Source: a virus (lineage: Duplodnaviria > Caudoviricetes). From it: 64,000 nucleotides of DNA. The DNA is taken from the IMG/VR virus record IMGVR_UViG_3300035208_001807, positions 1-64,000 of that record; one strand, given 5' to 3'. Below are positions 1-64,000 of this stretch, one piece after another. Within the stretch, counting starts at the first letter, position 1, and every line of letters begins with the position of its first letter. A model generated the notes under the pieces. The model was not told the DNA's origin. It made no database searches and saw only the letters and a program-made list of their open reading frames with translations. The position numbers were made by a program, and so were the translations under genes.

Positions 1-85
1 TCTTAAAGCTCCGGAGGGATTCATTGCAGAAGAAGGTCCGAGGGGTAACGTTTGCGCGCTACCCCTCAGCCTATCTTTTTAGCTC

Positions 86-736
86 TTACGGGTTATTGCC
101 TTCTACGAGACCGGGGATGGTCGAAAGATTTACGTTGTCCCCGAGATCGAGAATGTCAATGCCTGTGGTCCCATTTTCAATTGGGCGCCAGCCAGTGACT
201 TCACGAGCGACGTATGTGAACGCCATTTCGTTCACGATATCGTCAACTGAGATTCCCGAACCTTCGTTCAGGATCTCAGCGCCCATGATGCCCATGGTCA
301 TGACCTGTCCAACTTCGTTAGCACCTGTCAGGGTGACATCGAAAGGAGGAACCTGGTCAGCATAGATCGGGGTTGTAAGACGTGCGACTACCGTATTATC
401 AACCTGATCTACTGGTGCAGGAGGCAAGCCGTTTACACGTCTGCGGATGATGTTCTCATCCGTATGACCGACGTATAATGACTTGTTCATGATGCGGTGT
501 AGAGCGTGGCGATCGAACAGGATGAATATCATTGATCCTGCGATACCGCGCTTCCCACGGCTAAATGACCGTGGGTCCGCACTACCCATTGTATAGATGG
601 GTGCCTTTTCTCTTGTGATACTATACGAGATACCTTGGATCTCACCGATACGTTCATTATCGAAGTATGCGATGATATCAACGCCTGAGAAGGACGTATA
701 GGTTCTCGTATATTGACTGGTTGTTAGATCCGCCAT
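86..736 (-). CDS. Tail tube protein
   Basis: 216 aa directly downstream of sheath; SFSGVDI...ISYSITREKAPIYTMG...RGIAGS pattern of large-myovirus tube proteins. Confidence 0.75.
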   Translation of the reverse strand: MADLTTSQYTRTYTSFSGVDIIAYFDNERIGEIQGISYSITREKAPIYTMGSADPRSFSRGKRGIAGSMIFILFDRHALHRIMNKSLYVGHTDENIIRRRVNGLPPAPVDQVDNTVVARLTTPIYADQVPPFDVTLTGANEVGQVMTMGIMGAEILNEGSGISVDDIVNEMAFTYVAREVTGWRPIENGTTGIDILDLGDNVNLSTIPGLVEGNNP

Positions 737-755
737 CTGTTGTGCTCCTTAGTTA

Positions 756-2189
756 TTAGATGTTCGGTTTAATCACAACAACGGCTCTGATCCTGCGCGT
801 TTCGAACTCCGGAACTAGCGTAAGTTCGATGTTCATGTTCCCTAGAACACGATCTGCGTCGCTTGCTACGACCTTGAAGTCGTACTGACGTAGAGCCCCT
901 GTAGTACAGAACTTCTTGTATTGCTTGTCCAGGGCTGTCTGGAGAGCATTTCTCATCGCATCGCTGTTCGGTTCGCCGATGAATGGATCCGCAACAAGGC
1001 GGGTCATCTTCATTACGGCGTTTACGATACGCATTACCTGTAGTCTGTTATAGTCAGACCCAGGCCGTGCCGCTGTGGGAGAATCCGTTACTAGAATACC
1101 CCTGTTGGTACGACGGAATGTTACATACCGCGCACCTGCAAGTTTGTCCAGCTGGGACAGCGACTTTGAGTAGTACAAGGTGCTGATACCAGGGACGATC
1201 TTGTTAGTTGGCGCACTGTGGGGAACTAGGGTTGATACCAATCCTGCGTATGCAGAACCGCCCAGGCCCGTATAGGTTGCAGCGCCGCCACCTGTAGTGA
1301 ATGCTCCGTTGGAGTAGGTAGGCTGCTCAGCGACGATCGATAGATATCTTCCGATATCAACCCTGTTGTTCTTACGATCAAGCAGGATTTCAGTCGTTGC
1401 TAGAGGAGGCAGACCATACTTCGAATCATCGCCATCGAAGTTAGAGGCGTAGAAGCCAGGGAGTACAACGTTTCCAACTTCACCGACTAGGTAGGGTTCG
1501 CCTAGCAGGCCGGTTCCATTCTGAGTAATGACACCCAGAACGTTCGTGGTTGGTAGCGTTCCGATGTAATCTGCTACGTATGAAAGCGTACCAGATGCAG
1601 CGGGCTCTACGTTCATAACAACGATAACTTCGTTGTTTTGGCTACTCATCTCATAGGCTGCGAAGGCTGCCTGATAACCGAAGTTGGTAGGACGGCCGGA
1701 TACTGGTGTTACTGCATCAAACGCATAAGCGTCTGCTGGGTAGATAACATCAGCATTCCAGTTCTTCAGTAGTTCATAGGCATAACCAAGAGCCTTGTAG
1801 TAATTGGCAGTGTTGATTTCGAATAACTCTGGTGAGCCACCTAGCGAAGTGAACAGAGGATACACGATATCCGTTGCCGGGTCTGTGTATGTTGCTGTTC
1901 CCCACTGACCGAGATTGAAGCCGAATACAGTATTTGCTCCTGCTCCTAGAACCTCGTAGATAGCCTGGGTTAGTGAAGAGTTATTAGACGCTAGGCCATA
2001 AACAAATTCGGCCTCATCGCCTTTGTTGATTCGGATTGGCTGATTGATATAGTCATCGGCATAGGTATGACCTTCTGCTCCAAAGCCGATAACTAGGACT
2101 AGGTCGCCTGTCACGTTTGATACGTTGACCTGCAGCCCGCCATCGACCAGCTCACTCTCGAATACTGGTAGGTTTTCAGTCCGGGCCAT
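756..2189 (-). CDS. Tail sheath protein
   Basis: C-terminal sheath domain (RLQVMRIVN...PFIGEPNSDAMRNAL...IELTLVPEFETRRI). Confidence 0.85.
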   Translation of the reverse strand: MARTENLPVFESELVDGGLQVNVSNVTGDLVLVIGFGAEGHTYADDYINQPIRINKGDEAEFVYGLASNNSSLTQAIYEVLGAGANTVFGFNLGQWGTATYTDPATDIVYPLFTSLGGSPELFEINTANYYKALGYAYELLKNWNADVIYPADAYAFDAVTPVSGRPTNFGYQAAFAAYEMSSQNNEVIVVMNVEPAASGTLSYVADYIGTLPTTNVLGVITQNGTGLLGEPYLVGEVGNVVLPGFYASNFDGDDSKYGLPPLATTEILLDRKNNRVDIGRYLSIVAEQPTYSNGAFTTGGGAATYTGLGGSAYAGLVSTLVPHSAPTNKIVPGISTLYYSKSLSQLDKLAGARYVTFRRTNRGILVTDSPTAARPGSDYNRLQVMRIVNAVMKMTRLVADPFIGEPNSDAMRNALQTALDKQYKKFCTTGALRQYDFKVVASDADRVLGNMNIELTLVPEFETRRIRAVVVIKPNI

Positions 2190-2207
2190 TAATGTCCTCC
2201 TGTTGGA

Positions 2208-3083
2208 TTAACCATGATCTGTTAGTTCTGCTGTTCCTACTGGTGGCACCAAGTCTGCAATCTCGGGTATAGTGTCGGGATCAATAACTCCGCTTACCGG
2301 ATGCCCCTGCATTTCCCTGAGGAAGAGATCGGACTCTTCGTCAAGATCGTAATGCACTTCAAGTTCCAAATTAATCTGGGTTACTGCAGTCCTCGGAATG
2401 ATATAGAACTCTTCAGTTCTCACATAGTATTGGAGAGTTCTGCAAGCTATATCGTCTCTCCACTGCGTGACATCCTTGTCAACTCCGCGTTCCCAGAACT
2501 CAATCTTAGAGAACCCTTGCCTCATGATGCTCCCCTTCATGAACTCCATGAAGGTCTTGAACCACGAAGCGAGATTGTCAGCTCCTCTTCCCGTAGAGGA
2601 CCAGCAATCGAATTGGACCAAATTATCCATGGGCAGTGCTACCACTTCATAGAGTATTCCCGGTTGGTCCGGTACTGAGAAGGTTTCTCTATGTTGAGGA
2701 GCGCGTTGCCGCTCCTTACCAAATGCCGTATGGATACCAGCCGGCGCTTGGAACCTCAATGTATATGTTACTAGATCAGCAAACGGGTGCAGAAAGTAGA
2801 AGTCCTCTAGGGTCTTAAGATCTGTTCTAGTCCTGATAAAGGAGTTCTCCGTTATCTTCTGCCCTGGATAACTTGCTACTAGAGGAACCCAAGTCTCTCT
2901 GCCCCTCTTCATAATCTTCCCCTGAAATAACTTCATGGCTCTCAGGGCCACCGTGGTAAAGTCCTCGATCGTACCATGGCGGTCCATCTTTAGCCGCGGA
3001 AGATCAGGGTACTCCAGCGACGTTAGATCCGTGGGAACAACGGTCCCGTTTAGATTAGTAGTACCCATAAACATGTTACCCAT
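2208..3083 (-). CDS. Putative tail completion/terminator protein
   Basis: Position between neck genes and sheath; DNLVQFDCWS motif. Confidence 0.45.
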   Translation of the reverse strand: MGNMFMGTTNLNGTVVPTDLTSLEYPDLPRLKMDRHGTIEDFTTVALRAMKLFQGKIMKRGRETWVPLVASYPGQKITENSFIRTRTDLKTLEDFYFLHPFADLVTYTLRFQAPAGIHTAFGKERQRAPQHRETFSVPDQPGILYEVVALPMDNLVQFDCWSSTGRGADNLASWFKTFMEFMKGSIMRQGFSKIEFWERGVDKDVTQWRDDIACRTLQYYVRTEEFYIIPRTAVTQINLELEVHYDLDEESDLFLREMQGHPVSGVIDPDTIPEIADLVPPVGTAELTDHG

Positions 3084-3086
3084 GGG

Positions 3087-3665
3087 TTACCACTCCTCTT
3101 TTTGGCAGATCGCCCTTATAAACTCGATCCTCCCATTGTCAGCCCTATATATCTTATCAACAGTTACTCCTATTATCTCGGGATCTTTGTTACTCTTAGC
3201 CTTATTCTGAAACTCTGTGAGAAGTTGCAGATTATGGGCTACATGAAGCCCACATGAATTATGGCCTTTTAATGGATAAATATGGTCTATTTGACACTTA
3301 ATCCCAGCAATTTCTTCTATCTCCTTAGCAATATATGAAAGTCGCTTATATTCAGCTACCACCTCTTTAGAGGCCCACGCTGGGGTCGCCCTTAGCTTGC
3401 GAGCCCTTCTGGTAGCTGCAATCGCTCGCATTGCTTCAGGATGAGCCATTTGCCATGTTCGAGTAGATGCTCTTACCTTGGTTATATTTCTTGCTTGATA
3501 CTTACTGACTATATTCTGAATACGACTCTTATTAGTTTTAGCGTACTTGGCCCAATTCTTCTTCATGCAGCTCTTGCATTGACTATGTAATCCGTCCTTG
3601 CTGCAATAATGCGCGTAGTACTCGGAGCGATCCTTCTTAGTTTTGCATCCTGAGCAGAATTTCAT
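3087..3665 (-). CDS. HNH homing endonuclease with N-terminal Zn finger
   Basis: CxxC...CxxC, ATPAWA, IDHIYPL...GLHVAHNLQLL..N; AT-rich; start probably the ATG overlapping the upstream TAA (TAATG). Confidence 0.85.
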   Translation of the reverse strand: MKFCSGCKTKKDRSEYYAHYCSKDGLHSQCKSCMKKNWAKYAKTNKSRIQNIVSKYQARNITKVRASTRTWQMAHPEAMRAIAATRRARKLRATPAWASKEVVAEYKRLSYIAKEIEEIAGIKCQIDHIYPLKGHNSCGLHVAHNLQLLTEFQNKAKSNKDPEIIGVTVDKIYRADNGRIEFIRAICQKEEW

Positions 3666-4237
3666 TACCATTCCTCGCTCTGACAAATTGCTCTTATGAA
3701 TTCTATTCTTCCATTATCAGCTCTATAAGTAATAAGCTGAAGTATCTTGAATTTCTCTCTCTGCTGTAATTCTCCTAAAGAACTTGGCAGAGCCCCATTA
3801 ACCCCTAGATTTAGCTCGATTATCTTATCTATGTCTTTGAGCTCGGTATTGTACTCAAAGAAGAAGTTATGGGCGATTATATCAGTAATTCCAGGGGGTG
3901 TTGCCATATAGGATGCAGGCAAAGCCCCACTTTTAGAGCCTACAAGGGAGCGCCACGCTGTACATAGGAACTCAGAGTAGGCATAGCCCTCCCCGTGACA
4001 AACGGAGCATTTGGGGTCGGGTTCGCGATGCTTCTGGCCCTTCTCCTCTAGCATACAGGGGCACGTACTATCCATCCTGCGAATGAGGACTTTGTGGCCC
4101 TCCCCAGGATGATTGCGATCTCCGAAGAGTATCTTATGTAGCTCTGCCCTAAGATCAATGTTCCCCACAGTGGCCGTACCAATGTACAGTCGCTGGCTAT
4201 TAGATATGGCTAGGTCTCTAGGATATAGGTCAGCCAT
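3665..4237 (-). CDS. Putative neck/head-closure protein
   Basis: CPC...CxxCxGxG Zn motif; position in head-tail cluster. Confidence 0.5.
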   Translation of the reverse strand: MADLYPRDLAISNSQRLYIGTATVGNIDLRAELHKILFGDRNHPGEGHKVLIRRMDSTCPCMLEEKGQKHREPDPKCSVCHGEGYAYSEFLCTAWRSLVGSKSGALPASYMATPPGITDIIAHNFFFEYNTELKDIDKIIELNLGVNGALPSSLGELQQREKFKILQLITYRADNGRIEFIRAICQSEEW

Positions 4238-5661
4238 TAGAATGTACCTGTGCTAGTCGTTCCGCCGCCCGTACCAGTAATCCAATCAGTCCTCTTTGGA
4301 GGATTGCGCGGGTCTTTAGCTCCCCAAGCAACCTTAAATCCGGGCTTCCACTTTGCCTTACCTGTAATGTAGGCTAGCCAGTAAGCTACAGACCCAGGAG
4401 TTAGATAGTCTCCTTCGAGCTTATTAATTAGTGGTCCTACTGTTGCAGCGTAGAGCATTCCATTGCCCTCGGTAATACGTAGATCGTCGAGAGACTTGGA
4501 GGCGCCGGGGCCGCCGCCTAGCATGACACCATCAACATAGTCGAAGAACCTAGCCTTGAGAAGATCTAGACAGGTCTTGGCAAGGACATATTCCTTGACG
4601 TAGCGAGGCGCACCTGTTACCGGGTTAACGATAAAGGCTGGTCTTGTCGTGGTGATAACAGATGGTTCGAAGATGTTCGATGGGAATGGCTGGATAACTC
4701 CTGGCCTCTCTCTTGAGTACCAGTTAGCCAGCAATGAGTTGGTATGAATCAATCTATTAATAGTATCGTCAGGCACATTATCTATAATGTTCCCTAGAAC
4801 AAGCCTTACATGGGCTACGCCAATGTAGAGAGGATTGTATCTTGTGGTGAAGTAGAACTCATAGTCTTCTCCATCTACAAGTGACGATCCATCTGTCGCG
4901 CGGATCGAGGAGGGGATCGTAACGTCGATCTCTTCGTTCTCATCAAAGAGAACATTTGTATCAAAGGTGAAGATTGCTCTCCAGCCAATTACAGACCATG
5001 ACCCACTATGCGATAGGTCTTCAGTGTCAATGAATGGATCCTGAAGCACATTCTGTGTTGTGATAGATACGTGGCGACCATCAACTGTGGGGTCTGTGCC
5101 ATCTAGCATATCTGGTGAGACAGGCTTGTTGAAGTAGATAGTGATTGTTGGTAAGCCAGAGGCATTTAGAAATACACCAGAGGGGCTAATGTTTGTTGCC
5201 CTATCGGTAGGTATCGTTCTTACGATATCAAATGGCGTGTAGTAAGTAACACCTGATGGGTAAAGAATGTCTGGGTCCACACCAGAAGGGAAAGGTGTAG
5301 ACGATGTAGGCAGGAATCTACCATCATTGGTTGTGAAGGTGAACTGGTAGTTAGAAGGAAGATAATCTGTTTCACCCCACATATCAGGAAGGGTATGAAC
5401 GCCATTCTCCCCGCCAAGCACAACGAATGTATAGTCATGCCTAACAAGAAGAGGCTCTAGGGGCGTGAAGGTTGCAACGAGGGTGGTCCCATTATAAGTA
5501 ATGGTACCGTCTATGATGTTGGTGTCTTGATCGTAGAGTACGAGGGTTCGTGTGGTAATGGACGCGGGGTCCATTGCGGTATCGAATGTTACCTGAATCG
5601 TAGACCCGATTGCTACTTCGGTCTCTCCATTGAGCGGAGAAGATGAAATGATCTCGGCCAT
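4237..5661 (-). CDS. Ig-like domain structural protein, putative head-tail adaptor
   Basis: Two Big_5-like repeats (SSPLNGETEV..IQVTFDTAMDPASIT; RTIPTDRATNI..TIYFNKPV); follows capsid gene. Confidence 0.6.
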   Translation of the reverse strand: MAEIISSSPLNGETEVAIGSTIQVTFDTAMDPASITTRTLVLYDQDTNIIDGTITYNGTTLVATFTPLEPLLVRHDYTFVVLGGENGVHTLPDMWGETDYLPSNYQFTFTTNDGRFLPTSSTPFPSGVDPDILYPSGVTYYTPFDIVRTIPTDRATNISPSGVFLNASGLPTITIYFNKPVSPDMLDGTDPTVDGRHVSITTQNVLQDPFIDTEDLSHSGSWSVIGWRAIFTFDTNVLFDENEEIDVTIPSSIRATDGSSLVDGEDYEFYFTTRYNPLYIGVAHVRLVLGNIIDNVPDDTINRLIHTNSLLANWYSRERPGVIQPFPSNIFEPSVITTTRPAFIVNPVTGAPRYVKEYVLAKTCLDLLKARFFDYVDGVMLGGGPGASKSLDDLRITEGNGMLYAATVGPLINKLEGDYLTPGSVAYWLAYITGKAKWKPGFKVAWGAKDPRNPPKRTDWITGTGGGTTSTGTF

Positions 5662-5872
5662 TCCAGCAACTCCTTAATGGATGGTTAAGTCTTAATGCAT
5701 ATTACGAAGGGTTTCCCATCTTGATCGAGTTCATCTTCCTCCTCAACCACTATGGAGTTAACTAAGGAGTCAGGAAGTACAATCCTGACCGGTACAGAAT
5801 TACCGGCTGGTGGATTTTTAGGCCCACCAACCGGGTTGTTCTGTTCATCACTCATTATCTATCTCCCAGTGA

Positions 5873-7120
5873 TTAGATATTGCGCGTCGGCTCGGTCATC
5901 GTGGTGATTGAATGATCGTGCTTGAAGTCGTAGCTGTTTGCGATTGCGATGTTACGAGCAACAACCACTGACTTGCCCTGTGATAACAGGCCTAGGCCAT
6001 AGCGCTCACGAATCTTCAGCTGACGAATATCCTTTGCAGGATCGTCGAACTGTTCTGTAGAGATGTCATCCTTCTGGACCAGGATGCCGGCTTCGCTGTC
6101 GTCGATTACATAAACGTCAGTTAGCGGCGTCTTGGCTAGGCCACTGGTCGTAACCAGGGTGTTGCCAGCGGATGTTCCGTCAGACTGCTTTACCACAGCG
6201 GCGCCCTTAGGTACGAACCGCACGTATGGTGAAACCAATACGCGTAGAGGTACCGGGAACACTCCCTGAGGAATGGTCGTCTGAGTTGTTGACAGGTTCG
6301 GGGCGATTGTCTTGTACTTCAGGTTCTGTGCTGCGTCCCAGCCCGTCTGTCCTACTGAACCGGAGAACATCCCGCCCCAGTAGTTTTGGTTCTGCATCCA
6401 TGCCATTTCACGGAGCATGGGGTTTTTAGCCACCATGAGCCATGCCAGGGGATGCATAAGGATTGTCTTCGGGGTGAATCCAGAGTTGATCAGGTACGCG
6501 ATCATATCGAAGATATCATCGAGATGAAGTGAACCGTTCACAGCTCCATCGATGCCACGGCCCGTAGTTGCACCTACAACACCGGTGGTAGGTTCGACGT
6601 TGTCGAATACCTTGTAACCGAATGTTGAGAATAGGGTCGAGCACTTTGATTCCTTGTGATGTGCAAGAGCACGGCCCGCTGCACGAAGGTGAAGACCGAT
6701 GACATCCCATTGACTGTCTTCGATCATTTCTTCGGTCACACGAACCAGCACGCCGGACTTCGTGACGTTAATAGCCACGACGTTCCCGGAACCGATTTCT
6801 AGCTGCTTCTCTGGATATGCACTGCCTTCAGCAACGTCTTCTGCAGTTAGAGCTCCGACAGCTGGGAACTCGATCGAACGCCCTTGATTAATGCGCACGG
6901 TCTGGAAGAAGTTGTTTGAGATGGTCAGGACAGGCTCCACGGCTTCTTTTACTACTGAAGAGATTACCTTCGGTAGGAAGATAGAAGCATCGCTGGAGAC
7001 TAGAAGATCCTTGATCTTCATTCTCTTGCCATCCTCGACGACGCCGTTATTCAAGAATGCGGCTTCCGCCATCTTCTTGAATCCGTCTTTTACCACGTCT
7101 TGGATCTTTCCGTCACTCAT
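5873..7120 (-). CDS. Major capsid protein (HK97 fold)
   Basis: 415 aa; VAEGSAYPE, KSGVLVRVTEEMIEDSQWDV, TILMHPLAW, IRERYG. Confidence 0.9.
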   Translation of the reverse strand: MSDGKIQDVVKDGFKKMAEAAFLNNGVVEDGKRMKIKDLLVSSDASIFLPKVISSVVKEAVEPVLTISNNFFQTVRINQGRSIEFPAVGALTAEDVAEGSAYPEKQLEIGSGNVVAINVTKSGVLVRVTEEMIEDSQWDVIGLHLRAAGRALAHHKESKCSTLFSTFGYKVFDNVEPTTGVVGATTGRGIDGAVNGSLHLDDIFDMIAYLINSGFTPKTILMHPLAWLMVAKNPMLREMAWMQNQNYWGGMFSGSVGQTGWDAAQNLKYKTIAPNLSTTQTTIPQGVFPVPLRVLVSPYVRFVPKGAAVVKQSDGTSAGNTLVTTSGLAKTPLTDVYVIDDSEAGILVQKDDISTEQFDDPAKDIRQLKIRERYGLGLLSQGKSVVVARNIAIANSYDFKHDHSITTMTEPTRNI

Positions 7121-7146
7121 CGAATTTGCCTCCTGTGGCTTTTTGG

Positions 7147-7977
7147 TTAGAATGTGAGGCGGACGCGAAGGGCCTTAGTTGCACCCACTAGGCTTACATG
7201 GCCGGGAAATCCACCGGTCTCTGACCCAGGCATCTCACTCATAGGATAGGTCTGCACGTGCTCTAGCATGTCCTTCGGGAAGTCCGTATCTACTGCTAGA
7301 ACCTGACCAACCTTCAGTCTCACATCGTCACCCGTGTTCCACTTCACATAGTTGCCATTAGCATCTGGCTTTACCCAGTCGCCAGCAACGAAGTCGTCAG
7401 CGTTTGCATCATCAGCGCCATACGCTACGGCAATCGTCTTCGATGCCGCAAGTAGCGTTGCGTTTGCTTCTGATGTTGCTCCACTGTCAACGTACGTAAA
7501 GTAAGGAACCTCCACCACTCTCTCACAAAGAAGAGGAAGCGTGTCGGACTGCAGCTGGTAGTTGTTGTAACGTCCCTTGGTATTCTGGAACATATCCATA
7601 GGGGCTACACCAAGCGGCCATACAGAAGCTGCACGTGTGCAGGTTGAAGTTCCGCCTACAACAGCATTGCCACTCTGGTCGCGAACGCCAGCATTCTGGT
7701 CATTCACGGTGTATGTCGTGGTGATAGTTCCCGCGGTTCCGTTGCAAGGAATAAACTTGCCTGCGGAATCGATTGATAGGATAGTTCCCTTCTTAATAAC
7801 GACCCAGTCTTTCAGTTCCAGGTCCATGAAGGACACAGGTAGCCAAGTTGCTGGCACCATGAGCCCACCCACAGCCGGACGATCGGTATCGCTGATCTCG
7901 AACTGAGGGCGTGTCCTCTGAACATAGGGATACGGACGGACTGGTTTCTGAGATGAAGTACCTACGGTCTCAGCCAT
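7147..7977 (-). CDS. Putative head decoration/structural protein
   Basis: Between scaffold and capsid genes; beta-rich. Confidence 0.5.
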   Translation of the reverse strand: MAETVGTSSQKPVRPYPYVQRTRPQFEISDTDRPAVGGLMVPATWLPVSFMDLELKDWVVIKKGTILSIDSAGKFIPCNGTAGTITTTYTVNDQNAGVRDQSGNAVVGGTSTCTRAASVWPLGVAPMDMFQNTKGRYNNYQLQSDTLPLLCERVVEVPYFTYVDSGATSEANATLLAASKTIAVAYGADDANADDFVAGDWVKPDANGNYVKWNTGDDVRLKVGQVLAVDTDFPKDMLEHVQTYPMSEMPGSETGGFPGHVSLVGATKALRVRLTF

Positions 7978-8008
7978 TTGTGTTTCCCCCTTGAAATGTT
8001 GTTTCTAA

Positions 8009-9661
8009 TTACCGTGTGGGCGGATTGAACTTACCGCTCAGCATCAGCTTTGCTATTGACAGTGGGTTAGCACTATCAATTGCGCCATGGAGCTGCTTAA
8101 CCGGGTCGGCAACTAGTTCACCACCCTCGCCCTCCACTTTAAGGTCCTTCGGAGTGATACGCTTTGCATTCTTAGTAGCCGCAGCTTCGAGGTCCTTGAG
8201 CTGATCCTCTAGTGAATCCGCGCTGCGCTTCTGCATTTCATCGAATGCTTTCTTGCGATCGTCTGCCGACGGGTATGTTTCCAAACCTAGTTCTGACTTA
8301 AGGTCCAGAACTCGATTGATCTTTGAGTCCTTTAATGTTGCCTGCAGGGACGTGGCCTTCTCTAGGAGAGCCTTGTGCTCATCCTCTAGTTCCTTGACAC
8401 GAGCTTCCAGCGTCTTGATCTTTGGATCAGGTTCTGGAGTCTTTGTATCAGCTACAGGAGGTACCACTTCCTCGGCCTTGGGTTCTACTACTACTTCGGC
8501 TTCGGGAGCAGGTACTGGCTTCGAATCCTGAGTTTCAGTAACTGCTGGTTCAGCAGGAGCAGCTTCTGACTTAACCTCTTCAGGTGTGGTCGTTTCTGCC
8601 GCTACGACTGCTTGAGTGTCAGCTACTGGAGTCTCAGCCTTCGGTGTCTCCGCCGCGGGCGTCTGAGCATCAGCCTTGATTTCTGTGTTATCTGCCAAGG
8701 TGATAGGCTCCTTCCTGGTGGAGTCCTCAACTACAACATTGTTGTTGAGGTCTGGCTTCACAGCAGTTGATCCAATAGCATGGATCCTCTTACCGTAAAT
8801 CTTGTACAGACTATCAACTGAAGTAGAATCATTCAGTTTAACAGTCGTCCCCAGTGAATCATTCAGGGCATAGAGTCTGAATAACCTACTGGCATTGCAA
8901 TCTTCAACTGCCTTCTCACGAACCGTGGCATCCTTGTAGTTATATACCTGGAGTACCTGGCTCTGCGTCTCTTCGTTAATCTCGCGTGTTACGATCTGAG
9001 CGAATGGATCTGCAGGTTCATTCACGAATGAGAGTTCATCCCAGATGAAGTCTCCACCTGTCCAGTACGCTAACTTCGCTTCACCAGTTTCGTCCTCATC
9101 ATATTCATGTCCGAAGCGGTGATGGCACTGGCCGTCTGACAGCCAGTTCTTACCACAAATTGAGCACTCCATCATATCGGTGTCTCCAGAAACAGAGACC
9201 GTTAGATAGCGCCCGTCAAGCACCTTCTGTACTGCCGTAGGATCTGAGACCTTGACTAGGTTCTGTAGATATCCTAGTCCACGATACTTAAAGTCTGAAT
9301 CATAGACCGATGTCTTAACATCAGGTATCTGCGCCGGGGTCATCCTCTGATAGATAGACCCTTCGATCCTGCCAAGAGGCTCGCCATCTCTCTTATTATG
9401 ATTCGCAAGAAGCGGCTTCTTGTATGGCCTTACCCACGTCTCGGCAGATCGCTGCAAACCCTCGGGTGTGTAATAACCGTAGTTGCCGTTGACGATACCT
9501 GCGTGAGTCACTGCTATTTCGGATAGTACTGAAACCTTGTCATTCGAATGAGCCGTGTCGAGGACCATGTTGGACAGTTGGTCCTTGATCTTCTTAGAGA
9601 TGGCTCCAACAGCGTCTTGGATGCCGAAAGCTTCATACACTCTCATAAACTTCTTAGGCAT
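8009..9661 (-). CDS. Prohead protease fused to scaffold
   Basis: KPLLANH, DGRYLTVSV, ELSFVNEPAD protease motifs, then Pro/Glu linker and coiled coil. Confidence 0.8.
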   Translation of the reverse strand: MPKKFMRVYEAFGIQDAVGAISKKIKDQLSNMVLDTAHSNDKVSVLSEIAVTHAGIVNGNYGYYTPEGLQRSAETWVRPYKKPLLANHNKRDGEPLGRIEGSIYQRMTPAQIPDVKTSVYDSDFKYRGLGYLQNLVKVSDPTAVQKVLDGRYLTVSVSGDTDMMECSICGKNWLSDGQCHHRFGHEYDEDETGEAKLAYWTGGDFIWDELSFVNEPADPFAQIVTREINEETQSQVLQVYNYKDATVREKAVEDCNASRLFRLYALNDSLGTTVKLNDSTSVDSLYKIYGKRIHAIGSTAVKPDLNNNVVVEDSTRKEPITLADNTEIKADAQTPAAETPKAETPVADTQAVVAAETTTPEEVKSEAAPAEPAVTETQDSKPVPAPEAEVVVEPKAEEVVPPVADTKTPEPDPKIKTLEARVKELEDEHKALLEKATSLQATLKDSKINRVLDLKSELGLETYPSADDRKKAFDEMQKRSADSLEDQLKDLEAAATKNAKRITPKDLKVEGEGGELVADPVKQLHGAIDSANPLSIAKLMLSGKFNPPTR

Positions 9662-11783
9662 TCGAATCCTCTGTTAGGTCAAAGCTGCATTCGCAGTTAA
9701 CATGGTGGGGCGGAAGATCAAGAGGGCCCACGTGCTCTAGGACGATAACCCTACCGTCCATATTCTTGCACTCGTCGCAGGCCTTAGAAGAAGCCCGGAG
9801 AGTGGCTTTCTTATATCCTTGCTGTAGGAAGCCAGCCATTCTTCCAAAGTTGAAGGCGCTGGCGATAGAGGTTCCTGCAGCATGATCGATATGGAACTGA
9901 CGCACATCGAAGATGTTAGAGGCTTTCTTGAGGACTTCAGTCTTGTCAAGAATCCCCAGAGTATTCATAACATCATTTCTAAGGTTTGTCATGGTTTTGT
10001 GCACAAATCCTTTATGCACGTCCAGGACAGCATCTGACTTGGCATCTAGGATGTCGGCTAACTCCCTGGAGTCCATGGCCACCTTAGCTCCCGAAGAGTG
10101 GAACCCTTCTAGAAAAGCCTGTGAAATATGGGGTTTGCTCGTGGTCTCAATAGAAGACTCAGTAACACCGAACACCATTTCAAGGTTATTTAACTGGGTC
10201 ATCTGCATAGGGAACTGAGCATTTTCAATGATCTTTAGAACATCGCTGCGGCAGGCATCATATCTGTCTAGGATAGACGTGCGTAGCTTTGCTGAGCCCG
10301 GAGCAGTCTTAGACATTCTAATATCAGTGAAGTCCCTAGTTCTCTTAGGAGACATCTTTGTACCATGCTGGTTGGATGGCTGGTCGGCAGCCTTTACCGC
10401 ATTGCGGGCGCCAACTGCAGCCTCTGCTTCTGCGACGGCAAACTCAGATAGCTTGGCTGCTCCGAATAGGAAGAAGTTAAGCTTCTGGAATTCTTCACCT
10501 TCAACCTCTAGAGGATCCAAGCCCAACTGTGTTCTGAACTCGTCATAGTTGATTGCTTGGTTGTTGAACTGGTTGATGATATGATTCTCTTTCTTGATCT
10601 TAGAATCCATGTCGATCTCAGCAAACTGGATCCTGGCATCTATCTCTTCTGTTTCAGAATAGATATCATACCCACCCTCTTGTAGAAGTTCGTTGATTAC
10701 GAACTCGTTAAAGAATGCTACGAAGACATCTTGATAGAGTTTCGCTTTCTCGACTAGGCCGCGGTCAATGACCTCTGCGCCTGCACGCGATGCACCGCTC
10801 GTGAGACCGAACGATGTTGCGCCAATACCAAGCCCTTCAATGACCCTGTTATGGAAATGCTCGATGTACTTGGCAGCATCAATCGCTTCGCCTTCCGCGC
10901 CGAGGACTTCGATGTGATGGCGCTCCGGCGTGACGAACCCACCTTCGGTCGGCATATTCTCGATGTCATTATAGATCTTTTCTATCTCTTCTGGCTCAGA
11001 GGGCATCTTCTCTGTACCAACGATATATTGGTAGAGCGGGAATAGATGCTTATGGATTAGCATTTCTACGTTCTCTTCCATCTTGCGAAGGACACGTAAG
11101 TCATCAATAACAGGCCAGATGAATGGAGTGCCTACATTGTTTCTCTCATTCTTATAGGCATAGAAATGAACAATGTCTTCTGGACGCACGTTCTTAGTCT
11201 TGCCTCCACCGCCTTGTGCGTTGGGGCCGACAACATACTTCTTGATGTTGCCGTTGTCATCTCTCTCGGGGGTGACTGAGGTAGCATCTAAGCGTAGATA
11301 GGTAGCGATTGGATCTAGGGAGTTGCCGGCGTTCTTAACTGGGTTTCCACTGGACATCTCTGCATCACGTACTTTATATAAGAAGCAGTTAGAGTACTTC
11401 ACTAGATCTTGGAATATCTCTCGGATGAAGATGCTGACAGGCTTACGAGCCACCATGGATAATTCCCTCAGGCGCCTACGGATATAGGCAGCCATCTCGG
11501 AATCTCTGGAGACAATTGCATATCCTCCATTGACGCACTTCTCCTCAATCTTGGAGAAGGCCTGGAAGGCCAGAGACTCATTATCGACGAAGCGGTCGAT
11601 TGCTTTGAGATCGTAGTCTTGGACCTGTTGGGCGGCTCCGCCTAGGGCCGTACGAGTAGAGGCCGGGTTGGGCTGTAAGGCCTTACGAATAACCTTGATC
11701 GTTCCCGGATCAAACTTATCTTCGACTGTGGCGACTGGCTTTCTACTAAACCAGCTACCCATCTTGCTGAATATGGTGGCCAT
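9654..11783 (-). CDS. Portal protein with C-terminal Mu gpF-like domain
   Basis: EDIVHF...GTPFIWPVIDDLRVLRKME portal-like core; C-terminal CDEC...PPHHVNCEC; start taken at TAATG overlap. Confidence 0.8.
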   Translation of the reverse strand: MATIFSKMGSWFSRKPVATVEDKFDPGTIKVIRKALQPNPASTRTALGGAAQQVQDYDLKAIDRFVDNESLAFQAFSKIEEKCVNGGYAIVSRDSEMAAYIRRRLRELSMVARKPVSIFIREIFQDLVKYSNCFLYKVRDAEMSSGNPVKNAGNSLDPIATYLRLDATSVTPERDDNGNIKKYVVGPNAQGGGGKTKNVRPEDIVHFYAYKNERNNVGTPFIWPVIDDLRVLRKMEENVEMLIHKHLFPLYQYIVGTEKMPSEPEEIEKIYNDIENMPTEGGFVTPERHHIEVLGAEGEAIDAAKYIEHFHNRVIEGLGIGATSFGLTSGASRAGAEVIDRGLVEKAKLYQDVFVAFFNEFVINELLQEGGYDIYSETEEIDARIQFAEIDMDSKIKKENHIINQFNNQAINYDEFRTQLGLDPLEVEGEEFQKLNFFLFGAAKLSEFAVAEAEAAVGARNAVKAADQPSNQHGTKMSPKRTRDFTDIRMSKTAPGSAKLRTSILDRYDACRSDVLKIIENAQFPMQMTQLNNLEMVFGVTESSIETTSKPHISQAFLEGFHSSGAKVAMDSRELADILDAKSDAVLDVHKGFVHKTMTNLRNDVMNTLGILDKTEVLKKASNIFDVRQFHIDHAAGTSIASAFNFGRMAGFLQQGYKKATLRASSKACDECKNMDGRVIVLEHVGPLDLPPHHVNCECSFDLTEDSNA

Positions 11784-13759
11784 TACCTTTTCTCCCCTAA
11801 GGCGTTGATCCATGCCGATATGCGCTCCATGTCTTCCTTTGGAACACGCTTTAGGCAGTCGTCAAACTTGTCTCTCTTACGATCTCCAGAAGCACCTTGC
11901 GGTGTTTGGTTATCATCGCCTGTTGGCGTTGTACCACCACCGCCATCATCTGGAATGCCAAAGGCATCCTCTGGAATGCCAAAGGCATCCTCGGCCCGAC
12001 GGGCAATAGCTCTTAATTCACCGTCAGTGGGGAGAAGGGTATCTTTACACATCTCTCCATTTTGTCTTGCCCTGATGAGTATCTCAATTAGCTTTAGTAG
12101 TCTACGAATATACTTGGAGTCTGTTAGGACTCCTATGTGAACTTGCTGATATTCGTTCTGGAATCTAAGGCTATTATTCCATTCAACGATAAGTTCTAGT
12201 AGCTGTAGTTCTATATCCTTTAGATATTGTAACAGTTTATTGACGAATACGTTCCACGATAAGCAACCTGCTAGCTTAGTGGAGGCGGCCACCCTGAGCT
12301 GCTTGCCAATGCCATCATTGATGTTGTTATAGACATTGCTTAGTATTGAGGCTATCTTGGATAAGATGAGACTCTGGATAGACATCCATAGGTTATTGAG
12401 ACTTGCGTCAACATTTCTAACTAGGAGGGTCTTACCGTTCAGGGCTATCTTCAGGATTAACCTCATTGCCTTCAGGTCTTTCTCTGAATTAGCGCCTAGG
12501 TATCTAAGCATACAACAGAAGAGGTTATCTACAAACTCGCCCTGTAGAAGGCGATCCATTCTATCTAGGGCTGAGCCTGTGAAGTCCTTCTGGAGGGTAA
12601 GTACACTTAGCATATCCTCGGGAACCTTAAGGGCCTCTGTTGCTACTGCATTGCCAAACTTATCAGCTGCTTGTGCAGTATAGAAAGCATTCTCAGCAAA
12701 GTACTTTAGAGATCCCTTGGCGTGGGATTGGCGTTTCTTCATTGCTGAGAAGTGGCGATATAGAACAGCAGCATCGGGCCACTCGGAGTCTTCTGACTCA
12801 TAGGCCTTGTCGCACATGTAGTTAGATAGCATTACGGAGTCGAAGCGCTCAACGTCTCGCTTCATCTTGGGACCACCTGCTAGTTTCTGAGTAGCCCAAT
12901 TCATTCCCGCATTGAGAGCCTTGTTAAAGAAGATGGAAATAGCAATCTTCTTAGCAGCGCTCATAATAGCGCTTGCTGCCTTAGCCGCAACACCAGCTAC
13001 GGGACTAATGGCACCCAATCCGCCGACGCCTGTATCGTCCTTCTTTTCCTTCTGAAGATCATTGGTTCTCTTTGTGGTTGTCTTCTGAGGAGCGAAGGAC
13101 ACAACAGCAATAGCATTAACAATAAACTTTAGGATGGCCAGAAATAGCATTACTAGGAGTACGGCCTTACCGGGGTTCTCATTAAAGTCGTTGGGGCGCT
13201 GCTCGCCAGCATAGGGCGTAGGCGTAGCTGTTGCAGGAGGAATGTAAGGAGCGTACTGACTCCATGGATCATTGGGGTCAGCCTCGGGCTCTGTGCTGTC
13301 GGCGTCGTTATTCTCCCCTAGATCCTCAATGACATCGTTGCCATTATCAGATTGTATCTGTGCAAATGAGTCTGGATTGTACGGGTCAAAGTCAGGGAAC
13401 TCGAATGCAAGATCTACCATGCGCTTGTAGAAGGCCCAGCAAGACTCAGTCTCTCTCTTGTGGCGAAGGAAGCGTTCACGGATAGAAGTTGGCAGATTGG
13501 TACATACCGTCATGTTCTGACCAGCAGCATCTAGTAGGGAGAGTGTCTTGTCGAATCTCTTATCTAGTGCTTCGTAGTCAGCCTTAAGAGCAGTGGCGTC
13601 TCGCAGACTAGTCTGTAATACAGCGACAGTAACTTCGGGTGGCTTGCTGTTTATACCTTTGCGCTTAGCTCCTGCTATCTTGCGTGGGTTAAACTCTGGG
13701 CGCCCATTGAAGTAAACATCACTCTTCTCGCTAGGTGTGTTAATACCACGTCTTGCCAT
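11783..13759 (-). CDS. Hypothetical protein between terminase and portal, one predicted TM segment
   Basis: 658-aa ORF with coupled start and stop. Confidence 0.5.
   Translation of the reverse strand: MARRGINTPSEKSDVYFNGRPEFNPRKIAGAKRKGINSKPPEVTVAVLQTSLRDATALKADYEALDKRFDKTLSLLDAAGQNMTVCTNLPTSIRERFLRHKRETESCWAFYKRMVDLAFEFPDFDPYNPDSFAQIQSDNGNDVIEDLGENNDADSTEPEADPNDPWSQYAPYIPPATATPTPYAGEQRPNDFNENPGKAVLLVMLFLAILKFIVNAIAVVSFAPQKTTTKRTNDLQKEKKDDTGVGGLGAISPVAGVAAKAASAIMSAAKKIAISIFFNKALNAGMNWATQKLAGGPKMKRDVERFDSVMLSNYMCDKAYESEDSEWPDAAVLYRHFSAMKKRQSHAKGSLKYFAENAFYTAQAADKFGNAVATEALKVPEDMLSVLTLQKDFTGSALDRMDRLLQGEFVDNLFCCMLRYLGANSEKDLKAMRLILKIALNGKTLLVRNVDASLNNLWMSIQSLILSKIASILSNVYNNINDGIGKQLRVAASTKLAGCLSWNVFVNKLLQYLKDIELQLLELIVEWNNSLRFQNEYQQVHIGVLTDSKYIRRLLKLIEILIRARQNGEMCKDTLLPTDGELRAIARRAEDAFGIPEDAFGIPDDGGGGTTPTGDDNQTPQGASGDRKRDKFDDCLKRVPKEDMERISAWINALGEKR
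11949..11990. repeat. 21-bp tandem duplication (EDAFGIP x2) inside CDS
   Basis: TCTGGAATGCCAAAGGCATCC twice in tandem. Confidence 0.9.
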
Positions 13760-15558
13760 TAGATGTCTCTCTTGATGGGACGATTGTGTTTAGCAGTTCT
13801 ATACTTGCCGCGTTCCCACAGTCGTGTGGTCTTGAAGAAAGCGCGCTCGTCCTTCTGTATATCTCTTGGACGTATACCAGAGTTAGTCTTCTCTCTATCA
13901 ATTATCCTGACGATACCATCAGATGCCTGAGAAGCTGGTTCGCCCATCGGGCCAGCAATCCGCATTTCGGTTGCGTATATAGGCTTGCCTAGATCTGTGA
14001 ACTCCATCGTGTATGCTAGCAGAGCAAGGTTCACCGCGTCAAGTACGTGGTCGTTCCCTGTTGAATAAACAGGACGCCCCTCCCTGGACCGCTTCTCAAC
14101 AGAGTAATCACTCAGCTGCTTCTCATATTCCTTATCTGTTCTATTAAGCAGGACTAGGTTCTTTTCATAGAAGGAGACCGAGTTATTGACCATGAAGGGC
14201 TTCATGGCCTTCTTTACTATCTGCTTAGTTACAGGGTCCCGGATCTCTTGGCTTGACCCAAAGTCAATAGCCTTAAGCTTGTTAAGCATGCCCGAATCGG
14301 GGTTTGCATGACCAAAGCGTCTTAGCTCTTCGATCTGAGTTGAACCAAAGCCTTGGTCGACATAGATGTACTTGGGCTGCCATACTCCGTTAAGTTCAAT
14401 GATCTTGGCAACAGCCTTAGACTGAGTAAATTCCTTAGCATCTATAGCAACACGCGTAGCTACACGAAACCTTCCCTTGATGCCGGCTCTTATATCCTCA
14501 TGAGATACTAGTTTCGGGTTATACTCTATAATCGCAATCTGGACACCGTTCTTTGATGAGTTCCAGTCGACACCTATGGTATACATGCAGCCATCTAGTG
14601 GGACAGCAGCCTTATAATCCCAGACTCCATCTTGCCCTAAGAAGAGTCCCGCCAAAGCCTTGGCTCTTTCGAGATAGGCCTTCTGGTAGACCCCCTCCAT
14701 CTCTTCTCCCCACTCGGCGAGCACTTCATGGTCCCAAGCGGTGGAGGTCCCAAACTGTTCACGGAACTCCCGTGACATATCTTCGTTCCAGTTCGGATTG
14801 ATCATGGATGAGTAGTGGAACTCTTTGAAGCGTGAGTTCTGTGACCAATCATAGAAGAACTCATGCTTACCAGTAGGTGTTGAAGAAGCCCAGAGGAACT
14901 TATCATCCTCGCTAGCTTCATTAGTCTTCTGCAGAAGAACAAGGATAGCATTGACATCTTCGCGGGCTAGATAGTCAGCCTCATCGAGATATATAACGTC
15001 TGCTTCCTGGCCACGAACAGAGGCGGCACCCATGCCCGACTTAGACCCAGCGGTTAGGCCTAGGATACGAGAGCCGTTGCGCAACTCAAGAGTATAGGGA
15101 TTATTGATACGCCTAGAGACAGAACTCTTAACATTAGCAGATTCCTCGACCCACTCATCAAATAGTCTGAAGATTTCCTTGATCTGGATCTCATAGGGAG
15201 CGATGATTAGGATCTTCTTCTTCTCGTGAGTATAGGCGTAGTGAAGACAGTGTATGCCCATAGAGATGGTCTTGCCGACACGGCGCCCGGTGCGGCTCAT
15301 ACGTCTCTGAGCTGTACACTTGATCATCAACTCTTGGTAGGGACGTAGAGTTATATTGAGCTCTTTCCTAGCCCAGACTACAGGGTCAAGTTGAGCTCTA
15401 AGATCTTCAAGCTCTTCCTGGGTGCAGTCCTGAACAGGCATGCCCTCTAGAACATCATTTGGTATGAATGAGCATTTCAGGAAGGAAGCTTGGGTTCCAA
15501 ACTTCTGTTGGCGTGCAAGCAAACACTTGACGCATTCCGGGTGCAATTGATTGTGCAT
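13759..15558 (-). CDS. terL: Terminase large subunit
   Basis: LRPYQ, GRRVGKT Walker A, YLDEAD Walker B, SSTP, IGVDWN and NDHVLDA nuclease motifs. Confidence 0.92.
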   Translation of the reverse strand: MHNQLHPECVKCLLARQQKFGTQASFLKCSFIPNDVLEGMPVQDCTQEELEDLRAQLDPVVWARKELNITLRPYQELMIKCTAQRRMSRTGRRVGKTISMGIHCLHYAYTHEKKKILIIAPYEIQIKEIFRLFDEWVEESANVKSSVSRRINNPYTLELRNGSRILGLTAGSKSGMGAASVRGQEADVIYLDEADYLAREDVNAILVLLQKTNEASEDDKFLWASSTPTGKHEFFYDWSQNSRFKEFHYSSMINPNWNEDMSREFREQFGTSTAWDHEVLAEWGEEMEGVYQKAYLERAKALAGLFLGQDGVWDYKAAVPLDGCMYTIGVDWNSSKNGVQIAIIEYNPKLVSHEDIRAGIKGRFRVATRVAIDAKEFTQSKAVAKIIELNGVWQPKYIYVDQGFGSTQIEELRRFGHANPDSGMLNKLKAIDFGSSQEIRDPVTKQIVKKAMKPFMVNNSVSFYEKNLVLLNRTDKEYEKQLSDYSVEKRSREGRPVYSTGNDHVLDAVNLALLAYTMEFTDLGKPIYATEMRIAGPMGEPASQASDGIVRIIDREKTNSGIRPRDIQKDERAFFKTTRLWERGKYRTAKHNRPIKRDI

Positions 15559-15570
15559 GACAGTCCTATA

Positions 15571-15909
15571 TTACAGAATTGACTTCCGGCCCATGCATTT
15601 CTTTGCAAGCTCATCGGCAATCTGCTCGGCGGTTGGGTTAACAGTTACGCTGTCCATAACTGCTTCGTCATTACCCTTCTTGCAGATGTTGTAGTTCACA
15701 CGCTTCTCAGTGCCATCATCTTGGGTCTCTTCAGTTGAATAGTTAATAGATACAACTGGAGTTCCCTCGCTTGGTGTTTCGCCAATTGCGCAACAGTGAT
15801 ACTCTGTGTATACTGACATGTTCATTGACGAGACATTCTTAACTTTCTTGCCATCTACAGTGATCTCTGTTCCAGCCATAGTCATGTCGCTAGTAATACT
15901 GATTTCCAT
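15571..15909 (-). CDS. Hypothetical protein
   Basis: 112 aa with AGGAG RBS. Confidence 0.5.
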   Translation of the reverse strand: MEISITSDMTMAGTEITVDGKKVKNVSSMNMSVYTEYHCCAIGETPSEGTPVVSINYSTEETQDDGTEKRVNYNICKKGNDEAVMDSVTVNPTAEQIADELAKKCMGRKSIL

Positions 15910-15921
15910 CTTATTCTCCTG

Positions 15922-16572
15922 TTACCGATGATATAGGCCTGCTTCGTTACCTATAGCTGAGCGGCCGTTAAACTCTGAATTATGCATTGCTTGCAGCGCC
16001 CTCTGCCTATCTGTAAATGCTGCTGTGGGCAGAGTCATCTGACCACCAAAGTCTGGACGCTCAAGCTGATATCCTAAGCGTTGAATTCCCTTAAAGCCAT
16101 GGTAGGCCATCCCATATAGCATGGGAGCCATAAACATGATGTTGGTAAGTCCCGCAAGTCTTCCGACTAGCGGAGCAGCTGACTTCCTTGCAAAGCTGAG
16201 CTTAGCTCTTCTAGCGAACTGCTTAGGATTCATTATCCTTGACTCAGCACCTCGCATAGCCTGTCTGTATTTCTTATGACTGTAGTTCTTTGTGCCTACC
16301 ATCTTAGATGCGTCTTGGGCAGCCTTCTGGCCAGACTTGATTTCGTCTCTTGCATATCTAGCATAGGAGCCTTTATTGAGCTTGCCCTTCTTAACCCAGG
16401 GATGTGCCTTACTGAAACTGTCGTTAGTTAGGGAGCTGTGGAGCATATTAAGACCGATGTTAGCTCCAAGGAGACCTAGATTAAAAGCGCTCTCAAGGCC
16501 GCCCCAGCCTCTATTGGCAGCTTGCTGAGCTTCCGAAGGAATGACATCATTCCCATATTCGACAGCATCCAC
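15922..16572 (-). CDS. Gly/Ala-rich basic putative virion/ejection protein
   Basis: Hydrophobic Gly-rich segments; tandem cluster in late operon. Confidence 0.4.
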   Translation of the reverse strand: MDAVEYGNDVIPSEAQQAANRGWGGLESAFNLGLLGANIGLNMLHSSLTNDSFSKAHPWVKKGKLNKGSYARYARDEIKSGQKAAQDASKMVGTKNYSHKKYRQAMRGAESRIMNPKQFARRAKLSFARKSAAPLVGRLAGLTNIMFMAPMLYGMAYHGFKGIQRLGYQLERPDFGGQMTLPTAAFTDRQRALQAMHNSEFNGRSAIGNEAGLYHR

Positions 16573-16574
16573 GA

Positions 16575-17147
16575 TTATCTCCTGTTATGCAACCCCAATA
16601 CAACATCACCACTTGCATTCATTGAACTCATTACATCACTTACACTAGATGCGCTTTGGGTATACGCCGGCTCGGTTCCCATATCTCCGCGCTGGAACAT
16701 TGCCATCCCTACTCCTGCTGCCATAATGCCACCAGCAACTAGAGGCATGCCTAGTCTAGACCCTAGTGGGCCTACTGCTGCTTGACCAGCCGTCTTACCT
16801 ATTCCTAGAAGGCCCTTGCCAACACCCCAGCCTGTACTAAGGGCTGCGCCACCAACTCCTATTGCTAGATTGCTTACACCACCAATGATTCCGGCAGTAA
16901 ACGATCTACCAACTAAGCGTGCTGGAGCAGATGTTGCTACTCCGGACAACATGCGGGCGCCCATCGCTACACCCTGGGCCCCAACCTTCATTCCGCCCCA
17001 GGCGCCTTTGGCAGCCATCTTAGCTCCACCAAAGATAGCTCTATCTACTCCAGGAAGCATCATAGCAGCGCCGAGGCCGAGGGCCGCGGCTTCTACTACT
17101 TCCGGGACAGCAGATTGATCCATAAATGGAGAGGAGATGCTGTTCAT
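16575..17147 (-). CDS. Gly-rich putative virion/ejection protein
   Basis: Glycine-zipper-like segments. Confidence 0.4.
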   Translation of the reverse strand: MNSISSPFMDQSAVPEVVEAAALGLGAAMMLPGVDRAIFGGAKMAAKGAWGGMKVGAQGVAMGARMLSGVATSAPARLVGRSFTAGIIGGVSNLAIGVGGAALSTGWGVGKGLLGIGKTAGQAAVGPLGSRLGMPLVAGGIMAAGVGMAMFQRGDMGTEPAYTQSASSVSDVMSSMNASGDVVLGLHNRR

Positions 17148-17162
17148 GATTATCTATTCTTC

Positions 17163-17642
17163 TTACAGACGCGTGTCTCGAAGTCGTTGGCCCGCTGCAA
17201 TACCACCTGCAACATATTTCTCGGCGCGTGGGACTACACTTGATAGGTTTGACTTTGCCATCCATGCAGAGCCGATCTCTCCTCCGCGAGAGAATCCTCT
17301 TATAAATGGAGTAGGTTGCATTAAGCGATTATGGGGACCCATCGAGCCCATTACTTCTGCTACGGCTCCATTCCATGACGCACCCGCTTTCGACCTTGCC
17401 AGTGCACCCATGCCAGCAAAGCCGGCAATGCCGAAGCCAGCAGCACCGATAGCACCTCTTGCTGAGAAGAGGCCATCGTCACCAGAGGCTCCCCAAAGTC
17501 CTACTGCTGCGGCACTACCCATAATCCCATATCGAGTTATGTTACTAGAGATGCCAGCATCATATACGGAGGCTGCTCCCCACACTTTGCCAGATAGATT
17601 GCCAAGTGCACTAAAGGCCCCATCCATATTGGGTACTCTCAT
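17163..17642 (-). CDS. Gly-rich putative virion/ejection protein
   Basis: Glycine-zipper-like segments; GGAG RBS. Confidence 0.4.
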   Translation of the reverse strand: MRVPNMDGAFSALGNLSGKVWGAASVYDAGISSNITRYGIMGSAAAVGLWGASGDDGLFSARGAIGAAGFGIAGFAGMGALARSKAGASWNGAVAEVMGSMGPHNRLMQPTPFIRGFSRGGEIGSAWMAKSNLSSVVPRAEKYVAGGIAAGQRLRDTRL

Positions 17643-17652
17643 TATGAACTCC

Positions 17653-18288
17653 TTACCTGAAGTGCGACTTTAGTTGTTGGCCCAGATTGCGGACACGCCC
17701 ACCTTCAATAGCAGCTGTACGAGCACTTCTTGCTTGTGCGAGGAATGGTCTAGCTCTAGCCATCATCATGCGATCCGTAGTGCGACGACCCGTTATGTGA
17801 GAGGGCAACCGACCACTATCCCAAGCGGCATCGGGAATATTAGACTTACGAACTATGGCGGCCAGATTGGCCGAGGACTCTCCAGCAGTACGATCGAAGT
17901 TTCTTCCCAACATATTTGGCTTATTGATAAACGAGTTAATGCTATCACCAATTCCACGAATACGCTGTCCTAGGCTAGGCCTACTAGTTTTGGCTCTAGC
18001 GGCAGAAGCAATACCTCGTCCAGCTGTTGACATACCCTTAAATTTGCCAGGCCCCCATAGTCCGCCAGCTCTGGTTCCCCATGCTGCACCAAATCCCGCA
18101 GCACCCATAAGGCCGACATTTCCAAGGCCACGAATACTATCACTATCAGAGAATCGGGTTGCTCCCCATAGGGCAGCGCCACCACCCATAATGCCGATGC
18201 GGGCTACATTACTGGAGACTAGCTTGTCTCCACCGCGTCTCGCTACACCAAGCCACTTAGCGCTTAATCTACCTAGGCCTCTTCCCAC
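17653..18288 (-). CDS. Gly/Arg-rich putative virion protein
   Basis: GGAGG RBS, GTG start, glycine-zipper segments. Confidence 0.4.
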   Translation of the reverse strand: MGRGLGRLSAKWLGVARRGGDKLVSSNVARIGIMGGGAALWGATRFSDSDSIRGLGNVGLMGAAGFGAAWGTRAGGLWGPGKFKGMSTAGRGIASAARAKTSRPSLGQRIRGIGDSINSFINKPNMLGRNFDRTAGESSANLAAIVRKSNIPDAAWDSGRLPSHITGRRTTDRMMMARARPFLAQARSARTAAIEGGRVRNLGQQLKSHFR

Positions 18289-18415
18289 TTCGCGCCTCCG
18301 TAAGCACTACCTTCCTAAATTAGCCGCGGATGCCCGCGGCAAGTATCATAATACTGTTTAATATATTCACACATAAATCCGGCGATTCTTGACTACCACC
18401 CGGTTGATAGACTCT

Positions 18416-18616
18416 TTACTTCTTCTTCTTACCTGAAGCAACAGAGTGATCGGCAGCGGCCTGGGCGATCTTCGCCATAGGATCTGACTGTCCGGTCTCG
18501 AACTTCGACTTAAAAACCTTCTGACCCTTGACAACAGCTTGAAGGTTCATTGCTTTCTGCACTGAACCCTTATCGAGGGGCGTATATAAATCCTTCTCAT
18601 CATTCATTATTAGCAC
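18416..18616 (-). CDS. Small hypothetical protein
   Basis: Coupled to upstream gene. Confidence 0.4.
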   Translation of the reverse strand: MLIMNDEKDLYTPLDKGSVQKAMNLQAVVKGQKVFKSKFETGQSDPMAKIAQAAADHSVASGKKKK

Positions 18617-19020
18617 CCGCCCTTTTTACCTTTGCCTTTTGACTTCGCCATGTAAAGACCTTCCCACTTAGGAATAAGCTTGCCATATTTCTTGGCTAGC
18701 TTTCTGTACTCCTTGCCGGCGATCACCTTGATCGTTTCGTCAGGATACATATTCACGAAGAGCTTGATCCTCTTCTTGTCACCCTTATGCCAGAGACCCT
18801 TGATCTCGATCCACTTTACTCCCCAGGGATTATCGCTTAGCAGGGAGAAGTCTGGCAAGTAGGTTGTACTACCTAAATAGAATCTCCTAGGTTCGTATTC
18901 CCATTGCACACCAAGTAGGTTTAGTATCCTAGCGAAGTTCGCTTCCCATGAGGAGCGGAACTCAATATTGCACAGGTCCTTACGGGGACCAAAATGGTAC
19001 TTTACAGTAGCCTTGGGCAT
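18610..19020 (-). CDS. PD-(D/E)XK nuclease
   Basis: FRSSWEANFA...WEYEP...YLPDF...IEIKG. Confidence 0.75.
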   Translation of the reverse strand: MPKATVKYHFGPRKDLCNIEFRSSWEANFARILNLLGVQWEYEPRRFYLGSTTYLPDFSLLSDNPWGVKWIEIKGLWHKGDKKRIKLFVNMYPDETIKVIAGKEYRKLAKKYGKLIPKWEGLYMAKSKGKGKKGGC

Positions 19021-19112
19021 GATAGGAGTAGTCTGATAATGAAGCCAGTAAAGGCCGATAGCAGTCTTTTCATTGCAGATCCCTCCTAGGGAATCTTAAC
19101 ATGGATGGGCTC

Positions 19113-21806
19113 TTAAATCCCAATCCTGGACATCATCTTACCATGACCTATGGCACTCCCGTCAAGTACATGCATCATGCCAGTTGTGTGCTGTTGCCTC
19201 AGTTTATCCGATATATCCTTACGCTTACGAGAATCTTTGGATATATGCCTTTCATGGACCCTATGGTTGCCAAAGACGGCGTCTAGGAGGCCCCAGCCTA
19301 CCAAGCCGGTGATACCACCTACTAGAACCTTACTACCAACAGGGGCCTTACCAAGACCCTTCCAGAAGCTAGGCTTTACAGTAGACTCGGCTATCCTGGT
19401 TACTAATTTGGGAGTTGACTTAACTGCGGCGGCATACTCTGACTCTAGGCTCTCAGTACTTTGTATTATACTTGACCATAGGCTCTTACCGCCATAACTT
19501 TCTAAATACTTGACCCTCTTAGTGTTACCGCTAGTTCGGGCTGCCGCTAGAGCCGACTCTAGTCTCGATAGGTCCTTCTTGGCTGCACTGCGCTGGATGA
19601 GCTTGAACTTCATCTCTTCTAACTTTAGGATGTCGAAGCGACCTTGGTGTACAGCTTCATCGAGATAGTTCATCTTCTCGCCGAGTCTCTGTTGAATTAT
19701 CGTTTCGGCTCTCACGTCGGGAGTTGTTCCGTGAAGTGAGGCTATGAATGCCTCCTCTTCGGGAGTCTTGCCATAATCTAAGTATCGTAAGATAGACTCT
19801 ACGTTAGAACCTTTAGCTCCTGCGTGACGACCACCCGACCACTCTCCTAGCTCATTGATCCAGCTCTCCTCGACTCCTGGGAGATACCCTCTGGAGTATT
19901 CGGACCATAGCCCCCTTGAGTAACCTGCTCCATAAGCAGTCTCTCCAGCCGAAGTAACAAGACCCGGAAGTTCAGGTGCGTCAACTCCTCCAAGCTTGTT
20001 CTTGCCAATTAACTGTCCTAGCGCATCTGTTAGAATGACTTGTCCTTGAGGACCTGCCTTTCGTTGCCATCCTGCATAGATCTCGTTATAGAAGCCACCA
20101 AGTTTCTGAGCAACACTCTCATAGACTGAAGCCGTCATGGGGCCGCCCGCTTTGAGAGCAGCGATGTCAGCTCTGGATATTGCTCCTGACTCTATTGCTC
20201 CCATTTCCATAAGAACCTTCATATCGAAGCCCGCTAGGCCCTGGGCCCAGATGACGTTTCTCTTGCCTGGCTGGATATGTTCGGGGATGACACCGCGCAG
20301 TATATTGAGTGCGGAGTAGCCTTGCTCAACAGCAGATGACTTACTATATCGTTCTAGTTGCCCAGCAAAGAGCTCGGCGCCCTTGGGATCGATCGATGTA
20401 TCGGCTAATCTCTTTAATAGACTCTCACTTGTGTACCTGCTCCAACCATGGGTCTCTCCCATGGCCCGAGAAACAACGGAGAACTCAGTAGCAACAGCAT
20501 TGGGTTGTTGGCGAAACTCGGCCGCTAGAACACCACTCGTAGACATGCGTTCTAGAGCAGTCTTGACACCAGTGGTTTCAATATCAAGACCTATCTGATT
20601 AGTGTTCGGATCTAGGAGCATCCCGACAAGATCTCTAGCCATTGAGCGACGATGAGCAGAGTTGGCTATTTGCTTACCTATATCCATAGCATCAAATGGG
20701 TTAGTGGGAGAATGCCAAGGACCCAAATCCTTGGAAGCAGGGTTGTTACCCATGCTGTTCTTCATCATACTTCTTAACTCGCGTAAAACCCCGGCAGCAT
20801 TATCTCTAGCATATTTCCGGGCTCTAAAGACTTTCTCAAAGGCACCTGGAACATCTGAAAGTGAGGATATCATCTCTGATGTATTACTCATTGAGTATGA
20901 AGCAAACTCAGAAACAAGTTGATCCTTATCCATGTCCTTATATGATGAACTCTTCGATCCGAGGAAGCTCATAAATTCCTCTGGTACCTCGCCGAAAGCT
21001 TTCTCTGTATCCCGAACAAATTTGTCACTACCCAACATCATCTTTCTAAAGTCAGCGGCATGTGATAACTCATGCTCATATCCCATAGGTGTCGCGCCAA
21101 GCGTTGGGCTTCCAAAGATTACTGCCGGCAAGTTATTGTCATTATTATACTTAATGGCTCGTTTTGTCTGGTTAACTCCTCTTAATAACTCTCTTACTGC
21201 TTTTGTTTCAGCCTTTCTTTTCGTCTTATCTGGAATTACAGCCAACAAACTACGAATACCAATTAGGGGCTGAAGTTTCTCAGCGAAGTTAGTATCCTTC
21301 ATTTTGTTGAGCATATGCTTAGGATAGGTCCCACCGCCCTCGGCACCAAAAAGTAGCCCCAGCGTGTTAGTTATGTCCGGACTTTCATATAACACCTTTG
21401 CCTTCCTAAGGAAGCCGCCAATGTTGAACTTCCCCAAGAAGTCGGTCATGCCGCGTATAATACCCGTAGCCATGCCCCTGTTGCCCGGATGGATAGCTCC
21501 ATAGAGGGAACCAGTGGGAGATATTCCTTGCCAGTTAGGAGACCTATAATTAAAGATGGTTTGGATCGATGACTGTTGACGGGTCTTATTGCGGACTTCA
21601 TAGTTGAGAGGTTGGCCAGTAGGCGCTACCGGACTATAGAAGTTTGGGTTGATCTTAGGGGCGTAGGATTCCCCCATGAACATAGAGCGACCGCGCCAAC
21701 CAGCGCCGAGGCTAGCAGCTAGACTTGAGGACTCATAGTGGCGGTAGGGGGTACGGCCTGGAGCAATTTCGCCCTGTCCGATGTTTGTCTGTTGGGCGAT
21801 AGGCAT
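19113..21806 (-). CDS. Large multidomain protein: HExxH metallopeptidase plus DnaQ-like exonuclease, C-terminal TM
   Basis: HELSH; IGLDIETTG...AGFDMKVL...H..DV. Confidence 0.55.
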   Translation of the reverse strand: MPIAQQTNIGQGEIAPGRTPYRHYESSSLAASLGAGWRGRSMFMGESYAPKINPNFYSPVAPTGQPLNYEVRNKTRQQSSIQTIFNYRSPNWQGISPTGSLYGAIHPGNRGMATGIIRGMTDFLGKFNIGGFLRKAKVLYESPDITNTLGLLFGAEGGGTYPKHMLNKMKDTNFAEKLQPLIGIRSLLAVIPDKTKRKAETKAVRELLRGVNQTKRAIKYNNDNNLPAVIFGSPTLGATPMGYEHELSHAADFRKMMLGSDKFVRDTEKAFGEVPEEFMSFLGSKSSSYKDMDKDQLVSEFASYSMSNTSEMISSLSDVPGAFEKVFRARKYARDNAAGVLRELRSMMKNSMGNNPASKDLGPWHSPTNPFDAMDIGKQIANSAHRRSMARDLVGMLLDPNTNQIGLDIETTGVKTALERMSTSGVLAAEFRQQPNAVATEFSVVSRAMGETHGWSRYTSESLLKRLADTSIDPKGAELFAGQLERYSKSSAVEQGYSALNILRGVIPEHIQPGKRNVIWAQGLAGFDMKVLMEMGAIESGAISRADIAALKAGGPMTASVYESVAQKLGGFYNEIYAGWQRKAGPQGQVILTDALGQLIGKNKLGGVDAPELPGLVTSAGETAYGAGYSRGLWSEYSRGYLPGVEESWINELGEWSGGRHAGAKGSNVESILRYLDYGKTPEEEAFIASLHGTTPDVRAETIIQQRLGEKMNYLDEAVHQGRFDILKLEEMKFKLIQRSAAKKDLSRLESALAAARTSGNTKRVKYLESYGGKSLWSSIIQSTESLESEYAAAVKSTPKLVTRIAESTVKPSFWKGLGKAPVGSKVLVGGITGLVGWGLLDAVFGNHRVHERHISKDSRKRKDISDKLRQQHTTGMMHVLDGSAIGHGKMMSRIGI

Positions 21807-21808
21807 GA

Positions 21809-22519
21809 TTAGTCCTGCTGGACTGGCTTAGCAGCCTCCGCTGCGGCGTTCTCGGCTTCTATGATAAGCGCCTTCTTCTTGCGCTCTAGAATGCCACGAA
21901 CTCGTGATACAGAGGTTGAGGGATCGGTGCCTGTCCCGGCGCCGACTTCTGCGATAGCCTTACGTGTAGCTAGTAGTGCATCGAGCAGCTTGAGCTTTCT
22001 CTTGTAGAGCATATCTTCCCACTGAGCTGCAACAGATAGTTCATCGCGGAACTGGACATCACCATCGTCGGTGACTCCGACTGCTTGACGAGTGACAAAG
22101 TCCTCATAGGCTAATCGGTTAGATGCTCTCATGTTAAATAGATCGATCTTGGCTAGGTCGGCTACTAGGTTCTTCTCGACCATGTTATTAGAATCGATTT
22201 GCAGTGTAGTTACATAGTTATCAGTCCATAGGGCTAGAAGATGTTGTTCAATGGGGCATTGCTTGCCTACCATGTAAGTAAAGCCGGCCTTAAAGAGAGG
22301 ACACGTCCTCTGCATGGGACAGGTGGCACCAGCGCACAGGATGGGGGCCGCAGCATGATGCCCATTCTCCATAACCCTAAGCTGGTTGGAGGCTTCACGG
22401 ATCTGATCAGCTAGAATCTCTTTGCTAGAGTTGGACTGCCGCTGTAGTTCGATAGCTCTGGCTAGAAGCGGTGAGGTTTCTTGCGGAAGGGCTGTGATCT
22501 GCTTCTCTTCATCTGGCAT
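21809..22519 (-). CDS. Cys-cluster helical protein, possible terminase small subunit
   Basis: CAGATCPMQRTCP...CPIE; near the head of the late gene block; function is inference. Confidence 0.35.
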   Translation of the reverse strand: MPDEEKQITALPQETSPLLARAIELQRQSNSSKEILADQIREASNQLRVMENGHHAAAPILCAGATCPMQRTCPLFKAGFTYMVGKQCPIEQHLLALWTDNYVTTLQIDSNNMVEKNLVADLAKIDLFNMRASNRLAYEDFVTRQAVGVTDDGDVQFRDELSVAAQWEDMLYKRKLKLLDALLATRKAIAEVGAGTGTDPSTSVSRVRGILERKKKALIIEAENAAAEAAKPVQQD

Positions 22520-22522
22520 TTC

Positions 22523-22747
22523 TTATCTCCTATGGAACTCGTCGACGAATGCTTGAAGAGCTTTCTCAATGGAATCGGCTAGTACAACCTTCTTAGATAT
22601 AGGATCTAAGTATTCGCAGCCAGAGCCGTTGATCTTGCGTAGTGTATAGAACTGGCAGTAGGGGTCATTGCCCTTGTTGATCTCATCAAGAAGGGCATGC
22701 AACTTGGTGAGGGCAAGCAGAAAGTTCTTGCTATGCATATATTTCAT
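22523..22747 (-). CDS. Hypothetical protein
   Basis: 74 aa; TGnTATAAT just upstream. Confidence 0.4.
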   Translation of the reverse strand: MKYMHSKNFLLALTKLHALLDEINKGNDPYCQFYTLRKINGSGCEYLDPISKKVVLADSIEKALQAFVDEFHRR

Positions 22748-22764
22748 TCCTATTATAACAAGCT

Positions 22765-23628
22765 TTAAGGCCCTTTTCTAGGCCTATTTCGCAAGCCAAT
22801 TGATTTTCGTAGGTTATCTAGGGCCCATAGGGGTTGTAGATTAGTGTAGTGGCAGGCAGCCTTTTGCTGTTTGGGGTCAGACATATCAAACTGGTGTAGT
22901 TCTTGAATGTGATCTATTTGCCACTTACCATTGCCACGCCCCCAATTGCCCCAATGCATTCCGGGTTGGAAACGTGACTCAAGATGCTCTTTGAGTTTAT
23001 CGATAGTACAACCAAGATCTCTAACTGCGGAGGATGTCTTGCGCACATTGGGCCCGCGATGACCCAGGTGCCACCTTAGGGCGCTCCACAACCTAGAACG
23101 TAGGACACTACGCAGGCGTGGTTTTAATTGTCTCGCATATGCGAGAGCCTTCTCCCGATGTGCCGCATACCATTTGCGAGCCCTTTTTCTACCGTCTAGT
23201 ATCCTACATTCTTGGCAGAAGGTACCCCTAGGGCTGCCCTTTATGATAAGGACTGGCACTCCGCACGTTTTACACCGCTTGTGCGTTTTTCTTAGCCCCC
23301 ATTGCTTACGCATGCGGTATGAGGATTCTCTCCCATAGCCAATTCTTTTCTCTATACTCTTAATAGAATACCCCTCTTCCAACGCGTGTTGGATTTGCGG
23401 GCGCAGTACCTGCTGCCGGTATGATGAGACAGACTGACCAAGGGCCCGAGCGATATGGAGATAAAGGGTAGTCCTACGACGCGAAGGCCAGCCAAGGCGC
23501 TCTGCTATACTTAAAACGGGAGTGCGGGATAAGATCATCTCTCTAAGTATGCCTACTCCCTCCGGCGTAATCGGCATTAGAGTCGAGCGTCTTCCCATTT
23601 CTAGAACCTCATAGATATTGATTGGCAA
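22765..23628 (-). CDS. HNH endonuclease with N-terminal HTH/Zn finger
   Basis: LGCTIDKLKEHLE...WQIDHI...HYTNLQPLWALDN. Confidence 0.8.
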   Translation of the reverse strand: MPINIYEVLEMGRRSTLMPITPEGVGILREMILSRTPVLSIAERLGWPSRRRTTLYLHIARALGQSVSSYRQQVLRPQIQHALEEGYSIKSIEKRIGYGRESSYRMRKQWGLRKTHKRCKTCGVPVLIIKGSPRGTFCQECRILDGRKRARKWYAAHREKALAYARQLKPRLRSVLRSRLWSALRWHLGHRGPNVRKTSSAVRDLGCTIDKLKEHLESRFQPGMHWGNWGRGNGKWQIDHIQELHQFDMSDPKQQKAACHYTNLQPLWALDNLRKSIGLRNRPRKGP

Positions 23629-23774
23629 CTAACAACAAATGGGCCTTATTTCAATGGATTACTGGTATTGCCTAAAATCGGGGCTGCTGGATATCATAAT
23701 CCGCATCAAGCCACTGCTGGAGGACAGTAACTAGACACAGCCCCGTGGACGGCCAAGAGGGCGTCCTTGCTTCT

Positions 23775-24956
23775 TTACCCTCTCCTGCGTCCAAGCATTC
23801 CAGTCTGATTCAGTTCCGATCCACCGACTTGGCGTTCTCCCGGAGTTCCAGAGATAATACCCATGTCAGCTGGCAGTTCGATCTTGACCTGCTCGGTCTG
23901 ACGCTGAGTGATCTTCTGGCTCATTTCAGAGGCTTCTTTCTTTGCCTCTTCAACAAGATCCTTGATGCGTTGTTCGGGCAGACGCATACCAGCTAGCATG
24001 GTATTGATCGTTAGCTTCTTTACCTCTGTGGTATAGATGCCTCGGTTCAGTCCGCCAGAGCCGATATCTTGTTTGATTGAGTTGAATAGGTTCTCTTCGA
24101 ATGCGTGGGCGTAATCAAAGCCGATAGGCTTCTCAATAACACCAGCCGCACGAATGGCTGTCTTGTGATCGAATCCCGAGGCCAGTAAGCCATTAAGGAT
24201 CTTCTCTACAGCCTTGGTTAGGTATGCGGCGGGATCTGCAGGCTCAGCGCCACTTTCGAGATCGAGCTCCGAGGATCCTAGGATTAAGAAGCCCGGAGTC
24301 ATCAGGCACTTCTTATAGTCCTCGGCATCGAAGGCTGTTTCGGTTGCCATAGAAGACAACTGATTGAACCTATCGAAGAGATCAACGATCTCGCGGTTAG
24401 CTGTTCTCCAGAAGTCTGTTGAGGTCTTCTGGTTCAGGCGTTCTGTAACGCGCTGGTTATCAACTACTACAATAGACTGAATGCCCTTGTAGTTCGCGAT
24501 CTTCTCTAGGCCACGGAGGCAGTTTACCTTCTCGTCAGTGCCTTCGTTCGTTCTTGGAAGGGTAACGATCATTCCAACAGGGATGCCAAGCGCTGAAGCG
24601 ATTTCAGCAACCAAGACACCGCCAAGAGTACCGGTTCCTCCACCAAGTCCAGCAACCACGAAGATGAATTCCTTGTTGTTGAACTTGCGCTGGATCTTCT
24701 TGAGAAGCGTGTTTGCGTATTCATTAATTGCTTGTGCTCCTACATCTGGGTTCTTGCCGGCGCCACCTGCGCCTAGAACTAACTGAATCCTAGAGTTTTC
24801 ATCCTTAGGGATGAAGTTCAAGGTCTCATAGTCCCTATCGGTTAGATTGACAGCCATGGTGTCATATCCGACCTCGGCAAACACATCAGCGATATGGTTG
24901 CCGCAGCCCCCAACTCCGATGATGCCGATATCTAGTGTTCTCTTTACGTCTGACAT
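23775..24956 (-). CDS. Tubulin/FtsZ-family GTPase (TubZ/PhuZ-like)
   Basis: GVGGCG, GAGKNP, GLGGGTGT signature; start taken at MSDVKR with GGAGG RBS. Confidence 0.88.
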   Translation of the reverse strand: MSDVKRTLDIGIIGVGGCGNHIADVFAEVGYDTMAVNLTDRDYETLNFIPKDENSRIQLVLGAGGAGKNPDVGAQAINEYANTLLKKIQRKFNNKEFIFVVAGLGGGTGTLGGVLVAEIASALGIPVGMIVTLPRTNEGTDEKVNCLRGLEKIANYKGIQSIVVVDNQRVTERLNQKTSTDFWRTANREIVDLFDRFNQLSSMATETAFDAEDYKKCLMTPGFLILGSSELDLESGAEPADPAAYLTKAVEKILNGLLASGFDHKTAIRAAGVIEKPIGFDYAHAFEENLFNSIKQDIGSGGLNRGIYTTEVKKLTINTMLAGMRLPEQRIKDLVEEAKKEASEMSQKITQRQTEQVKIELPADMGIISGTPGERQVGGSELNQTGMLGRRRG

Positions 24957-25018
24957 GGAAGCTACCTCCAGCTCTTTCTCTATAGTTTTGTTTACCGACT
25001 TTGCAGTCGGAACGGCGA

Positions 25019-25522
25019 TTAATCTACTAAGGTCCGCAAGGGAGGAGGACCTGGCTTTATTGGTTTCCTCATGTATGGATCGACCTGCGATTCCTGCGAC
25101 TCCACTTGGGGCAGAACTCCCGATGGGAGAGGAGTCACTCCTACTTCCCACATCGGTGTTGGCAAGTACCCCGATACTGCTATCTCCTGGTTGTCCGGGT
25201 AATTGAACCCCGTGTATCCCGAGCGGCCTGTCGCTCCGGAGTACCCCGAGAATCCCGACCACCCCGGTCCTTCCGGACTCTCTACTACTATCATCACTGG
25301 ATGAGCCTGCGACTCCGATGCTTGCTGGGCTGGAGGACGAGGCAGGTCCCCTATGAAGCGGTGCGACGCTCTCTCCATTGCATCGTGTACTCCCTGTATC
25401 TTGCGGTCTATCTCCTGAGCTCTGGTTGTCAGAACTCTTTGCCTCAGTTTCTCTACTGGTTCCAGTAGTCGGCTTGCCAAACTCCAGAGTGAGCTCTTTG
25501 ATGCTGATGTTTTCGAGCTCAT
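25019..25522 (-). CDS. Hypothetical protein with SG repeats and C-terminal LRTLVD
   Basis: GAGG RBS; SGFSGYSGATGRSGYTG. Confidence 0.55.
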   Translation of the reverse strand: MSSKTSASKSSLWSLASRLLEPVEKLRQRVLTTRAQEIDRKIQGVHDAMERASHRFIGDLPRPPAQQASESQAHPVMIVVESPEGPGWSGFSGYSGATGRSGYTGFNYPDNQEIAVSGYLPTPMWEVGVTPLPSGVLPQVESQESQVDPYMRKPIKPGPPPLRTLVD

Positions 25523-25779
25523 TATTCATCATCCTCTCGGCTGCGCCCATTACAGTCTCTTTGGCTAATTGCCGATAGTGATTCTGTGCAGGAAGATGAT
25601 GCGGGCAGGCTTTGTAAGTACATCCGGGGTGTGGACACTTGGGTAAATGCCATAAAGTCCCTCCAGGACCTTTAAGTTGACTAGTTCCTAAGATGTAGCA
25701 GTAAATCACTGATCGTCCTCTCCAGAAACGATCTACGTATTGTACATAACCTTTGGAGTATCATTATCATCTTTAGGCA

Positions 25780-26178
25780 TTAGTTTGTCAATGCCCCGGC
25801 CTTAATAATGCACCAGATCATAAGATCCATGACATTATAGGCCCAGCGCTCTTCGATGGTCTCTTGTTGATTCTCACTGAGTGTATCTTTGAGCATCTCT
25901 GTGAATGGGTCTTGTATAATATGTGTGACCTCATGAAAAGCCACAGAGGCAATCCTGGCTTCATTTTCTAGAGTATCGGGCATGCTCTCGATGTCATCTG
26001 GGACCCTAAAGCATATCTCATACCGTCCCTTTTGTGGTAGGCACGCCACCCAGGCCTCATCACCATTCTCGGATGCATAGTTGACAAACTTGACAGTTAT
26101 TCTGCCTTGGGGATTCATTACCCAACGAGCCAGTTCAATAGCCTTGGTAACGATATCTTCAAATCTCTTGGATGTCAT
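25780..26178 (-). CDS. Putative HExxH metallopeptidase
   Basis: VAFHEVTH...EE. Confidence 0.5.
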   Translation of the reverse strand: MTSKRFEDIVTKAIELARWVMNPQGRITVKFVNYASENGDEAWVACLPQKGRYEICFRVPDDIESMPDTLENEARIASVAFHEVTHIIQDPFTEMLKDTLSENQQETIEERWAYNVMDLMIWCIIKAGALTN

Positions 26179-26186
26179 AGTAGCTC

Positions 26187-26672
26187 CTAGTGTAGGACTA
26201 CAACCTTACTCGAAGACTCTCTTGGGAAATTAGCTGTTTCAAGCACTTCAACAAGTTCTGTCGGGAATTCGGCCATCCCGAACTGGGGGCCTGCATACTC
26301 AGTATGCCAGATCTCAGTGTCAGGAGGAAGCTTCTCTAGTATCTTGATCAACTTAGCAGCTGTAAGGCGCTCACGATCCGCAATTCCTCTATAGAGAACA
26401 TCATCTTCTTTAGCTGCCCAGGACGGAGACAATGTATCGGTCTGACAGAACCTCTGACAGACCCCATAATATTCGGGTGGCTTACCATGGCGCTCATTAT
26501 ATTCATCCACGATCATCTTAACCATATCGTCACTCAGAACCGTTCCCTTATGATCGACATGTATACTACATCTAGTACAAGTACTTATGAGGCCGCCACT
26601 AAGATCGGGCCGGTCAATAACGAAATCATGACCTTCTCCCGATGCGCATTCCTGAAACTTAACCTCTTCCAT
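26187..26672 (-). CDS. Hypothetical protein
   Basis: ORF track; GAGGA RBS. Confidence 0.45.
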   Translation of the reverse strand: MEEVKFQECASGEGHDFVIDRPDLSGGLISTCTRCSIHVDHKGTVLSDDMVKMIVDEYNERHGKPPEYYGVCQRFCQTDTLSPSWAAKEDDVLYRGIADRERLTAAKLIKILEKLPPDTEIWHTEYAGPQFGMAEFPTELVEVLETANFPRESSSKVVVLH

Positions 26673-26871
26673 TGGGTAGTCCTCTCACTATTGGTCCCTG
26701 AGTGCCATCGTACTTAGCCTTCATCTTGGTGAGAAGAGCATCGGCGAGGTTGCGCGCCTCTTGCACAGTCATAGCTGTCTTGATACGCTCAAGATCAAGC
26801 TTGACTCCATCATAGAAGTGGCGCTGCATTACGAGTACTTTAGTTGAAGGCTTGAATTCATCACCGATCAT
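26659..26871 (-). CDS. Hypothetical protein
   Basis: Coupled ORF. Confidence 0.4.
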   Translation of the reverse strand: MIGDEFKPSTKVLVMQRHFYDGVKLDLERIKTAMTVQEARNLADALLTKMKAKYDGTQGPIVRGLPNGRG

Positions 26872-27106
26872 TTCTCTTACCTCTCTCAGCTGCGTCGATC
26901 TGTTCGATCTTCGATTCCAACTCTTTAAGCTTACCGCCTGAGATTAACTGATACATCACGTCTTGAGCTTGTTGGTGGTAGCAGTTATACTCACAGTTCT
27001 CGTCACAATGATCATTGGCAATGGACTCTATGAATAGTACCATTATGGCTAGGGCGTGGGTCTGCATGGGAGGACTCCTCTGCGGAGCACAGGTGGGTAC
27101 ACCCAT
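26861..27106 (-). CDS. Hypothetical protein
   Basis: Coupled ORF; start may be internal. Confidence 0.35.
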   Translation of the reverse strand: MGVPTCAPQRSPPMQTHALAIMVLFIESIANDHCDENCEYNCYHQQAQDVMYQLISGGKLKELESKIEQIDAAERGKRNDR

Positions 27107-27118
27107 ATTATAACGTCT

Positions 27119-27787
27119 CTAGTCGACGATCTCTCTAAGAGTAGATCTCCTTACTTTAGGGGGCTCTTCTACCTTCTTTTCCATGGCAGGTGCGTATATC
27201 TTCATCAAGGCCTCATAGGCCTGGGGGTTCAGGATCATAGTGTTGGGAGTACCGTATTGATCGATCACGTTTCTAGCCGCCTCCATCATTGTCATGAGGT
27301 CTATTTGATTCCCGCCACCAATATTAGAGTGCCAACCGCTCACCTCTCTACACACAAAGTCAGCAGTATAGGTTTGCTCGGTACTATCATAAGAAATGTC
27401 TGTAACAACAACGCCCAATAGGCTCATACTAGTGGGGCCGCCCGCATCATTACGACCATGGAGATGGATGTCCCAGTGATCGTTCACGCCAGGTACTCCA
27501 TGCCACTGATAGCGGGTTGCAAAAACCAAACTCCCAGTAATGCGGGGTTGACTCCTCGTGAACATTGCAGGATCCATAGATCCCATTACAGAGATCGGCA
27601 TTCTCTCTCTGGACATAGAGTAACTTACAGCCCTAGGCATAATTGTCTCAAGGGCGGCAGTCTCTCCCTCGCGGTGGACCTCGATACCCAGATCAGGTAG
27701 GCGCGCATAGGCCCGAGTGAGTCTATTAGACTCTTCTGCGGGCTGCGGCCTTACAGGCAGATTATTAGATGAGGTTATAGCGGCCAC
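27119..27787 (-). CDS. Tail-tube paralog with capsid-like segment and LREIVD tail
   Basis: VSYSMSRERMPISVMGSMDP..ITGSLVF and FVCREVSGW align with 86..736. Confidence 0.7.
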   Translation of the reverse strand: MAAITSSNNLPVRPQPAEESNRLTRAYARLPDLGIEVHREGETAALETIMPRAVSYSMSRERMPISVMGSMDPAMFTRSQPRITGSLVFATRYQWHGVPGVNDHWDIHLHGRNDAGGPTSMSLLGVVVTDISYDSTEQTYTADFVCREVSGWHSNIGGGNQIDLMTMMEAARNVIDQYGTPNTMILNPQAYEALMKIYAPAMEKKVEEPPKVRRSTLREIVD

Positions 27788-27789
27788 TA

Positions 27790-28032
27790 TTAATCCTCGT
27801 CAGGATAGCGACCATAGTAGTCGCCGCCCAGATACATATCACTATCATGGTGCCACCCGCAACCCAGTATATCCCTAAGGATACGGATAGCCCGGCGCAA
27901 CTCACCATAGGTCATATCAACAGCCTGTCCCTCAGTCTTCTTATCAAAAGCAGCCTTGTAGAATGTCAACTCCCTATAGCAGTTTGTAACCACTTGGTCG
28001 CTGGTCAGATGCTTATCATCTACTCTACTCAT
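27790..28032 (-). CDS. Hypothetical protein
   Basis: Coupled ORF. Confidence 0.4.
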   Translation of the reverse strand: MSRVDDKHLTSDQVVTNCYRELTFYKAAFDKKTEGQAVDMTYGELRRAIRILRDILGCGWHHDSDMYLGGDYYGRYPDED

Positions 28033-28526
28033 TTCTTATCCTCCACGTTGACTGGCTTCTTTAACAACCCCTTTTTAACCATTTCCTTATAGAAGCATTG
28101 CATAGGCCACCCTACACAGTCGGCGAACTTCTCCTCCATTTCCATTTCTTCCAGGAGGTTGTTCCTCTTCCTCGAGCAGTAACGGTTCCTTGCGTACCAG
28201 GACGCAGCATGTAGGAACTCATGCAGTACAGTGATAACTCCATGCTTTCCCCGTAGGCTCTCAAGGTTGAAGAAGATGATCCCTGTTCTCTTGGTAACTA
28301 ACTCCCAGGGTGCGTTCTTCACACCCTTCTTCCGGATCCACTTAGCTGGGCGCGGTATATGGCAACCCATCTCATTGGCAGGATGATCTTGCTTATGGGC
28401 AAGCTTCTTCTGTTCCTGCCTCCGCGCTGCAGTCAACATATCCTTATGCTTCCTATAGACCCGGACCTCTACAAAGCAGTCCGAATGGTCAAATGGGAAC
28501 CCATAGTCATAAACAGGTTTCGCCAT
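28029..28526 (-). CDS. Putative HExxH metallopeptidase
   Basis: VLHEFLH...EE. Confidence 0.5.
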   Translation of the reverse strand: MAKPVYDYGFPFDHSDCFVEVRVYRKHKDMLTAARRQEQKKLAHKQDHPANEMGCHIPRPAKWIRKKGVKNAPWELVTKRTGIIFFNLESLRGKHGVITVLHEFLHAASWYARNRYCSRKRNNLLEEMEMEEKFADCVGWPMQCFYKEMVKKGLLKKPVNVEDKK

Positions 28527-28747
28527 TACCGCCCCTCCGAAGGGACCTCAGGGTCCTGACCAGTACAGTCCGGGTTAGGACAAGGCAGCTTCTCTCTTGC
28601 CTCCCAGGTTGCCCCACAGCAAGGACAGTACCCCTTCACATAAACACGCGCTTTCTTCGCTTCGCGCTTTTCCCGCCACTCCTGTATCCTCACTCCTACT
28701 AGAAAGCCGCCTATACAGACCGCACTTATCACTAGAGCATGTAGCAT
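28526..28747 (-). CDS. Small membrane-anchored Zn-ribbon protein
   Basis: N-terminal TM, CPCC..CPNPDC. Confidence 0.45.
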   Translation of the reverse strand: MLHALVISAVCIGGFLVGVRIQEWREKREAKKARVYVKGYCPCCGATWEAREKLPCPNPDCTGQDPEVPSEGR

Positions 28748-28787
28748 TTAGAGTCTCCTTTGCAGTACTTCGTACAAAAACGTTTAC

Positions 28788-28982
28788 TTACACATTCTTA
28801 AAGTCTTCTGCAACTATACCTAGGAATTGCTCTTCGGCGGCGTCCCCACCTGAGTCGGTATTTAACTCCAGATGCAGGTCAGCGTAGAGGCTACCCTCGT
28901 CTTTTGAGGAGTAGGCTAATACGCGGACTTCCATGTCGTCGCTTAGATCACTGATGTATTCACGTAGTTCTTTGATCTTCAT
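28788..28982 (-). CDS. Hypothetical protein
   Basis: MKIKELREYISDLSDDMEV-type small phage protein. Confidence 0.45.
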   Translation of the reverse strand: MKIKELREYISDLSDDMEVRVLAYSSKDEGSLYADLHLELNTDSGGDAAEEQFLGIVAEDFKNV

Positions 28983-29656
28983 TGTTCTTTCTCCCAGATG
29001 AAACCTAGTATAAGCTTCTGCATGAGCCTAAAGAACCAATTAGGCCTTCTCTTAAACCCTCTGAACTCTATACTCCCATCCTTATCCTTAAAGAGGACTA
29101 GGTTATGGGGACCGCCCTCGTCCGAGGAGACGACTACGCCATTAGAGGGTTGGGTGTCGCTCATAAAATAGACGGGCGGACCTTCTCGGTGTGTAAAGCC
29201 CTCCGTCGTAAGGGGCCCCGCGGTGTCGGAAGGAACTGCTTCAACTTCCTGTCCTGGGACAGAAGTAAAGGGGTAAGTCTGAACAGCTGTATCGCGCTGA
29301 GCAGGATACTGGGGAGTGTAGGGATATTGAATATTAATACTATCCCCTACAATCTCTGCTGTCATAGAACTGCGAGGACCTGTCGTAACACCGGGAATGA
29401 TGACTCCTTGCTCGGCCATGAGTTCTCTTACTCTACGATTAGCTATTGCTTCCATCTGAGCACGCATTTCGGGAGTGTCGCGCTGGCCGACGAAGTGCTC
29501 AAGTTCACGACGTAAGGTAGAAGCAATGTTCATCTCTGCGTAGGAGTTGGGGTCTAAGTCTGAGTCACGGAGATGGGGACGTACAAGGGATCTAAGATCC
29601 TGGGGTTGGAATGTGGCGCCTGTGCGCTCGGGTAGATTATTGGCCATCGATCGCAT
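28979..29656 (-). CDS. Protein with tail-sheath C-terminal-like domain
   Basis: LEHFVGQRDTPEMRAQME resembles sheath ADPFIGEPNSDAMRNALQ. Confidence 0.5.
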   Translation of the reverse strand: MRSMANNLPERTGATFQPQDLRSLVRPHLRDSDLDPNSYAEMNIASTLRRELEHFVGQRDTPEMRAQMEAIANRRVRELMAEQGVIIPGVTTGPRSSMTAEIVGDSINIQYPYTPQYPAQRDTAVQTYPFTSVPGQEVEAVPSDTAGPLTTEGFTHREGPPVYFMSDTQPSNGVVVSSDEGGPHNLVLFKDKDGSIEFRGFKRRPNWFFRLMQKLILGFIWEKEQ

Positions 29657-29816
29657 CCCGCTGGGCTGCTTTGCTATGGGAAAGAATTTTGACAGCTAGG
29701 AGTTGAGCGTCTTCTGCTGAGAGCTCAATATCGACACCCTGTCCGTCAGAGGATATGCCGAGCTTGATCCTGTTATCGGTAGTCTGTTCTATCTTGAAGT
29801 CGACGACAGGTTTCAT
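29637..29816 (-). CDS. Small hypothetical protein (59 aa, MKPVVDFKIE...)
   Basis: Translated by hand; fills the gap in the operon. Confidence 0.45.
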   Translation of the reverse strand: MKPVVDFKIEQTTDNRIKLGISSDGQGVDIELSAEDAQLLAVKILSHSKAAQRDAIDGQ

Positions 29817-30000
29817 GGTTATACCCTGAAGAAAGATTTTAGGGATGCCCGCGCGATGACGAGGATGACGGCAACCGCGATCTGTTTGGAGAGTTTTGTT
29901 TGAAGAGCGTAGGAGAGGGATCTAAGATAGAACATGTGCTCAACCTCCAGGTTGATTTTTGTGATTGTCGTAAGCGGGGCGGAACAGATTCGTTGGTAGT

Positions 30001-30029
30001 AATGTACAACAAGCAAGTTGAACTGTCAA
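30001..30029 (-). promoter_or_regulatory. Sigma70-type leftward promoter
   Basis: TTGACA-N17-TACATT at the strand switch. Confidence 0.65.
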
Positions 30030-30237
30030 GTATTCCTTAATAGTTGGATGACCATTATGCTGAGGTCAGCAATATGGTATCGTGACAAATACGTACGATA
30101 ATGATCTTGACAACCTATATAGGGAAAAGGGTATATATAATTTTCTGGCGAGATACCAGTATTAGGGCTTTGAGCGTGAGACAGTTCCGAGCCCACGGGG
30201 TACTCAGGTACTCCAATAAAACTAAAGGAGTCTCATC

Positions 30238-30420
30238 ATGACTATCGACCAAGTTGTTGCCAAGCACCTGCTGGACTTGAAGCCGAAGACGGAGGCGGCT
30301 GAGTTGAGGGGTGCGAAGATGGTCTGCACAGTGGACAAGTATGTGCAGATGCTGGTGGTTGCGCCTTACAAGGGTGCGACTCAGGCCAACAAGCTGATCA
30401 CCGCTAGCCGCAAGGGCTAG
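30238..30420 (+). CDS. Small protein, paralog of 30975..31190
   Basis: AAGGAG RBS; RGAKMVCTVDKY shared. Confidence 0.65.
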   Translation: MTIDQVVAKHLLDLKPKTEAAELRGAKMVCTVDKYVQMLVVAPYKGATQANKLITASRKG

Positions 30421-30440
30421 CAGTCATAGTAGTAGAAGCA

Positions 30441-30478
30441 AGGGCATGCTACGTCTCATAGCATGCCCTTCTTTTATA
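30441..30478 (+). terminator. Intrinsic terminator
   Basis: AGGGCATGCTA..TAGCATGCCCT followed by TCTTTT. Confidence 0.7.
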
Positions 30479-30519
30479 GCAGCATGTGTGTAGTTAATCT
30501 AATACATAGGATGTGTGAC

Positions 30520-30690
30520 ATGGACATCATCAGTACGTTGTTAGTGTGGGTGCGCGTGCACAGTACGCACATCATGTTAGTGTTTAGTGCAATCAATGTG
30601 TTTGATTGCATCGTGCGCAAGGACATCAAGTGGATGTGCTATTGGATAGGTAGCACTACCATATTCTGGTCTGTGCTCATGCCCAAGTAG
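30520..30690 (+). CDS. Small hydrophobic protein
   Basis: 56 aa between two terminators. Confidence 0.45.
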   Translation: MDIISTLLVWVRVHSTHIMLVFSAINVFDCIVRKDIKWMCYWIGSTTIFWSVLMPK

Positions 30691-30711
30691 GGCATGCAGT
30701 AGTACTAGTAT

Positions 30712-30748
30712 AGGGCATAGTGCATGTGTGCTATGCCCTTCTTTTATA
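30712..30748 (+). terminator. Intrinsic terminator
   Basis: AGGGCATAG..CTATGCCCT followed by TCTTTT. Confidence 0.7.
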
Positions 30749-30792
30749 GGGGCATGTACATAGCATGCCTACTACATTAAGGGGGTACTACT

Positions 30793-30897
30793 ATGATGCA
30801 GTACTACGTGACAGGACGTAAGACATGGCAACAACGCAATGCCGACATGTTCATGTGCATGTTGGTGGGCGTGACGCTGCTGATCTGCTGCCTGTAG
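30793..30897 (+). CDS. 34-aa membrane peptide (MMQYYVTGRK...LLICCL)
   Basis: AAGGGGG RBS, followed by terminator. Confidence 0.5.
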   Translation: MMQYYVTGRKTWQQRNADMFMCMLVGVTLLICCL

Positions 30898-30974
30898 ACA
30901 TAGGCTGTATAAGGGGCGGGCGCATAGCCTGCCCTCTTTTTATGCAGTGCATGCATACAGCATGCAGAAAGGAG

Positions 30975-31190
30975 GTGATTGTCATAGATACTCCAATCGT
31001 GGACCCTATCAAGGCCCTGGTGGACTCCCACCTGGTTGCTTTGAAGCCCATGATTCAGAAGTCAGAAGCTCGTGGAGCCAAGGTCGTGTGTACTGTCGAT
31101 AAGTACGCCCAGACCATCTTCGTTGCCACTTATCGTGGGATGAAGAAGGCGAACGTGCTCCTCTCTGAGTCACGGAAGGCGCAGAAGTAA
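30975..31190 (+). CDS. Small protein, paralog of 30238..30420
   Basis: AAAGGAGGT RBS; RGAKVVCTVDKY; exact start uncertain. Confidence 0.6.
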   Translation: MIVIDTPIVDPIKALVDSHLVALKPMIQKSEARGAKVVCTVDKYAQTIFVATYRGMKKANVLLSESRKAQK

Positions 31191-31585
31191 GGCGCCTGCC
31201 ATAATGGAACCGACAATCCGGGGTACGCTAGCCACCTGGCAACAGAACGGCTAGAAGTGGGGGCCTAACAAGCCCCCTTTTTATAGGAACATGGGTATAT
31301 CTGCCCTATCATCTAGGGTATAGGGGGCCGCCGCCCCTATATAAGCAGGTATTCCTTATATCCCTATACATCTATAACATAATGGCTTCTCCCACTATAC
31401 GTAACATACTATAATGCATAACCATCTATAAAGACCTTGACAACATAACTAGGTCCTTATTCTACTCTATATACATATTTAATACTCACTTCAAGGTGGG
31501 TACTAGGTTGTTTGGGCTATATCTCTAGGATATGGCTAAATGACTAGGTTGTAGGAGGTCTTAACTAGGAAGGGGGTGAGTCATA

Positions 31586-31768
31586 ATGGCTCACATCTTG
31601 GTTAGCAGGGATACTGTGACAGAGCTTCTGTTTCAGTTGGAGATGAATCCGGAAGCCCGCAGGGCTGAAGGATCTATCTTCATGGGTAGGGATGGGGAGA
31701 TCTACTCCTATCTCTATCAGGAGATTAATCACTTCAACTGTAGGTTGGGGAAGTGGGAGAAGATGTAA
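31586..31768 (+). CDS. Hypothetical protein
   Basis: RBS and downstream terminator. Confidence 0.5.
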   Translation: MAHILVSRDTVTELLFQLEMNPEARRAEGSIFMGRDGEIYSYLYQEINHFNCRLGKWEKM

Positions 31769-31863
31769 TAGTAACTGGTTCAGGGGTGTGGCCGCCGCGG
31801 TCATGCCCCTTTTTATGGGTAGGGATTTATTCTAGACCCTACCAAAAGGAGAGTGCAAACATC

Positions 31864-32139
31864 ATGAGGAGTATTACTAGCCTGGAAGAACAGGCGAACG
31901 GAGATCTCATGGAGATCACGTGCTATGAGGACGGGACGGTCGAGGTGTGGCCGCCTGATGAAGAGAAGTTCGTCAATTACACAGGGGTTTTGTATACTTA
32001 CACCCATGAAGATGGGAGGGTGCAGCTCTTTGAGCGTCGCCGGGATCTTCCGGCAGGGTTCAAGTTGTTAAGAACCTTTAGAAAGGAGTGGCTGCTTCAG
32101 GAGGCTCTGGCGGATGGTAAGTTTCGCCATTACGTGTAG
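31864..32139 (+). CDS. Hypothetical protein
   Basis: AAGGAG upstream, terminator downstream. Confidence 0.5.
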   Translation: MRSITSLEEQANGDLMEITCYEDGTVEVWPPDEEKFVNYTGVLYTYTHEDGRVQLFERRRDLPAGFKLLRTFRKEWLLQEALADGKFRHYV

Positions 32140-32273
32140 TTGATAGAGGGGGCGCTGTGCCCCCTTTTTTTGGAGGCTGTGTACCTCATGTTGCATTGGT
32201 AGGTGTACCCGCCGCAAGGCAGGGGATACCCCACTACTAGAGATAGTAGTGAGCAACTAGAGGAGGTGCTCCG

Positions 32274-33713
32274 TTGATTAACATCGACGAAGTGCTCAAC
32301 AGCAGTAAGTATGGTCGGTACAACTCCGATCCTACCACTATGGCCTTGGGGTTCATTCATGGTGGGCGTAAGCCCTTCACGGTGAACGTTGCCAAGGATG
32401 GGACAGTGTCGAAGAAGGTTAACGACGCTGTGGTTTCCGGGAGGGCCTGCTGGGTCAAGAACGGGAATCAGGATCAGGTGGTGTACACGCATAAGAGTAC
32501 GCACCCGGACAATGATCCGGATGTGTTGAAGGCTGATCCCTTCAACTATGCGTACTCGCGCTTGATGGATGGGGTTTCCAAGTTCAGGAAGTCCCATAGC
32601 AAGCTGTCGGTCAAGTACCGGCAGTTATTGCGGGCTCTTTACAAGAGCTTTCAGCTCATCTGTCCGAAGTTGGACTTGGTGACGTTGAAACAGGCCATTG
32701 AGGCTAATGCCGATCAGGTCTTGGAGTGGGGTGTGAATCCCACCCAGGCGGTGTTGGATGATATGGTCTCCATTGAGGAAACCATACTGGTGCACGAGAA
32801 CATGGATCACGAGGGTGACTCGGATGATTATGATACCGAGCCCTTGATGAGACAGCTCTCGAATGGGCGTTCGTTCACGCCTTCCTCGCATCGTGAAGAG
32901 CGAGACCTTCAGGAGTGCTATATCCTCTTGAGGGATCTGGTGCATTCGGCTACTCCAGTCGAACGCGATCAGCTGTTGGATGAACTCCAGCAGAAGCTCT
33001 GCGATCTGCTCTTTGAGCATTCTGTTGCTCAGAAGAGCCGCAAGGACTACAGGCGCTTCCCTGACTATGGGAGGCTCAAGAAATACGGGGATCGTGAGAT
33101 TCCCGCGAAGCCCAGCTTGTGGCCTACGCAGGAGGAGAAGGACGAGGCAGGTTTCGATGAGGAAGCCTGGCTCGCTAAGAACATTAGGGAGTGGCAGGTG
33201 TGGGTTTGTGACCTCGATGTGATGGACGAGATCCAGCACATCATTGGTGAGGGCACTGATCGCACTGTGGATACGCCTCAGTACCTGTTCACAAGGAAGC
33301 TGGTCGAAGAGATCAGACCTTGGGATGATGGGCCGAGGCCGCAGTGCTACTGGCCATCCGCTTCGGAGAACCAGTCCAACTGCAAGTGCTCGTGGTATCA
33401 GCGTTTCATGAACGAAACGCAGGAACTGCGTGAGCGGTTCAATGACCACTTGTTGGTCATGAGGTACAATGAGCCGCCCAAGACCAGCGGCGGCGTTCTG
33501 AAGGAGATCAAGTCGTTCTCCTTGAAGGCCGAACAGGTCATCTTGCAAGCGAATAATAAGCGCGAGCAGGAGGGCAAGTCGCCTTTGACAGCCGAGTGGC
33601 TGATGAGGGAGGCTGGATTCGCATCGTGGTATGTTGCCGAGTACAAGGCGTCCATGAAGCGTATCTGGGCGATGGCGAAAGCCAAGCCCTGGATCAACAT
33701 GACCGCAGGTTGA
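32274..33713 (+). CDS. Hypothetical protein (479 aa)
   Basis: GAGGAGGT RBS, TTG start, terminator after. Confidence 0.6.
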   Translation: MINIDEVLNSSKYGRYNSDPTTMALGFIHGGRKPFTVNVAKDGTVSKKVNDAVVSGRACWVKNGNQDQVVYTHKSTHPDNDPDVLKADPFNYAYSRLMDGVSKFRKSHSKLSVKYRQLLRALYKSFQLICPKLDLVTLKQAIEANADQVLEWGVNPTQAVLDDMVSIEETILVHENMDHEGDSDDYDTEPLMRQLSNGRSFTPSSHREERDLQECYILLRDLVHSATPVERDQLLDELQQKLCDLLFEHSVAQKSRKDYRRFPDYGRLKKYGDREIPAKPSLWPTQEEKDEAGFDEEAWLAKNIREWQVWVCDLDVMDEIQHIIGEGTDRTVDTPQYLFTRKLVEEIRPWDDGPRPQCYWPSASENQSNCKCSWYQRFMNETQELRERFNDHLLVMRYNEPPKTSGGVLKEIKSFSLKAEQVILQANNKREQEGKSPLTAEWLMREAGFASWYVAEYKASMKRIWAMAKAKPWINMTAG

Positions 33714-33799
33714 TCCGAAAGAGAGGAGGGTGGGGGCACAGTGCCCCTGCCCTCTTTTTATGGGTGCTGTAGCACCTAATCTTAGTTTGAGGAGGCAGT

Positions 33800-34030
33800 A
33801 TGACAGCGAATCAAGTTGGACACGGGAATCTCGATACCTTCTACAAGGGCAAGGCCCAGAATAAGGCCAAGCTCAAGGAGAAGGTCGAGCGTAAGGCTGT
33901 GCAGGCTATGCACGTGGCCGCCAGCAATGGGATCACGATCATCGCTGATCTCAGGATCAAGAAGACGGGCAACTGGGCGTTGGATGCGCTCAGGGAGGAT
34001 ATCAGGAAGAACGGGACGGTCATCTCGTAA
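33800..34030 (+). CDS. Hypothetical protein
   Basis: GGAGG RBS, terminator after. Confidence 0.55.
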   Translation: MTANQVGHGNLDTFYKGKAQNKAKLKEKVERKAVQAMHVAASNGITIIADLRIKKTGNWALDALREDIRKNGTVIS

Positions 34031-34503
34031 CAGAGAGATGGCTATGCGTAGTGAGGGGGGCAGTAATGCCCCCTTTTTATTCGAATGCTTGTCTGGGTGT
34101 ACCTGCCTAGACTAGGATCCGGGCGTATATGCCGAACATGTCCCTGTACCTATAATGCTTGCGTATATAGGGAATGACCCTTTTGAAGATACAGCCTTGT
34201 TGACGTGAAGGCCTTGCATTGACTTGTTCAAGGATGTGATTCTGTAGTAGAAAGGGATAACATGCCTCCGTTCTATGGTGGAGAGGTGCCTCTGGGAGGT
34301 ACCGCAGTGGGCTTCTTGGAATACAAGATAGCCTTGTTGAAATACGATCTCACCTTTTATATGGGCGTTTGGGAGACTCGCCCGAATGCTGGGGTTTGGT
34401 ACGATGACCCCGATGAGTGGTGGGAGAGCATGCTGGAAGTACGCATGTTGGAGGCGCGTATTCGTATTGCTCGGATGTGCATCAGGGCACTGGAGGCCTA
34501 GAG

Positions 34504-34776
34504 ATGGAGAAGCATTTCGAGTTGGCTAACCATGATGTTATCCGTCTGGTATGGTTCAGCGGATACGTTTACAGTGCGGCAATGTATAGCACTGTCAATG
34601 AGATTGGCGGGGCGCCCACTACTGTACATGTGTACATATTCCATATCCCTAACAAGTGGGATAACAAGGAGCAGCAGGAGTGCATGCTGGGCATCCTTGA
34701 AGAAGCGGGTTGTGATTCGTTCCTATGCACGTGCTTGCTGAACTGGAGCATCAACATCAGCCAGCTAGGAGAGTAG
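34504..34776 (+). CDS. Hypothetical protein
   Basis: GGAGG RBS. Confidence 0.45.
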   Translation: MEKHFELANHDVIRLVWFSGYVYSAAMYSTVNEIGGAPTTVHVYIFHIPNKWDNKEQQECMLGILEEAGCDSFLCTCLLNWSINISQLGE

Positions 34777-34777
34777 G

Positions 34778-35038
34778 ATGGCACGATATACTGAGCTGTA
34801 TTGGGATGCGGCTTGGAAGAAGATACTTGCCCAGACAGGACAAGAGAGCCAGGTTCCTCCGGGCGGAGTGAGCGTGGACTGTGGCATATTCCTTGTGGAG
34901 AAGCCAAAGCCATGCTTGATGTGCAATCACATGACTCCGTTTGTTGTGATGGTGCAGCCCTTCAAAGAAGGCTCTTACCTCTGTTCAGAGGAATGCTTGA
35001 AACTGTGTACGGAGCCGCAAAGTGATATCCATCTTTGA
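34778..35038 (+). CDS. Small Zn-finger protein
   Basis: CLMC...CSEEC. Confidence 0.45.
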   Translation: MARYTELYWDAAWKKILAQTGQESQVPPGGVSVDCGIFLVEKPKPCLMCNHMTPFVVMVQPFKEGSYLCSEECLKLCTEPQSDIHL

Positions 35039-35477
35039 GGATGAGATACTTTGGCAGAGCCACCTGCAAAGGCTTCGCTATGCGTATATTCCAGGCTATT
35101 TGCCCTGGATGAGCAAGATGAGGTTCAAGCTCAGCAGTGTTGAGTCTCTGCTCTTAGTCTTGTTTGGAGAGCGGATTGATGTTCAGTGGGAAAGCCTCGA
35201 TGAGGGCTGGGCTCAAGTCGAGTGGAATGATGCTTTCGTACGGTCTAAGACACTGGGCGAGATAAACTATAAGTGCATACGCCTAAGAATAGACTGGACG
35301 GTGCAGAAGTTGGATCAACGTCGAGCGTGGGGTATAGTACTCCATGAATTAGGCCACTTATGGGCCTTGATATACAGTGGGGACTTGGGGGAGTGGGGAC
35401 ATAACTCCCAGTTTGTTGACTGTTGTGATGAGGTGTTTCAGAAGTTAGCTAGTTATCCATTCTTTGAGGAGGTTTGA
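35022..35477 (+). CDS. SprT-like zinc metalloprotease
   Basis: LHELGH...GHNSQF. Confidence 0.6.
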   Translation: MISIFEDEILWQSHLQRLRYAYIPGYLPWMSKMRFKLSSVESLLLVLFGERIDVQWESLDEGWAQVEWNDAFVRSKTLGEINYKCIRLRIDWTVQKLDQRRAWGIVLHELGHLWALIYSGDLGEWGHNSQFVDCCDEVFQKLASYPFFEEV

Positions 35478-35914
35478 AGATGGGAATGAAAAAGATGTTG
35501 GGTGTGATGGCGGCTGCCGCCATGACGGGTATCCCCACCAATTTCATAGGCGGAGGATTGGGCGACAACAGTCGCTTGAATCCCACGCAGTGGAAGCGCA
35601 AGAAGATGAAGAAGAAACACCGCCATTCGCCCATGCACCGCAGGTCCAGGGGCGCGTAGCAAATCTGTCCTGGGCATGACTTGAAACTGCCCCGCAGATC
35701 GCCATCTCCAACCGCGTAAGTGAGGAGATGGACTTTGTTCATGGCCGCACTTGAGCCACTACCGAGAGGGAGGTGTGCCCCGATCATGAAATAACACGTT
35801 AATACCCATTATGAAAAGCAAACTAAAGTGTAGCCGTACAGGTAGTACAGGTCTTCGCCGGTTATACCTGCACCTTAAATAACCGGCTGTTTTAATCCCT
35901 AAGGAGGGAAGCAG

Positions 35915-36241
35915 ATGATCTACATCGGCAACAAGCGCAAGGGTAGTGTTATACCCGTTGGAATGCAGATGAGCATTGACCGCGCCACGTCCATTGGTAA
36001 TCCATTTGAGATGGGTACTGATGAGAGCAAGCGTAATCTGGTATGTGACCAGTACGAGCAGTGGTTCAAGGATGAGGTCCTTACCCAGAAGAATGCGAGT
36101 GCATGGAGTTACCTCTGTAGCCTGTTGAGTTTGGCTATGGATAGGGATATCGTACTCATGTGTTGGTGCGCGCCGAAGCGTTGCCATGGTGAGACGATCA
36201 AGCGTTGGTTGGATGAGAAGCTTGCGAACATGAAGAAGTAA
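35915..36241 (+). CDS. DUF4326 family protein
   Basis: IDR...GNPF...LMCWCAPKRCHG. Confidence 0.75.
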   Translation: MIYIGNKRKGSVIPVGMQMSIDRATSIGNPFEMGTDESKRNLVCDQYEQWFKDEVLTQKNASAWSYLCSLLSLAMDRDIVLMCWCAPKRCHGETIKRWLDEKLANMKK

Positions 36242-36433
36242 TCCTTTGCCTGAGGAGGCAACATGCCGAGCCCCGAATACAGAGTCCAATCGTTCTGGCT
36301 GACCTGCTGGAAGCTTAAACAGCGTCAGGAGGCGTGGCGTCAACGTCTCATCGCTTTGCGCGCAGCATGTAAGCCGGCTGCTGTGAAGGAGATTCTGGCG
36401 CACGCCAAACAGATCCTGTCCTGAGGAGGACAC

Positions 36434-36709
36434 ATGTCTCGCTCACGTCGTCGTACACCACGCGGCCCCATTGCTTCTGCTGATTCTGAGAAGCAGTTCA
36501 AGCGTGAGACTAATCAGGCTTTTCGTGCAGCTGAGCGTAAGATCCTGAAGAAGTTGCATGATGATCCTGAGGCTGATGTGGATGCGCATTTGCCTAAGAA
36601 GCCTCACGAAGTGGTTGAGGAGTGGTCTGGCCCCAAGGACGGCAAGTCGTATTTCGGTGACTTGAAGAGGAAGGACCCGAAGTACTTCAATAAACTCATG
36701 AGGAAGTGA
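36434..36709 (+). CDS. Basic hypothetical protein
   Basis: MSRSRRRTP...SEKQFKR; GAGGAGG RBS. Confidence 0.55.
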   Translation: MSRSRRRTPRGPIASADSEKQFKRETNQAFRAAERKILKKLHDDPEADVDAHLPKKPHEVVEEWSGPKDGKSYFGDLKRKDPKYFNKLMRK

Positions 36710-37180
36710 CCCATGTTCAAAGAACTCTTGCAGTTCATCAAGGAGAAGTACGCCAAGGAGAAAGCCCAAGCGGATGAGGCGGAGGAAGCTCAAGCTCTCA
36801 CTTCCGCGGCTTACCACCGCGGATACGCCGCTGCCTTGATGCGCGTGCAGATCGAAGTCTTGAGGCACGAAACCTTGCGTTTGGTGGGCAAGTCCTAACC
36901 CCCGACTCCTGGTAGTACCGGGCTGGTTAGGACCTCCTCCCTGGCCAGCCCACCCCTTTTCTAAGGAGACATCGTGAACCTAAGCGAAAGACAACCTGTT
37001 GTTGGCGACTTCATCAAGATCAATACCCTTGAGACAGAGGATGCTGGAATGCTTGGTGAGATCGTACGTGTTGATACTGACACAGCCCAGGTGCTCTGGG
37101 AAGATGGTGAAGTGACAACTGTGTCACTGAAATCTGTGACATTCAACTACTTGGATTAAGGAGATAACATAGTCGACTGG

Positions 37181-37594
37181 ATGAAGAAGCTACTGGGTGT
37201 TGAGCAACTAACCCCAGCACAGAAGAAGTACCAAGAACTCTTGGAGCTCATGCGCTTCAGGAGCCTGATGAAAGCACACATGGATATGTTGTGCCAAGGG
37301 GATGCTCTTGAGCTTATCAAGATGGATCCTATTGCCTCAGCTCTTCTCATTGGTGAGGCGCGTCCACGCTTGGACAGTCTCATCGATCGTGTGATCGCAG
37401 AAGAGGCGCCCAAGTACCTGACAGAGGACATGGTGGATCATCTGTTGGCGTTCTACAGATCACCAGTTGGTCAGAAGATGTTGGATGTGCAGCCTGCAAT
37501 GTTGCAGGGCATCGATACTGTCGCTAAGGCAGCGATGGAGAAACTCTTTTCGGAGGTCGAGCGTGAGCAACGAGCAACCCAAGCGCGAGCGTAA
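37181..37594 (+). CDS. DUF2059-like protein
   Basis: LTEDMVDHLLAFYRSPVGQK. Confidence 0.6.
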   Translation: MKKLLGVEQLTPAQKKYQELLELMRFRSLMKAHMDMLCQGDALELIKMDPIASALLIGEARPRLDSLIDRVIAEEAPKYLTEDMVDHLLAFYRSPVGQKMLDVQPAMLQGIDTVAKAAMEKLFSEVEREQRATQARA

Positions 37595-38310
37595 GAAGGA
37601 ATTCCTGGGCTTGAAGAAGCTCCGGAACAAGTATGCCACGAGACCTGAGGGTCCCGAGCTGGTGGCGCATTCGCGCGCCGTACAGCAGGCGAAGGACAAG
37701 GAAGCCTTGGACTCGTACAATGCGTGGAGAGCCGCTGGCTGTCCCGTGACGTACTCTGTCCCTGTGAGTATTCGCTGAACCGGGGTTGTGCTCATGCAAG
37801 TAGAGCCTTCAGGCTCTGTTGAGCACAGCTTTGAAGAAGGTGGCTTGCAGGATTGACCGCTTGCCTGCATAAGATGGACCGCAAAGCGTCTGTGGCTTGC
37901 ATTACAACCAATAACCGAAAGACCTAGCGGGGAGCCCTTTGGCGTTGAACCGGAAATGTCTAGTAGGTTTGCCAGTTGCATGCATCGCCCAAGAACATAA
38001 CAGGCCGGAGATAAGGCTGCTGTCCAAAGGCGAGCCGAAGCCGGTGTAATGAATGCGGTTAACCTTTCTTGAGGAGCAGAGCATGCCTACTTGTTGCACG
38101 AGATCTGTCCCCGACATGAGCAAACCAGTTCGATCTGGCCACCATGGAATAGCTTCCATGCTTAACGGCTCGCGTCCCGAAAAGGAAGTACCAGTTGAGA
38201 TGAGGCTTGTGATGTTGCTGCCTGGTAATCAGAAGCGGGCGCTGTTCCAGTGTCCAGAATGCATGAAGGTTGTAGTCAAGCCCGTGACTATCACGAGATA
38301 AGGAGCAATC

Positions 38311-38676
38311 ATGTCCCGTTTCCAAATGCAACTACCCACAGGACGTGGCTTTGCTTTCGGCTTTGATACTGTGCCCTTGATGTATGGGTACTTTATCCAG
38401 ATCTTCAAGGCCATTCCTCCGGATCCTGATCCTGATGAGGATTTCGACTGTCCTGAGTTCGATGCTGATTCCCTTGGTAAGACCAAGTGGCTTCAGCTTT
38501 TCGAAGAGAAGCTTACTCCTGCGGAGCAGGTAGCTGTGCGGGCATTGTTCAAAGCAGAGATTGGCAATATCTGCTGTGATCTTGACCCCAATGGTCAGAG
38601 TCATGGTCAGCTTCGTGTGACTGCACTACCGGCAGATTTCTTCGGTTCTCGTACTGAGGATATCAACCGTACTTAA
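38311..38676 (+). CDS. Hypothetical protein
   Basis: AAGGAG RBS. Confidence 0.5.
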   Translation: MSRFQMQLPTGRGFAFGFDTVPLMYGYFIQIFKAIPPDPDPDEDFDCPEFDADSLGKTKWLQLFEEKLTPAEQVAVRALFKAEIGNICCDLDPNGQSHGQLRVTALPADFFGSRTEDINRT

Positions 38677-38693
38677 CTGGCAAGGAGAGACCT

Positions 38694-38972
38694 ATGCCAC
38701 CTACTGACCCATTAGGCCTCAAGCATCTGCTTGATGACTGTCATGACGCCTTGTCTTTCTGGGGAGTCCTCATTGCCAAGGAGCGCTTCAAGGATAAGGT
38801 AGTTATTACACGTACAACTACGCATTTCAGGTTGCATGTGGTCGGCTTCAAGGCCACTCACGAGACAGTTCGTGATGTGGAATTAGACGGTGGAGCCGGG
38901 GAGTTCGCTAAGCCCCGCTGCACTGAACTCACATTTAGCGATGTCGATTCGAAGTTCCGAATTGGTCGGTGA
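38694..38972 (+). CDS. Hypothetical protein
   Basis: AAGGAG RBS. Confidence 0.5.
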   Translation: MPPTDPLGLKHLLDDCHDALSFWGVLIAKERFKDKVVITRTTTHFRLHVVGFKATHETVRDVELDGGAGEFAKPRCTELTFSDVDSKFRIGR

Positions 38973-39012
38973 AGTTAAGCCGACCTGAATAATCCCACTT
39001 GGAGGGATAAGA

Positions 39013-39327
39013 ATGAGCAATACATCAGCACCGACGGATGCCAATCGTGACACGCTGGACAAGAAGCACTACGTTGTGCAACCTGTCGATGATACGCGTG
39101 TGCAGGTTGTCTACAAGAACTGGTGTTCTTGGTATGTCTACAAGAACCTGGATAGCGCTGGTAAGGCGCATCCGAAGGCTGGGAAGTCCATGTGGAATCC
39201 CACTACGCACGAGCGCTTGACGCTCAGGCACCCCAACCGCATGTTGATGATGGGTTATAAGTTGACCCGTCGCTTCATGCCGAAGGTGCCCAAGGCTCAG
39301 CTCACACTTCCTGGTATGACAGCCTAA
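39013..39327 (+). CDS. Hypothetical protein
   Basis: GGAGG RBS. Confidence 0.5.
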   Translation: MSNTSAPTDANRDTLDKKHYVVQPVDDTRVQVVYKNWCSWYVYKNLDSAGKAHPKAGKSMWNPTTHERLTLRHPNRMLMMGYKLTRRFMPKVPKAQLTLPGMTA

Positions 39328-39440
39328 GAACTCGCTGTAATATCCCCAGGGTAATCCCGAGCTACTGCGGTTAGGCCCTCGACACATGGGGAGATGGCGG
39401 ATATGATGTCGTACTCCGCCTGCCTTTCAAAGGATCATCC

Positions 39441-39689
39441 ATGTCAGCAGAAGACTACCTGAAGCTGCTCCGTCAGGTTGTGACCCATCCTGCAATTAAT
39501 GCTTTAGGAACTAATTGGCAGGATAAGGCGCAGCGCATCTGCGACTGGAATGATTCTAAGTCTGCTGAGGTTCTTGTGAACCAGCAGTTTGAAGTCATCC
39601 GTAATAATACTACGGGTGATAACTTGACCTATGCCATGTTGGATTGGTGCGATAAAGTCAGGCGCCTAAAGGGATTACCTAAGCCTTAG
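39441..39689 (+). CDS. Hypothetical protein
   Basis: AAGGA RBS. Confidence 0.45.
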   Translation: MSAEDYLKLLRQVVTHPAINALGTNWQDKAQRICDWNDSKSAEVLVNQQFEVIRNNTTGDNLTYAMLDWCDKVRRLKGLPKP

Positions 39690-39698
39690 GAGTTTCCT

Positions 39699-39980
39699 AT
39701 GGAACTAGACCTCAAAGAGCGCATCATTAAGGCTCTGACAGAACTTAAAGATGATGCTCCTGGGAGCTGCCGTACCAAGGCTTGTCCTCATTTCATTGTG
39801 TCACGTCAAGGGCCAGATTGGTATGAGATACATACTGGTCGCTTTACGTACTTGGGCTCTTATTATCAGTGCTCAAGGGCTCTTGATGCCATGATTGAGC
39901 ATGAGGCCGAGATGGTTCATCAGCCTCGGACTTGGGAACAGTGGGTTGTGCCCAAGAGCGGTGTACCCTCAAACAGTTAG
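39699..39980 (+). CDS. Hypothetical protein
   Basis: AGGAG RBS. Confidence 0.45.
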   Translation: MELDLKERIIKALTELKDDAPGSCRTKACPHFIVSRQGPDWYEIHTGRFTYLGSYYQCSRALDAMIEHEAEMVHQPRTWEQWVVPKSGVPSNS

Positions 39981-40513
39981 GAGATACCATGCCTGAACCT
40001 GCTGTCAATCAGATGGCTGTTGAACTCGTGAAGATGGGGTTACCTTATCCTATCTATCTTGAGATCAATGGTATGGCTGGGGATCCTGTGTCCAGAATGG
40101 CCAGGCTGCTTGGCTCTTCCTACTACAAGCATCATGAGAAGGCTTCGCAGTTGCCTTTCTGCCTTTTCGTTAATGCGCAGAAGGAATCTGATGGGTGCTG
40201 GGAAGTCTGGCGCCTCCAGGATGGTTGTGCACATCTCATCCGGCGCTCATATGTTCCTGGTCGTGTGGGCAATATCAAAGGGGGAAGCCTTGGGCCTCCC
40301 TTCTGAAGATAATATCCCTCTGTCAGATGAACAAGGGGATGTTGACTGCGAGATCCACGATCTCATCTTCGACGACCATTGTGGATGTAACGTCTGTGTC
40401 CATTGTGGCTATCATGAAGGCCTAGCCCGTTGTTTCTGTGGCTGGGCCATAGATGGTGGCAATGGTAGAACTCAGCTCGAAGAACTTGGCGAGCAGATAG
40501 ACGATGACTACTA

Positions 40514-40969
40514 ATGAAGATACTCTTTATAGACTTTGATGGCGTTATCGTCCATTCAAAGTATGAGCATGGGCGGGATGTGGATCCTGCCTGTCTTGCA
40601 CGGGTGCGTCGCATCTGCAAGGAATCTGGTGCTCAGGTTGTTATCCATTCAACATGGGTATATCTTCACACGCCTGAAGAACTGAAGGGTTATGTCTCTG
40701 GCTTGGCTGAACATCTGCATCCTGACTTTGTGGCAAAGTTGTCAGCTGGCCGTGGTCTCGATGCTGGCAAGATAGAAGCCATTCAAGAGTGGCTTGACGC
40801 ACATCCTAGAGTGGAGTATTATGCCATTCTAGAGGACGAGATGATCGGTGACATGAAGAAGTACCCCATAGTCTGGATACCAGGTGGTTTCTACAGACAA
40901 GGGATTCAGCATCATCATGCGACGATAGCTGTGAGGGTGTTGAACGGAGAGATGGTGGTGAATAGATGA
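40514..40969 (+). CDS. HAD-domain protein (Swiss Army Knife RNA-repair type)
   Basis: ILFIDFDGV...VVIHSTW...YAILED. Confidence 0.75.
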   Translation: MKILFIDFDGVIVHSKYEHGRDVDPACLARVRRICKESGAQVVIHSTWVYLHTPEELKGYVSGLAEHLHPDFVAKLSAGRGLDAGKIEAIQEWLDAHPRVEYYAILEDEMIGDMKKYPIVWIPGGFYRQGIQHHHATIAVRVLNGEMVVNR

Positions 40970-41142
40970 GTAAAATACCTTTATCATTAAAAGATTGCTC
41001 AGATGAGCAATTAGAGTATTTGATGCTTGATGATCCTATCCATTTCGGCCATACCTTGGATCCTTATCCTGGAGTACGGCTGTTATTGGCGCTTTATAAG
41101 AGGCTTCAGGGTGAACTGGAGAAGTGGAGCAAGGGAGAATAA
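40966..41142 (+). CDS. AT-rich 58-aa protein between direct repeats
   Basis: Translated by hand (MSKIPLSLKDCSDEQLEY...). Confidence 0.5.
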   Translation: MSKIPLSLKDCSDEQLEYLMLDDPIHFGHTLDPYPGVRLLLALYKRLQGELEKWSKGE

Positions 41143-41177
41143 TATGCTGAGGGTGTTGAACGGAGAGCTGGTGGACT

Positions 41178-41543
41178 ATGAGAAGCCTGCTGATTGATGA
41201 TGTCCGGCAACCGCTAGACTACAAGACTAGCATTGCTCGGGATACCAAGGCTGGCTGTGCTCTTGTTGAGCATGGTGGCCCATGGGATATACTGCTCCTT
41301 GACCATGATCTTGGTCCTGGTGGCTGTGGCCAGACTATTGTCGATCTTCTTGAGAAGATGGATGCCACGGACAGACCTGACATGGTTGTCATTGTCAGCA
41401 TGAATCCTGTTGGTGTTGAGAATATGGCCCGTGTCCTCAAGAAGCTTTACTACTTCGAGGCGGGCAACCGCACGTTCTCTATCTCAGAGGAGAAGTTCAA
41501 GACCTATGAGGATGGAGAACATCTCATTGGTGTCAGGAGCTAA
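41178..41543 (+). CDS. Cyclic-phosphate processing receiver-domain protein
   Basis: LLIDDVR...LLDHDLG...VSMNPVG. Confidence 0.75.
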   Translation: MRSLLIDDVRQPLDYKTSIARDTKAGCALVEHGGPWDILLLDHDLGPGGCGQTIVDLLEKMDATDRPDMVVIVSMNPVGVENMARVLKKLYYFEAGNRTFSISEEKFKTYEDGEHLIGVRS

Positions 41544-41913
41544 CATGCCTCCACAATGCCGCAAATGCTTCTGCCACCATCTCTCTACTGATCCCTGCCG
41601 ACAATTCTGCCCTATGACGGATGAGCAGCTCATCCTTGTACTACAGAATGTTGTAGTTGGAGAGTATGTTGATTCGGCTGTTGCTGCTTGGGCTCTTGCT
41701 ACGGTCCAGCGCAGAAAGGATGTTAGCCATGCCAAAGTCTAAGACACTTTATGGTCGGCTAGTTCCTGGTGCGTCAGCACCTGGGGCTGAACGGCCGATT
41801 CCTGTTGGTATTCGTGCCAAACTGGATGCCCTATTGAAGCGGGCATTCATGTCAGAGACTAAGTTCAAGGCTAGCCTCATGAAGAGGCGCCCGGAACTAT
41901 TCAAGGAGACGAA

Positions 41914-42147
41914 ATGAAGGGTATAACTGCGGCTTTGATGTGGTTCGTCTGTGTTCTGCTCTTCATGACCTTCAACATCTTTGTTGGAGGTTTCTGTGTC
42001 GAGTATGTCATCGAACATTGGGCATCCTATCTTAAGGGTGTCCCTGTGGATGTTGCCTTCTGGAAATGCTGTATCGCCGGCTTGTTCTTAGGCGAGATCG
42101 CAGTTCCGTTGGCAATCTTGACATGGATCGTAATGCTTATTCTGTGA
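41914..42147 (+). CDS. Small membrane protein
   Basis: Two hydrophobic helices. Confidence 0.5.
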   Translation: MKGITAALMWFVCVLLFMTFNIFVGGFCVEYVIEHWASYLKGVPVDVAFWKCCIAGLFLGEIAVPLAILTWIVMLIL

Positions 42148-42484
42148 GGGGTAGCATGAGATACTTGAAATTCATCTTCCTACTCTGTATAGTATGGCAT
42201 TGGCAGTACTGTAAGGATGCTAAGGAATTGGGAACTGCGCTGCGCTCAGTACAGGAACAAAGTCCCATTGAACTGAAGGTAGTTGTTGATCCACTACATT
42301 GTGACTTATGTACGAATAGTTACATTGTCTTGTGGTCAACGGAGTGTCCGCCTAAAGCGGCGCCGGCTCCAACACCACTTCCAAAGCCTACTCCCGATTG
42401 GCGTGTGATGCCGAAGAAGTATAGGACACCGAATCCGCATTGGCATCCAGGAGATCCTACTCCAGCTCCTAAGTAAGGTTTTAG

Positions 42485-43084
42485 ATGATCCGCTTCATAG
42501 GTGATGTCCATGGCAAAATCGCTGACTACCGCATGGTACGAAAAGCAGCTACGTGCTCAATTCAAGTTGGGGATATGGGAATTGGGTTCGTTAGGAATCC
42601 TGCACTTATTGCTGATGGTCACATGTTTATACGTGGGAATCACGATAATCCTGCGGAATGCAGGGCCCGAGCAGACCATCTTGGGGAGTATGGTATTACT
42701 ACTCTCGGTTCTATTTGGGTATTTTATGTGGCGGGCGGCTACTCTCGTGATCAGGATATGCGGACACTTGGCCGAGACTACTGGTCAGACGAAGAGATCT
42801 CATACCAAGAGCTCCAGAAAGCTATTGACCTCTACGCCGAAGAGAAGCCGAAGGTCGTTGTCTCACACGAAGCACCCATATCGACAGTCCACGCAATGGG
42901 TTTTAGGGCTGACTCAACACGGACAAATGAGGCACTAGAAGCGATGCTTAAGATCCACCAGCCTCAGTATTGGATCTATGGGCATTACCATTTAGACTTC
43001 CGTGAGCAGTTAGGCAAGACCATGTTTATTGGGCTTGCTGAGTTGTCACACTTCGACTTGAAGAAAACAGATGTGAAGGAGTAG
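42485..43084 (+). CDS. Calcineurin-like metallophosphoesterase
   Basis: GDVHG, GDMG, GNHD, SHEAP, GHYH. Confidence 0.85.
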   Translation: MIRFIGDVHGKIADYRMVRKAATCSIQVGDMGIGFVRNPALIADGHMFIRGNHDNPAECRARADHLGEYGITTLGSIWVFYVAGGYSRDQDMRTLGRDYWSDEEISYQELQKAIDLYAEEKPKVVVSHEAPISTVHAMGFRADSTRTNEALEAMLKIHQPQYWIYGHYHLDFREQLGKTMFIGLAELSHFDLKKTDVKE

Positions 43085-43781
43085 TTATGAAGACGAAGAA
43101 GATCCTTGGTGTCTCAGTGTCTTTACCTGAGAACGCTAACGATACCCAGGAGCTGGGCGAGAAGGCTGGCGCAAAGGTTGTTGGCGCCGGAGTTGCTGCG
43201 GGCAGCTTTGTTTATGGCCTTGGTAAGGGCCTGTTCAATGCTGTGGCGGACAAGCTCAAGAAGGATTTGCCCCCGCCTACAACTCCCACTACCTAATGGA
43301 GAATCCGCTTAAGGGTTTCCATGTTGCGAGTGTTCAAATCGAATGCTCTATCATTCCTATTACTGGTAACGTACGAGCCGAGTTTATGGAGGATGGTAGT
43401 CTAGTCCTCCATAACTTGGATACTCAGGAGCGATCATGTATCCCTATGGACTTGCTGAAGGGGATAACTTTCGAGACTGGGGACGCTCTTGCTCTGCGCC
43501 TGAAGGCGGAGAGATCAGAGAAGGCAACTTCTATGATCAAGCATCAGACCAGTTAAGGTATCAGTTTCGTGTTGTTGTGATCTACGATTGGAATCCCCTC
43601 CGTACTATCAACAATTCCCAACTCCGCGTATATGCTCAGATGTTCTCTAACAAGACAGGTGAAGCTTGGTTCGTCTGGTCAGAAGACGAGATAGATCAAG
43701 CGTTTGCTTTCTGCGATCGGATCAACGATTCGTGGTGGCATATGCGTTGTCGTGAGAACATAAAGGTACGAGGGAGTTTAC

Positions 43782-44144
43782 ATGGACGCAACCGTCATAA
43801 GTCACAAGTTGATAATAGCGGGCAGCCGTGACATCTGGGATATGCAGCAGGTCATTCAGGCCATCAAGGACTCAGGCTTCATCGTGAGTGAAGTTGTGAG
43901 TGGCGGAGCCCGAGGCGTTGATAGGCTTGGCGAGGACTGGGCCAAGATCAACAAGGTTCCCGTTACAAGATTTCTTGCTGACTGGAATAAGTACGGCAAG
44001 CGTGCAGGATATGTCCGCAATGCTGTCATGGCATCATATGGAACGGCTCTTGTAGCTGTTTGGGACGGATGTTCCAAGGGTACGAAGCACATGATCGATT
44101 TGGCTGCCGCGAAAGGCTTGCCAGTTCATATTCGTATCGTGTAG
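43782..44144 (+). CDS. SLOG/YspA-like (DUF2493) protein
   Basis: IIAGSR...VSGGARGVD...RNAVM...WDGCSKGT. Confidence 0.8.
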   Translation: MDATVISHKLIIAGSRDIWDMQQVIQAIKDSGFIVSEVVSGGARGVDRLGEDWAKINKVPVTRFLADWNKYGKRAGYVRNAVMASYGTALVAVWDGCSKGTKHMIDLAAAKGLPVHIRIV

Positions 44145-44202
44145 TTGACTGCAGTTAACCTGAGCGATCGGGTAACTAATTCTCTTACGGAGGTAGTACA
44201 AC

Positions 44203-44631
44203 ATGCAGAAGATGCGTGGGTTTCAAATTCAGGCCGATGCCAGGTTGACCAAGGATCCTGAGCTGCGTTACACGAAGGGCGCCAAGCCCGTGTGCAACGT
44301 GCGCTTGTGCGCGACGTATGCGTACAAGGGCCAGGACCAGCAGTTCAAGGAGAAGCCTTCTTACTTGAACGGCGTCATCTGGGGCCCCAGGGCTGAGAAG
44401 CAGGCGGAGACCCTCAAGAAGGGTTGCCTGGTCTCGGTCGAAGGTCGTCTCCAGAGCCGCTCCTGGAAGAACAAGGACAACGCGACGCGTTCTACGGTGG
44501 ATTTCATCATCACCGGGATCACCTTGCGCAGCTTTGCGAAGGATACCCCGCTTCCTGAGGGTGACGTGCCCGAAGTGGATGCGGAAGAGCCGGTGGCTGA
44601 GCTGCCGGAAGGCGAAGAGAGCGCCACGTAG
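44203..44631 (+). CDS. ssb: Single-stranded DNA-binding protein
   Basis: RLTKDPELRYT...LKKG..VSVEGRLQSRSW; acidic tail. Confidence 0.85.
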   Translation: MQKMRGFQIQADARLTKDPELRYTKGAKPVCNVRLCATYAYKGQDQQFKEKPSYLNGVIWGPRAEKQAETLKKGCLVSVEGRLQSRSWKNKDNATRSTVDFIITGITLRSFAKDTPLPEGDVPEVDAEEPVAELPEGEESAT

Positions 44632-44707
44632 TAACTCTTGTAGGGAAGCTTGCAGCCTGATTAACTGCTCGTAGGGCGGATGTCACTCCAAGGGCGTCCG
44701 CCCAATT

Positions 44708-44973
44708 CCCTTCTAGTAAAGGTGAGTATGGAAATCCATAAAGTTGCCATTCGACCTAACGGTATTGTTGAATTCATCTACTCAGATGGATTACGCAAGG
44801 TACTGTCAGAGGGTAGGAGTGAGATCTTTAGGGCTTCCCATGTTGAACCTGATGAGAAGTCGCTGTGGTGGGCTGATATGAGCCCAGTAAAAGGGCCTAA
44901 GTTAGGGCCTTATAACACGAGAACCGATGCCCTAGAGGCTGAGGTTAAGTGGCTGGAAGTTAATTATCTCTAG
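44708..44973 (+). CDS. Hypothetical protein (RASHVEP motif)
   Basis: AAGGTG RBS; start approximate. Confidence 0.45.
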
Positions 44974-44994
44974 CCAGTCTAGAAGGGGTGCGAA

Positions 44995-45267
44995 ATGGCT
45001 GACGAGCTGAGCATTACGGGGCGGGGCCCAGACTATATCGAGTTTGGGTGGCGGTCGATCCGGTTCAGGATCAAGGGGACATGGGAAGGCGGGCGTTTTC
45101 GTATGAAGCCCGGCAAGATCTGGTCTGCCGAGACTCGCAATAGCCTTCGTTATACCGATATCCCAGGCGCCAATCTGTTGTTCCATGAAGCGTACAAGCG
45201 TACATACGATCTCATCGGTCCCAAGAAGAAAAAGAATGAGGACCAGCTGTCACTATTCGGGGGTTAG
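44995..45267 (+). CDS. Hypothetical protein ending QLSLFGG (clamp-binding-like)
   Basis: QLSLF matches the beta-clamp binding consensus. Confidence 0.5.
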   Translation: MADELSITGRGPDYIEFGWRSIRFRIKGTWEGGRFRMKPGKIWSAETRNSLRYTDIPGANLLFHEAYKRTYDLIGPKKKKNEDQLSLFGG

Positions 45268-45423
45268 TCGTGGTCGAAGCTAGTGGACATCTTTCCAACA
45301 TTGATGCTGAGAAGTACCAGCAAGAGGCTCATGAAAGAGCCATTGCTGCACTGCTCGATTCACCTGTAGATTTCTTGGCTTTGATGTCAGAGAAGTCTAC
45401 ACAATTTACGGGGGAGGACGAGA

Positions 45424-46638
45424 ATGCGGACTAAGGACTTTAAGGCGTTGTGCAGTGTTTTTGAGGTTCCGGGCCAGTATCGTAACTACTGCCGGGAACA
45501 GAGGAGTAATCCTCTGGCTTTCTCCAAGTCATATGAGGATGTCATCGACTTGGTGAACTATAGTTCCAAGAAGGCGTTGATGCTCTGGCTCATGAATGCG
45601 GCCAGGGTCTTGGAACAGCATGGCCAAGATGCCCTGCGTCATTCCTTCACTGTCAAGGCTGCCAGGAAGTTGGGTCTTCCTGAGGATCACGAGACTGTGG
45701 GAGTCGAAGCGAAGCATAAGTTCCTGAGTTTCATGCGCCATTATGACTCAGTGGTCACACAGCGCAAGTTGCCTGTGACTTGCTTGGTCTACAGCATGCG
45801 TCCCTGGAACAAGCCCGTGACCGAAGCCATCATGGCTTTGCATGCAGGCAAACAGGAGCCCGCAGAGTTCTTCCTTCACACTCTTGTGGAGGAGAAGTTC
45901 TGGCTCGAAGACGATAAGGGCAAGGCCTCTTCGTTCCTATACGAGACCGATTCCATCGAGAGCCGCGATGCGGCTGTCAAGAACTTGTCCATGATCTCGG
46001 ATGTTACCGAGAAAGCAGCTCAGTTACTGGAGCTCGGACTCCCTAAGGAAGAGACTCTCGACTTCCTGGAGAACATGGAATTCCGTCAGATGCCCAAGTT
46101 GCCTGAGTTCATTGGGCTCTCGCCGTTCTTCTTGAAGGAACGGGTTCAGCCAGCACCTCTGGTGCCTTCCAAGGCGAAGTTCCCGAAGACAACCATTGCC
46201 GATCCTCTGGAGCGTGAGGCATTCGAACGCTCTCTGGGAAAGGTTGAGTGGGTTGGTGGGGAGCATTGCGAATTCGGAATGCTGCTCGATGTCGAAGGCC
46301 GTATGATCGCCCAGAAGTTCTGGGACGACGAGCTTCGTGATCCTTCCAAGGACGAGTTGGATGTGGTTAATGACCTCAGCCATTCGCCTCGGCAGGAGCG
46401 GGTTGAGGAACGCTCGATGGAGCGTGCTCACAACAAGCGTTCGAAGCAGACCGCAGACCAACAGGCTCGTAAGACTGAGCGTCTGGTTCTTTCCAAGACA
46501 GACCCGGCGGCCTATGCTGCCCTGTGCAAGACCATCTACGCTTCGCTGAAGGAAAAGGCGAAGGAGTTAGCTGTGAAGGGCATTTGCGTGGACGTGAACT
46601 TCCTTGCTCGCAAGGAAGGGATAGTCCCTCCGCATTAG
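45424..46638 (+). CDS. Hypothetical protein (404 aa)
   Basis: GGAGG RBS. Confidence 0.55.
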   Translation: MRTKDFKALCSVFEVPGQYRNYCREQRSNPLAFSKSYEDVIDLVNYSSKKALMLWLMNAARVLEQHGQDALRHSFTVKAARKLGLPEDHETVGVEAKHKFLSFMRHYDSVVTQRKLPVTCLVYSMRPWNKPVTEAIMALHAGKQEPAEFFLHTLVEEKFWLEDDKGKASSFLYETDSIESRDAAVKNLSMISDVTEKAAQLLELGLPKEETLDFLENMEFRQMPKLPEFIGLSPFFLKERVQPAPLVPSKAKFPKTTIADPLEREAFERSLGKVEWVGGEHCEFGMLLDVEGRMIAQKFWDDELRDPSKDELDVVNDLSHSPRQERVEERSMERAHNKRSKQTADQQARKTERLVLSKTDPAAYAALCKTIYASLKEKAKELAVKGICVDVNFLARKEGIVPPH

Positions 46639-46671
46639 TTGAGGCACCGACGGGTAACCCGTCGAAGAGAA

Positions 46672-46744
46672 CGCGCGTTAGAGTAGCGGTTACTCAGCAG
46701 GCTCATACCCTGCGCAGCCGGTTCAACTCCGGAACGCGCAACCA
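46672..46744 (+). tRNA. tRNA-Met(CAT), initiator-like
   Basis: Cloverleaf, GCAGG-CTCATAC-CCTGC, C1:A72 mismatch, ACCA end. Confidence 0.8.
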
Positions 46745-46750
46745 ACATTT

Positions 46751-46783
46751 GTGGAGGTGGTTCGAATCTACCCCCTGCAACCA
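46751..46783 (+). pseudogene. Orphan tRNA 3' half
   Basis: GGTGG-TTCGAAT-CTACC-CCCTGCA-ACCA with no 5' half found. Confidence 0.65.
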
Positions 46784-46800
46784 ATTTTAGGAGCTAGAAC

Positions 46801-47598
46801 TTGGAATACCGTAATACAACTCCATATAATGTCGAAGACCCGAAGCAGTTCATCGATATGCTTCGGACTCAGCTTGAGAGTTATCTCACTGAGTATAAGT
46901 TGGAGTCTTGTGTTCTTGGTGTTAGTGGCGGGCTTGATTCTGCCCTTGTGGCTGCAATAGCAGCTCCTATCTGTAAGAAGTTGCATGTTCAGTTCATCTG
47001 CGCCTCTCTTCCTTCTGCTACTAACAAGCCTGATGAAGTTGATCGGGCGAGTCGCACCCTTGCCTTTGGTAGTTCTGCCATCATCCGTCTCATTGACGAA
47101 GACCTTGTTTCGATTCCCTACATCTCTGCTCATCCTGATAAGCAGGAGAAGATCCGCCTTGGTAATGTCAAGGCTCGTGTCCGCATGATCCTTCTTTATG
47201 ATCTAGCTGGTCATTATAAGGGGATTGTTCTTGGTACAGATAACTGGACCGAGAAGCAGCTTGGCTTCTGGACACTTCATGGCGATGTGGGTGACTTCAA
47301 TCTTATTCAGAATGTCACTAAGTCTGATGTCTATATCCTAGCTCAATGGCTTGCTGACCATGAGTTAACTGATGGTCTTAAGCAGGTCATGCTAGATACC
47401 ATCGCAGCTACTCCGACAGATGGACTAGGAATCACTAGTTCAGATCTTGAACAGATCGGTGCCTCTTCCTATCAGGAAGTGGATCGAATTCTATTGGGTT
47501 TCTTTCAGGGGCAGTGTGCAGACCCTGGTCACCCAGTGATTCAACGCCATGAGCGCACGCATTTCAAGCGGGCGAATCCTAAGAATGTGGGAGACTAA
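46801..47598 (+). CDS. nadE: NH3-dependent NAD synthetase
   Basis: GVSGGLDS, GNVKARVRM, GTDN, HGD, PTDGL. Confidence 0.92.
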   Translation: MEYRNTTPYNVEDPKQFIDMLRTQLESYLTEYKLESCVLGVSGGLDSALVAAIAAPICKKLHVQFICASLPSATNKPDEVDRASRTLAFGSSAIIRLIDEDLVSIPYISAHPDKQEKIRLGNVKARVRMILLYDLAGHYKGIVLGTDNWTEKQLGFWTLHGDVGDFNLIQNVTKSDVYILAQWLADHELTDGLKQVMLDTIAATPTDGLGITSSDLEQIGASSYQEVDRILLGFFQGQCADPGHPVIQRHERTHFKRANPKNVGD

Positions 47599-47599
47599 C

Positions 47600-48220
47600 A
47601 TGATCGTCAGTATGGATGTCGATGCTCAGCGTGGTTTTACTCCACTTTGTCCTAATGAGCTGCCCGTGGCAGATGGGGACAAGATTGTGGATGCCCTGAA
47701 CGCTCAGGCAAAGCTTGCCCAGGCACGAGTTGGTTCCAAGGATGCACATCCTCAGGATGCTCGTTGGACCAGAGAGACCCCCTTTACTCCTGTGAAGGAT
47801 TCGGCCAATGTTGATCTCTGCTGGCCTCGCCATTGCGTAGTGGGAACTGAGGGCAATAAGCTTCTGCCTGGCCTTCCCAATGTCATTGACTATGATTTCT
47901 TCGTCTTCAAGGGCTGCGAGCCTGACCTCCATCCCTATGGGGCTTGTTATCATGACCTGAAGGATACTCTCTCTACGGGTCTGATCGAGTACCTTAAAGG
48001 TATCGGGACCAAGACTGTCATTGTTGGTGGTCTAGCTACCGATTACTGCGTGAAGACAACTGCTCTTCAGCTTAAGCGAGCCAAGTTCGATGTTATCTTG
48101 AACTTGGAGGCTTGCCGCGGTGTTGCCCCTGAATCTTCTGATAAGGCTATCGAAGAGATGATAACAGCCGGGATCAAGGTTGTTGCCAAGACTAGTGATA
48201 TCAAGGAACTGCTCAAATGA
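47600..48220 (+). CDS. pncA: Nicotinamidase
   Basis: VDAQRGF, KDAH, WPRHC, GLATDYCV. Confidence 0.9.
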   Translation: MIVSMDVDAQRGFTPLCPNELPVADGDKIVDALNAQAKLAQARVGSKDAHPQDARWTRETPFTPVKDSANVDLCWPRHCVVGTEGNKLLPGLPNVIDYDFFVFKGCEPDLHPYGACYHDLKDTLSTGLIEYLKGIGTKTVIVGGLATDYCVKTTALQLKRAKFDVILNLEACRGVAPESSDKAIEEMITAGIKVVAKTSDIKELLK

Positions 48221-49380
48221 TCAAGTCTCTTCTCGATAACGACCTTTATAAACTCACCATGATGCAGGCTGTGTGGGCGAAGTTCCACAAGGCTCAGGCC
48301 GTGTATGAGTTTAAGTGCCGGACCAAGGGTGTGGTCTGGACTAAGGAGCAGTTCGAGAAGCTTGGCGAGAACTTTGCCTGCTTGCAGGGCCTTAAGGCTA
48401 CAACGGCAGAGCTGGACTACTTGTATGAAACCGGCCTTTTCAAGGACGAGTTCATCGTTTTCTTGCATGGCTTCGAGCTGGGTATCGAAAGCCTCGGGCT
48501 TGGATGGGATGAGAAGACAGGCGAGCTGGACTTGTCTATCTGTGGTTCTTGGCTGGACACCATCCTTCTTGAGGTTCCAGTCCTTGCCATCATCAACCAG
48601 ACCTATTTCCAGACTAAGAATAACACCGAGGGCATTTCTCGCATGAATGCCAAGATCGAAATGCTTGAGAAGTTGAGTGATCCTACCTTCAAGTTTGTGG
48701 ACTTTGGTACCCGGCGCCGCTACTCTCGTGAGTGGCAGGAGCGTATCGTCAAGGCCTTGAAACAATTCGCTCCCACCAACTTTGTTGGTACCTCGAATGT
48801 CAAGCTTGCCATGGATCACAATCTTCCTTGTGTGGGGACCATGGCTCATGAATGGATCATGGCCGGGCAAGGGATGTGCTGTGCACCCCGTCTAGCTCAG
48901 CGTGTCATGCTGGACAAGTGGGCTGAGGTTTATAAGGGCAAGCTGGGCATCGCCCTTAGCGATACTCTTGGAACCATCAACTTCCTTAAGGATTTTGATG
49001 GCCGGCTGGCCAGGATGTATGATGGAATGCGCCAGGATAGTGGGGACCCTTATAAGTGGCTTGAATGGGTCCTTTTCCACTATAATACTCTTGGCATTGA
49101 TGCCAAGACCAAGCGAGCTGTCTTCAGTGACAATCTGTCAATTGGTACCGCGCATAATATCCATCAGGCTGTTGCTGGACGTATCCAGGACTCCTATGGA
49201 ATCGGGACCAACCTCACTAATGACTGCGGGCCTGAACCGCTCAATATCGTCATCAAAATGACGGAGTGTAACAATCACCCAGTGGTTAAGTTTAGTGATG
49301 TTCCTACTAAGGCCATGGGGGATGACTTTCAGCAGCAGTTGATGCGCAAAGAGTACGAATATCAAACTACGCTTGTCTAA
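48217..49380 (+). CDS. pncB: Nicotinate phosphoribosyltransferase
   Basis: LLDNDLYKLTM, DFGTRRR, GTMAHEW, RQDSGDP, GIGTNL. Confidence 0.92.
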   Translation: MIKSLLDNDLYKLTMMQAVWAKFHKAQAVYEFKCRTKGVVWTKEQFEKLGENFACLQGLKATTAELDYLYETGLFKDEFIVFLHGFELGIESLGLGWDEKTGELDLSICGSWLDTILLEVPVLAIINQTYFQTKNNTEGISRMNAKIEMLEKLSDPTFKFVDFGTRRRYSREWQERIVKALKQFAPTNFVGTSNVKLAMDHNLPCVGTMAHEWIMAGQGMCCAPRLAQRVMLDKWAEVYKGKLGIALSDTLGTINFLKDFDGRLARMYDGMRQDSGDPYKWLEWVLFHYNTLGIDAKTKRAVFSDNLSIGTAHNIHQAVAGRIQDSYGIGTNLTNDCGPEPLNIVIKMTECNNHPVVKFSDVPTKAMGDDFQQQLMRKEYEYQTTLV

Positions 49381-49800
49381 TTCGAAGGCGTATTGTGGAT
49401 TTTTATCCTTTGAAGGCCGCCGCCCTTGGAATTACGGCATTTTAACCGCAGAAGAATGATGTTGAAGAGCAGTATCTTTATTAGCATGATTTCTCAGGAG
49501 TTGTAGATGGCTATCGCTCCAGATCTCCCTAGGAGTTGTAAGTGCTCGTGCGGGAAATGTCTCACTGGAGATCATTGTAATATACTTGACAATGATTGTC
49601 AGGGAGCAGATGAGCAGGAGTTGTGGGAAGACGAGATAAGGGCAGCTGCAGGGTTGTTTGACTCGAATAGTATGTTCCCAGAAACGTTGGGACCAGCAGT
49701 AGATGAAGAGCAGGGTGAAGATACCCAAGAGTAGTTGAGAGCGTAGAACCCACTCGCGAACCGGGTGAGGCCTACACATTTTTGTTCTGGAGGCTGTACA

Positions 49801-50151
49801 ATGAAGTTCAGCGGAAATCTGCGACTCGCATCAGTTGGCGAGCTGCGTCGTACGACGGTCAAGTCGACCCCTGTGGTCGAGTGCCGGTTCGCCGAGAATT
49901 CCTCTCGTTTGGTTGGAGATCAGAAGGTGGAGAAACATGAGTTCTTCACCGTCCAGGTCTACGGCAAGCGCGCGGAAAGCCTGGTGGCCAAGGGCCAGAA
50001 GGGTGCCATGTATGCCATCGAAGGCTACGTCCATCCCGAGTCCTGGGTCGAGAAGGGTACGGACAAGAAGCGCTCCACTGTGAAGTTGGTGGCGCAGTCC
50101 GTGCAGTTCTTGGCGCCGTCTAAGAAGTCCCTGACCGAGGCGAAAGCCTAG
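49801..50151 (+). CDS. Second SSB-like OB-fold protein without acidic tail
   Basis: GNL...ELR..EFFTVQVYGKRAE...KG...IEG; GGAGG RBS. Confidence 0.7.
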   Translation: MKFSGNLRLASVGELRRTTVKSTPVVECRFAENSSRLVGDQKVEKHEFFTVQVYGKRAESLVAKGQKGAMYAIEGYVHPESWVEKGTDKKRSTVKLVAQSVQFLAPSKKSLTEAKA

Positions 50152-50214
50152 TTCAGTCGCCCTGTGGGCAAAAAGGGGCCTGGTGTGCGTAGCACGCTGG
50201 GTCCCTTTTTTTGA
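50149..50214 (+). repeat. Terminator-containing direct repeat, copy 1
   Basis: GCCCTGTGGGC AAAAAGGGGCCTGG..CACGCTGGGTCCCTTTTT. Confidence 0.8.
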
Positions 50215-50259
50215 TGCCTGTCTTGGTAGTGGCTAGACCACATCTTTGAGGAGTCTCAA

Positions 50260-51309
50260 ATGAAGCAGACTGTCAAGATTTACATGCTGAACCCGCGGGC
50301 TATCTGCAGCCGGGTTATGAATAACCGCAATGAGGAAGATGCTTTTACCCGTGCATGCACAGGTGTCAAGCGGTCCACTCTCTTTGAGGCCATCAAGCGT
50401 GATGGCGAGATCAAGAAGCCTCTGACTGTTTTCAGACCTGCTGTGGCCTGCCCAAAAGGACCCTTCAAGGGGCAGTTGGCCGGCAAGATCGTCCTTATTG
50501 ATGGCCATAACCGCCTAGCTATTGCGCAGGAGCTAGGACTAGAGGAAGTCCCCGTACGGGATTACGGGAACTCGATCTCTTGGGACGATGCCCATGCGAA
50601 GGCTACTGTCCTTAACATGGTGGACGATCCCCTGCACAAGAAGTTGTCCGATACCGACTTTATCGAGGCTGTCCGTAAGTATGCCTCGATTCAGGTGGTT
50701 CCTAACCCCAGCCTTATTTCACAACGGCTAGCCGACGAGCAAGCTCAAGAAGAGGGGTTCGTTGGTGATAAGGTCAGGATCGCTGAGGTCAAGAACTCCT
50801 ACTTCACTAAGGTGAAGCAAGCGTGTGCTATCGCCGATAGCAAGGAGGCCGAGAGTCTCCTGCGTGGGCATAACATGAGCTTTAGCACAGCTGTGAAGGC
50901 AGCGATGTTTCTTCCCCGGATCGATGACCCGGCTGCTCGCGCTACTGTAGTTCGAGAGGTTCAGCGAGCCGCCAAGCGGGATGGCAAGCGGCAGATCGAG
51001 CGGAGCGTCTGGGAAAGTTTCGAGCAGCGCGTCTTGGATGCTAAAGGTGTGACTCCTAAGGCTATCTCCAGGATCGTCAAAGCCACGTTACTTGGTCCTC
51101 GTCGGCGCCTACATGGTCAGGAGTTGCGAGATATACGCAATTCTTCTCCGACTGGCAACAAGATCGTTCTGGAGCAGATTGTCTGGGTTGACAAGCCCTA
51201 CAACCAGCACGAGGAAGAGAAGTTCATTGGGCAGGTGCACTGGGCTTTTCGTTGCCAGCGTGCTGGTCGAATGCTTTCGAGATCAACGAGTTCTAAGATG
51301 GGCTCATAG
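50260..51309 (+). CDS. ParB/Srx N-terminal domain protein
   Basis: AIKRDGEIKKPLTV...LIDGHNRL..A.ELG. Confidence 0.7.
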   Translation: MKQTVKIYMLNPRAICSRVMNNRNEEDAFTRACTGVKRSTLFEAIKRDGEIKKPLTVFRPAVACPKGPFKGQLAGKIVLIDGHNRLAIAQELGLEEVPVRDYGNSISWDDAHAKATVLNMVDDPLHKKLSDTDFIEAVRKYASIQVVPNPSLISQRLADEQAQEEGFVGDKVRIAEVKNSYFTKVKQACAIADSKEAESLLRGHNMSFSTAVKAAMFLPRIDDPAARATVVREVQRAAKRDGKRQIERSVWESFEQRVLDAKGVTPKAISRIVKATLLGPRRRLHGQELRDIRNSSPTGNKIVLEQIVWVDKPYNQHEEEKFIGQVHWAFRCQRAGRMLSRSTSSKMGS

Positions 51310-51317
51310 GAGCACCT

Positions 51318-52244
51318 ATGCGTAGTCCTTCCTTTCCTATCCTTGAGCAATATCGCGCGTTCTCTTCCACGCAGCAGATCAAATTGGTTGACCGGATCGT
51401 TCAATATGACCTTCAGGGTATCCTCGGGAACCCACTGATTTATGATAGCTTGGGTACTACTAATAGGCCTATCGCGAGTTATGTCCAAGAGGTCATTAGT
51501 AGGTTGCCGCGCGAAGATCGCGCCCTCGCTTTGCAGATCGACCCTTTTGACCACTTGCCAAAGGATGCTTTTCCTGATCCTAGGGAAGTCGAGAACCACT
51601 CTAACCAGAAGAAGCAGGATCTCTATCGCTTGCCGGTGTGGGCCAAGGTTTCCAAGTACTTTGGTGGTCTCTCTGATGTGGCAATGATTTCATTGTCAGG
51701 CCCCAATATTTGTATCTGCGACAGCGATGAAGACATCCGTTTGCGACCCTTGGCAGAGTACCCCAGTTGGACTGCAGCGGGAGGTGGAGCCTACATTGGT
51801 ATCACCAATAACGCCTTAGAGCACAGCCTAAATCTTCTGGGTTTCGAGCACTCCTTACTCCCGCGTCCTATCTTTGGAGATTGGGAGACTGTGATCTCTG
51901 ATGCGTTCCTGGAGGTCATTGTTGCCGAACCTCGTGCCCTGTTTATCCACTTTGATGCTACATGTAGGATAGACAGCTTTCTTGACTCAGAGGTACTTTC
52001 TTCCACTGGGAAGTTCCTGCGCAGCGAAAGGCTGCCCTGGGTTATGGTTGTGAATACCAGCAACGCAGGCAACGAGAAGTCGACGGGGAGATACGTGCAC
52101 ACCGTCCTTTCTTCCGCAGAGGGTAAGCTTCGGTTGAAAAGGGCTGGTTTCAAGTTACTCGATCGTAGTCCAGAGCAGTTGATTACCAGCAAGACGAAGA
52201 AAATGCCTATGGCAGCAGCACTATTAGGATCTGTCGCTGCCTAG
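51318..52244 (+). CDS. Hypothetical protein, possibly degenerate Rossmann/methyltransferase fold
   Basis: ISLSG...YIGI...FGD...FIHFD pattern; weak. Confidence 0.4.
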   Translation: MRSPSFPILEQYRAFSSTQQIKLVDRIVQYDLQGILGNPLIYDSLGTTNRPIASYVQEVISRLPREDRALALQIDPFDHLPKDAFPDPREVENHSNQKKQDLYRLPVWAKVSKYFGGLSDVAMISLSGPNICICDSDEDIRLRPLAEYPSWTAAGGGAYIGITNNALEHSLNLLGFEHSLLPRPIFGDWETVISDAFLEVIVAEPRALFIHFDATCRIDSFLDSEVLSSTGKFLRSERLPWVMVVNTSNAGNEKSTGRYVHTVLSSAEGKLRLKRAGFKLLDRSPEQLITSKTKKMPMAAALLGSVAA

Positions 52245-52259
52245 AGAAAGGGGTATATC

Positions 52260-52403
52260 ATGGCGATGACATCAAAGGAACGTTCGGCCGCCGCACGCAA
52301 AGCGATTGCGACGATGCGGCGCGAGCATGGCGCAAACTACTTCTCGCGCCTGAGTAAGAAAGCTGCTCAGACACGTGTGGCGAATGAGCGCAAGTCAAGG
52401 TAG
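52260..52403 (+). CDS. 47-aa basic peptide (MAMTSKERSAAARKAIATMRREHGANYFSRL...)
   Basis: AAGGGG RBS; translated by hand. Confidence 0.5.
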   Translation: MAMTSKERSAAARKAIATMRREHGANYFSRLSKKAAQTRVANERKSR

Positions 52404-52461
52404 TTCGAGCCCTATGGGCAAAAGGGGCCTGGCGTGGATAGCACGCTGGGTCCCTTTTTGA
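52401..52461 (+). repeat. Terminator-containing direct repeat, copy 2
   Basis: Near-identical to 50149..50214. Confidence 0.8.
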
Positions 52462-52483
52462 CCTGATAAATAAGGAGTTAGTT

Positions 52484-53503
52484 ATGCCACTTGCTTCCAT
52501 TCAGAAGGTTCTTTCTCTTACCCCTATCCCTGGTGCCGATGCCATTGAGTGCGCTCATGTACTCGGCTGGGATTGTGTAGTTAAGAAGGGCGAGTTCAAA
52601 GTTGGGGACCTTGGTGTCTATATCGAGATCGATTCTATCGTTCCTGATGTCCCCCAGTTTGAGTTCCTTCGGAGCAAGCATTTCCGTGTGAAGACGATCC
52701 GTCTTCGTGGCCAGCTTTCGCAGGGCCTTTTCATGCCTCGGGCAGAAACGGCCCAGAGCCTTCCTGAGGGTTTCGACGTTACCGATCTTCTCATGGTTAA
52801 GAAGTATGAGAAGGAAATCCCTGCTGAACTGCGTGGCACTGTCAAGGGTACTCGCCCCAGCTTCATCCCTAAGACGGATGAGGAGCGCATCCAGTCTTGT
52901 AAGCATGTTCTGGATGAGATTCGCGACTTGCCTGTTTACATCACCACCAAGTGCGACGGTTCTTCCATGACCGCCTACTACAAACTGGGCGAGCCCATGT
53001 CTGAGGGCGAGTTTGGTGTTTGCTCTCGGAATATGGAGCTGAAGGAAGATGAGAACAACGCCTTCTGGAAGGTAGCCAAGGCTCTGAATCTTCCTGAGAA
53101 GATGAAGGCTTTTGGCAAGAGTATCGCCATTCAGGGCGAACTCTGTGGCCCCGGCATCCAGAAGAACCCTATGGGTTTGAGCGAACCTACTCTTTATGGG
53201 TTCAATGTGGTCTATCTGGATGGTAGTGGCTATGCTGACTTCAGTCAGATGGCTCAGATCTTTGATGAGTTGGGTGTGACTCCGGCGCCCCTGCTGACTT
53301 CGAATGTCAAGCTGAGTGACTACCTCCATAGTGAGCCAACTACTGAGAATGTAGTTGCTGCTGCTGATGGCAAGTATGCCAATGGCTCTCCACGAGAGGG
53401 TATTGTGATCCGGCCAATGAACGAGACTTACAGTCCTACGCTTAAGGGGCGTATGTCCTTCAAGGCTGTCAGCAATGTCTACCTAGAAAAGGTTGAGAAG
53501 TAA
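52484..53503 (+). CDS. RNA ligase (DRB0094/Rnl5-like)
   Basis: N-terminal OB fold (IPGADAIE..LRGQLSQGL), KCDGSS, QGELCGPGIQKN, EGIVIR, FK. Confidence 0.88.
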   Translation: MPLASIQKVLSLTPIPGADAIECAHVLGWDCVVKKGEFKVGDLGVYIEIDSIVPDVPQFEFLRSKHFRVKTIRLRGQLSQGLFMPRAETAQSLPEGFDVTDLLMVKKYEKEIPAELRGTVKGTRPSFIPKTDEERIQSCKHVLDEIRDLPVYITTKCDGSSMTAYYKLGEPMSEGEFGVCSRNMELKEDENNAFWKVAKALNLPEKMKAFGKSIAIQGELCGPGIQKNPMGLSEPTLYGFNVVYLDGSGYADFSQMAQIFDELGVTPAPLLTSNVKLSDYLHSEPTTENVVAAADGKYANGSPREGIVIRPMNETYSPTLKGRMSFKAVSNVYLEKVEK

Positions 53504-53513
53504 GGACTAGGCA

Positions 53514-53930
53514 ATGTCATTTACTGAACTTGATCCTAAGCTTATACCCAAAGACATCAATGGGCGCCTTATTGAGCCTGGGTATAAGGTAGTAAATAGG
53601 CGCTCAAGCTATTGCTCAGGCTACATAGGTGGCTATCTTCTGAAGAGAGGGAGAAGCAGAGAAACCTATGGCTGGTGGTATGTATCTCTTGATGATGTCG
53701 AAGCTGGTGTTCAACATCGTTTTCCTGGTTGGGACGATTATAGTGAGCTCTTCTATCTGGACACTAGTGTTCAGATTGTGGTTCCTGTACTCTCAAGTGC
53801 AGAAGTTGCACGGGTTGAGGATCTTAACGAAGGATTCAATATTTATGTGGGTCCTCAAGTTTGGTTGCCGAAACCAGTTCCGCCGCCTATTCGTCGCCCA
53901 AGAGCAACCCTGAATGAACTAGTTGATTAG
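53514..53930 (+). CDS. Hypothetical protein with C-terminal LNELVD
   Basis: KDINGRLIEPG N-terminus; AAGGA RBS. Confidence 0.55.
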   Translation: MSFTELDPKLIPKDINGRLIEPGYKVVNRRSSYCSGYIGGYLLKRGRSRETYGWWYVSLDDVEAGVQHRFPGWDDYSELFYLDTSVQIVVPVLSSAEVARVEDLNEGFNIYVGPQVWLPKPVPPPIRRPRATLNELVD

Positions 53931-54522
53931 GAGTAGTATGGAAACGTTCTTCACTGCGGATACTCATTTCTTCCATGAGATGTTGATCACTGGACGCGGT
54001 GGCGAGGGTTCGCCGCGGCCTATGTTCAAGACAGTTGAGGAGATGAACGAGACCATCGTTGCTGGTTGGAACTCTGTTGTTACCAAGCAGGATAGAATCT
54101 TCCACCTTGGAGACTTTGCTCTTGGTATGGCTTCCATTGCTGAGATGCAGGGCATATTCGATCGTCTGAATGGCCAGAAAATACTTATCCCTGGCAATCA
54201 TGACATGAAGAACAACAAGGTGATCAAGCATCTTCGTTGGTCTGAGATCTATGAGTGTCGTCTTCTGAAAGTTGGCGGCCGCCACATTTGGCTCTCTCAT
54301 TATCCCCATCTCTCCTGGCCAGGTTCTTGTCACGGCTCTTGGCATCTTCATGGTCATTCGCATGGGAACATCACAGGTCGTGGACATATCTTGGATGTTG
54401 GTGTAGACTGTAACAAGTTCACACCTATAGCTTTTCCCGAGGTTGCTGTTGCGATGGCTACCCGAGGTGAGAATCCCGATCAGGTTCCTGGTCGTACATT
54501 ATCTGCGGAGGATGAGCTTTGA
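53923..54522 (+). CDS. Metallophosphoesterase
   Basis: ADTHFFH, LGDF, GNHD, SHYP, HGHSH, DVGVD. Confidence 0.88.
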   Translation: MIRSSMETFFTADTHFFHEMLITGRGGEGSPRPMFKTVEEMNETIVAGWNSVVTKQDRIFHLGDFALGMASIAEMQGIFDRLNGQKILIPGNHDMKNNKVIKHLRWSEIYECRLLKVGGRHIWLSHYPHLSWPGSCHGSWHLHGHSHGNITGRGHILDVGVDCNKFTPIAFPEVAVAMATRGENPDQVPGRTLSAEDEL

Positions 54523-54950
54523 AGACGTTCCTACTTACAACATTCTTATATGTTAGCTATCTTTATATCATTGTTGCAGGCCTTTATGGCTGTGTGCATC
54601 GCCCTAATGCTGCGACTGAGCATTGGAAAGTCCAAGCTGCTCGTTATCAGCAACTGTCTTCATGTAGAGAGGCTTATTACAAGTACCTCTTCTATAAGCA
54701 CTATGTACAAGATGATGAGCGTCGGCTCGATATATTGAAGACACTGTACGGTATGAAGATCACTCTAGGCCGTACTCCAGAGGAAATGGCCAAGGAGAAT
54801 CTTACCATGCAGAATGTTCGTAGGGAGATCATTGATGACAAGGCTGCCATGCAGGAGTGGAAGAATCGTGCATGTGTCCGCTGTTATGGGATATCTGATC
54901 TTCTAAAGGCTGAGGAAGAGATTCCGAAGTGTCCCGAACTTGAGCAATAA
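54519..54950 (+). CDS. Membrane-anchored hypothetical protein
   Basis: N-terminal hydrophobic helix. Confidence 0.45.
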   Translation: MKTFLLTTFLYVSYLYIIVAGLYGCVHRPNAATEHWKVQAARYQQLSSCREAYYKYLFYKHYVQDDERRLDILKTLYGMKITLGRTPEEMAKENLTMQNVRREIIDDKAAMQEWKNRACVRCYGISDLLKAEEEIPKCPELEQ

Positions 54951-54959
54951 GGAGACAGC

Positions 54960-55556
54960 ATGACGGAGTGGGTTAAGAATTGGTTTTCCAACTTCGAACC
55001 TCTTGAGGATCCTATCATAGTTGATGGGGTTAAATGCTGGACCGTCGAAAGCTACTTCCAATCCCAGAAAGCTACTGACATCGAGACCCGTAGGCAGCTG
55101 GCAGCGTTGCCACCTGCCCTAGCTAAGAAAAGGGCTCGCTCCATTGAGCTTCGGAGTGATTGGAAGGATGTACGCGTTAGCGTAATGGAAGTTGGCCTTA
55201 GGCATAAGTTCAAACCCGGTACGCAATGGCACCAGAAGTTGTTGGCAACTGTGGGCCCCATAGTTGAGTGGAATAATTGGGGCGATGTCTTCTGGGGTGT
55301 TGATCTTAAGACAAAGCAGGGAGAGAATAATCTCGGCAAGCTTCTAATGAAGATCCGCGATGAATATGTCTCCCGTGATACTGCAAGTGCCGACATGTGT
55401 CGGCGATGTGGAGAACCAGCTAAGGACTATTACGGGCCTTATAAGCTGTGTTCTGCCTGCTTACCGGATGCTGCAAAGCTTATGCAGTTGTATGTCGAGC
55501 ACTCTTTAAGTGCCGACGATATGATTGCTGGGCGCTTTACAATTCCAGACTATTGA
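54960..55556 (+). CDS. NADAR family protein
   Basis: FSNF...TVESYFQSQK...DW...KF...WGDVFWG...NNLGKLLMKIR. Confidence 0.88.
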   Translation: MTEWVKNWFSNFEPLEDPIIVDGVKCWTVESYFQSQKATDIETRRQLAALPPALAKKRARSIELRSDWKDVRVSVMEVGLRHKFKPGTQWHQKLLATVGPIVEWNNWGDVFWGVDLKTKQGENNLGKLLMKIRDEYVSRDTASADMCRRCGEPAKDYYGPYKLCSACLPDAAKLMQLYVEHSLSADDMIAGRFTIPDY

Positions 55557-55565
55557 GGTAATATC

Positions 55566-55775
55566 ATGTTCAATTGTACAGGTTGCGGGAAGACTTCGAA
55601 GCCCACCGAGAAGATGAATCTTAGGCCGGGAGCTATGCGGCCGCAGGTTCCTCTGCACCCGACGAATTCGAAGCGGAGACGTACTCCTAACTCGTTCAAG
55701 GATATCGTCTACGAAGATAGGCTTTGCACAGCGTGTGAAATCAAAGCCCAGAAGACAGAAGCTTCTCTAGCCTAG
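55566..55775 (+). CDS. Small Zn-finger protein
   Basis: CTGC...CTAC. Confidence 0.45.
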   Translation: MFNCTGCGKTSKPTEKMNLRPGAMRPQVPLHPTNSKRRRTPNSFKDIVYEDRLCTACEIKAQKTEASLA

Positions 55776-55807
55776 GGAGAGATGGCCGAGTGGTTTAAGG
55801 CGGCGGT
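55776..55807 (+). pseudogene. 5' half of interrupted tRNA-Ser
   Basis: GGAGAGA-TG-GCCGAGTGGTTTAAGGC-G-GCGGT; pairs with 56414..56465. Confidence 0.85.
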
Positions 55808-55812
55808 AGGGC

Positions 55813-55841
55813 TTTACTTTTACTATAAACCATGCTATGAT
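55813..55841 (+). promoter_or_regulatory. Promoter of HNH cassette
   Basis: TTTACT-N17-TATGAT with extended TG. Confidence 0.6.
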
Positions 55842-55858
55842 ATCTATAGAGGTATCAT

Positions 55859-56320
55859 ATGCGAATACCAAATACTACTTGTTTAGGCTGTAGTAAATCA
55901 CTCTATCAGAGACCAAGCCAGAAAGCCTTAGGAAGGAATGTCTATTGTGATTTATGCTTTCCTACTATAGGAATGTCTCTACGCGGTGAGAGAGCTGCAG
56001 TTGCTCGTAACAGAATCTACGCAACTGCTTATATAGATAGATGGAAAGCTGGTAAAGAATCTGGGATGCGAGGTCAGACCGCAATTTCAGCGTATATTCG
56101 TAAGTATCTATTTGCTAAGTATGATAATAAGTGTTGTCGATGTAGCTGGAAAGAGAAGAATAAGACAACTGGTAAAATTCCTTTAGAGGTCAATCATAAA
56201 GATGGCAACCATAGGAATAACAAAGAAGGCAACCTTGAACTCTTGTGTCCTAATTGCCATAGTTTAACTAGTAGTTTTAGATCTCTTAATAAGGGATCTG
56301 GAAGGCCAAGAAAGTTCTAA
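55859..56320 (+). CDS. HNH endonuclease
   Basis: CCRC..LEVNHKDGNHRNNKEGNLELLCPNCHS; AT-rich. Confidence 0.88.
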   Translation: MRIPNTTCLGCSKSLYQRPSQKALGRNVYCDLCFPTIGMSLRGERAAVARNRIYATAYIDRWKAGKESGMRGQTAISAYIRKYLFAKYDNKCCRCSWKEKNKTTGKIPLEVNHKDGNHRNNKEGNLELLCPNCHSLTSSFRSLNKGSGRPRKF

Positions 56321-56323
56321 CTC

Positions 56324-56413
56324 GGAAGGGTGGCAGAGTGGCCTAATGCACCTGACTTGAAATCAGGAGGGCCCGTAAGGGCTCCGTGGGTTCAAATCCC
56401 ACTCCTTCCTCCA
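56324..56413 (+). tRNA. tRNA-Ser(TGA)
   Basis: Full cloverleaf, CCTGA-CTTGAAA-TCAGG, long variable arm, CCA. Confidence 0.9.
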
Positions 56414-56465
<52 letters not shown>

Positions 56466-56501
56466 TGCAGGTCGTGTACTATTCGCGCTGGAGGCTGTTC
56501 C

Positions 56502-57143
56502 GTGATACTCAAAGACCTTTTGGTTAAGGCTCATGTTCTCAAGGCTAGTGCCGAGGGGACTCCCGCTGAAGAAGTGGAGACCAATGATGCCACTCCTAGG
56601 CCTACTCCTAAGGCCAAAGGTCGTACCGTTACCAAGACGACTGTTGTCGAGACAGCTGCTCCCGACTCCTCATCAGCTGAGATCAGGAAGTTGCTTTATA
56701 CTGCCCTGAAGAAGGCTGCTGCTGGTAGCAATGAGTTCGACTACTTCAAGTTCAAAGAAGTCCTTTCCAAGCTCTCCTCGCATATCAAGGACGAAGCTGC
56801 TCTTTATGCTGCAGCCGGCGCTACCGCTTCTTCGATGAAGGTTAGTGCTGAGGACTTGATTGCTAGTGCGAAGGAGTATCAGAGCATTCTGACCGATGAG
56901 CGTAAAGCTTTTGAGGCCAGTATCGAAGATACTCGTTCTGAGACCACGCAGAAGCAGGCAGAGCTTAAGGCAATAACTAGCCAGATAGCCAAGCTGGAGT
57001 CTCAGAAGGCTTCTCTGGAATCTGCAGTGGACGAGAACACTCAGCAATTAGATGCTGGTGTTAAGGCTTTTGAAGTTGCCCATGAAGAGCTTAATGGCGA
57101 GATCAAAGATGCTATTGCCAAGATCAAGAAGTACATCAGTTAA
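56502..57143 (+). CDS. Coiled-coil protein, first gene of ABC module
   Basis: GGAGG RBS; FDYFKFK then heptad repeats. Confidence 0.55.
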   Translation: MILKDLLVKAHVLKASAEGTPAEEVETNDATPRPTPKAKGRTVTKTTVVETAAPDSSSAEIRKLLYTALKKAAAGSNEFDYFKFKEVLSKLSSHIKDEAALYAAAGATASSMKVSAEDLIASAKEYQSILTDERKAFEASIEDTRSETTQKQAELKAITSQIAKLESQKASLESAVDENTQQLDAGVKAFEVAHEELNGEIKDAIAKIKKYIS

Positions 57144-57163
57144 GAAAGGTAGGTAGTTCTACA

Positions 57164-58186
57164 ATGGAGACACCCTCCAATCCTTTGGGGAAGGCTCGTT
57201 CGTTCTGGGCGAAGCCAGAAGGCACAACCGGGATGCTCGTGGCTTTGGGCCTGGGCGCCGCTGGCCTTCTAAGTCTTAACAAGATCCTCCCACTCCTTAT
57301 CTCAGCTCTTGAGAATACCCTGCATGCCACTATCCTTGGTGTTGGCTTAGCAGCGGTTCTCTGGGTGCTGTTTGATAAGCGGTTCCGGACGCTGGCTTGG
57401 TATGGTTACCAAAGCCTTATGCGCTGGATTACCAGCTGGTTCGTGACGGTTGACCCAATCGGGATCGTCAAGAACTACATTCTTGAGATGAAGAGAAATC
57501 TTGAGAAGATGCAGAACCAGATCGGGAACCTTCGTGGTCAGATTACGAGTCTTGCTCGTACTATCACTACGAATGAGGCGAAGATCGACCAGTGTATGAA
57601 GCTGGCGAAGGAAGCCGAGAAACAGAATAAGGTCCCCGAGCAGATGTTAAATACTCGTCAGGCGGGTCGTCTGGATGAGTCTAACAAGCGTATCGAGACC
57701 CTTCGTGTGAAGCTGGAGGTCCTGTATCGCGTTCTCCGTAAGATGTCGGAGACTGCGGATGTGGTTATCCAAGACACCGAAGCGGAGGTCGAGTGCAAGG
57801 AAGACGAGTGGAAAGCTATCACTGCTGGTAACGCTGCTATGCGTTCGGCGATGGCCATCATGCGTGGCGATGTGGACAAGAAGGCTCTCTTCGAACAGTC
57901 AATGGAGTTCCTCGTTACCGACATTTGCAATAAGGTCGGCGAGATGGACAACTTCATGGACATGAGCCAGAAGATCACCAGTCAGATCGACCTGGAGAAC
58001 GGCGTGTTCGAGCAAGAAGGCTTGAAGATGTTGGAGCAGTGGGAGCAGAAGGCTGATTCGGGGGCGTTGCTGAAGCCCTCCGATAAGAAGCGCATTCTGC
58101 GAGAAGCAGCTGACCCGAGCGCGGACATCGAGTCCTTGCCGGAAGTGAAGGTAAGTTCTTACAAGAACGTCCTTCGCAGGAAGTAA
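57164..58186 (+). CDS. Membrane-anchored coiled-coil protein, PspA/IM30-like
   Basis: Two TMs, DPIGIVKNYI, then long coiled coil. Confidence 0.5.
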   Translation: METPSNPLGKARSFWAKPEGTTGMLVALGLGAAGLLSLNKILPLLISALENTLHATILGVGLAAVLWVLFDKRFRTLAWYGYQSLMRWITSWFVTVDPIGIVKNYILEMKRNLEKMQNQIGNLRGQITSLARTITTNEAKIDQCMKLAKEAEKQNKVPEQMLNTRQAGRLDESNKRIETLRVKLEVLYRVLRKMSETADVVIQDTEAEVECKEDEWKAITAGNAAMRSAMAIMRGDVDKKALFEQSMEFLVTDICNKVGEMDNFMDMSQKITSQIDLENGVFEQEGLKMLEQWEQKADSGALLKPSDKKRILREAADPSADIESLPEVKVSSYKNVLRRK

Positions 58187-58213
58187 CAGCAAACTCAGTT
58201 AAGGAGCTGTCAG

Positions 58214-59773
58214 ATGACGGAAGGTTTCAAGAAGTTGCTGAAGATCTTGTTGGTCTTCGCGGTCTTGGGTGGTGGCTATTACTACCTCAAGTCCACGGGC
58301 ACCATCAAGAAGATGAATGCGGTCGGTTCCAAACCGATCCCGAAGGACGCTTTTGGTGGCGGCAGCTCTGATGCCCCTGGGAAACTGACTCGGCCAATGA
58401 CGGTCGGGCTCTGTACCTTCCCTGGTTATTCGGGCGGCCCCTATTACAACAACGGCTTCAAGGCCAGCGAGAATAGCGGATTCTTCCGCGACTCAGGCCT
58501 GAAGGTGCAGTTCATCCAGAACGACAATGCTGAAGGTGGTAAGGCGGCTTGGCGTAAGGGTGCGTACGATGCCTGGTGGTGCACGATCGACTCCTTCCCG
58601 GTGGACGCAGGTGGATTGGCTGAAAACGAGCCAGTCATGATCTTGCAGTCCGACTGGTCACGAGGTGCCGATGCTATCGTGGTCTCCAACGACATCAAGA
58701 CGGTTGCTGACTTGAAGGGCAAGGAAATTGCTTGCGCTATCGGCTCTCCGTCACACACGCTCCTACTTTGGATGCTGTCATCCAACAACATGTCGATGTC
58801 TGACATCGAGTTGGTTACGGTCCAGAATGCGATCGATGCGGCCAGTATGTTCAAGGCTCGCAAGGTCAAGGCTGCTGTGGTTTGGGCGCCGGACGATTCC
58901 GACTGTGTCGCTAACGTCCCCGGTGCTCATGTCTTGGTTAGCTCCAAGACTGCCTCGAAGATCATCGCTGACTGCTTCTATGTCAAGAGGTCGTTCTTGG
59001 ATGCTCATCCAGACGATGTCAAGGCATTGGTCCGCGGGTGGTTGAAGGGTGCAGCTGACATCAACTCTTCGGATACGGCACGCCGGAAGGCTGCTCAGAT
59101 CCTTGCGGTTGGTTTCAACGTTGACGAGGCCTTCTGTTATGAGGGCATCGGAAACGTTCGCCTGTGTACCTATGGCGATAACCTCAACTTCTTTGGTCTG
59201 AACCGAGCCTATGTCGGCCAGACAGGCCAGAAGCTCTACGAGAAGATGGGCCCTCTCTGGCAGACCTTGAAGTTGGCCAGTGATACTATGCCTGCTTGGC
59301 GTGCTCTCACGGATCAAGAAGTTCTGCGTGGGATCACGGACCTGAAGCGTACAGCTGACCTTGCCGAGGGCGAGAAGCAGTTCGCAAAGCTGGATGTGGT
59401 TACTGAAGAGAAACTGCAGTCCATCTCTACCAATCGGGTGACGATCAACTTCGCCTCTGGTTCAGCTACACTGGACGAGACGGCCAAGTACATCATCCAG
59501 GACAAGTTCGGTCCTATGGTGCAAGGCTTCGAAGCTGCTCGTGTTCGTGTCGAGGGCAATACCGATAATATCGGTGACTCGGCTATGAACGTACGCCTCT
59601 CGAAGGCTCGTGCACAGGCGGTTGTTAACTTCCTTGTCGAGAAGTATCGACTGGACTCTGACCGCTTCGTGGTTCGTGGCAACGGGATGGATAATCCGGT
59701 GGCTGGCAATGATACCGACGAAGGTCGGGCTGCCAACCGTCGTACGGACTTCGAACTTCTGCAGGAGAAGTAA
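58214..59773 (+). CDS. NMT1/SsuA-type substrate-binding protein fused to OmpA domain
   Basis: DWSRGADAIV..IKTVADLKGK; EGNTD..LSKARA..NRRTDF. Confidence 0.85.
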   Translation: MTEGFKKLLKILLVFAVLGGGYYYLKSTGTIKKMNAVGSKPIPKDAFGGGSSDAPGKLTRPMTVGLCTFPGYSGGPYYNNGFKASENSGFFRDSGLKVQFIQNDNAEGGKAAWRKGAYDAWWCTIDSFPVDAGGLAENEPVMILQSDWSRGADAIVVSNDIKTVADLKGKEIACAIGSPSHTLLLWMLSSNNMSMSDIELVTVQNAIDAASMFKARKVKAAVVWAPDDSDCVANVPGAHVLVSSKTASKIIADCFYVKRSFLDAHPDDVKALVRGWLKGAADINSSDTARRKAAQILAVGFNVDEAFCYEGIGNVRLCTYGDNLNFFGLNRAYVGQTGQKLYEKMGPLWQTLKLASDTMPAWRALTDQEVLRGITDLKRTADLAEGEKQFAKLDVVTEEKLQSISTNRVTINFASGSATLDETAKYIIQDKFGPMVQGFEAARVRVEGNTDNIGDSAMNVRLSKARAQAVVNFLVEKYRLDSDRFVVRGNGMDNPVAGNDTDEGRAANRRTDFELLQEK

Positions 59774-60579
59774 TGTTCTCTGGTCTCTTTACACTGAGGG
59801 GGTCTACTTCCAAACAGGCCTCCTCAGTTATGACCTTTACGGGGATTGCAGCCCTTCTACTGATTTGGGAGCTCGCCGTCTGGTGCGGCTTCATCAGTGA
59901 GGGGTTGTTGCCCTCTCCTGTGTCAGTGTTTAAGGCCTATGGGCCTTTACTGCATAGGGATGATCTGATCCCCAATGTCATCTACTCATTCCGGCTTAAC
60001 CTTTGGTCTTACCTAGAAGCAATTGCGATCGCTGTTCCTCTAGGTTTTATCATTGGTCTTTTCCCTGTGTTCAGGGAGTCCCTGCGAACACCACTCGATG
60101 CATTACGGTTCTTACCTATGACCGCTTTAGTTGGTCCCTTCATTGGTTGGTTCGGCATTGCCGACAATATGAAGATCCAGTTCCTTGCAGCTTGTATCGC
60201 TGTCTATCTGCTTCCAGTAGTTGTGCAGCGAGTGCAGGAAACGAACGAGATCTACGTTCAAGCAGTTCTTACGCTTAGTGCTAAGCAGTGGCATAGGATT
60301 ACGAAGGTCTTCATACCAGACGTAATGTCTAAGGTATTTGATGACATTCGTGTCATGGTTGCTATCTCTTGGACTTATTTGATCGTGGCAGAAGGCGTTA
60401 ACAACACGGGTGGCGTTGGTGCCATGTGTTATATCGCCGGCCGGCAGAGCAGATTCGATAAGGTATTTGCCATCTTAGTGGTAATTATCCTTATCGGGTA
60501 TGTGCAGGACAAGATCTTCATGTGGCTGGACAGAATTCTGTTCCCCCACAAATTCCAAGGAGCTTCTCATGCGAAGTAA
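59773..60579 (+). CDS. ABC permease (SsuC/TauC type)
   Basis: LLPSP, multiple TMs, ISWTYLIVAE. Confidence 0.85.
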   Translation: MFSGLFTLRGSTSKQASSVMTFTGIAALLLIWELAVWCGFISEGLLPSPVSVFKAYGPLLHRDDLIPNVIYSFRLNLWSYLEAIAIAVPLGFIIGLFPVFRESLRTPLDALRFLPMTALVGPFIGWFGIADNMKIQFLAACIAVYLLPVVVQRVQETNEIYVQAVLTLSAKQWHRITKVFIPDVMSKVFDDIRVMVAISWTYLIVAEGVNNTGGVGAMCYIAGRQSRFDKVFAILVVIILIGYVQDKIFMWLDRILFPHKFQGASHAK

Positions 60580-61222
60580 GTCATTACTGGTTGCGCTTCT
60601 GATGCTGATGGCAAACGTTTCTTTTGGACTGGGTCTCTCAGCCCGCGTGGATACCTCCACAAAGTACATGTACCGCGGTATCCAGATCGAGAACAACGCG
60701 GTTCTGCAGCCCAGCCTTTCTGTCTTGGCTGGACCTGTGGTCGTGGGTGGCTTTGCCAACTACAACTTGGACCTGAACCAGTACGACGAAGTTGATGCCT
60801 TTGGCTCACTTTCGTTCGGGCTGGGTCGCTTTGCTGCTACGGTCGGCGCCCAGGGTTACTTCCTTGATGGCATCGATGACATGGCTGACGTTAACATGTC
60901 ACTCATTCATACTGATGTTAAGGGCTTTACCCTTACCGGTGCCTATAACTTCCTTAATTGGAAGGGTCTTTACGCTGAGCTGAACTATGGGTACCTCGTG
61001 CCTATGCATTCATTCTCTCTGGCTCCTACCATGGGAGTTGGCTACAACAAGGACTACATGCGTGTGGGCAGTGGCTTGTCCCACGTCTATCTGTCTATTC
61101 CCCTGACTTACCAATGGGGTAAGAAAGCCCGCCTTATCTTGACAGGATTCCACCAAGAACACTTGTCAGATGACTTCAAATCGGTTACGATGGGCCAGTT
61201 CAGCTTCGTCCGGGACATCTAA
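60569..61222 (+). CDS. Putative outer-membrane beta-barrel (TorF-like)
   Basis: Signal peptide, KYMYRG..VLQP, alternating aromatic beta strands; AAGGAG RBS. Confidence 0.6.
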   Translation: MRSKSLLVALLMLMANVSFGLGLSARVDTSTKYMYRGIQIENNAVLQPSLSVLAGPVVVGGFANYNLDLNQYDEVDAFGSLSFGLGRFAATVGAQGYFLDGIDDMADVNMSLIHTDVKGFTLTGAYNFLNWKGLYAELNYGYLVPMHSFSLAPTMGVGYNKDYMRVGSGLSHVYLSIPLTYQWGKKARLILTGFHQEHLSDDFKSVTMGQFSFVRDI

Positions 61223-61223
61223 C

Positions 61224-62021
61224 ATGGCCAAGCAGGAAACTGACAACTATCTTATCGAGTTCAAGGATGTGTGTCAGAGCTATCCCGATAAGAAGGACGT
61301 AATCAAGGGCTTTGACCTGATCGTAGACCAGGAGCCTGGTACCGATAAGGTTATTGGTATCCTTGGTCCTTCTGGTTGTGGGAAGTCGACCATCCTGCGC
61401 TATCTCTCTGCCCTACAAAAGCCCACCTCTGGTGGTGTTTTCATCAAGGGCGAGCCGATTACGGACAACACTGTTGTAGGGATGGTGTTTCAACAGTATT
61501 CATCTTTACCATGGTATACTGTGTTGGAAAATGTTGCGCTTGGTCTTGAGCTTCGCGGAGTTCCTCTCAAGGAACGTACCGAGAAGGCCATGGAAATGAT
61601 CAAGCTGGTGGGCCTTGAAGGACATGAGAAGAAGCGCGCACTGTCACCTGCGCTCTCAGGTGGGCAGTTGCAGCGCGTTGCGATTGGCCGGAGTCTTCTA
61701 GCCAACTCACAAATTCTCTTGATGGATGAGCCTTTTGGTGCTCTTGATGTGAGTACCAGGCTTAGTATGCAGGAACTGCTGCGTAGCGTTCTTAGCATGC
61801 CAGATGACATGACAGTAATGTTTGTTACTCATGACATTCCGGAAGCTGTCTATCTCTCGGATGAGATCCAGATTATGGGAGCTAATCCTGGGCGTATAGT
61901 TGATACTATCGAACTCAACTGGCCTAAGGATAGAGAGCCCTCAATCAAGCGAGAGCCGAAGTTCGTAAAGATGGTCTACGATATCGAAGATCGTATGGCC
62001 AAGTTGAAGAAGCAGAAGTAG
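61224..62021 (+). CDS. ABC ATPase (SsuB/TauB type)
   Basis: GPSGCGKST, LSGGQ, LMDEPFGALD, VTHD. Confidence 0.92.
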   Translation: MAKQETDNYLIEFKDVCQSYPDKKDVIKGFDLIVDQEPGTDKVIGILGPSGCGKSTILRYLSALQKPTSGGVFIKGEPITDNTVVGMVFQQYSSLPWYTVLENVALGLELRGVPLKERTEKAMEMIKLVGLEGHEKKRALSPALSGGQLQRVAIGRSLLANSQILLMDEPFGALDVSTRLSMQELLRSVLSMPDDMTVMFVTHDIPEAVYLSDEIQIMGANPGRIVDTIELNWPKDREPSIKREPKFVKMVYDIEDRMAKLKKQK

Positions 62022-62104
62022 AGATACTCAAGTAGCAACGAGGACGGGCTGTAAACCCGTTGCCCGCGAGGGCTTCGTAGGTGCAAGTCCTACTCTCTAC
62101 ACCA
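62018..62104 (+). tRNA. tRNA-Tyr(GTA)
   Basis: ACGGG-CTGTAAA-CCCGT, long variable arm, ACCA. Confidence 0.85.
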
Positions 62105-62115
62105 TTGAGGGACTT

Positions 62116-62451
62116 ATGCCTCCATCCAAACGTGTTCCTAACCAGGTTCCTGAAGGTACAAAGATTGTACCGTCAGAGCAGTGGTATAAGGACAGACACC
62201 TATACTTTACGACTATGCCTCGTGAGATGTGCATTGGGGTCGTGAAGGCTTGTGATTATGGCAAGCTCCTAGTAGTATGGCCCGAAGGTTGCTCTGGTGG
62301 CAATCCAGGCGGAGAGGCAGCTAATAAACTGCCTCGTAGTGAGTATGCAAGGGCTTGGTGGGTGAATGCCCCCGATATGCTTTTAGAAGGCTATGCCTTC
62401 GAGCCTGCTCCTGAACGTGCTCGTCCTAAGCTGGACCAACTAGTAGATTAG
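62116..62451 (+). CDS. Hypothetical protein with C-terminal LDQLVD
   Basis: GAGGG RBS; lies between tRNAs. Confidence 0.55.
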   Translation: MPPSKRVPNQVPEGTKIVPSEQWYKDRHLYFTTMPREMCIGVVKACDYGKLLVVWPEGCSGGNPGGEAANKLPRSEYARAWWVNAPDMLLEGYAFEPAPERARPKLDQLVD

Positions 62452-62524
62452 TCATGGTGGCCGAGTGGTTAGGTTGCGGCCTGCAAAGCCGCCTACGAGA
62501 GTCCGATTCTCTCCCATGACTCCA
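62451..62524 (+). tRNA. tRNA-Cys(GCA)
   Basis: GCGGC-CTGCAAA-GCCGC, U73, CCA. Confidence 0.88.
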
Positions 62525-62536
62525 TTTGAGGTCTTC

Positions 62537-62803
62537 ATGAACCCCATTATCCAGAACTGGACTATCTCTCCCCATAAGTCAAAAGATGGACGTTGGTACT
62601 TCAGACTTCATGGTAACATCCATGGGCATCCTGACTACCCCCGGATCACTGATGGTGAGTACTGCCATACCTCCGAGATTCTCTCTATTGATTTTAGGGA
62701 TAATCTTGTAGTTACTAGGAGTCGCACCTATCAGCTTGGGAAGCCAGAACCCGAGAGCACTCTTAATAAGGCTATGGTTCTCAATGAACTTACTAAGGCT
62801 TAA
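62537..62803 (+). CDS. Hypothetical phage protein
   Basis: IQNW...LHGNIHGHP...DG...TSEI...TRSRTYQLG. Confidence 0.55.
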   Translation: MNPIIQNWTISPHKSKDGRWYFRLHGNIHGHPDYPRITDGEYCHTSEILSIDFRDNLVVTRSRTYQLGKPEPESTLNKAMVLNELTKA

Positions 62804-63566
62804 GAAGTTTGCCAATGGACGGGTCTATGCCCTCCAGACTCAAGATGGCTATCCTCTTGAGACGACGGACACATTCCTTCCCTCTTATACTAAAGAGGCA
62901 ACTGGGCGCCGGCAAAATACCCTATCTAATACTGATTTAGGTAGCAGGCATAACCGGTGGATGGTTGGTGTGTCAGTAATGTCAGGCTGTCCTGTGGGAT
63001 GTAAGTTCTGTGCGACTGGTCAGTTGTCTAGATGGCGTAAGCTGACCGCTGATGAGATCGTGGACCAGGTCAAGTTCATCGTTGGATCTAATCCCGACTA
63101 TAACCCAAATGAGGCCTATGAGTTCAAGATCAACTATACCCGCATGGGTGAGCCTTTTCTGAACTTAGAGGCCGTAAAAGAGGCCATAGGACGCATTTCT
63201 GAGCTATTCCCGAAGGCCCATCACTACGTCTCAACTATCGGAGTCAAAGGCTCGACTTTTGACTGGATTCATGATAGGATAACCCTACAGTTGAGTTTGC
63301 ACAGTTTAGATGAAACTCGACGCCATGCCTTGATCCCATATCCTACAATGTCTATTGAGGAGTTGGGGCAAGTTCGTACGAAGAGTGCCCTGAAGACGAC
63401 GGTGAATTTGACCTTAGTTGACAAGGCCGATTTTGACATACAGGCTCTTAAGAAGTACTTCGATCCTATGTACTTCTTCATCAAGCTGAGCCCTATCAAT
63501 CCTAATGCAACGTCTGAGAAGAATGGACTAGGCAAAGGGATTGTGCAGCAGATCAATCTGGTATAA
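62784..63566 (+). CDS. RlmN/Cfr-like radical SAM protein lacking C-terminal tail
   Basis: LET, SGCPVGCKFCATG, LTADEIVDQV, MGEP, VST, LSLH. Confidence 0.85.
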   Translation: MNLLRLKKFANGRVYALQTQDGYPLETTDTFLPSYTKEATGRRQNTLSNTDLGSRHNRWMVGVSVMSGCPVGCKFCATGQLSRWRKLTADEIVDQVKFIVGSNPDYNPNEAYEFKINYTRMGEPFLNLEAVKEAIGRISELFPKAHHYVSTIGVKGSTFDWIHDRITLQLSLHSLDETRRHALIPYPTMSIEELGQVRTKSALKTTVNLTLVDKADFDIQALKKYFDPMYFFIKLSPINPNATSEKNGLGKGIVQQINLV

Positions 63567-63576
63567 GGAGTCTCCC

Positions 63577-63699
63577 ATGGAAGATATCAAGAATCAACTC
63601 GAAGCGGCCGGCTATGACTTTGCCGTCGCGATCGCGACCCAAGCGGAGATTAATAACCAGGCAGCCTGCGGCCAGCTTGCCATCGTAACCTCCGAATAA
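63577..63699 (+). CDS. 40-aa peptide carrying the RlmN AACGQL motif
   Basis: AAGGAG RBS; MEDIKNQLEAAGYDFAVAIATQAEINNQAACGQLAIVTSE. Confidence 0.85.
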   Translation: MEDIKNQLEAAGYDFAVAIATQAEINNQAACGQLAIVTSE

Positions 63700-63718
63700 C
63701 AAACCCTTTTACCCTTGC

Positions 63719-63794
63719 GGGGACATAGCTTAGCGGCCAAAGCGTCCGGCTGTCTACCGGAAGACCTGGGGTTCAAATCCCCATGTCCTCGCCA
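63719..63794 (+). tRNA. tRNA-Asp(GTC) with U37
   Basis: TCCGG-CTGTCTA-CCGGA, TTCAAAT T-loop, GCCA. Confidence 0.88.
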
Positions 63795-63807
63795 TATTTT
63801 CTCATAC

Positions 63808-63844
63808 ACGGCAGTGGTCCAACGGTTGGGCAGCGGCCTCCAAA
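63808..63844 (+). pseudogene. 5' half of interrupted tRNA-Trp(CCA)
   Basis: ACGGCAG-TG-GTCC..GGGC-A-GCGGC-CTCCAAA, then no GCCGC strand. Confidence 0.65.
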
Positions 63845-63895
63845 AGAATTAGTATCCAAACTCTAATTGGTGTTATAATACTCATGGAGGGTATT

Positions 63896-64000
63896 ATGGC
63901 AACCAAAGAATGGATTCAAACTCATCAGAAAGAGATGCGTGCTTATCGTAGAAAGCACTATCGAGCTAATAGAGAACAATATTATGCTCGTAATAGAAAA
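63896..64000 (+). CDS. Partial ORF, probable homing endonuclease N-terminus
   Basis: MATKEWIQTHQKEMRAYRRKHYRANREQYYARNRK; GGAGG RBS; TGTTATAAT upstream; truncated by window end. Confidence 0.5.
   Translation, partial: MATKEWIQTHQKEMRAYRRKHYRANREQYYARNRK

Follow-up and report, generated by a model that had tools for sequence, protein, structure and literature searches.

An orphan tail-tube paralog in an accessory gene island of a large tailed phage

Why should a tailed phage encode a protein resembling its tail tube at a distance from its tail genes? This question is raised by a gene on the minus strand at positions 27119-27787 of the window, which is the first 64 kb (64,000 nucleotides) of a 149,407-bp viral contig with an estimated completeness of 68%. 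The initial annotation described the product as a chimera of tail-tube and capsid sequence, encoded outside the structural operon and possibly acting as a decoy. We therefore considered the relationship of the protein to the tail tube, the nature of its C-terminal part, and its genomic setting, and then weighed the roles that it may play.

The gene and its tail-tube fold

The open reading frame (ORF) codes for 222 amino acids, with a GTG start at 27787 and a TAG stop at 27121-27119. The ribosome-binding site, GAGGA, is located six nucleotides 5' of the GTG, which itself lies two bases past the stop of the upstream gene, and the two genes abut. On a second contig of the same phage an identical gene was called independently with the same limits (222 aa), and all known copies are identical. 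Both the codon usage (z 0.17) and the GC content match the rest of the genome, and therefore the gene is not a recent foreign arrival. With its native codons, intact frame and good ribosome-binding site, it looks like a maintained gene rather than fresh debris.

The canonical tail tube gene, here called tube1, codes for 216 aa at 86-736 on the minus strand. It immediately follows the gene at 756-2189, identified as the sheath gene by its match to PHROG 16991 ("tail sheath", E 6e-74). The relatives of tube1 number more than 3,500 and have no Pfam domain; the named ones are the "tail tube protein" of phage KLEB27-3 and gp140, which is the tail tube of Bacillus phage 0305phi8-36. The two tube-like stretches that had been pointed out in the 222-residue protein both fall inside one BLASTP alignment to tube1, which covers residues 20-167 with 23% identity and an E value of 7e-13. 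The protein P0124 was matched at E 4e-16. Family HMMs built here from the tube1 set and from the set of the adjacent paralog, tube2, scored the protein at 51.6 and 40.9 bits, respectively, and tube1 itself scored 127 bits against the tube2 HMM. PHROG 9206 matched tube1 at E 1e-48 and the 222-residue protein at E 6.3e-4 over residues 52-90, a real but weak profile match. The label of this PHROG, "major head protein", was rejected as an annotation error inherited from database records. The conserved hairpin motif of the family, SYSxxRExxP...G...P, is present at residues 55-73.

The structure of the protein was predicted with AlphaFold2 from an alignment of 80 sequences, in which the C-terminal part was represented by a single sequence. 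The mean pLDDT of the model was 77, and it reached about 90 in the beta core. Foldseek matched the model to solved tail tubes, Hcp and tube-like baseplate chains with E values of 1e-7 to 1e-4 (best 1.3e-7), and VIA gave Z scores of up to 11.3, with an rmsd of 3.6 Å over 132 residues, in alignments covering residues 19-157. The matches of the model in BFVD included gp141 of 0305phi8-36 (A7KUR5) and T4-type gp3. BLASTP, the HMMs, AlphaFold2, Foldseek and VIA together delimit a tail-tube fold domain at 27317-27731 on the minus strand (residues about 19-157). The predicted structure, a tail-tube beta-sandwich, and the matches to the family HMMs thus upheld the proposed likeness to the tube, and the protein is a real, very distant paralog of tube1 with the tube fold. 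Complex prediction for tube1 and the paralog gave a score of 0.10 against a mark of 0.32, which speaks neither for nor against binding.

In all the relatives examined (WH1, L006, L007, G001 and G003-G005) the sheath gene is followed by tube1 and then by tube2. L007, G001 and G003-G005 carry exactly the adjacent tube1 and tube2, and a third tube copy was not found in them. On the present contig, tube1 is followed at 1-85 (minus strand) by a terminator-like hairpin and then by a GGAG ribosome-binding site, an arrangement also seen ahead of tube2 in L007. On the 149-kb contig no distal tail gene of that relative was found; tube2, the chaperones, the tape measure and the baseplate are missing from it. 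Since the contig ends just after a hairpin and a GGAG that resemble the tube2 leader of L007, the canonical tube2 was most likely cut off. Judged by this conserved leader, the canonical tube2 would lie in the missing part of the genome, which amounts to about 70 kb, and therefore the gene at 27119-27787 is most likely a third copy.

Two further observations were made among the relatives. On an ERR10755945 contig, beside P0019, tube1 is followed by a 602-aa gene with intein-splicing and LAGLIDADG domains, which looks like an intein inserted in a tube2 gene. The metagenomic proteins P0123 (1264 aa), P0127 (3088 aa) and P0125 (556 aa) contain two to four tube-like stretches each, with a tube domain at both ends of P0125, suggesting that they are fusion proteins of several tube domains.

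Divergence of the paralog and its C-terminal extension

A word-indexed search of 5.8 billion proteins matched the paralog only to itself. An exhaustive search of 1.84 billion representatives returned no closer relative, and the next matches, with E values of at least 4e-6, belonged without exception either to the tube family or to multi-domain proteins that contain tube-like repeats. No orthologue was found in the phage collection or in the viral contigs. In the maximum-likelihood tree the terminal branch of the paralog measured 6.9-7.2 substitutions per site, about 14 times the median of 0.5. The unconstrained tree grouped it with tube1, and a tree forcing it together with tube2 was not rejected (AU p 0.75).

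The divergence includes both losses and gains. There are 42 columns conserved to at least 80% in 79 tube1 and tube2 proteins; the paralog keeps 20 of them, deletes 7 and replaces the residue in 15, and the substitutions G32D, D34G and R81P fall at invariant columns. The paralog also lacks an insertion subdomain of roughly 50 residues, made of helix and strand, which corresponds to residues 76-125 of tube1 and was modelled there with a pLDDT of about 90. It has gained about 14 residues at the N-terminus, which form an arm, and about 65 residues at the C-terminus.

The C-terminal extension (27122-27316 on the minus strand, residues about 158-222) is absent from tube1 and tube2. It was predicted to contain helices at residues 164-178, 181-186 and 188-202, with block-mean pLDDT values of 57-79, followed by a charged tail, and no usable match for it came from Pfam, the PDB sequence search or the ESM Atlas. 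The initial annotation had assigned a capsid-like segment to this part of the protein. The alignment could be reproduced, pairing residues 163-196 of the paralog with the stretch 202-232 of the major capsid protein (MCP; gene at 5873-7120), yet the similarity was at chance level. BLASTP of the segment against the MCP gave an E value of 7.5, and Smith-Waterman alignment against 2,000 shuffles gave p = 0.08. With hhalign against an alignment of 12 members of the MCP family, the probability was 1.5% (P 0.034). When the MCP HMM was run against 68-residue windows of 208 proteins of the genome, the segment ranked fourth, behind three other proteins, which corresponds to a per-protein p of about 0.02, as expected when many proteins are compared.

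Searches with capsid families and structures gave a similar picture. Pfam had no match at E ≤ 10 for either the whole protein or residues 155-222, and genome scans with the capsid/encapsulin models PF04454 and PF05065 left the ORF untouched. The PDB sequence search with residues 155-222 returned the HK97-fold encapsulin 2e0z at an E value of 1.1, aligned on a homologous motif, I(L/I)NPxxYxxLxKIY, a match that is curious but not significant. In the AlphaFold2 model the capsid-like region consists of three helices, predicted with modest confidence from a single sequence. No capsid was among the fold matches listed by Foldseek, BFVD and VIA, whose alignments span only residues 19-157. The proposed fusion of tube and capsid sequence hence has no statistical support on its capsid side. 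Nor did the terminal LREIVD behave as a recurring tag: one other REIVD occurs in the six frames of the window, inside a tubulin-like gene (24381-24395).

An accessory island on the strand of the structural genes

The gene was said to lie outside the structural operon. In terms of distance this is true: some 26 kb separate it from tube1, and the terminase gene follows about 11.5 kb downstream. All these genes are on the same strand. A search for terminator-like sites on the minus strand gave none before 24.3 kb. Since the gene lies on the same strand, upstream of the packaging and structural genes, with no terminator found between, late co-transcription with them is possible. In a promoter scan, sigma70-like sites were no commoner than in shuffled sequences. 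In jumbo phages the structural genes are frequently dispersed, and the position alone therefore does not exclude a role in the virion.

Nine small genes make up an island at 26187-29656 on the minus strand, and the present gene is the sixth of them. Upstream, near 30 kb, the island is preceded by a divergent intergenic region, and downstream of the island follow the tubulin-like gene and the genes for resolvase, terminase, portal, capsid, sheath and tube1. None of the nine genes received a PHROG, Pfam or PADLOC assignment above noise, the PADLOC result being uninformative for anti-defence genes. In the relative L008/G001, whose tubulin is 62% identical, the genes flanking the island are conserved, and the syntenic slot holds about a dozen unrelated small ORFs, among which no tube-like sequence was found.

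The stop codons also set the island apart. Its nine genes end in TAA (4), TAG (2) and TGA (3), whereas all 26 consecutive core genes from tube1 to 26178, with virion, packaging and tubulin functions, end in TAA (Fisher p 3.9e-4 for the two groups). TAA likewise ends all 15 genes of the ribonucleotide reductase/thymidylate kinase block (positions 100709-112823 of the genome), and the genes for DNA polymerase, ligase and a UvsX-like recombinase in neighbouring blocks. Small-gene regions elsewhere in the genome have mixed stop codons. The contrast between the mixed stops of the island and the uniform TAA of the core places the paralog in the flexible rather than the core class of genes. The paralogy, the fold, the orphan status, the losses and the accessory setting are all shown by the analyses above.

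An amber-suppressor-type tRNA(CUA) is encoded at 121181-121254 of the genome, and this tRNA could be the reason why TAG is avoided in core genes. General recoding of TAG was rejected, since TAG ends 50 of 209 ORFs and the read-through extensions are mostly short. The TAG of the paralog is followed in the same frame by an ORF at 26861-27121 (minus strand) with 85 sense codons up to a TGA, and suppression by the tRNA would yield a 308-aa fusion. The downstream gene also has an AGGAG of its own ahead of its second ATG (27067), and the shared frame may thus be a coincidence (chance about 0.15).

Other genes in and around the island were also inspected. The TubZ/PhuZ-like tubulin gene at 23775-25709 (minus strand; Pfam Tubulin, E 3.6e-20) is given by gene callers as 393 aa (23775-24956), and the 644-aa open frame upstream of it overlaps with a 167-aa gene that was called separately in a different frame (25019-25522). 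The first gene of the island (28979-29656, minus strand) codes for 225 aa, of which only the last 31 residues are kept in L008. Its similarity to the sheath was not significant (E 0.19), and it was rejected as a sheath-like protein; a set of structural mimics in the island is therefore unsupported. Two small proteins of unknown family with HExxH motifs are encoded on the minus strand in and beside the island, at 28029-28526 (HEFLH) and 25780-26178 (HEVTH), and show no detectable kinship to each other (E 4.1). Further away, three adjacent plus-strand genes at 46801-49380 form an NAD salvage set, with Pfam matches to NAD synthase (NadE, 2e-35), an isochorismatase/nicotinamidase-like protein (1e-13) and nicotinate phosphoribosyltransferase (PncB, 2e-65). 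These genes would fit a pressure from NAD-depleting defences on the phage, as weak and circumstantial evidence.

Possible roles and comparison with known systems

A second tube-derived orphan was found by a profile search of WH1, the Bacillus jumbo phage vB_BceM_WH1. In addition to the adjacent tube genes, WH1 has a tube-derived ORF of 173 aa, gp277, annotated as a hypothetical protein (LC597490.1 215763-216284; locus L020:4264-4785). It is located more than 100 kb from the tube genes, among the genes for thioredoxin, SSB and RecA. Edson, also a Bacillus jumbo phage, carries an orthologue in the matching place (PV796108.1 219367-219864), which is full-length and 59% identical, indicating that a tube orphan of this kind can be maintained. 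The tube-like part of both ORFs comprises roughly the first 50 residues.

We propose, as an even call, that the protein at 27119-27787 is an accessory, non-core protein that is still tube-like in its core and hairpin. The gene would be a lineage-specific, fast-evolving third copy of the tube gene, carried in a replaceable island of small accessory genes. Its product would keep the beta-sandwich core and the hairpin of the tube while losing the insertion subdomain and about half of the conserved residues, and it probably does not polymerise into the tail tube. Such a protein may act as a soluble look-alike that occupies a surface which normally recognises the tube protein. Candidate partners would be a host tube sensor of the DSR2 or Avs16 type, or the growing tube end, either of its own phage or of a co-infecting one.

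Defences that sense the tube have been described. DSR2 is reported to be triggered by the tail tube protein (PMC10981675), and to be blocked by DSAD1, an SPbeta phage protein (PMC10981675, PMC11087589). Among the published work cited here, DSAD1 is the only example of a phage countering a tube-sensing defence. In published models, Avs16 grips the conserved tube hairpin, and several Avs families sit on the A-domain of the MCP (PMC13581612). The trigger of DSR2 and the hairpin models of Avs16 make a decoy or jamming function of the paralog conceivable. A bolder version of this reading, which we consider unlikely, has three linked parts: jumbo phages of the 0305phi8-36 lineage would repeatedly move stripped, non-polymerising tube copies into accessory islands; these copies would be mimics that jam DSR2- or Avs16-like sensors or cap rival tubes; and the present protein would be an instance of such a tube-derived protein, serving counter-defence or exclusion by a mechanism not described before. 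If a phage did encode a non-assembling look-alike of the tube, it would be a new means of countering defence, or else a weapon directed at other phages. Apart from any decoy role, the case shows that huge phages copy the folds of their core virion proteins, pare them down and reuse them as accessory genes that evolve fast. Should the protein turn out to be a minor component of the tail or a remnant, the finding would be ordinary.

The view that the protein is not an ordinary tail part, as the initial annotation held, agrees with its orphan status, the replaceable island, the losses, and the candidate neck and terminator genes already in place; the capsid chimera of that annotation found no statistical support. 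Nevertheless, the paralog could be a minor component of the virion with a tube fold, such as an initiator, a terminator or cap, or an adaptor ring, encoded in this lineage at a distance from the tail genes. It is common for paralogs with the tube fold to function as initiators, terminators or hub domains, and the fold matches obtained here include neck, cap and baseplate chains together with T4-type gp3. In 0305phi8-36, mass spectrometry identified the tube paralog gp141 as a protein of the virion, and the present gene is on the strand of the structural genes and may derive from tube2, an origin that the tree comparison did not reject. However, essential tail parts are conserved among relatives, whereas this protein had no orthologue in the searches. 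The slots between capsid and sheath already hold conserved genes for virion proteins (190 aa and 291 aa), and candidate neck and terminator genes stand at their usual places in the structural module. Since, in addition, the gene falls in the mixed-stop accessory class and its product has lost family-invariant residues, we regard a virion role as possible but doubtful.

It is somewhat less probable still that the gene is a decaying duplicate or a recombination leftover without function, its frame being open by luck. The extreme branch length, the lost invariant residues, the singleton status and a C-terminal tail that matches nothing would all be expected of such a remnant. On the other hand, a frame of 222 codons has stayed open despite divergence to 23% identity, the core of the fold and the hairpin are kept with a pLDDT of about 90, and the gene has a good ribosome-binding site, abuts its upstream neighbour and uses native codons. 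Comparable tube-derived orphans, moreover, are conserved between WH1 and Edson. By far the least credible of the explanations is a double decoy, in which a chimera of tube and capsid would address both tube- and capsid-sensing defences. The best local matches of the tail, to the MCP family and to encapsulin 2e0z, do fall on the same conserved A-domain motif, and the MCP A-domain and the tube hairpin are the sites on which Avs families and Avs16, respectively, have been modelled (PMC13581612). Against this, every capsid statistic (E 7.5; p 0.08; 1.5%; rank 4 of 208) is at chance level, no capsid Pfam model matches, and the segment is modelled, at low confidence, as helical where the capsid has a strand. 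The fold matches listed, with alignments limited to residues 19-157, also contain no capsid.

The beta-sandwich is common to the paralog and the solved tail tube and Hcp folds, including those of HFTV1 (9fkb_AM), phiCD508, phage 812, PVC/AFP and SPR, with Z scores of 9-11 and rmsd values of 3.4-4.3 Å over 120-135 residues at 4-13% identity. The fold by itself does not reveal whether a protein polymerises into a tube or serves as an initiator, a cap or a soluble ring. A closer comparison is offered by 0305phi8-36, in which the sheath gene (gp139) is followed by those for the tube (gp140), the "tail tube paralog" (gp141), gp142, two chaperones and gp145, a long structural protein of the virion; gp139-gp142 and gp145 were detected in virions by mass spectrometry. 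The present protein shares with gp140 and gp141 the sequence family, the fold and the SYSxxRExxP hairpin motif. While gp140 and gp141 adjoin the sheath gene and are kept across relatives, the present gene is an isolated orphan, and its product differs from both in lacking the insertion subdomain and many invariant residues and in having a unique helical C-terminal tail.

The setting of the gene resembles that of gp277 of WH1. Both are tube-derived genes in jumbo phages of the same structural lineage, and both stand at a great distance from the tail genes, with small non-structural genes as neighbours. The two proteins have only the hairpin motif in common (E 0.001), and gp277 has no similar C-terminal tail, which points to independent origins. 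With regard to function, the SPR tail tube, which triggers DSR2, has a fold of the type found in the paralog. If the decoy reading is right, the paralog would belong to the same functional class as DSAD1. DSAD1 is, by its published description, a phage-encoded inhibitor of DSR2, and an inhibitor derived from the tube itself would differ from it in mechanism.

Follow-up and report, generated by a model that had tools for sequence, protein, structure and literature searches.

A two-gene RlmN/Cfr-like radical SAM module of phages with its methyl-carrier cysteine on a separate 40-residue protein and neighbours that point to NAD metabolism

To our knowledge, only two class-A radical SAM methyl synthases have been characterised: RlmN, which forms m2A2503 in 23S rRNA and m2A37 in tRNA in Escherichia coli and other organisms, and Cfr, which forms m8A2503 in 23S rRNA and confers antibiotic resistance. 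Both work by a two-cysteine ping-pong mechanism that is a textbook case. Structures of RlmN are available under PDB entries 3RFA, 4PL1, 5HR6/5HR7 and 6FZ6, of which 5HR7 shows the trapped protein-RNA crosslink of C118A/S mutants. A thioether-linked adduct is the expected intermediate of the reaction, and mutants of C118, the resolving cysteine of RlmN, trap the protein-RNA crosslink (PMC9692996). In our search of the literature, we came across no paper that describes an RlmN-like system that is split or carried by phages.

The window, by which we mean the whole 64,000-nt stretch of environmental phage DNA analysed here, carries two adjacent genes that resemble the two parts of such an enzyme (Table 1). 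They share with RlmN the radical SAM core, the CxxxCxxC, ET, MGEP and SLH motifs, the NP strand and the AACGQL loop with the methyl-carrier cysteine, and the first half-reaction is predicted to be the same. They differ from RlmN in forming two polypeptides, in lacking the N-terminal RNA-docking domain of ~60 residues and in having glycine for Cys118. Compared with both families, the methyl-carrier cysteine (C355 in RlmN, C338 in Cfr) is placed on a separate chain rather than on a loop of the same chain, and the resolving cysteine (C118 in RlmN, C105 in Cfr) is replaced by Gly62. Cfr is alike in class-A mechanism and fold and otherwise differs from the phage module as RlmN does; nothing suggests a resistance function for the module. 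On balance, we read the pair as a self-contained phage module whose two chains together make up a class-A (RlmN/Cfr-type) radical SAM enzyme, with an NAD-type nucleotide as the favoured target. The arrangement in two genes, its conservation, the homology of both pieces and the counts of neighbouring genes are observations, whereas the docking, the chemistry, the fate of the adduct and the target are inferred.

Table 1. Positions of the module, its key residues and the NAD genes within the window.
Feature	Position	Strand	Basis
NAD synthase (NadE) gene	46801-47598	+	Pfam, E 2.1e-35
Isochorismatase/nicotinamidase-like gene	47549-48220	+	Pfam, E 1.2e-13
Nicotinate phosphoribosyltransferase (NAPRTase) gene	48217-49380	+	Pfam, E 1.8e-65
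Radical SAM core gene, 260 aa	62784..63566	+	ORF and translation; RlmN/Cfr-like
Gly62 codon, site of E. coli RlmN resolving Cys118	62967..62969	+	HMM and hhalign alignments
CxxxCxxC motif C69/C73/C76, predicted [4Fe-4S] ligands for SAM binding	62988..63011	+	Sequence
AAGGAG Shine-Dalgarno-like site	63565..63570	+	Sequence; overlaps core stop, 6 nt before peptide ATG
Cys-carrier protein gene, 40 aa	63577..63699	+	ORF; profile match to RlmN tail
Cys31 codon, equivalent of RlmN methyl-carrier Cys355	63667..63669	+	Motif scan

An earlier note, made from the sequence alone, had described a 260-residue protein with RlmN hallmarks that stops ahead of the C-terminal tail, and the sequence bears this out. 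The RlmN-type motifs are ET (residues 26-27), TRMGEP (119-124) and SLHS (171-174). The protein finishes with ...QQINLV (stop codon TAA, 63564-63566), which, judged from the alignments, is before the C-terminal alpha/beta unit of RlmN. Pfam recognised Radical_SAM (30.2 bits) and no further domain, and neither Pfam nor NCBIfam found a SPASM/twitch auxiliary-cluster domain. The best NCBIfam model was RlmN (TIGR00048), at 61.9 bits a fifth of the cut-off of 290, and the Cfr family (TIGR04432; 46.2 bits versus a cut-off of 550) also stayed below its curated threshold. The best profile matches in the PDB were RlmN (6fz6, E 1.9e-18) and Cfr (9p0p, E 4.5e-13), and hhalign aligned the core with residues 94-299 of bona fide RlmN at a probability of 99.7% (E 1.6e-26). 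The helical RNA-docking domain is missing: 68 residues precede the first cluster cysteine, and the alignments begin at RlmN residues 94-117. Searches returned 2511 core homologues at E 0.001 or better, the best 120 of which are almost all 258-267 residues long. The CxxxCxxC motif is invariant in both core alignments.

The glycine seven residues before the first cluster cysteine, also singled out in the earlier note, falls on the resolving-cysteine position of RlmN in HMM and profile alignments, where Gly62 is paired with the resolving cysteine of 'TTVCVSCQVGC' in 6fz6 and with its counterpart in 4pl1, a C118A mutant. That the enzyme has only three cysteines is true of the window copy, in which C69, C73 and C76 all lie within SGCPVGCKFCATG, but not of the family, whose members often carry one or two extra, non-conserved cysteines.

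The separate 40-codon frame with its AAGGAG site is likewise present as described, its ATG (63577) lying 10 nt past the core stop in another frame and its stop codon at 63697-63699. The encoded peptide ends in NQAACGQLAIVTSE. With hhalign, its profile aligned to the final 29 residues of the same bona fide RlmN as the core did, at a probability of 79.7% (E 1.5e-5), a match that needed profile-profile comparison; the peptide profile alone gave no RlmN match against PDB sequences at E up to 10. In a 17-sequence alignment, the invariant residues are L8, G12, A16, A18, A20, T21, E24, A30, C31, G32, Q33, L34 and I36. By homology, the peptide is the apparent counterpart of the C-terminal helix, strand and flexible loop of RlmN, and the homology of each piece supports the view that the two genes are two halves of an RlmN/Cfr-type enzyme. 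Since the peptide start is preceded by AAGGAG and the core start only by AAGG with 12-nt spacing, the peptide may be translated more efficiently than the core. Vibrio phage D479 carries two tandem peptide modules within one ORF, and in FelixO1-like phages the module forms the N-terminus of proteins of 81-98 residues.

The arrangement is widely conserved. A census begun with an alignment query (a single-protein query gave none) yielded 199 related loci in 38 lineages. Glycine occupies the C118-equivalent position in all 199, and at 196 the peptide is encoded by a gene of its own on the strand of the core, a regularity that far exceeds what chance would give. This gene is adjacent to the core at 127 loci, 200-2500 nt away at 68 and upstream at one, with spacing starting at ~10 nt, and stands in relative frames 0, 1 and 2 at 22, 67 and 107 loci, respectively. 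Because relative frame and spacing vary so freely, a programmed frameshift or read-through to a fused protein was rejected. Every one of the 196 peptides has the cysteine, within ACGQ in 193, ACSQ in two and ACGM in one, and the homologous cores all end at one common position in the alignments. The signature of the module is a core of ~260 residues ending ~20 residues past the SPINxN strand, with glycine at -7, together with a separate gene of ~40 codons for GY.[YF]A.A.AT...AACGQL, and we found both parts of it. Among cluster representatives, glycine at -7 goes with the absence of a tail in 24 of 26 cases, and cysteine at -7 with a fused tail in 20 of 24. The split and the glycine, whose joint occurrence the earlier note had proposed to check, do co-occur in the homologues, and the invariant peptide cysteine goes with them. 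The core and the peptide are the only genes common to the window and the other loci: the upstream ORFs of 95 and 111 residues have no counterpart at other loci and belong to no clear family, and no conserved third gene was found beside the window's module.

Positions 62000-64000 of the window are covered without difference or gap by contigs of two DNA runs from different studies, one of which may be the source of the assembly. In a third study, a 178-nt contig crosses the junction between core and peptide with one synonymous change. No RNA runs were listed as carrying the core/peptide stretch. A small contig bridging the junction comes from a run labelled RNA-Seq, which may be DNA.

Complex modelling, which the earlier note had also suggested, placed the peptide in the position of RlmN's own C-terminus, with an ipSAE of 0.84 versus 0.01 for the best of three controls; in calibration, 58 of 80 solved complexes attained the mark set for this score, as did 2 of 110 mismatched pairs. 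The model runs share at least 91% of contacts, the pLDDT of the partner is at least 74, and the peptide contacts core residues 231-237, 75-78, 119 and 121. Because RlmN structures have been solved, this docking may derive from likeness to them.

From the model and from the analogy with RlmN and Cfr, we infer the following course of reaction. The core would be a partial barrel holding the [4Fe-4S]/SAM site, and the 40-residue protein would supply the missing C-terminal unit: its strand (residues 13-17) is modelled as joining the edge of the core sheet (residues 231-235), and its loop as bringing Cys31 into the SAM/cluster pocket. As in RlmN and Cfr, one SAM would S-methylate Cys31, a 5'-deoxyadenosyl radical from a second SAM would abstract a hydrogen, and the resulting methylene radical would add to an sp2 carbon of a heteroaromatic ring. 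Because there is no resolving cysteine, the thioether adduct between peptide and substrate could not be broken in RlmN's way, and the peptide would therefore be joined to its substrate at least transiently, possibly permanently. Release of the adduct through another route as a C-methylated product is a serious possibility, falling just short of probable, and it is rather unlikely that the adduct itself is the end product. Laboratory C118A/S mutants of RlmN also lack the resolving cysteine and illustrate where the chemistry leads if the adduct is not resolved, but these are engineered dead-end enzymes. In the phage module, the cysteine-less state is natural and ancient, and a large clade of single-chain enzymes has it too, which speaks for a productive outcome.

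This clade emerged from a quick tree, in which one branch (97%) separates all sequences bearing the resolving cysteine from a cysteine-less side made up of the split groups and a single-chain clade of 32 representatives. Universally conserved cysteines in the single-chain clade are the three cluster ligands and that of the tail only; no relocated resolving cysteine was found there, the sole other cysteine column being occupied in 14 of 31 sequences. The earlier note had reasoned from the missing C118 to a consumable peptide, a step that does not follow, because these single-chain enzymes are cysteine-less as well. Arg120 and Lys234 of the core are common to the cysteine-less clades and absent from canonical RlmN. 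In P0135, seen in two samples, the peptide module is fused to the N-terminus of a Gly-type core. Inteins sit just before the third cluster cysteine in more than 20 homologue clusters. Among the longer Gly-type proteins, 21 bear inteins and a further one is preceded by a GIY-YIG homing endonuclease; no fusion to a metabolic domain was found. Such fusions do occur in single-chain relatives, which are joined to Isochorismatase, NUDIX, HD or thioredoxin-reductase-like domains; these are sister clades outside the Gly-type clade, at 25-40% identity. Other phages, among them Salmonella phage Arash (gp133), Stenotrophomonas phage ANB28 and Vibrio phage 166E36-1, have single-chain RlmN-like enzymes of ~310 residues that lack the RNA-docking N-domain, with members fused to or beside enzymes of nucleotide and NAD metabolism (NUDIX, HD, NAMPT), but these keep both cysteines (VMCVSTQAGC ... 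GGGCGQLW) and lie on the other side of the main branch.

The neighbours of the module, together with these fusions, point to NAD+/ADP-ribose metabolism on sequence grounds. In a census of 148 neighbouring ORFs from 26 lineages, the most frequent Pfam families were Radical_SAM (8), NUDIX (4), NAPRTase (3) and Isochorismatase (3), followed by CTP_transf_like (3), NAD_synthase (2) and NrtR_WHD (2). Across the 38 lineages, NAD-salvage enzymes lie within 3 kb of the module in 5-6 and NrtR-like Nudix genes in 7, the chance expectation being a rough estimate made without a matched control. In lineages L158 and L163, for example, the module is embedded in NAD-salvage operons whose genes are tightly packed and overlap and whose gene order differs, and homologues of the window's own NAD genes abut the module in these two and in L161/L162. 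The associated genes are of the nicotinamidase, NAPRTase, NaMN-adenylyltransferase-like and NAD synthase types. In the window itself, the three overlapping NAD genes (46801..49380) are 13.4 kb upstream of the module, not beside it, and a functional link between them is possible. Of five isolate phages that carry the module, Kehishuvirus tikkala and Moorella phage MTATph1 lack genes of all three kinds (NAPRTase family, isochorismatase, NAD synthase), and the other three have a NAPRTase-family gene far from it.

As a target, a small nucleotide with an adenine or pyridine base from NAD+/ADP-ribose metabolism is plausible, if tentative, and more likely than rRNA or tRNA, which we consider doubtful; probably, the target of the two-chain module is not RNA. 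Besides the neighbours and fusions, the missing N-domain and the two basic residues Arg120 and Lys234 count in favour of a small nucleotide. What speaks against an NAD-type target is the distance of the window's NAD genes, the lack or remoteness of such genes in the isolate phages, the confinement of the domain fusions to sister clades rather than the Gly-type clade, and the fact that characterised relatives act on RNA only. The NARP1, NARP2 and NARP3 pathways are phage NAD salvage directed against NAD-depleting defence, and the module lies in or near such genes in several lineages; the published pathways include no radical SAM enzyme. One speculative and, as a whole, unlikely extension is that an NAD-type nucleotide is the substrate of the module's radical chemistry, with the detachable Cys-peptide as methylene donor. 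The product would be an NAD+/ADP-ribose analogue that carries a C-methyl group and is private to the phage, or else a thioether conjugate of peptide and nucleotide, and would counter NAD-depleting or ADP-ribose-signalling defence in a novel way.

The earlier note proposed a consumable peptide that becomes permanently attached through Cys-S-CH2 to an adenine of host tRNA, rRNA or DNA, so as to shut off the host, protect RNA or modify bases; this appears improbable. The proposal would account for the glycine in every member, and C118 mutants trap exactly such a crosslink (PMC9692996). With the peptide on its own, the core could turn over, the module resembles a portable tag in D479 and the FelixO1-like proteins, and the peptide has the stronger ribosome-binding site. 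However, permanent self-crosslinking would be suicide for the 32 single-chain cysteine-less clusters, and an N-terminally fused natural variant exists (P0135). The proposed targets also found no support: the RNA-docking domain is missing, the recognisable partners are NAD-salvage and Nudix genes, and tRNA genes occur within 3 kb of the module in just 3 of 18 lineages, for which reason tRNA adjacency was rejected as a family trait. Nor is an 'immune' tRNA general: the window's tRNA-Asp has U37, yet tRNA-Asp has A37 in all four other tRNA-bearing isolate phages with the module (Kehishuvirus tikkala, Pectobacterium phage Wc4, Vibrio phage D479 and Yersinia phage P778), as do almost all the tRNAs of these phages.

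Similarly hard to favour is an ordinary adenine C-methylase for RNA, of the m2A37 or m2A/m8A2503 type, that merely happens to come in two chains and tunes the many phage tRNAs or the host ribosome, its adduct being resolved by another base or by an external thiol. RlmN and Cfr are the closest characterised families, the window's module lies within a tRNA array, with tRNA-Asp following 20 nt later, and five of six module-bearing genomes examined have 22-28 tRNA genes, nearly all with A37. Between the module and tRNA-Asp, no promoter or terminator signal rose above chance; a CUA-anticodon tRNA elsewhere in the genome hinted at TAG recoding, for which there was no clear signal. Against this reading stand the family score far below its cut-off, the absence of both the N-terminal domain and the resolving cysteine, and the fact that large lytic phages carry tRNA arrays anyway, while tRNA adjacency is not general. 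It also gives no reason for a split kept across 38 lineages.

Very unlikely, in our assessment, is a RiPP-like system, in which the small protein would be the substrate, the modified peptide the product, and larger cassettes would add a second radical SAM enzyme and a small methyltransferase. Of the 38 lineages, 12 have another radical SAM gene no more than 6 kb from the core and 6 have a methyltransferase-like gene of ~147 codons there, loci with a 1.2-kb gap place both between core and peptide, and D479 has a tandem duplication of the module. Yet the whole peptide is conserved as a structural unit of the RlmN C-terminus rather than as a leader with a variable core, the core has no SPASM domain, no protease or exporter gene recurs beside the module, and the window's phage (149 kb) has no homologue of the second radical SAM enzyme or the methyltransferase anywhere. 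Finally, that two ORFs in different frames only 10 nt apart are a frameshifted RlmN-like pseudogene or an assembly error is virtually precluded: the sequence is identical in runs of two studies and the junction is bridged in a third, the cores all stop at one position, and the peptide ORF stays separate at 196 of 199 loci, whichever of the three relative frames it uses and whether it lies ~10 nt or as much as 2.5 kb away.

The module belongs to a natural and abundant branch in which the methyl-carrier cysteine sits on a separate 40-residue protein and the resolving cysteine was never present. Enzymology would gain something new in either case, be it a novel way of resolving the adduct or an adduct that is itself the product. 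That the module recurs within NAD salvage operons provides a concrete, testable substrate class and ties the family to the conflict between phages and bacteria over NAD+. At two genes and 300 residues the system is small, and cultured phages that infect Bacteroides, Pectobacterium, Yersinia, Vibrio and Moorella carry it, which makes it directly testable.

The two open reading frames that the earlier note had described as a divided RlmN/Cfr-like radical SAM enzyme proved real and robust. Positions 62000-64000 occur with zero differences or gaps in contigs of two DNA runs from different studies, one of which may be the source of the assembly, and the split itself is unchanged in both. A 178-nt contig from a third study spans the stop/start junction, with a single synonymous change at 63618. 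The only cysteines of the core are C69, C73 and C76, within SGCPVGCKFCATG; the peptide carries Cys31, the counterpart of the methyl-carrier Cys355 of E. coli RlmN.

Coordinates of the core and peptide genes and of other features of the phage genome
Feature	Position	Strand	Remarks
Radical SAM core gene, 260 aa	62784-63566	+	ORF; stop TAA 63564-63566
AAGGAG, ribosome-binding-site-like	63565-63570	+	Read from the sequence
40-aa peptide ORF, MEDIKNQLEAAGYDFAVAIATQAEINNQAACGQLAIVTSE	63577-63699	+	ATG at 63577; frame other than that of the core
tRNA-Tyr	62018		tRNA annotation; array around module
tRNA-Cys	62451		tRNA annotation; array around module
tRNA-Asp(GUC)	63719-63794		tRNA annotation; array around module; anticodon loop C-U-GUC-U-A
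ABC transporter set	58214-62021		NMT1-type substrate-binding domain fused to OmpA-like domain (519 aa), permease (268 aa), ORF without family (240 aa), ATPase (283 aa)
PspA/IM30-like protein	57164-58186		Directly upstream of ABC transporter set
NADAR-domain protein	54960-55556
Calcineurin-like phosphoesterase	53923-54522
RNA ligase with PHA02142 OB-fold	52484-53503
NAD synthase, isochorismatase/nicotinamidase-like and NAPRTase genes	46801-49380		Overlapping, same strand; 13.4 kb upstream of module; right after tRNA-Met
643-aa protein	23775-25709	-	Weak PhuZ-type tubulin match (PHROG E 1.5e-7)
tRNA with CUA (amber-reading) anticodon	121181-121254		Outside window
tRNA with 8-nt anticodon loop (UAGA)	72606-72695		Outside window

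The virus record comprises 149,407 bp, of which the window is the first 64 kb, and belongs to a 149-kb myovirus whose genes include a tail sheath, a portal and 28 tRNAs; the stretch is present in runs from landfill and groundwater metagenomes. The tRNA-Asp gene starts 20 nt 3' of the peptide stop codon, and no promoter-like or terminator-like sites above chance were found on the + strand between the module and the array tRNAs. Position 37, in tRNAs nearly always a purine, is U in this tRNA; tRNA-Arg(ACG) and tRNA-His of the same phage have G37. TAG ends 34 of 143 long ORFs, and a rough test based on ORF length did not point clearly to TAG recoding. The RNA ligase, phosphoesterase and NADAR-domain genes look like a set for RNA repair and ADP-ribose processing.

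The core matches Pfam Radical_SAM, and its top NCBIfam matches are RlmN (TIGR00048, E 4.8e-17) and Cfr, at 61.9 bits versus a cut-off of 290. A profile of 23 family members matched solved structures, namely RlmN 6fz6 (E 1.9e-18), 4pl1, 5hr6, 3rf9 and Cfr 9p0p, and in the structure-profile alignments Gly62 falls on the resolving cysteine of RlmN ('erwmiGvsvmsGc' versus 'DRTTVCVSCQVGC'). On P0258, a bona fide RlmN taken as reference (298 bits on TIGR00048), the core profile spans residues 94-299 (probability 99.7%) and the peptide profile residues 317-345, AACGQLAI included (probability 79.7%, E 1.5e-5). By these alignments, core and peptide jointly tile RlmN from the beta-extension to its end. 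Unlike RlmN, the module has neither the N-terminal helical RNA-docking domain nor the resolving Cys.

We also modelled the enzyme-peptide complex, as the earlier note had proposed, from an alignment of each partner, with the 4Fe-4S cluster and SAM included. The model reached an ipSAE of 0.84 (0.82-0.84 in three runs) versus 0.01 for the best of three controls, a pass that may reflect likeness to solved RlmN structures; in calibration, 58 of 80 solved complexes passed the same mark, as did 2 of 110 mismatched pairs. Contact agreement between runs was at least 91%, and partner pLDDT at least 74. Peptide residues 13-17 are paired with core residues 231-235, and the modelled interface also takes in core residues 75-78 (cluster loop) and 119 and 121, beside the MGEP SAM motif. 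The model supports, short of proof, binding of the peptide to the core.

Related loci were collected by tblastn against isolate phages and by three collection scans. A peptide ORF adjoins the core in Kehishuvirus tikkala (Bacteroides; 62% identity) and in Moorella phage MTATph1 (43%). Vibrio phage D479 (36%) carries two tandem Cys-loop modules within one 93-aa ORF (locus L004, 2300-2581), with the key residues complete in both copies. Pectobacterium phages Wc4, Arno18 and Arno162 and Yersinia phage P778 show 35% identity, and in the two that were read, Wc4 and P778, an 81-98 aa protein encoded one gene further along begins with the Cys-loop module. The scans yielded 199 full-core loci from 38 lineages at 80% identity. 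Gly occurs seven residues before the first cluster Cys (position -7) in all 199, and 196 have a same-strand peptide gene, in 127 at most 200 nt away, in 68 at 200-2500 nt and in one upstream; the two traits go together, a co-occurrence that the earlier note had proposed to test. Relative frames 0, 1 and 2 are used in 22, 67 and 107 cases, and the peptide Cys is kept in 196 of 196 (ACGQ 193, ACSQ 2, ACGM 1). All aligned cores share the same C-terminal end point, the peptide is conserved over its whole length (13 invariant positions in 17 diverse sequences), and core and peptide are the only genes common to the window and the other loci. A word-index search returned 2511 homologues at E <= 0.001, the best 120 of which are almost all 258-267 aa long. 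Large contigs from cultured Bacteroidales genomes contain the module too (L131, a 1.85-Mb contig of Bacteroides congonensis; L139; L146; L154), which suggests integrated or co-assembled phages.

A natural fused variant also exists. In P0135 (L121, 44-991), a 315-aa ORF, the Cys-loop module is followed by a linker of ~20 residues and then a Gly-type core, a permuted N-terminal fusion present in contigs of two samples with a second radical SAM gene downstream. Such a gene, of two types with generic MoaA/viperin similarity only, is found no more than 6 kb from the core in 12 of 38 lineages, and a ~147-aa methyltransferase-like gene in 6 of 38; where core and peptide are ~1.2 kb apart, both genes are inside the gap. 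One representative, P0150, has a related core fused to a second radical SAM domain. Neither additional gene was found anywhere in the genome of the window phage, which is the minimal two-gene form.

We sorted the 150 best cluster representatives of an exhaustive search by the residue at -7 and the presence of a tail Cys in the same chain. With Gly at -7 (26 representatives), one has the tail Cys and 25 do not; 24 of these end where the window's core ends, and the other is a long form with an intein. The corresponding numbers are 20 and 4 for Cys (24 representatives) and 32 and 8 for I, M, N, T, V or A (40). The split form is associated with Gly at -7. The resolving Cys is absent from many single-chain relatives as well: in 31 aligned Cys-less ones, no cysteine is universally conserved other than the cluster's three ligands and the one in the tail. 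In a quick maximum-likelihood tree with an arbitrary root, a branch (SH-aLRT 97%) sets the side with all Cys(-7) sequences, which comprises canonical RlmN and short phage forms like Salmonella phage Arash gp133 (both Cys present), apart from the side with the split groups and the Cys-less single-chain clade. Arg120 (before MGEP) and Lys234 (FIKLSP) are common to the Cys-less clades, whereas canonical enzymes have Ser/Gly and Thr/Asn there. More than 20 Gly-type core clusters (P0132, P0280-P0300) carry a LAGLIDADG intein right before the third Cys of CxxxCxxC (SGCPVRCAF, intein, CATAKL), a sign that this motif is strongly constrained.

Published work shows that RlmN cannot resolve the protein-substrate crosslink without C118, nor Cfr without C105, and that C118A enzyme stays trapped on tRNA (review PMC9692996). 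By analogy, the intermediate to be expected here would be a thioether adduct linking Cys31 to the substrate. The further step, from a missing C118 to a consumable peptide, is weakened because the large single-chain Cys-less clade and the fused variant would then be suicide enzymes. What still speaks for a carrier that is diffusible, and perhaps stoichiometric, is that the split is strictly conserved, that D479 has a tandem duplication, and that the peptide's ribosome-binding site is strong relative to the core's. A permanent peptide-substrate adduct is possible, if less likely than not, and the crosslinking reading is legitimate but not proven.

As for the target, a small nucleotide of the NAD/ADP-ribose type is a tentative candidate. 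A survey of 26 lineages took in 148 ORFs lying up to 3 kb from the core, and their commonest Pfam families were Radical_SAM (8), NUDIX (4), NAPRTase, Isochorismatase and CTP_transf_like (3 each), and NAD_synthase and NrtR_WHD (2 each). In two loci the module lies within NAD salvage operons with overlapping genes in different orders: L158 (NAPRTase, isochorismatase-NAD synthase fusion, nucleotidyltransferase, core, peptide) and L163 (NAPRTase, a 256-aa ORF like the window's isochorismatase-like gene, core, peptide, NAD-synthase-like, nucleotidyltransferase, protein kinase). Of 38 lineages, 5-6 have NAD-salvage enzymes and 7 have NrtR-like Nudix genes no more than 3 kb away; these neighbourhood counts are raw, without a matched control. 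Single-chain relatives are fused to Isochorismatase (three representatives), thioredoxin-reductase-like flavoprotein (two), NUDIX or HD domains, and that of Vibrio phage 166E36-1 adjoins a nicotinamide phosphoribosyltransferase gene. The window's own NAD gene set is Preiss-Handler-type salvage and differs from the published phage NAD+ reconstitution pathways NARP1-3; of five isolate phages, two lack NAPRTase-family genes and three have them far from the module. The nucleic-acid targets of the earlier note (tRNA, rRNA, DNA) are less likely than a small nucleotide, given the NAD-related neighbours and the absent docking domain. RNA in particular is a less likely target, as nothing other than family resemblance points to it; tRNA genes are within 3 kb in 3 of 18 lineages, and tRNA-Asp, with U37 here, has A37 in each of the four other isolate phages that carry tRNAs and the module.

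In the literature searched, we found neither a split or phage-borne relative of RlmN nor a radical SAM component of phage NAD pathways described; in Kaminska et al. (2010) the one mention is of a small subfamily whose function is unknown. The module represents an undescribed class-A radical SAM variant, and direct biochemical testing of this two-piece enzyme is worthwhile.
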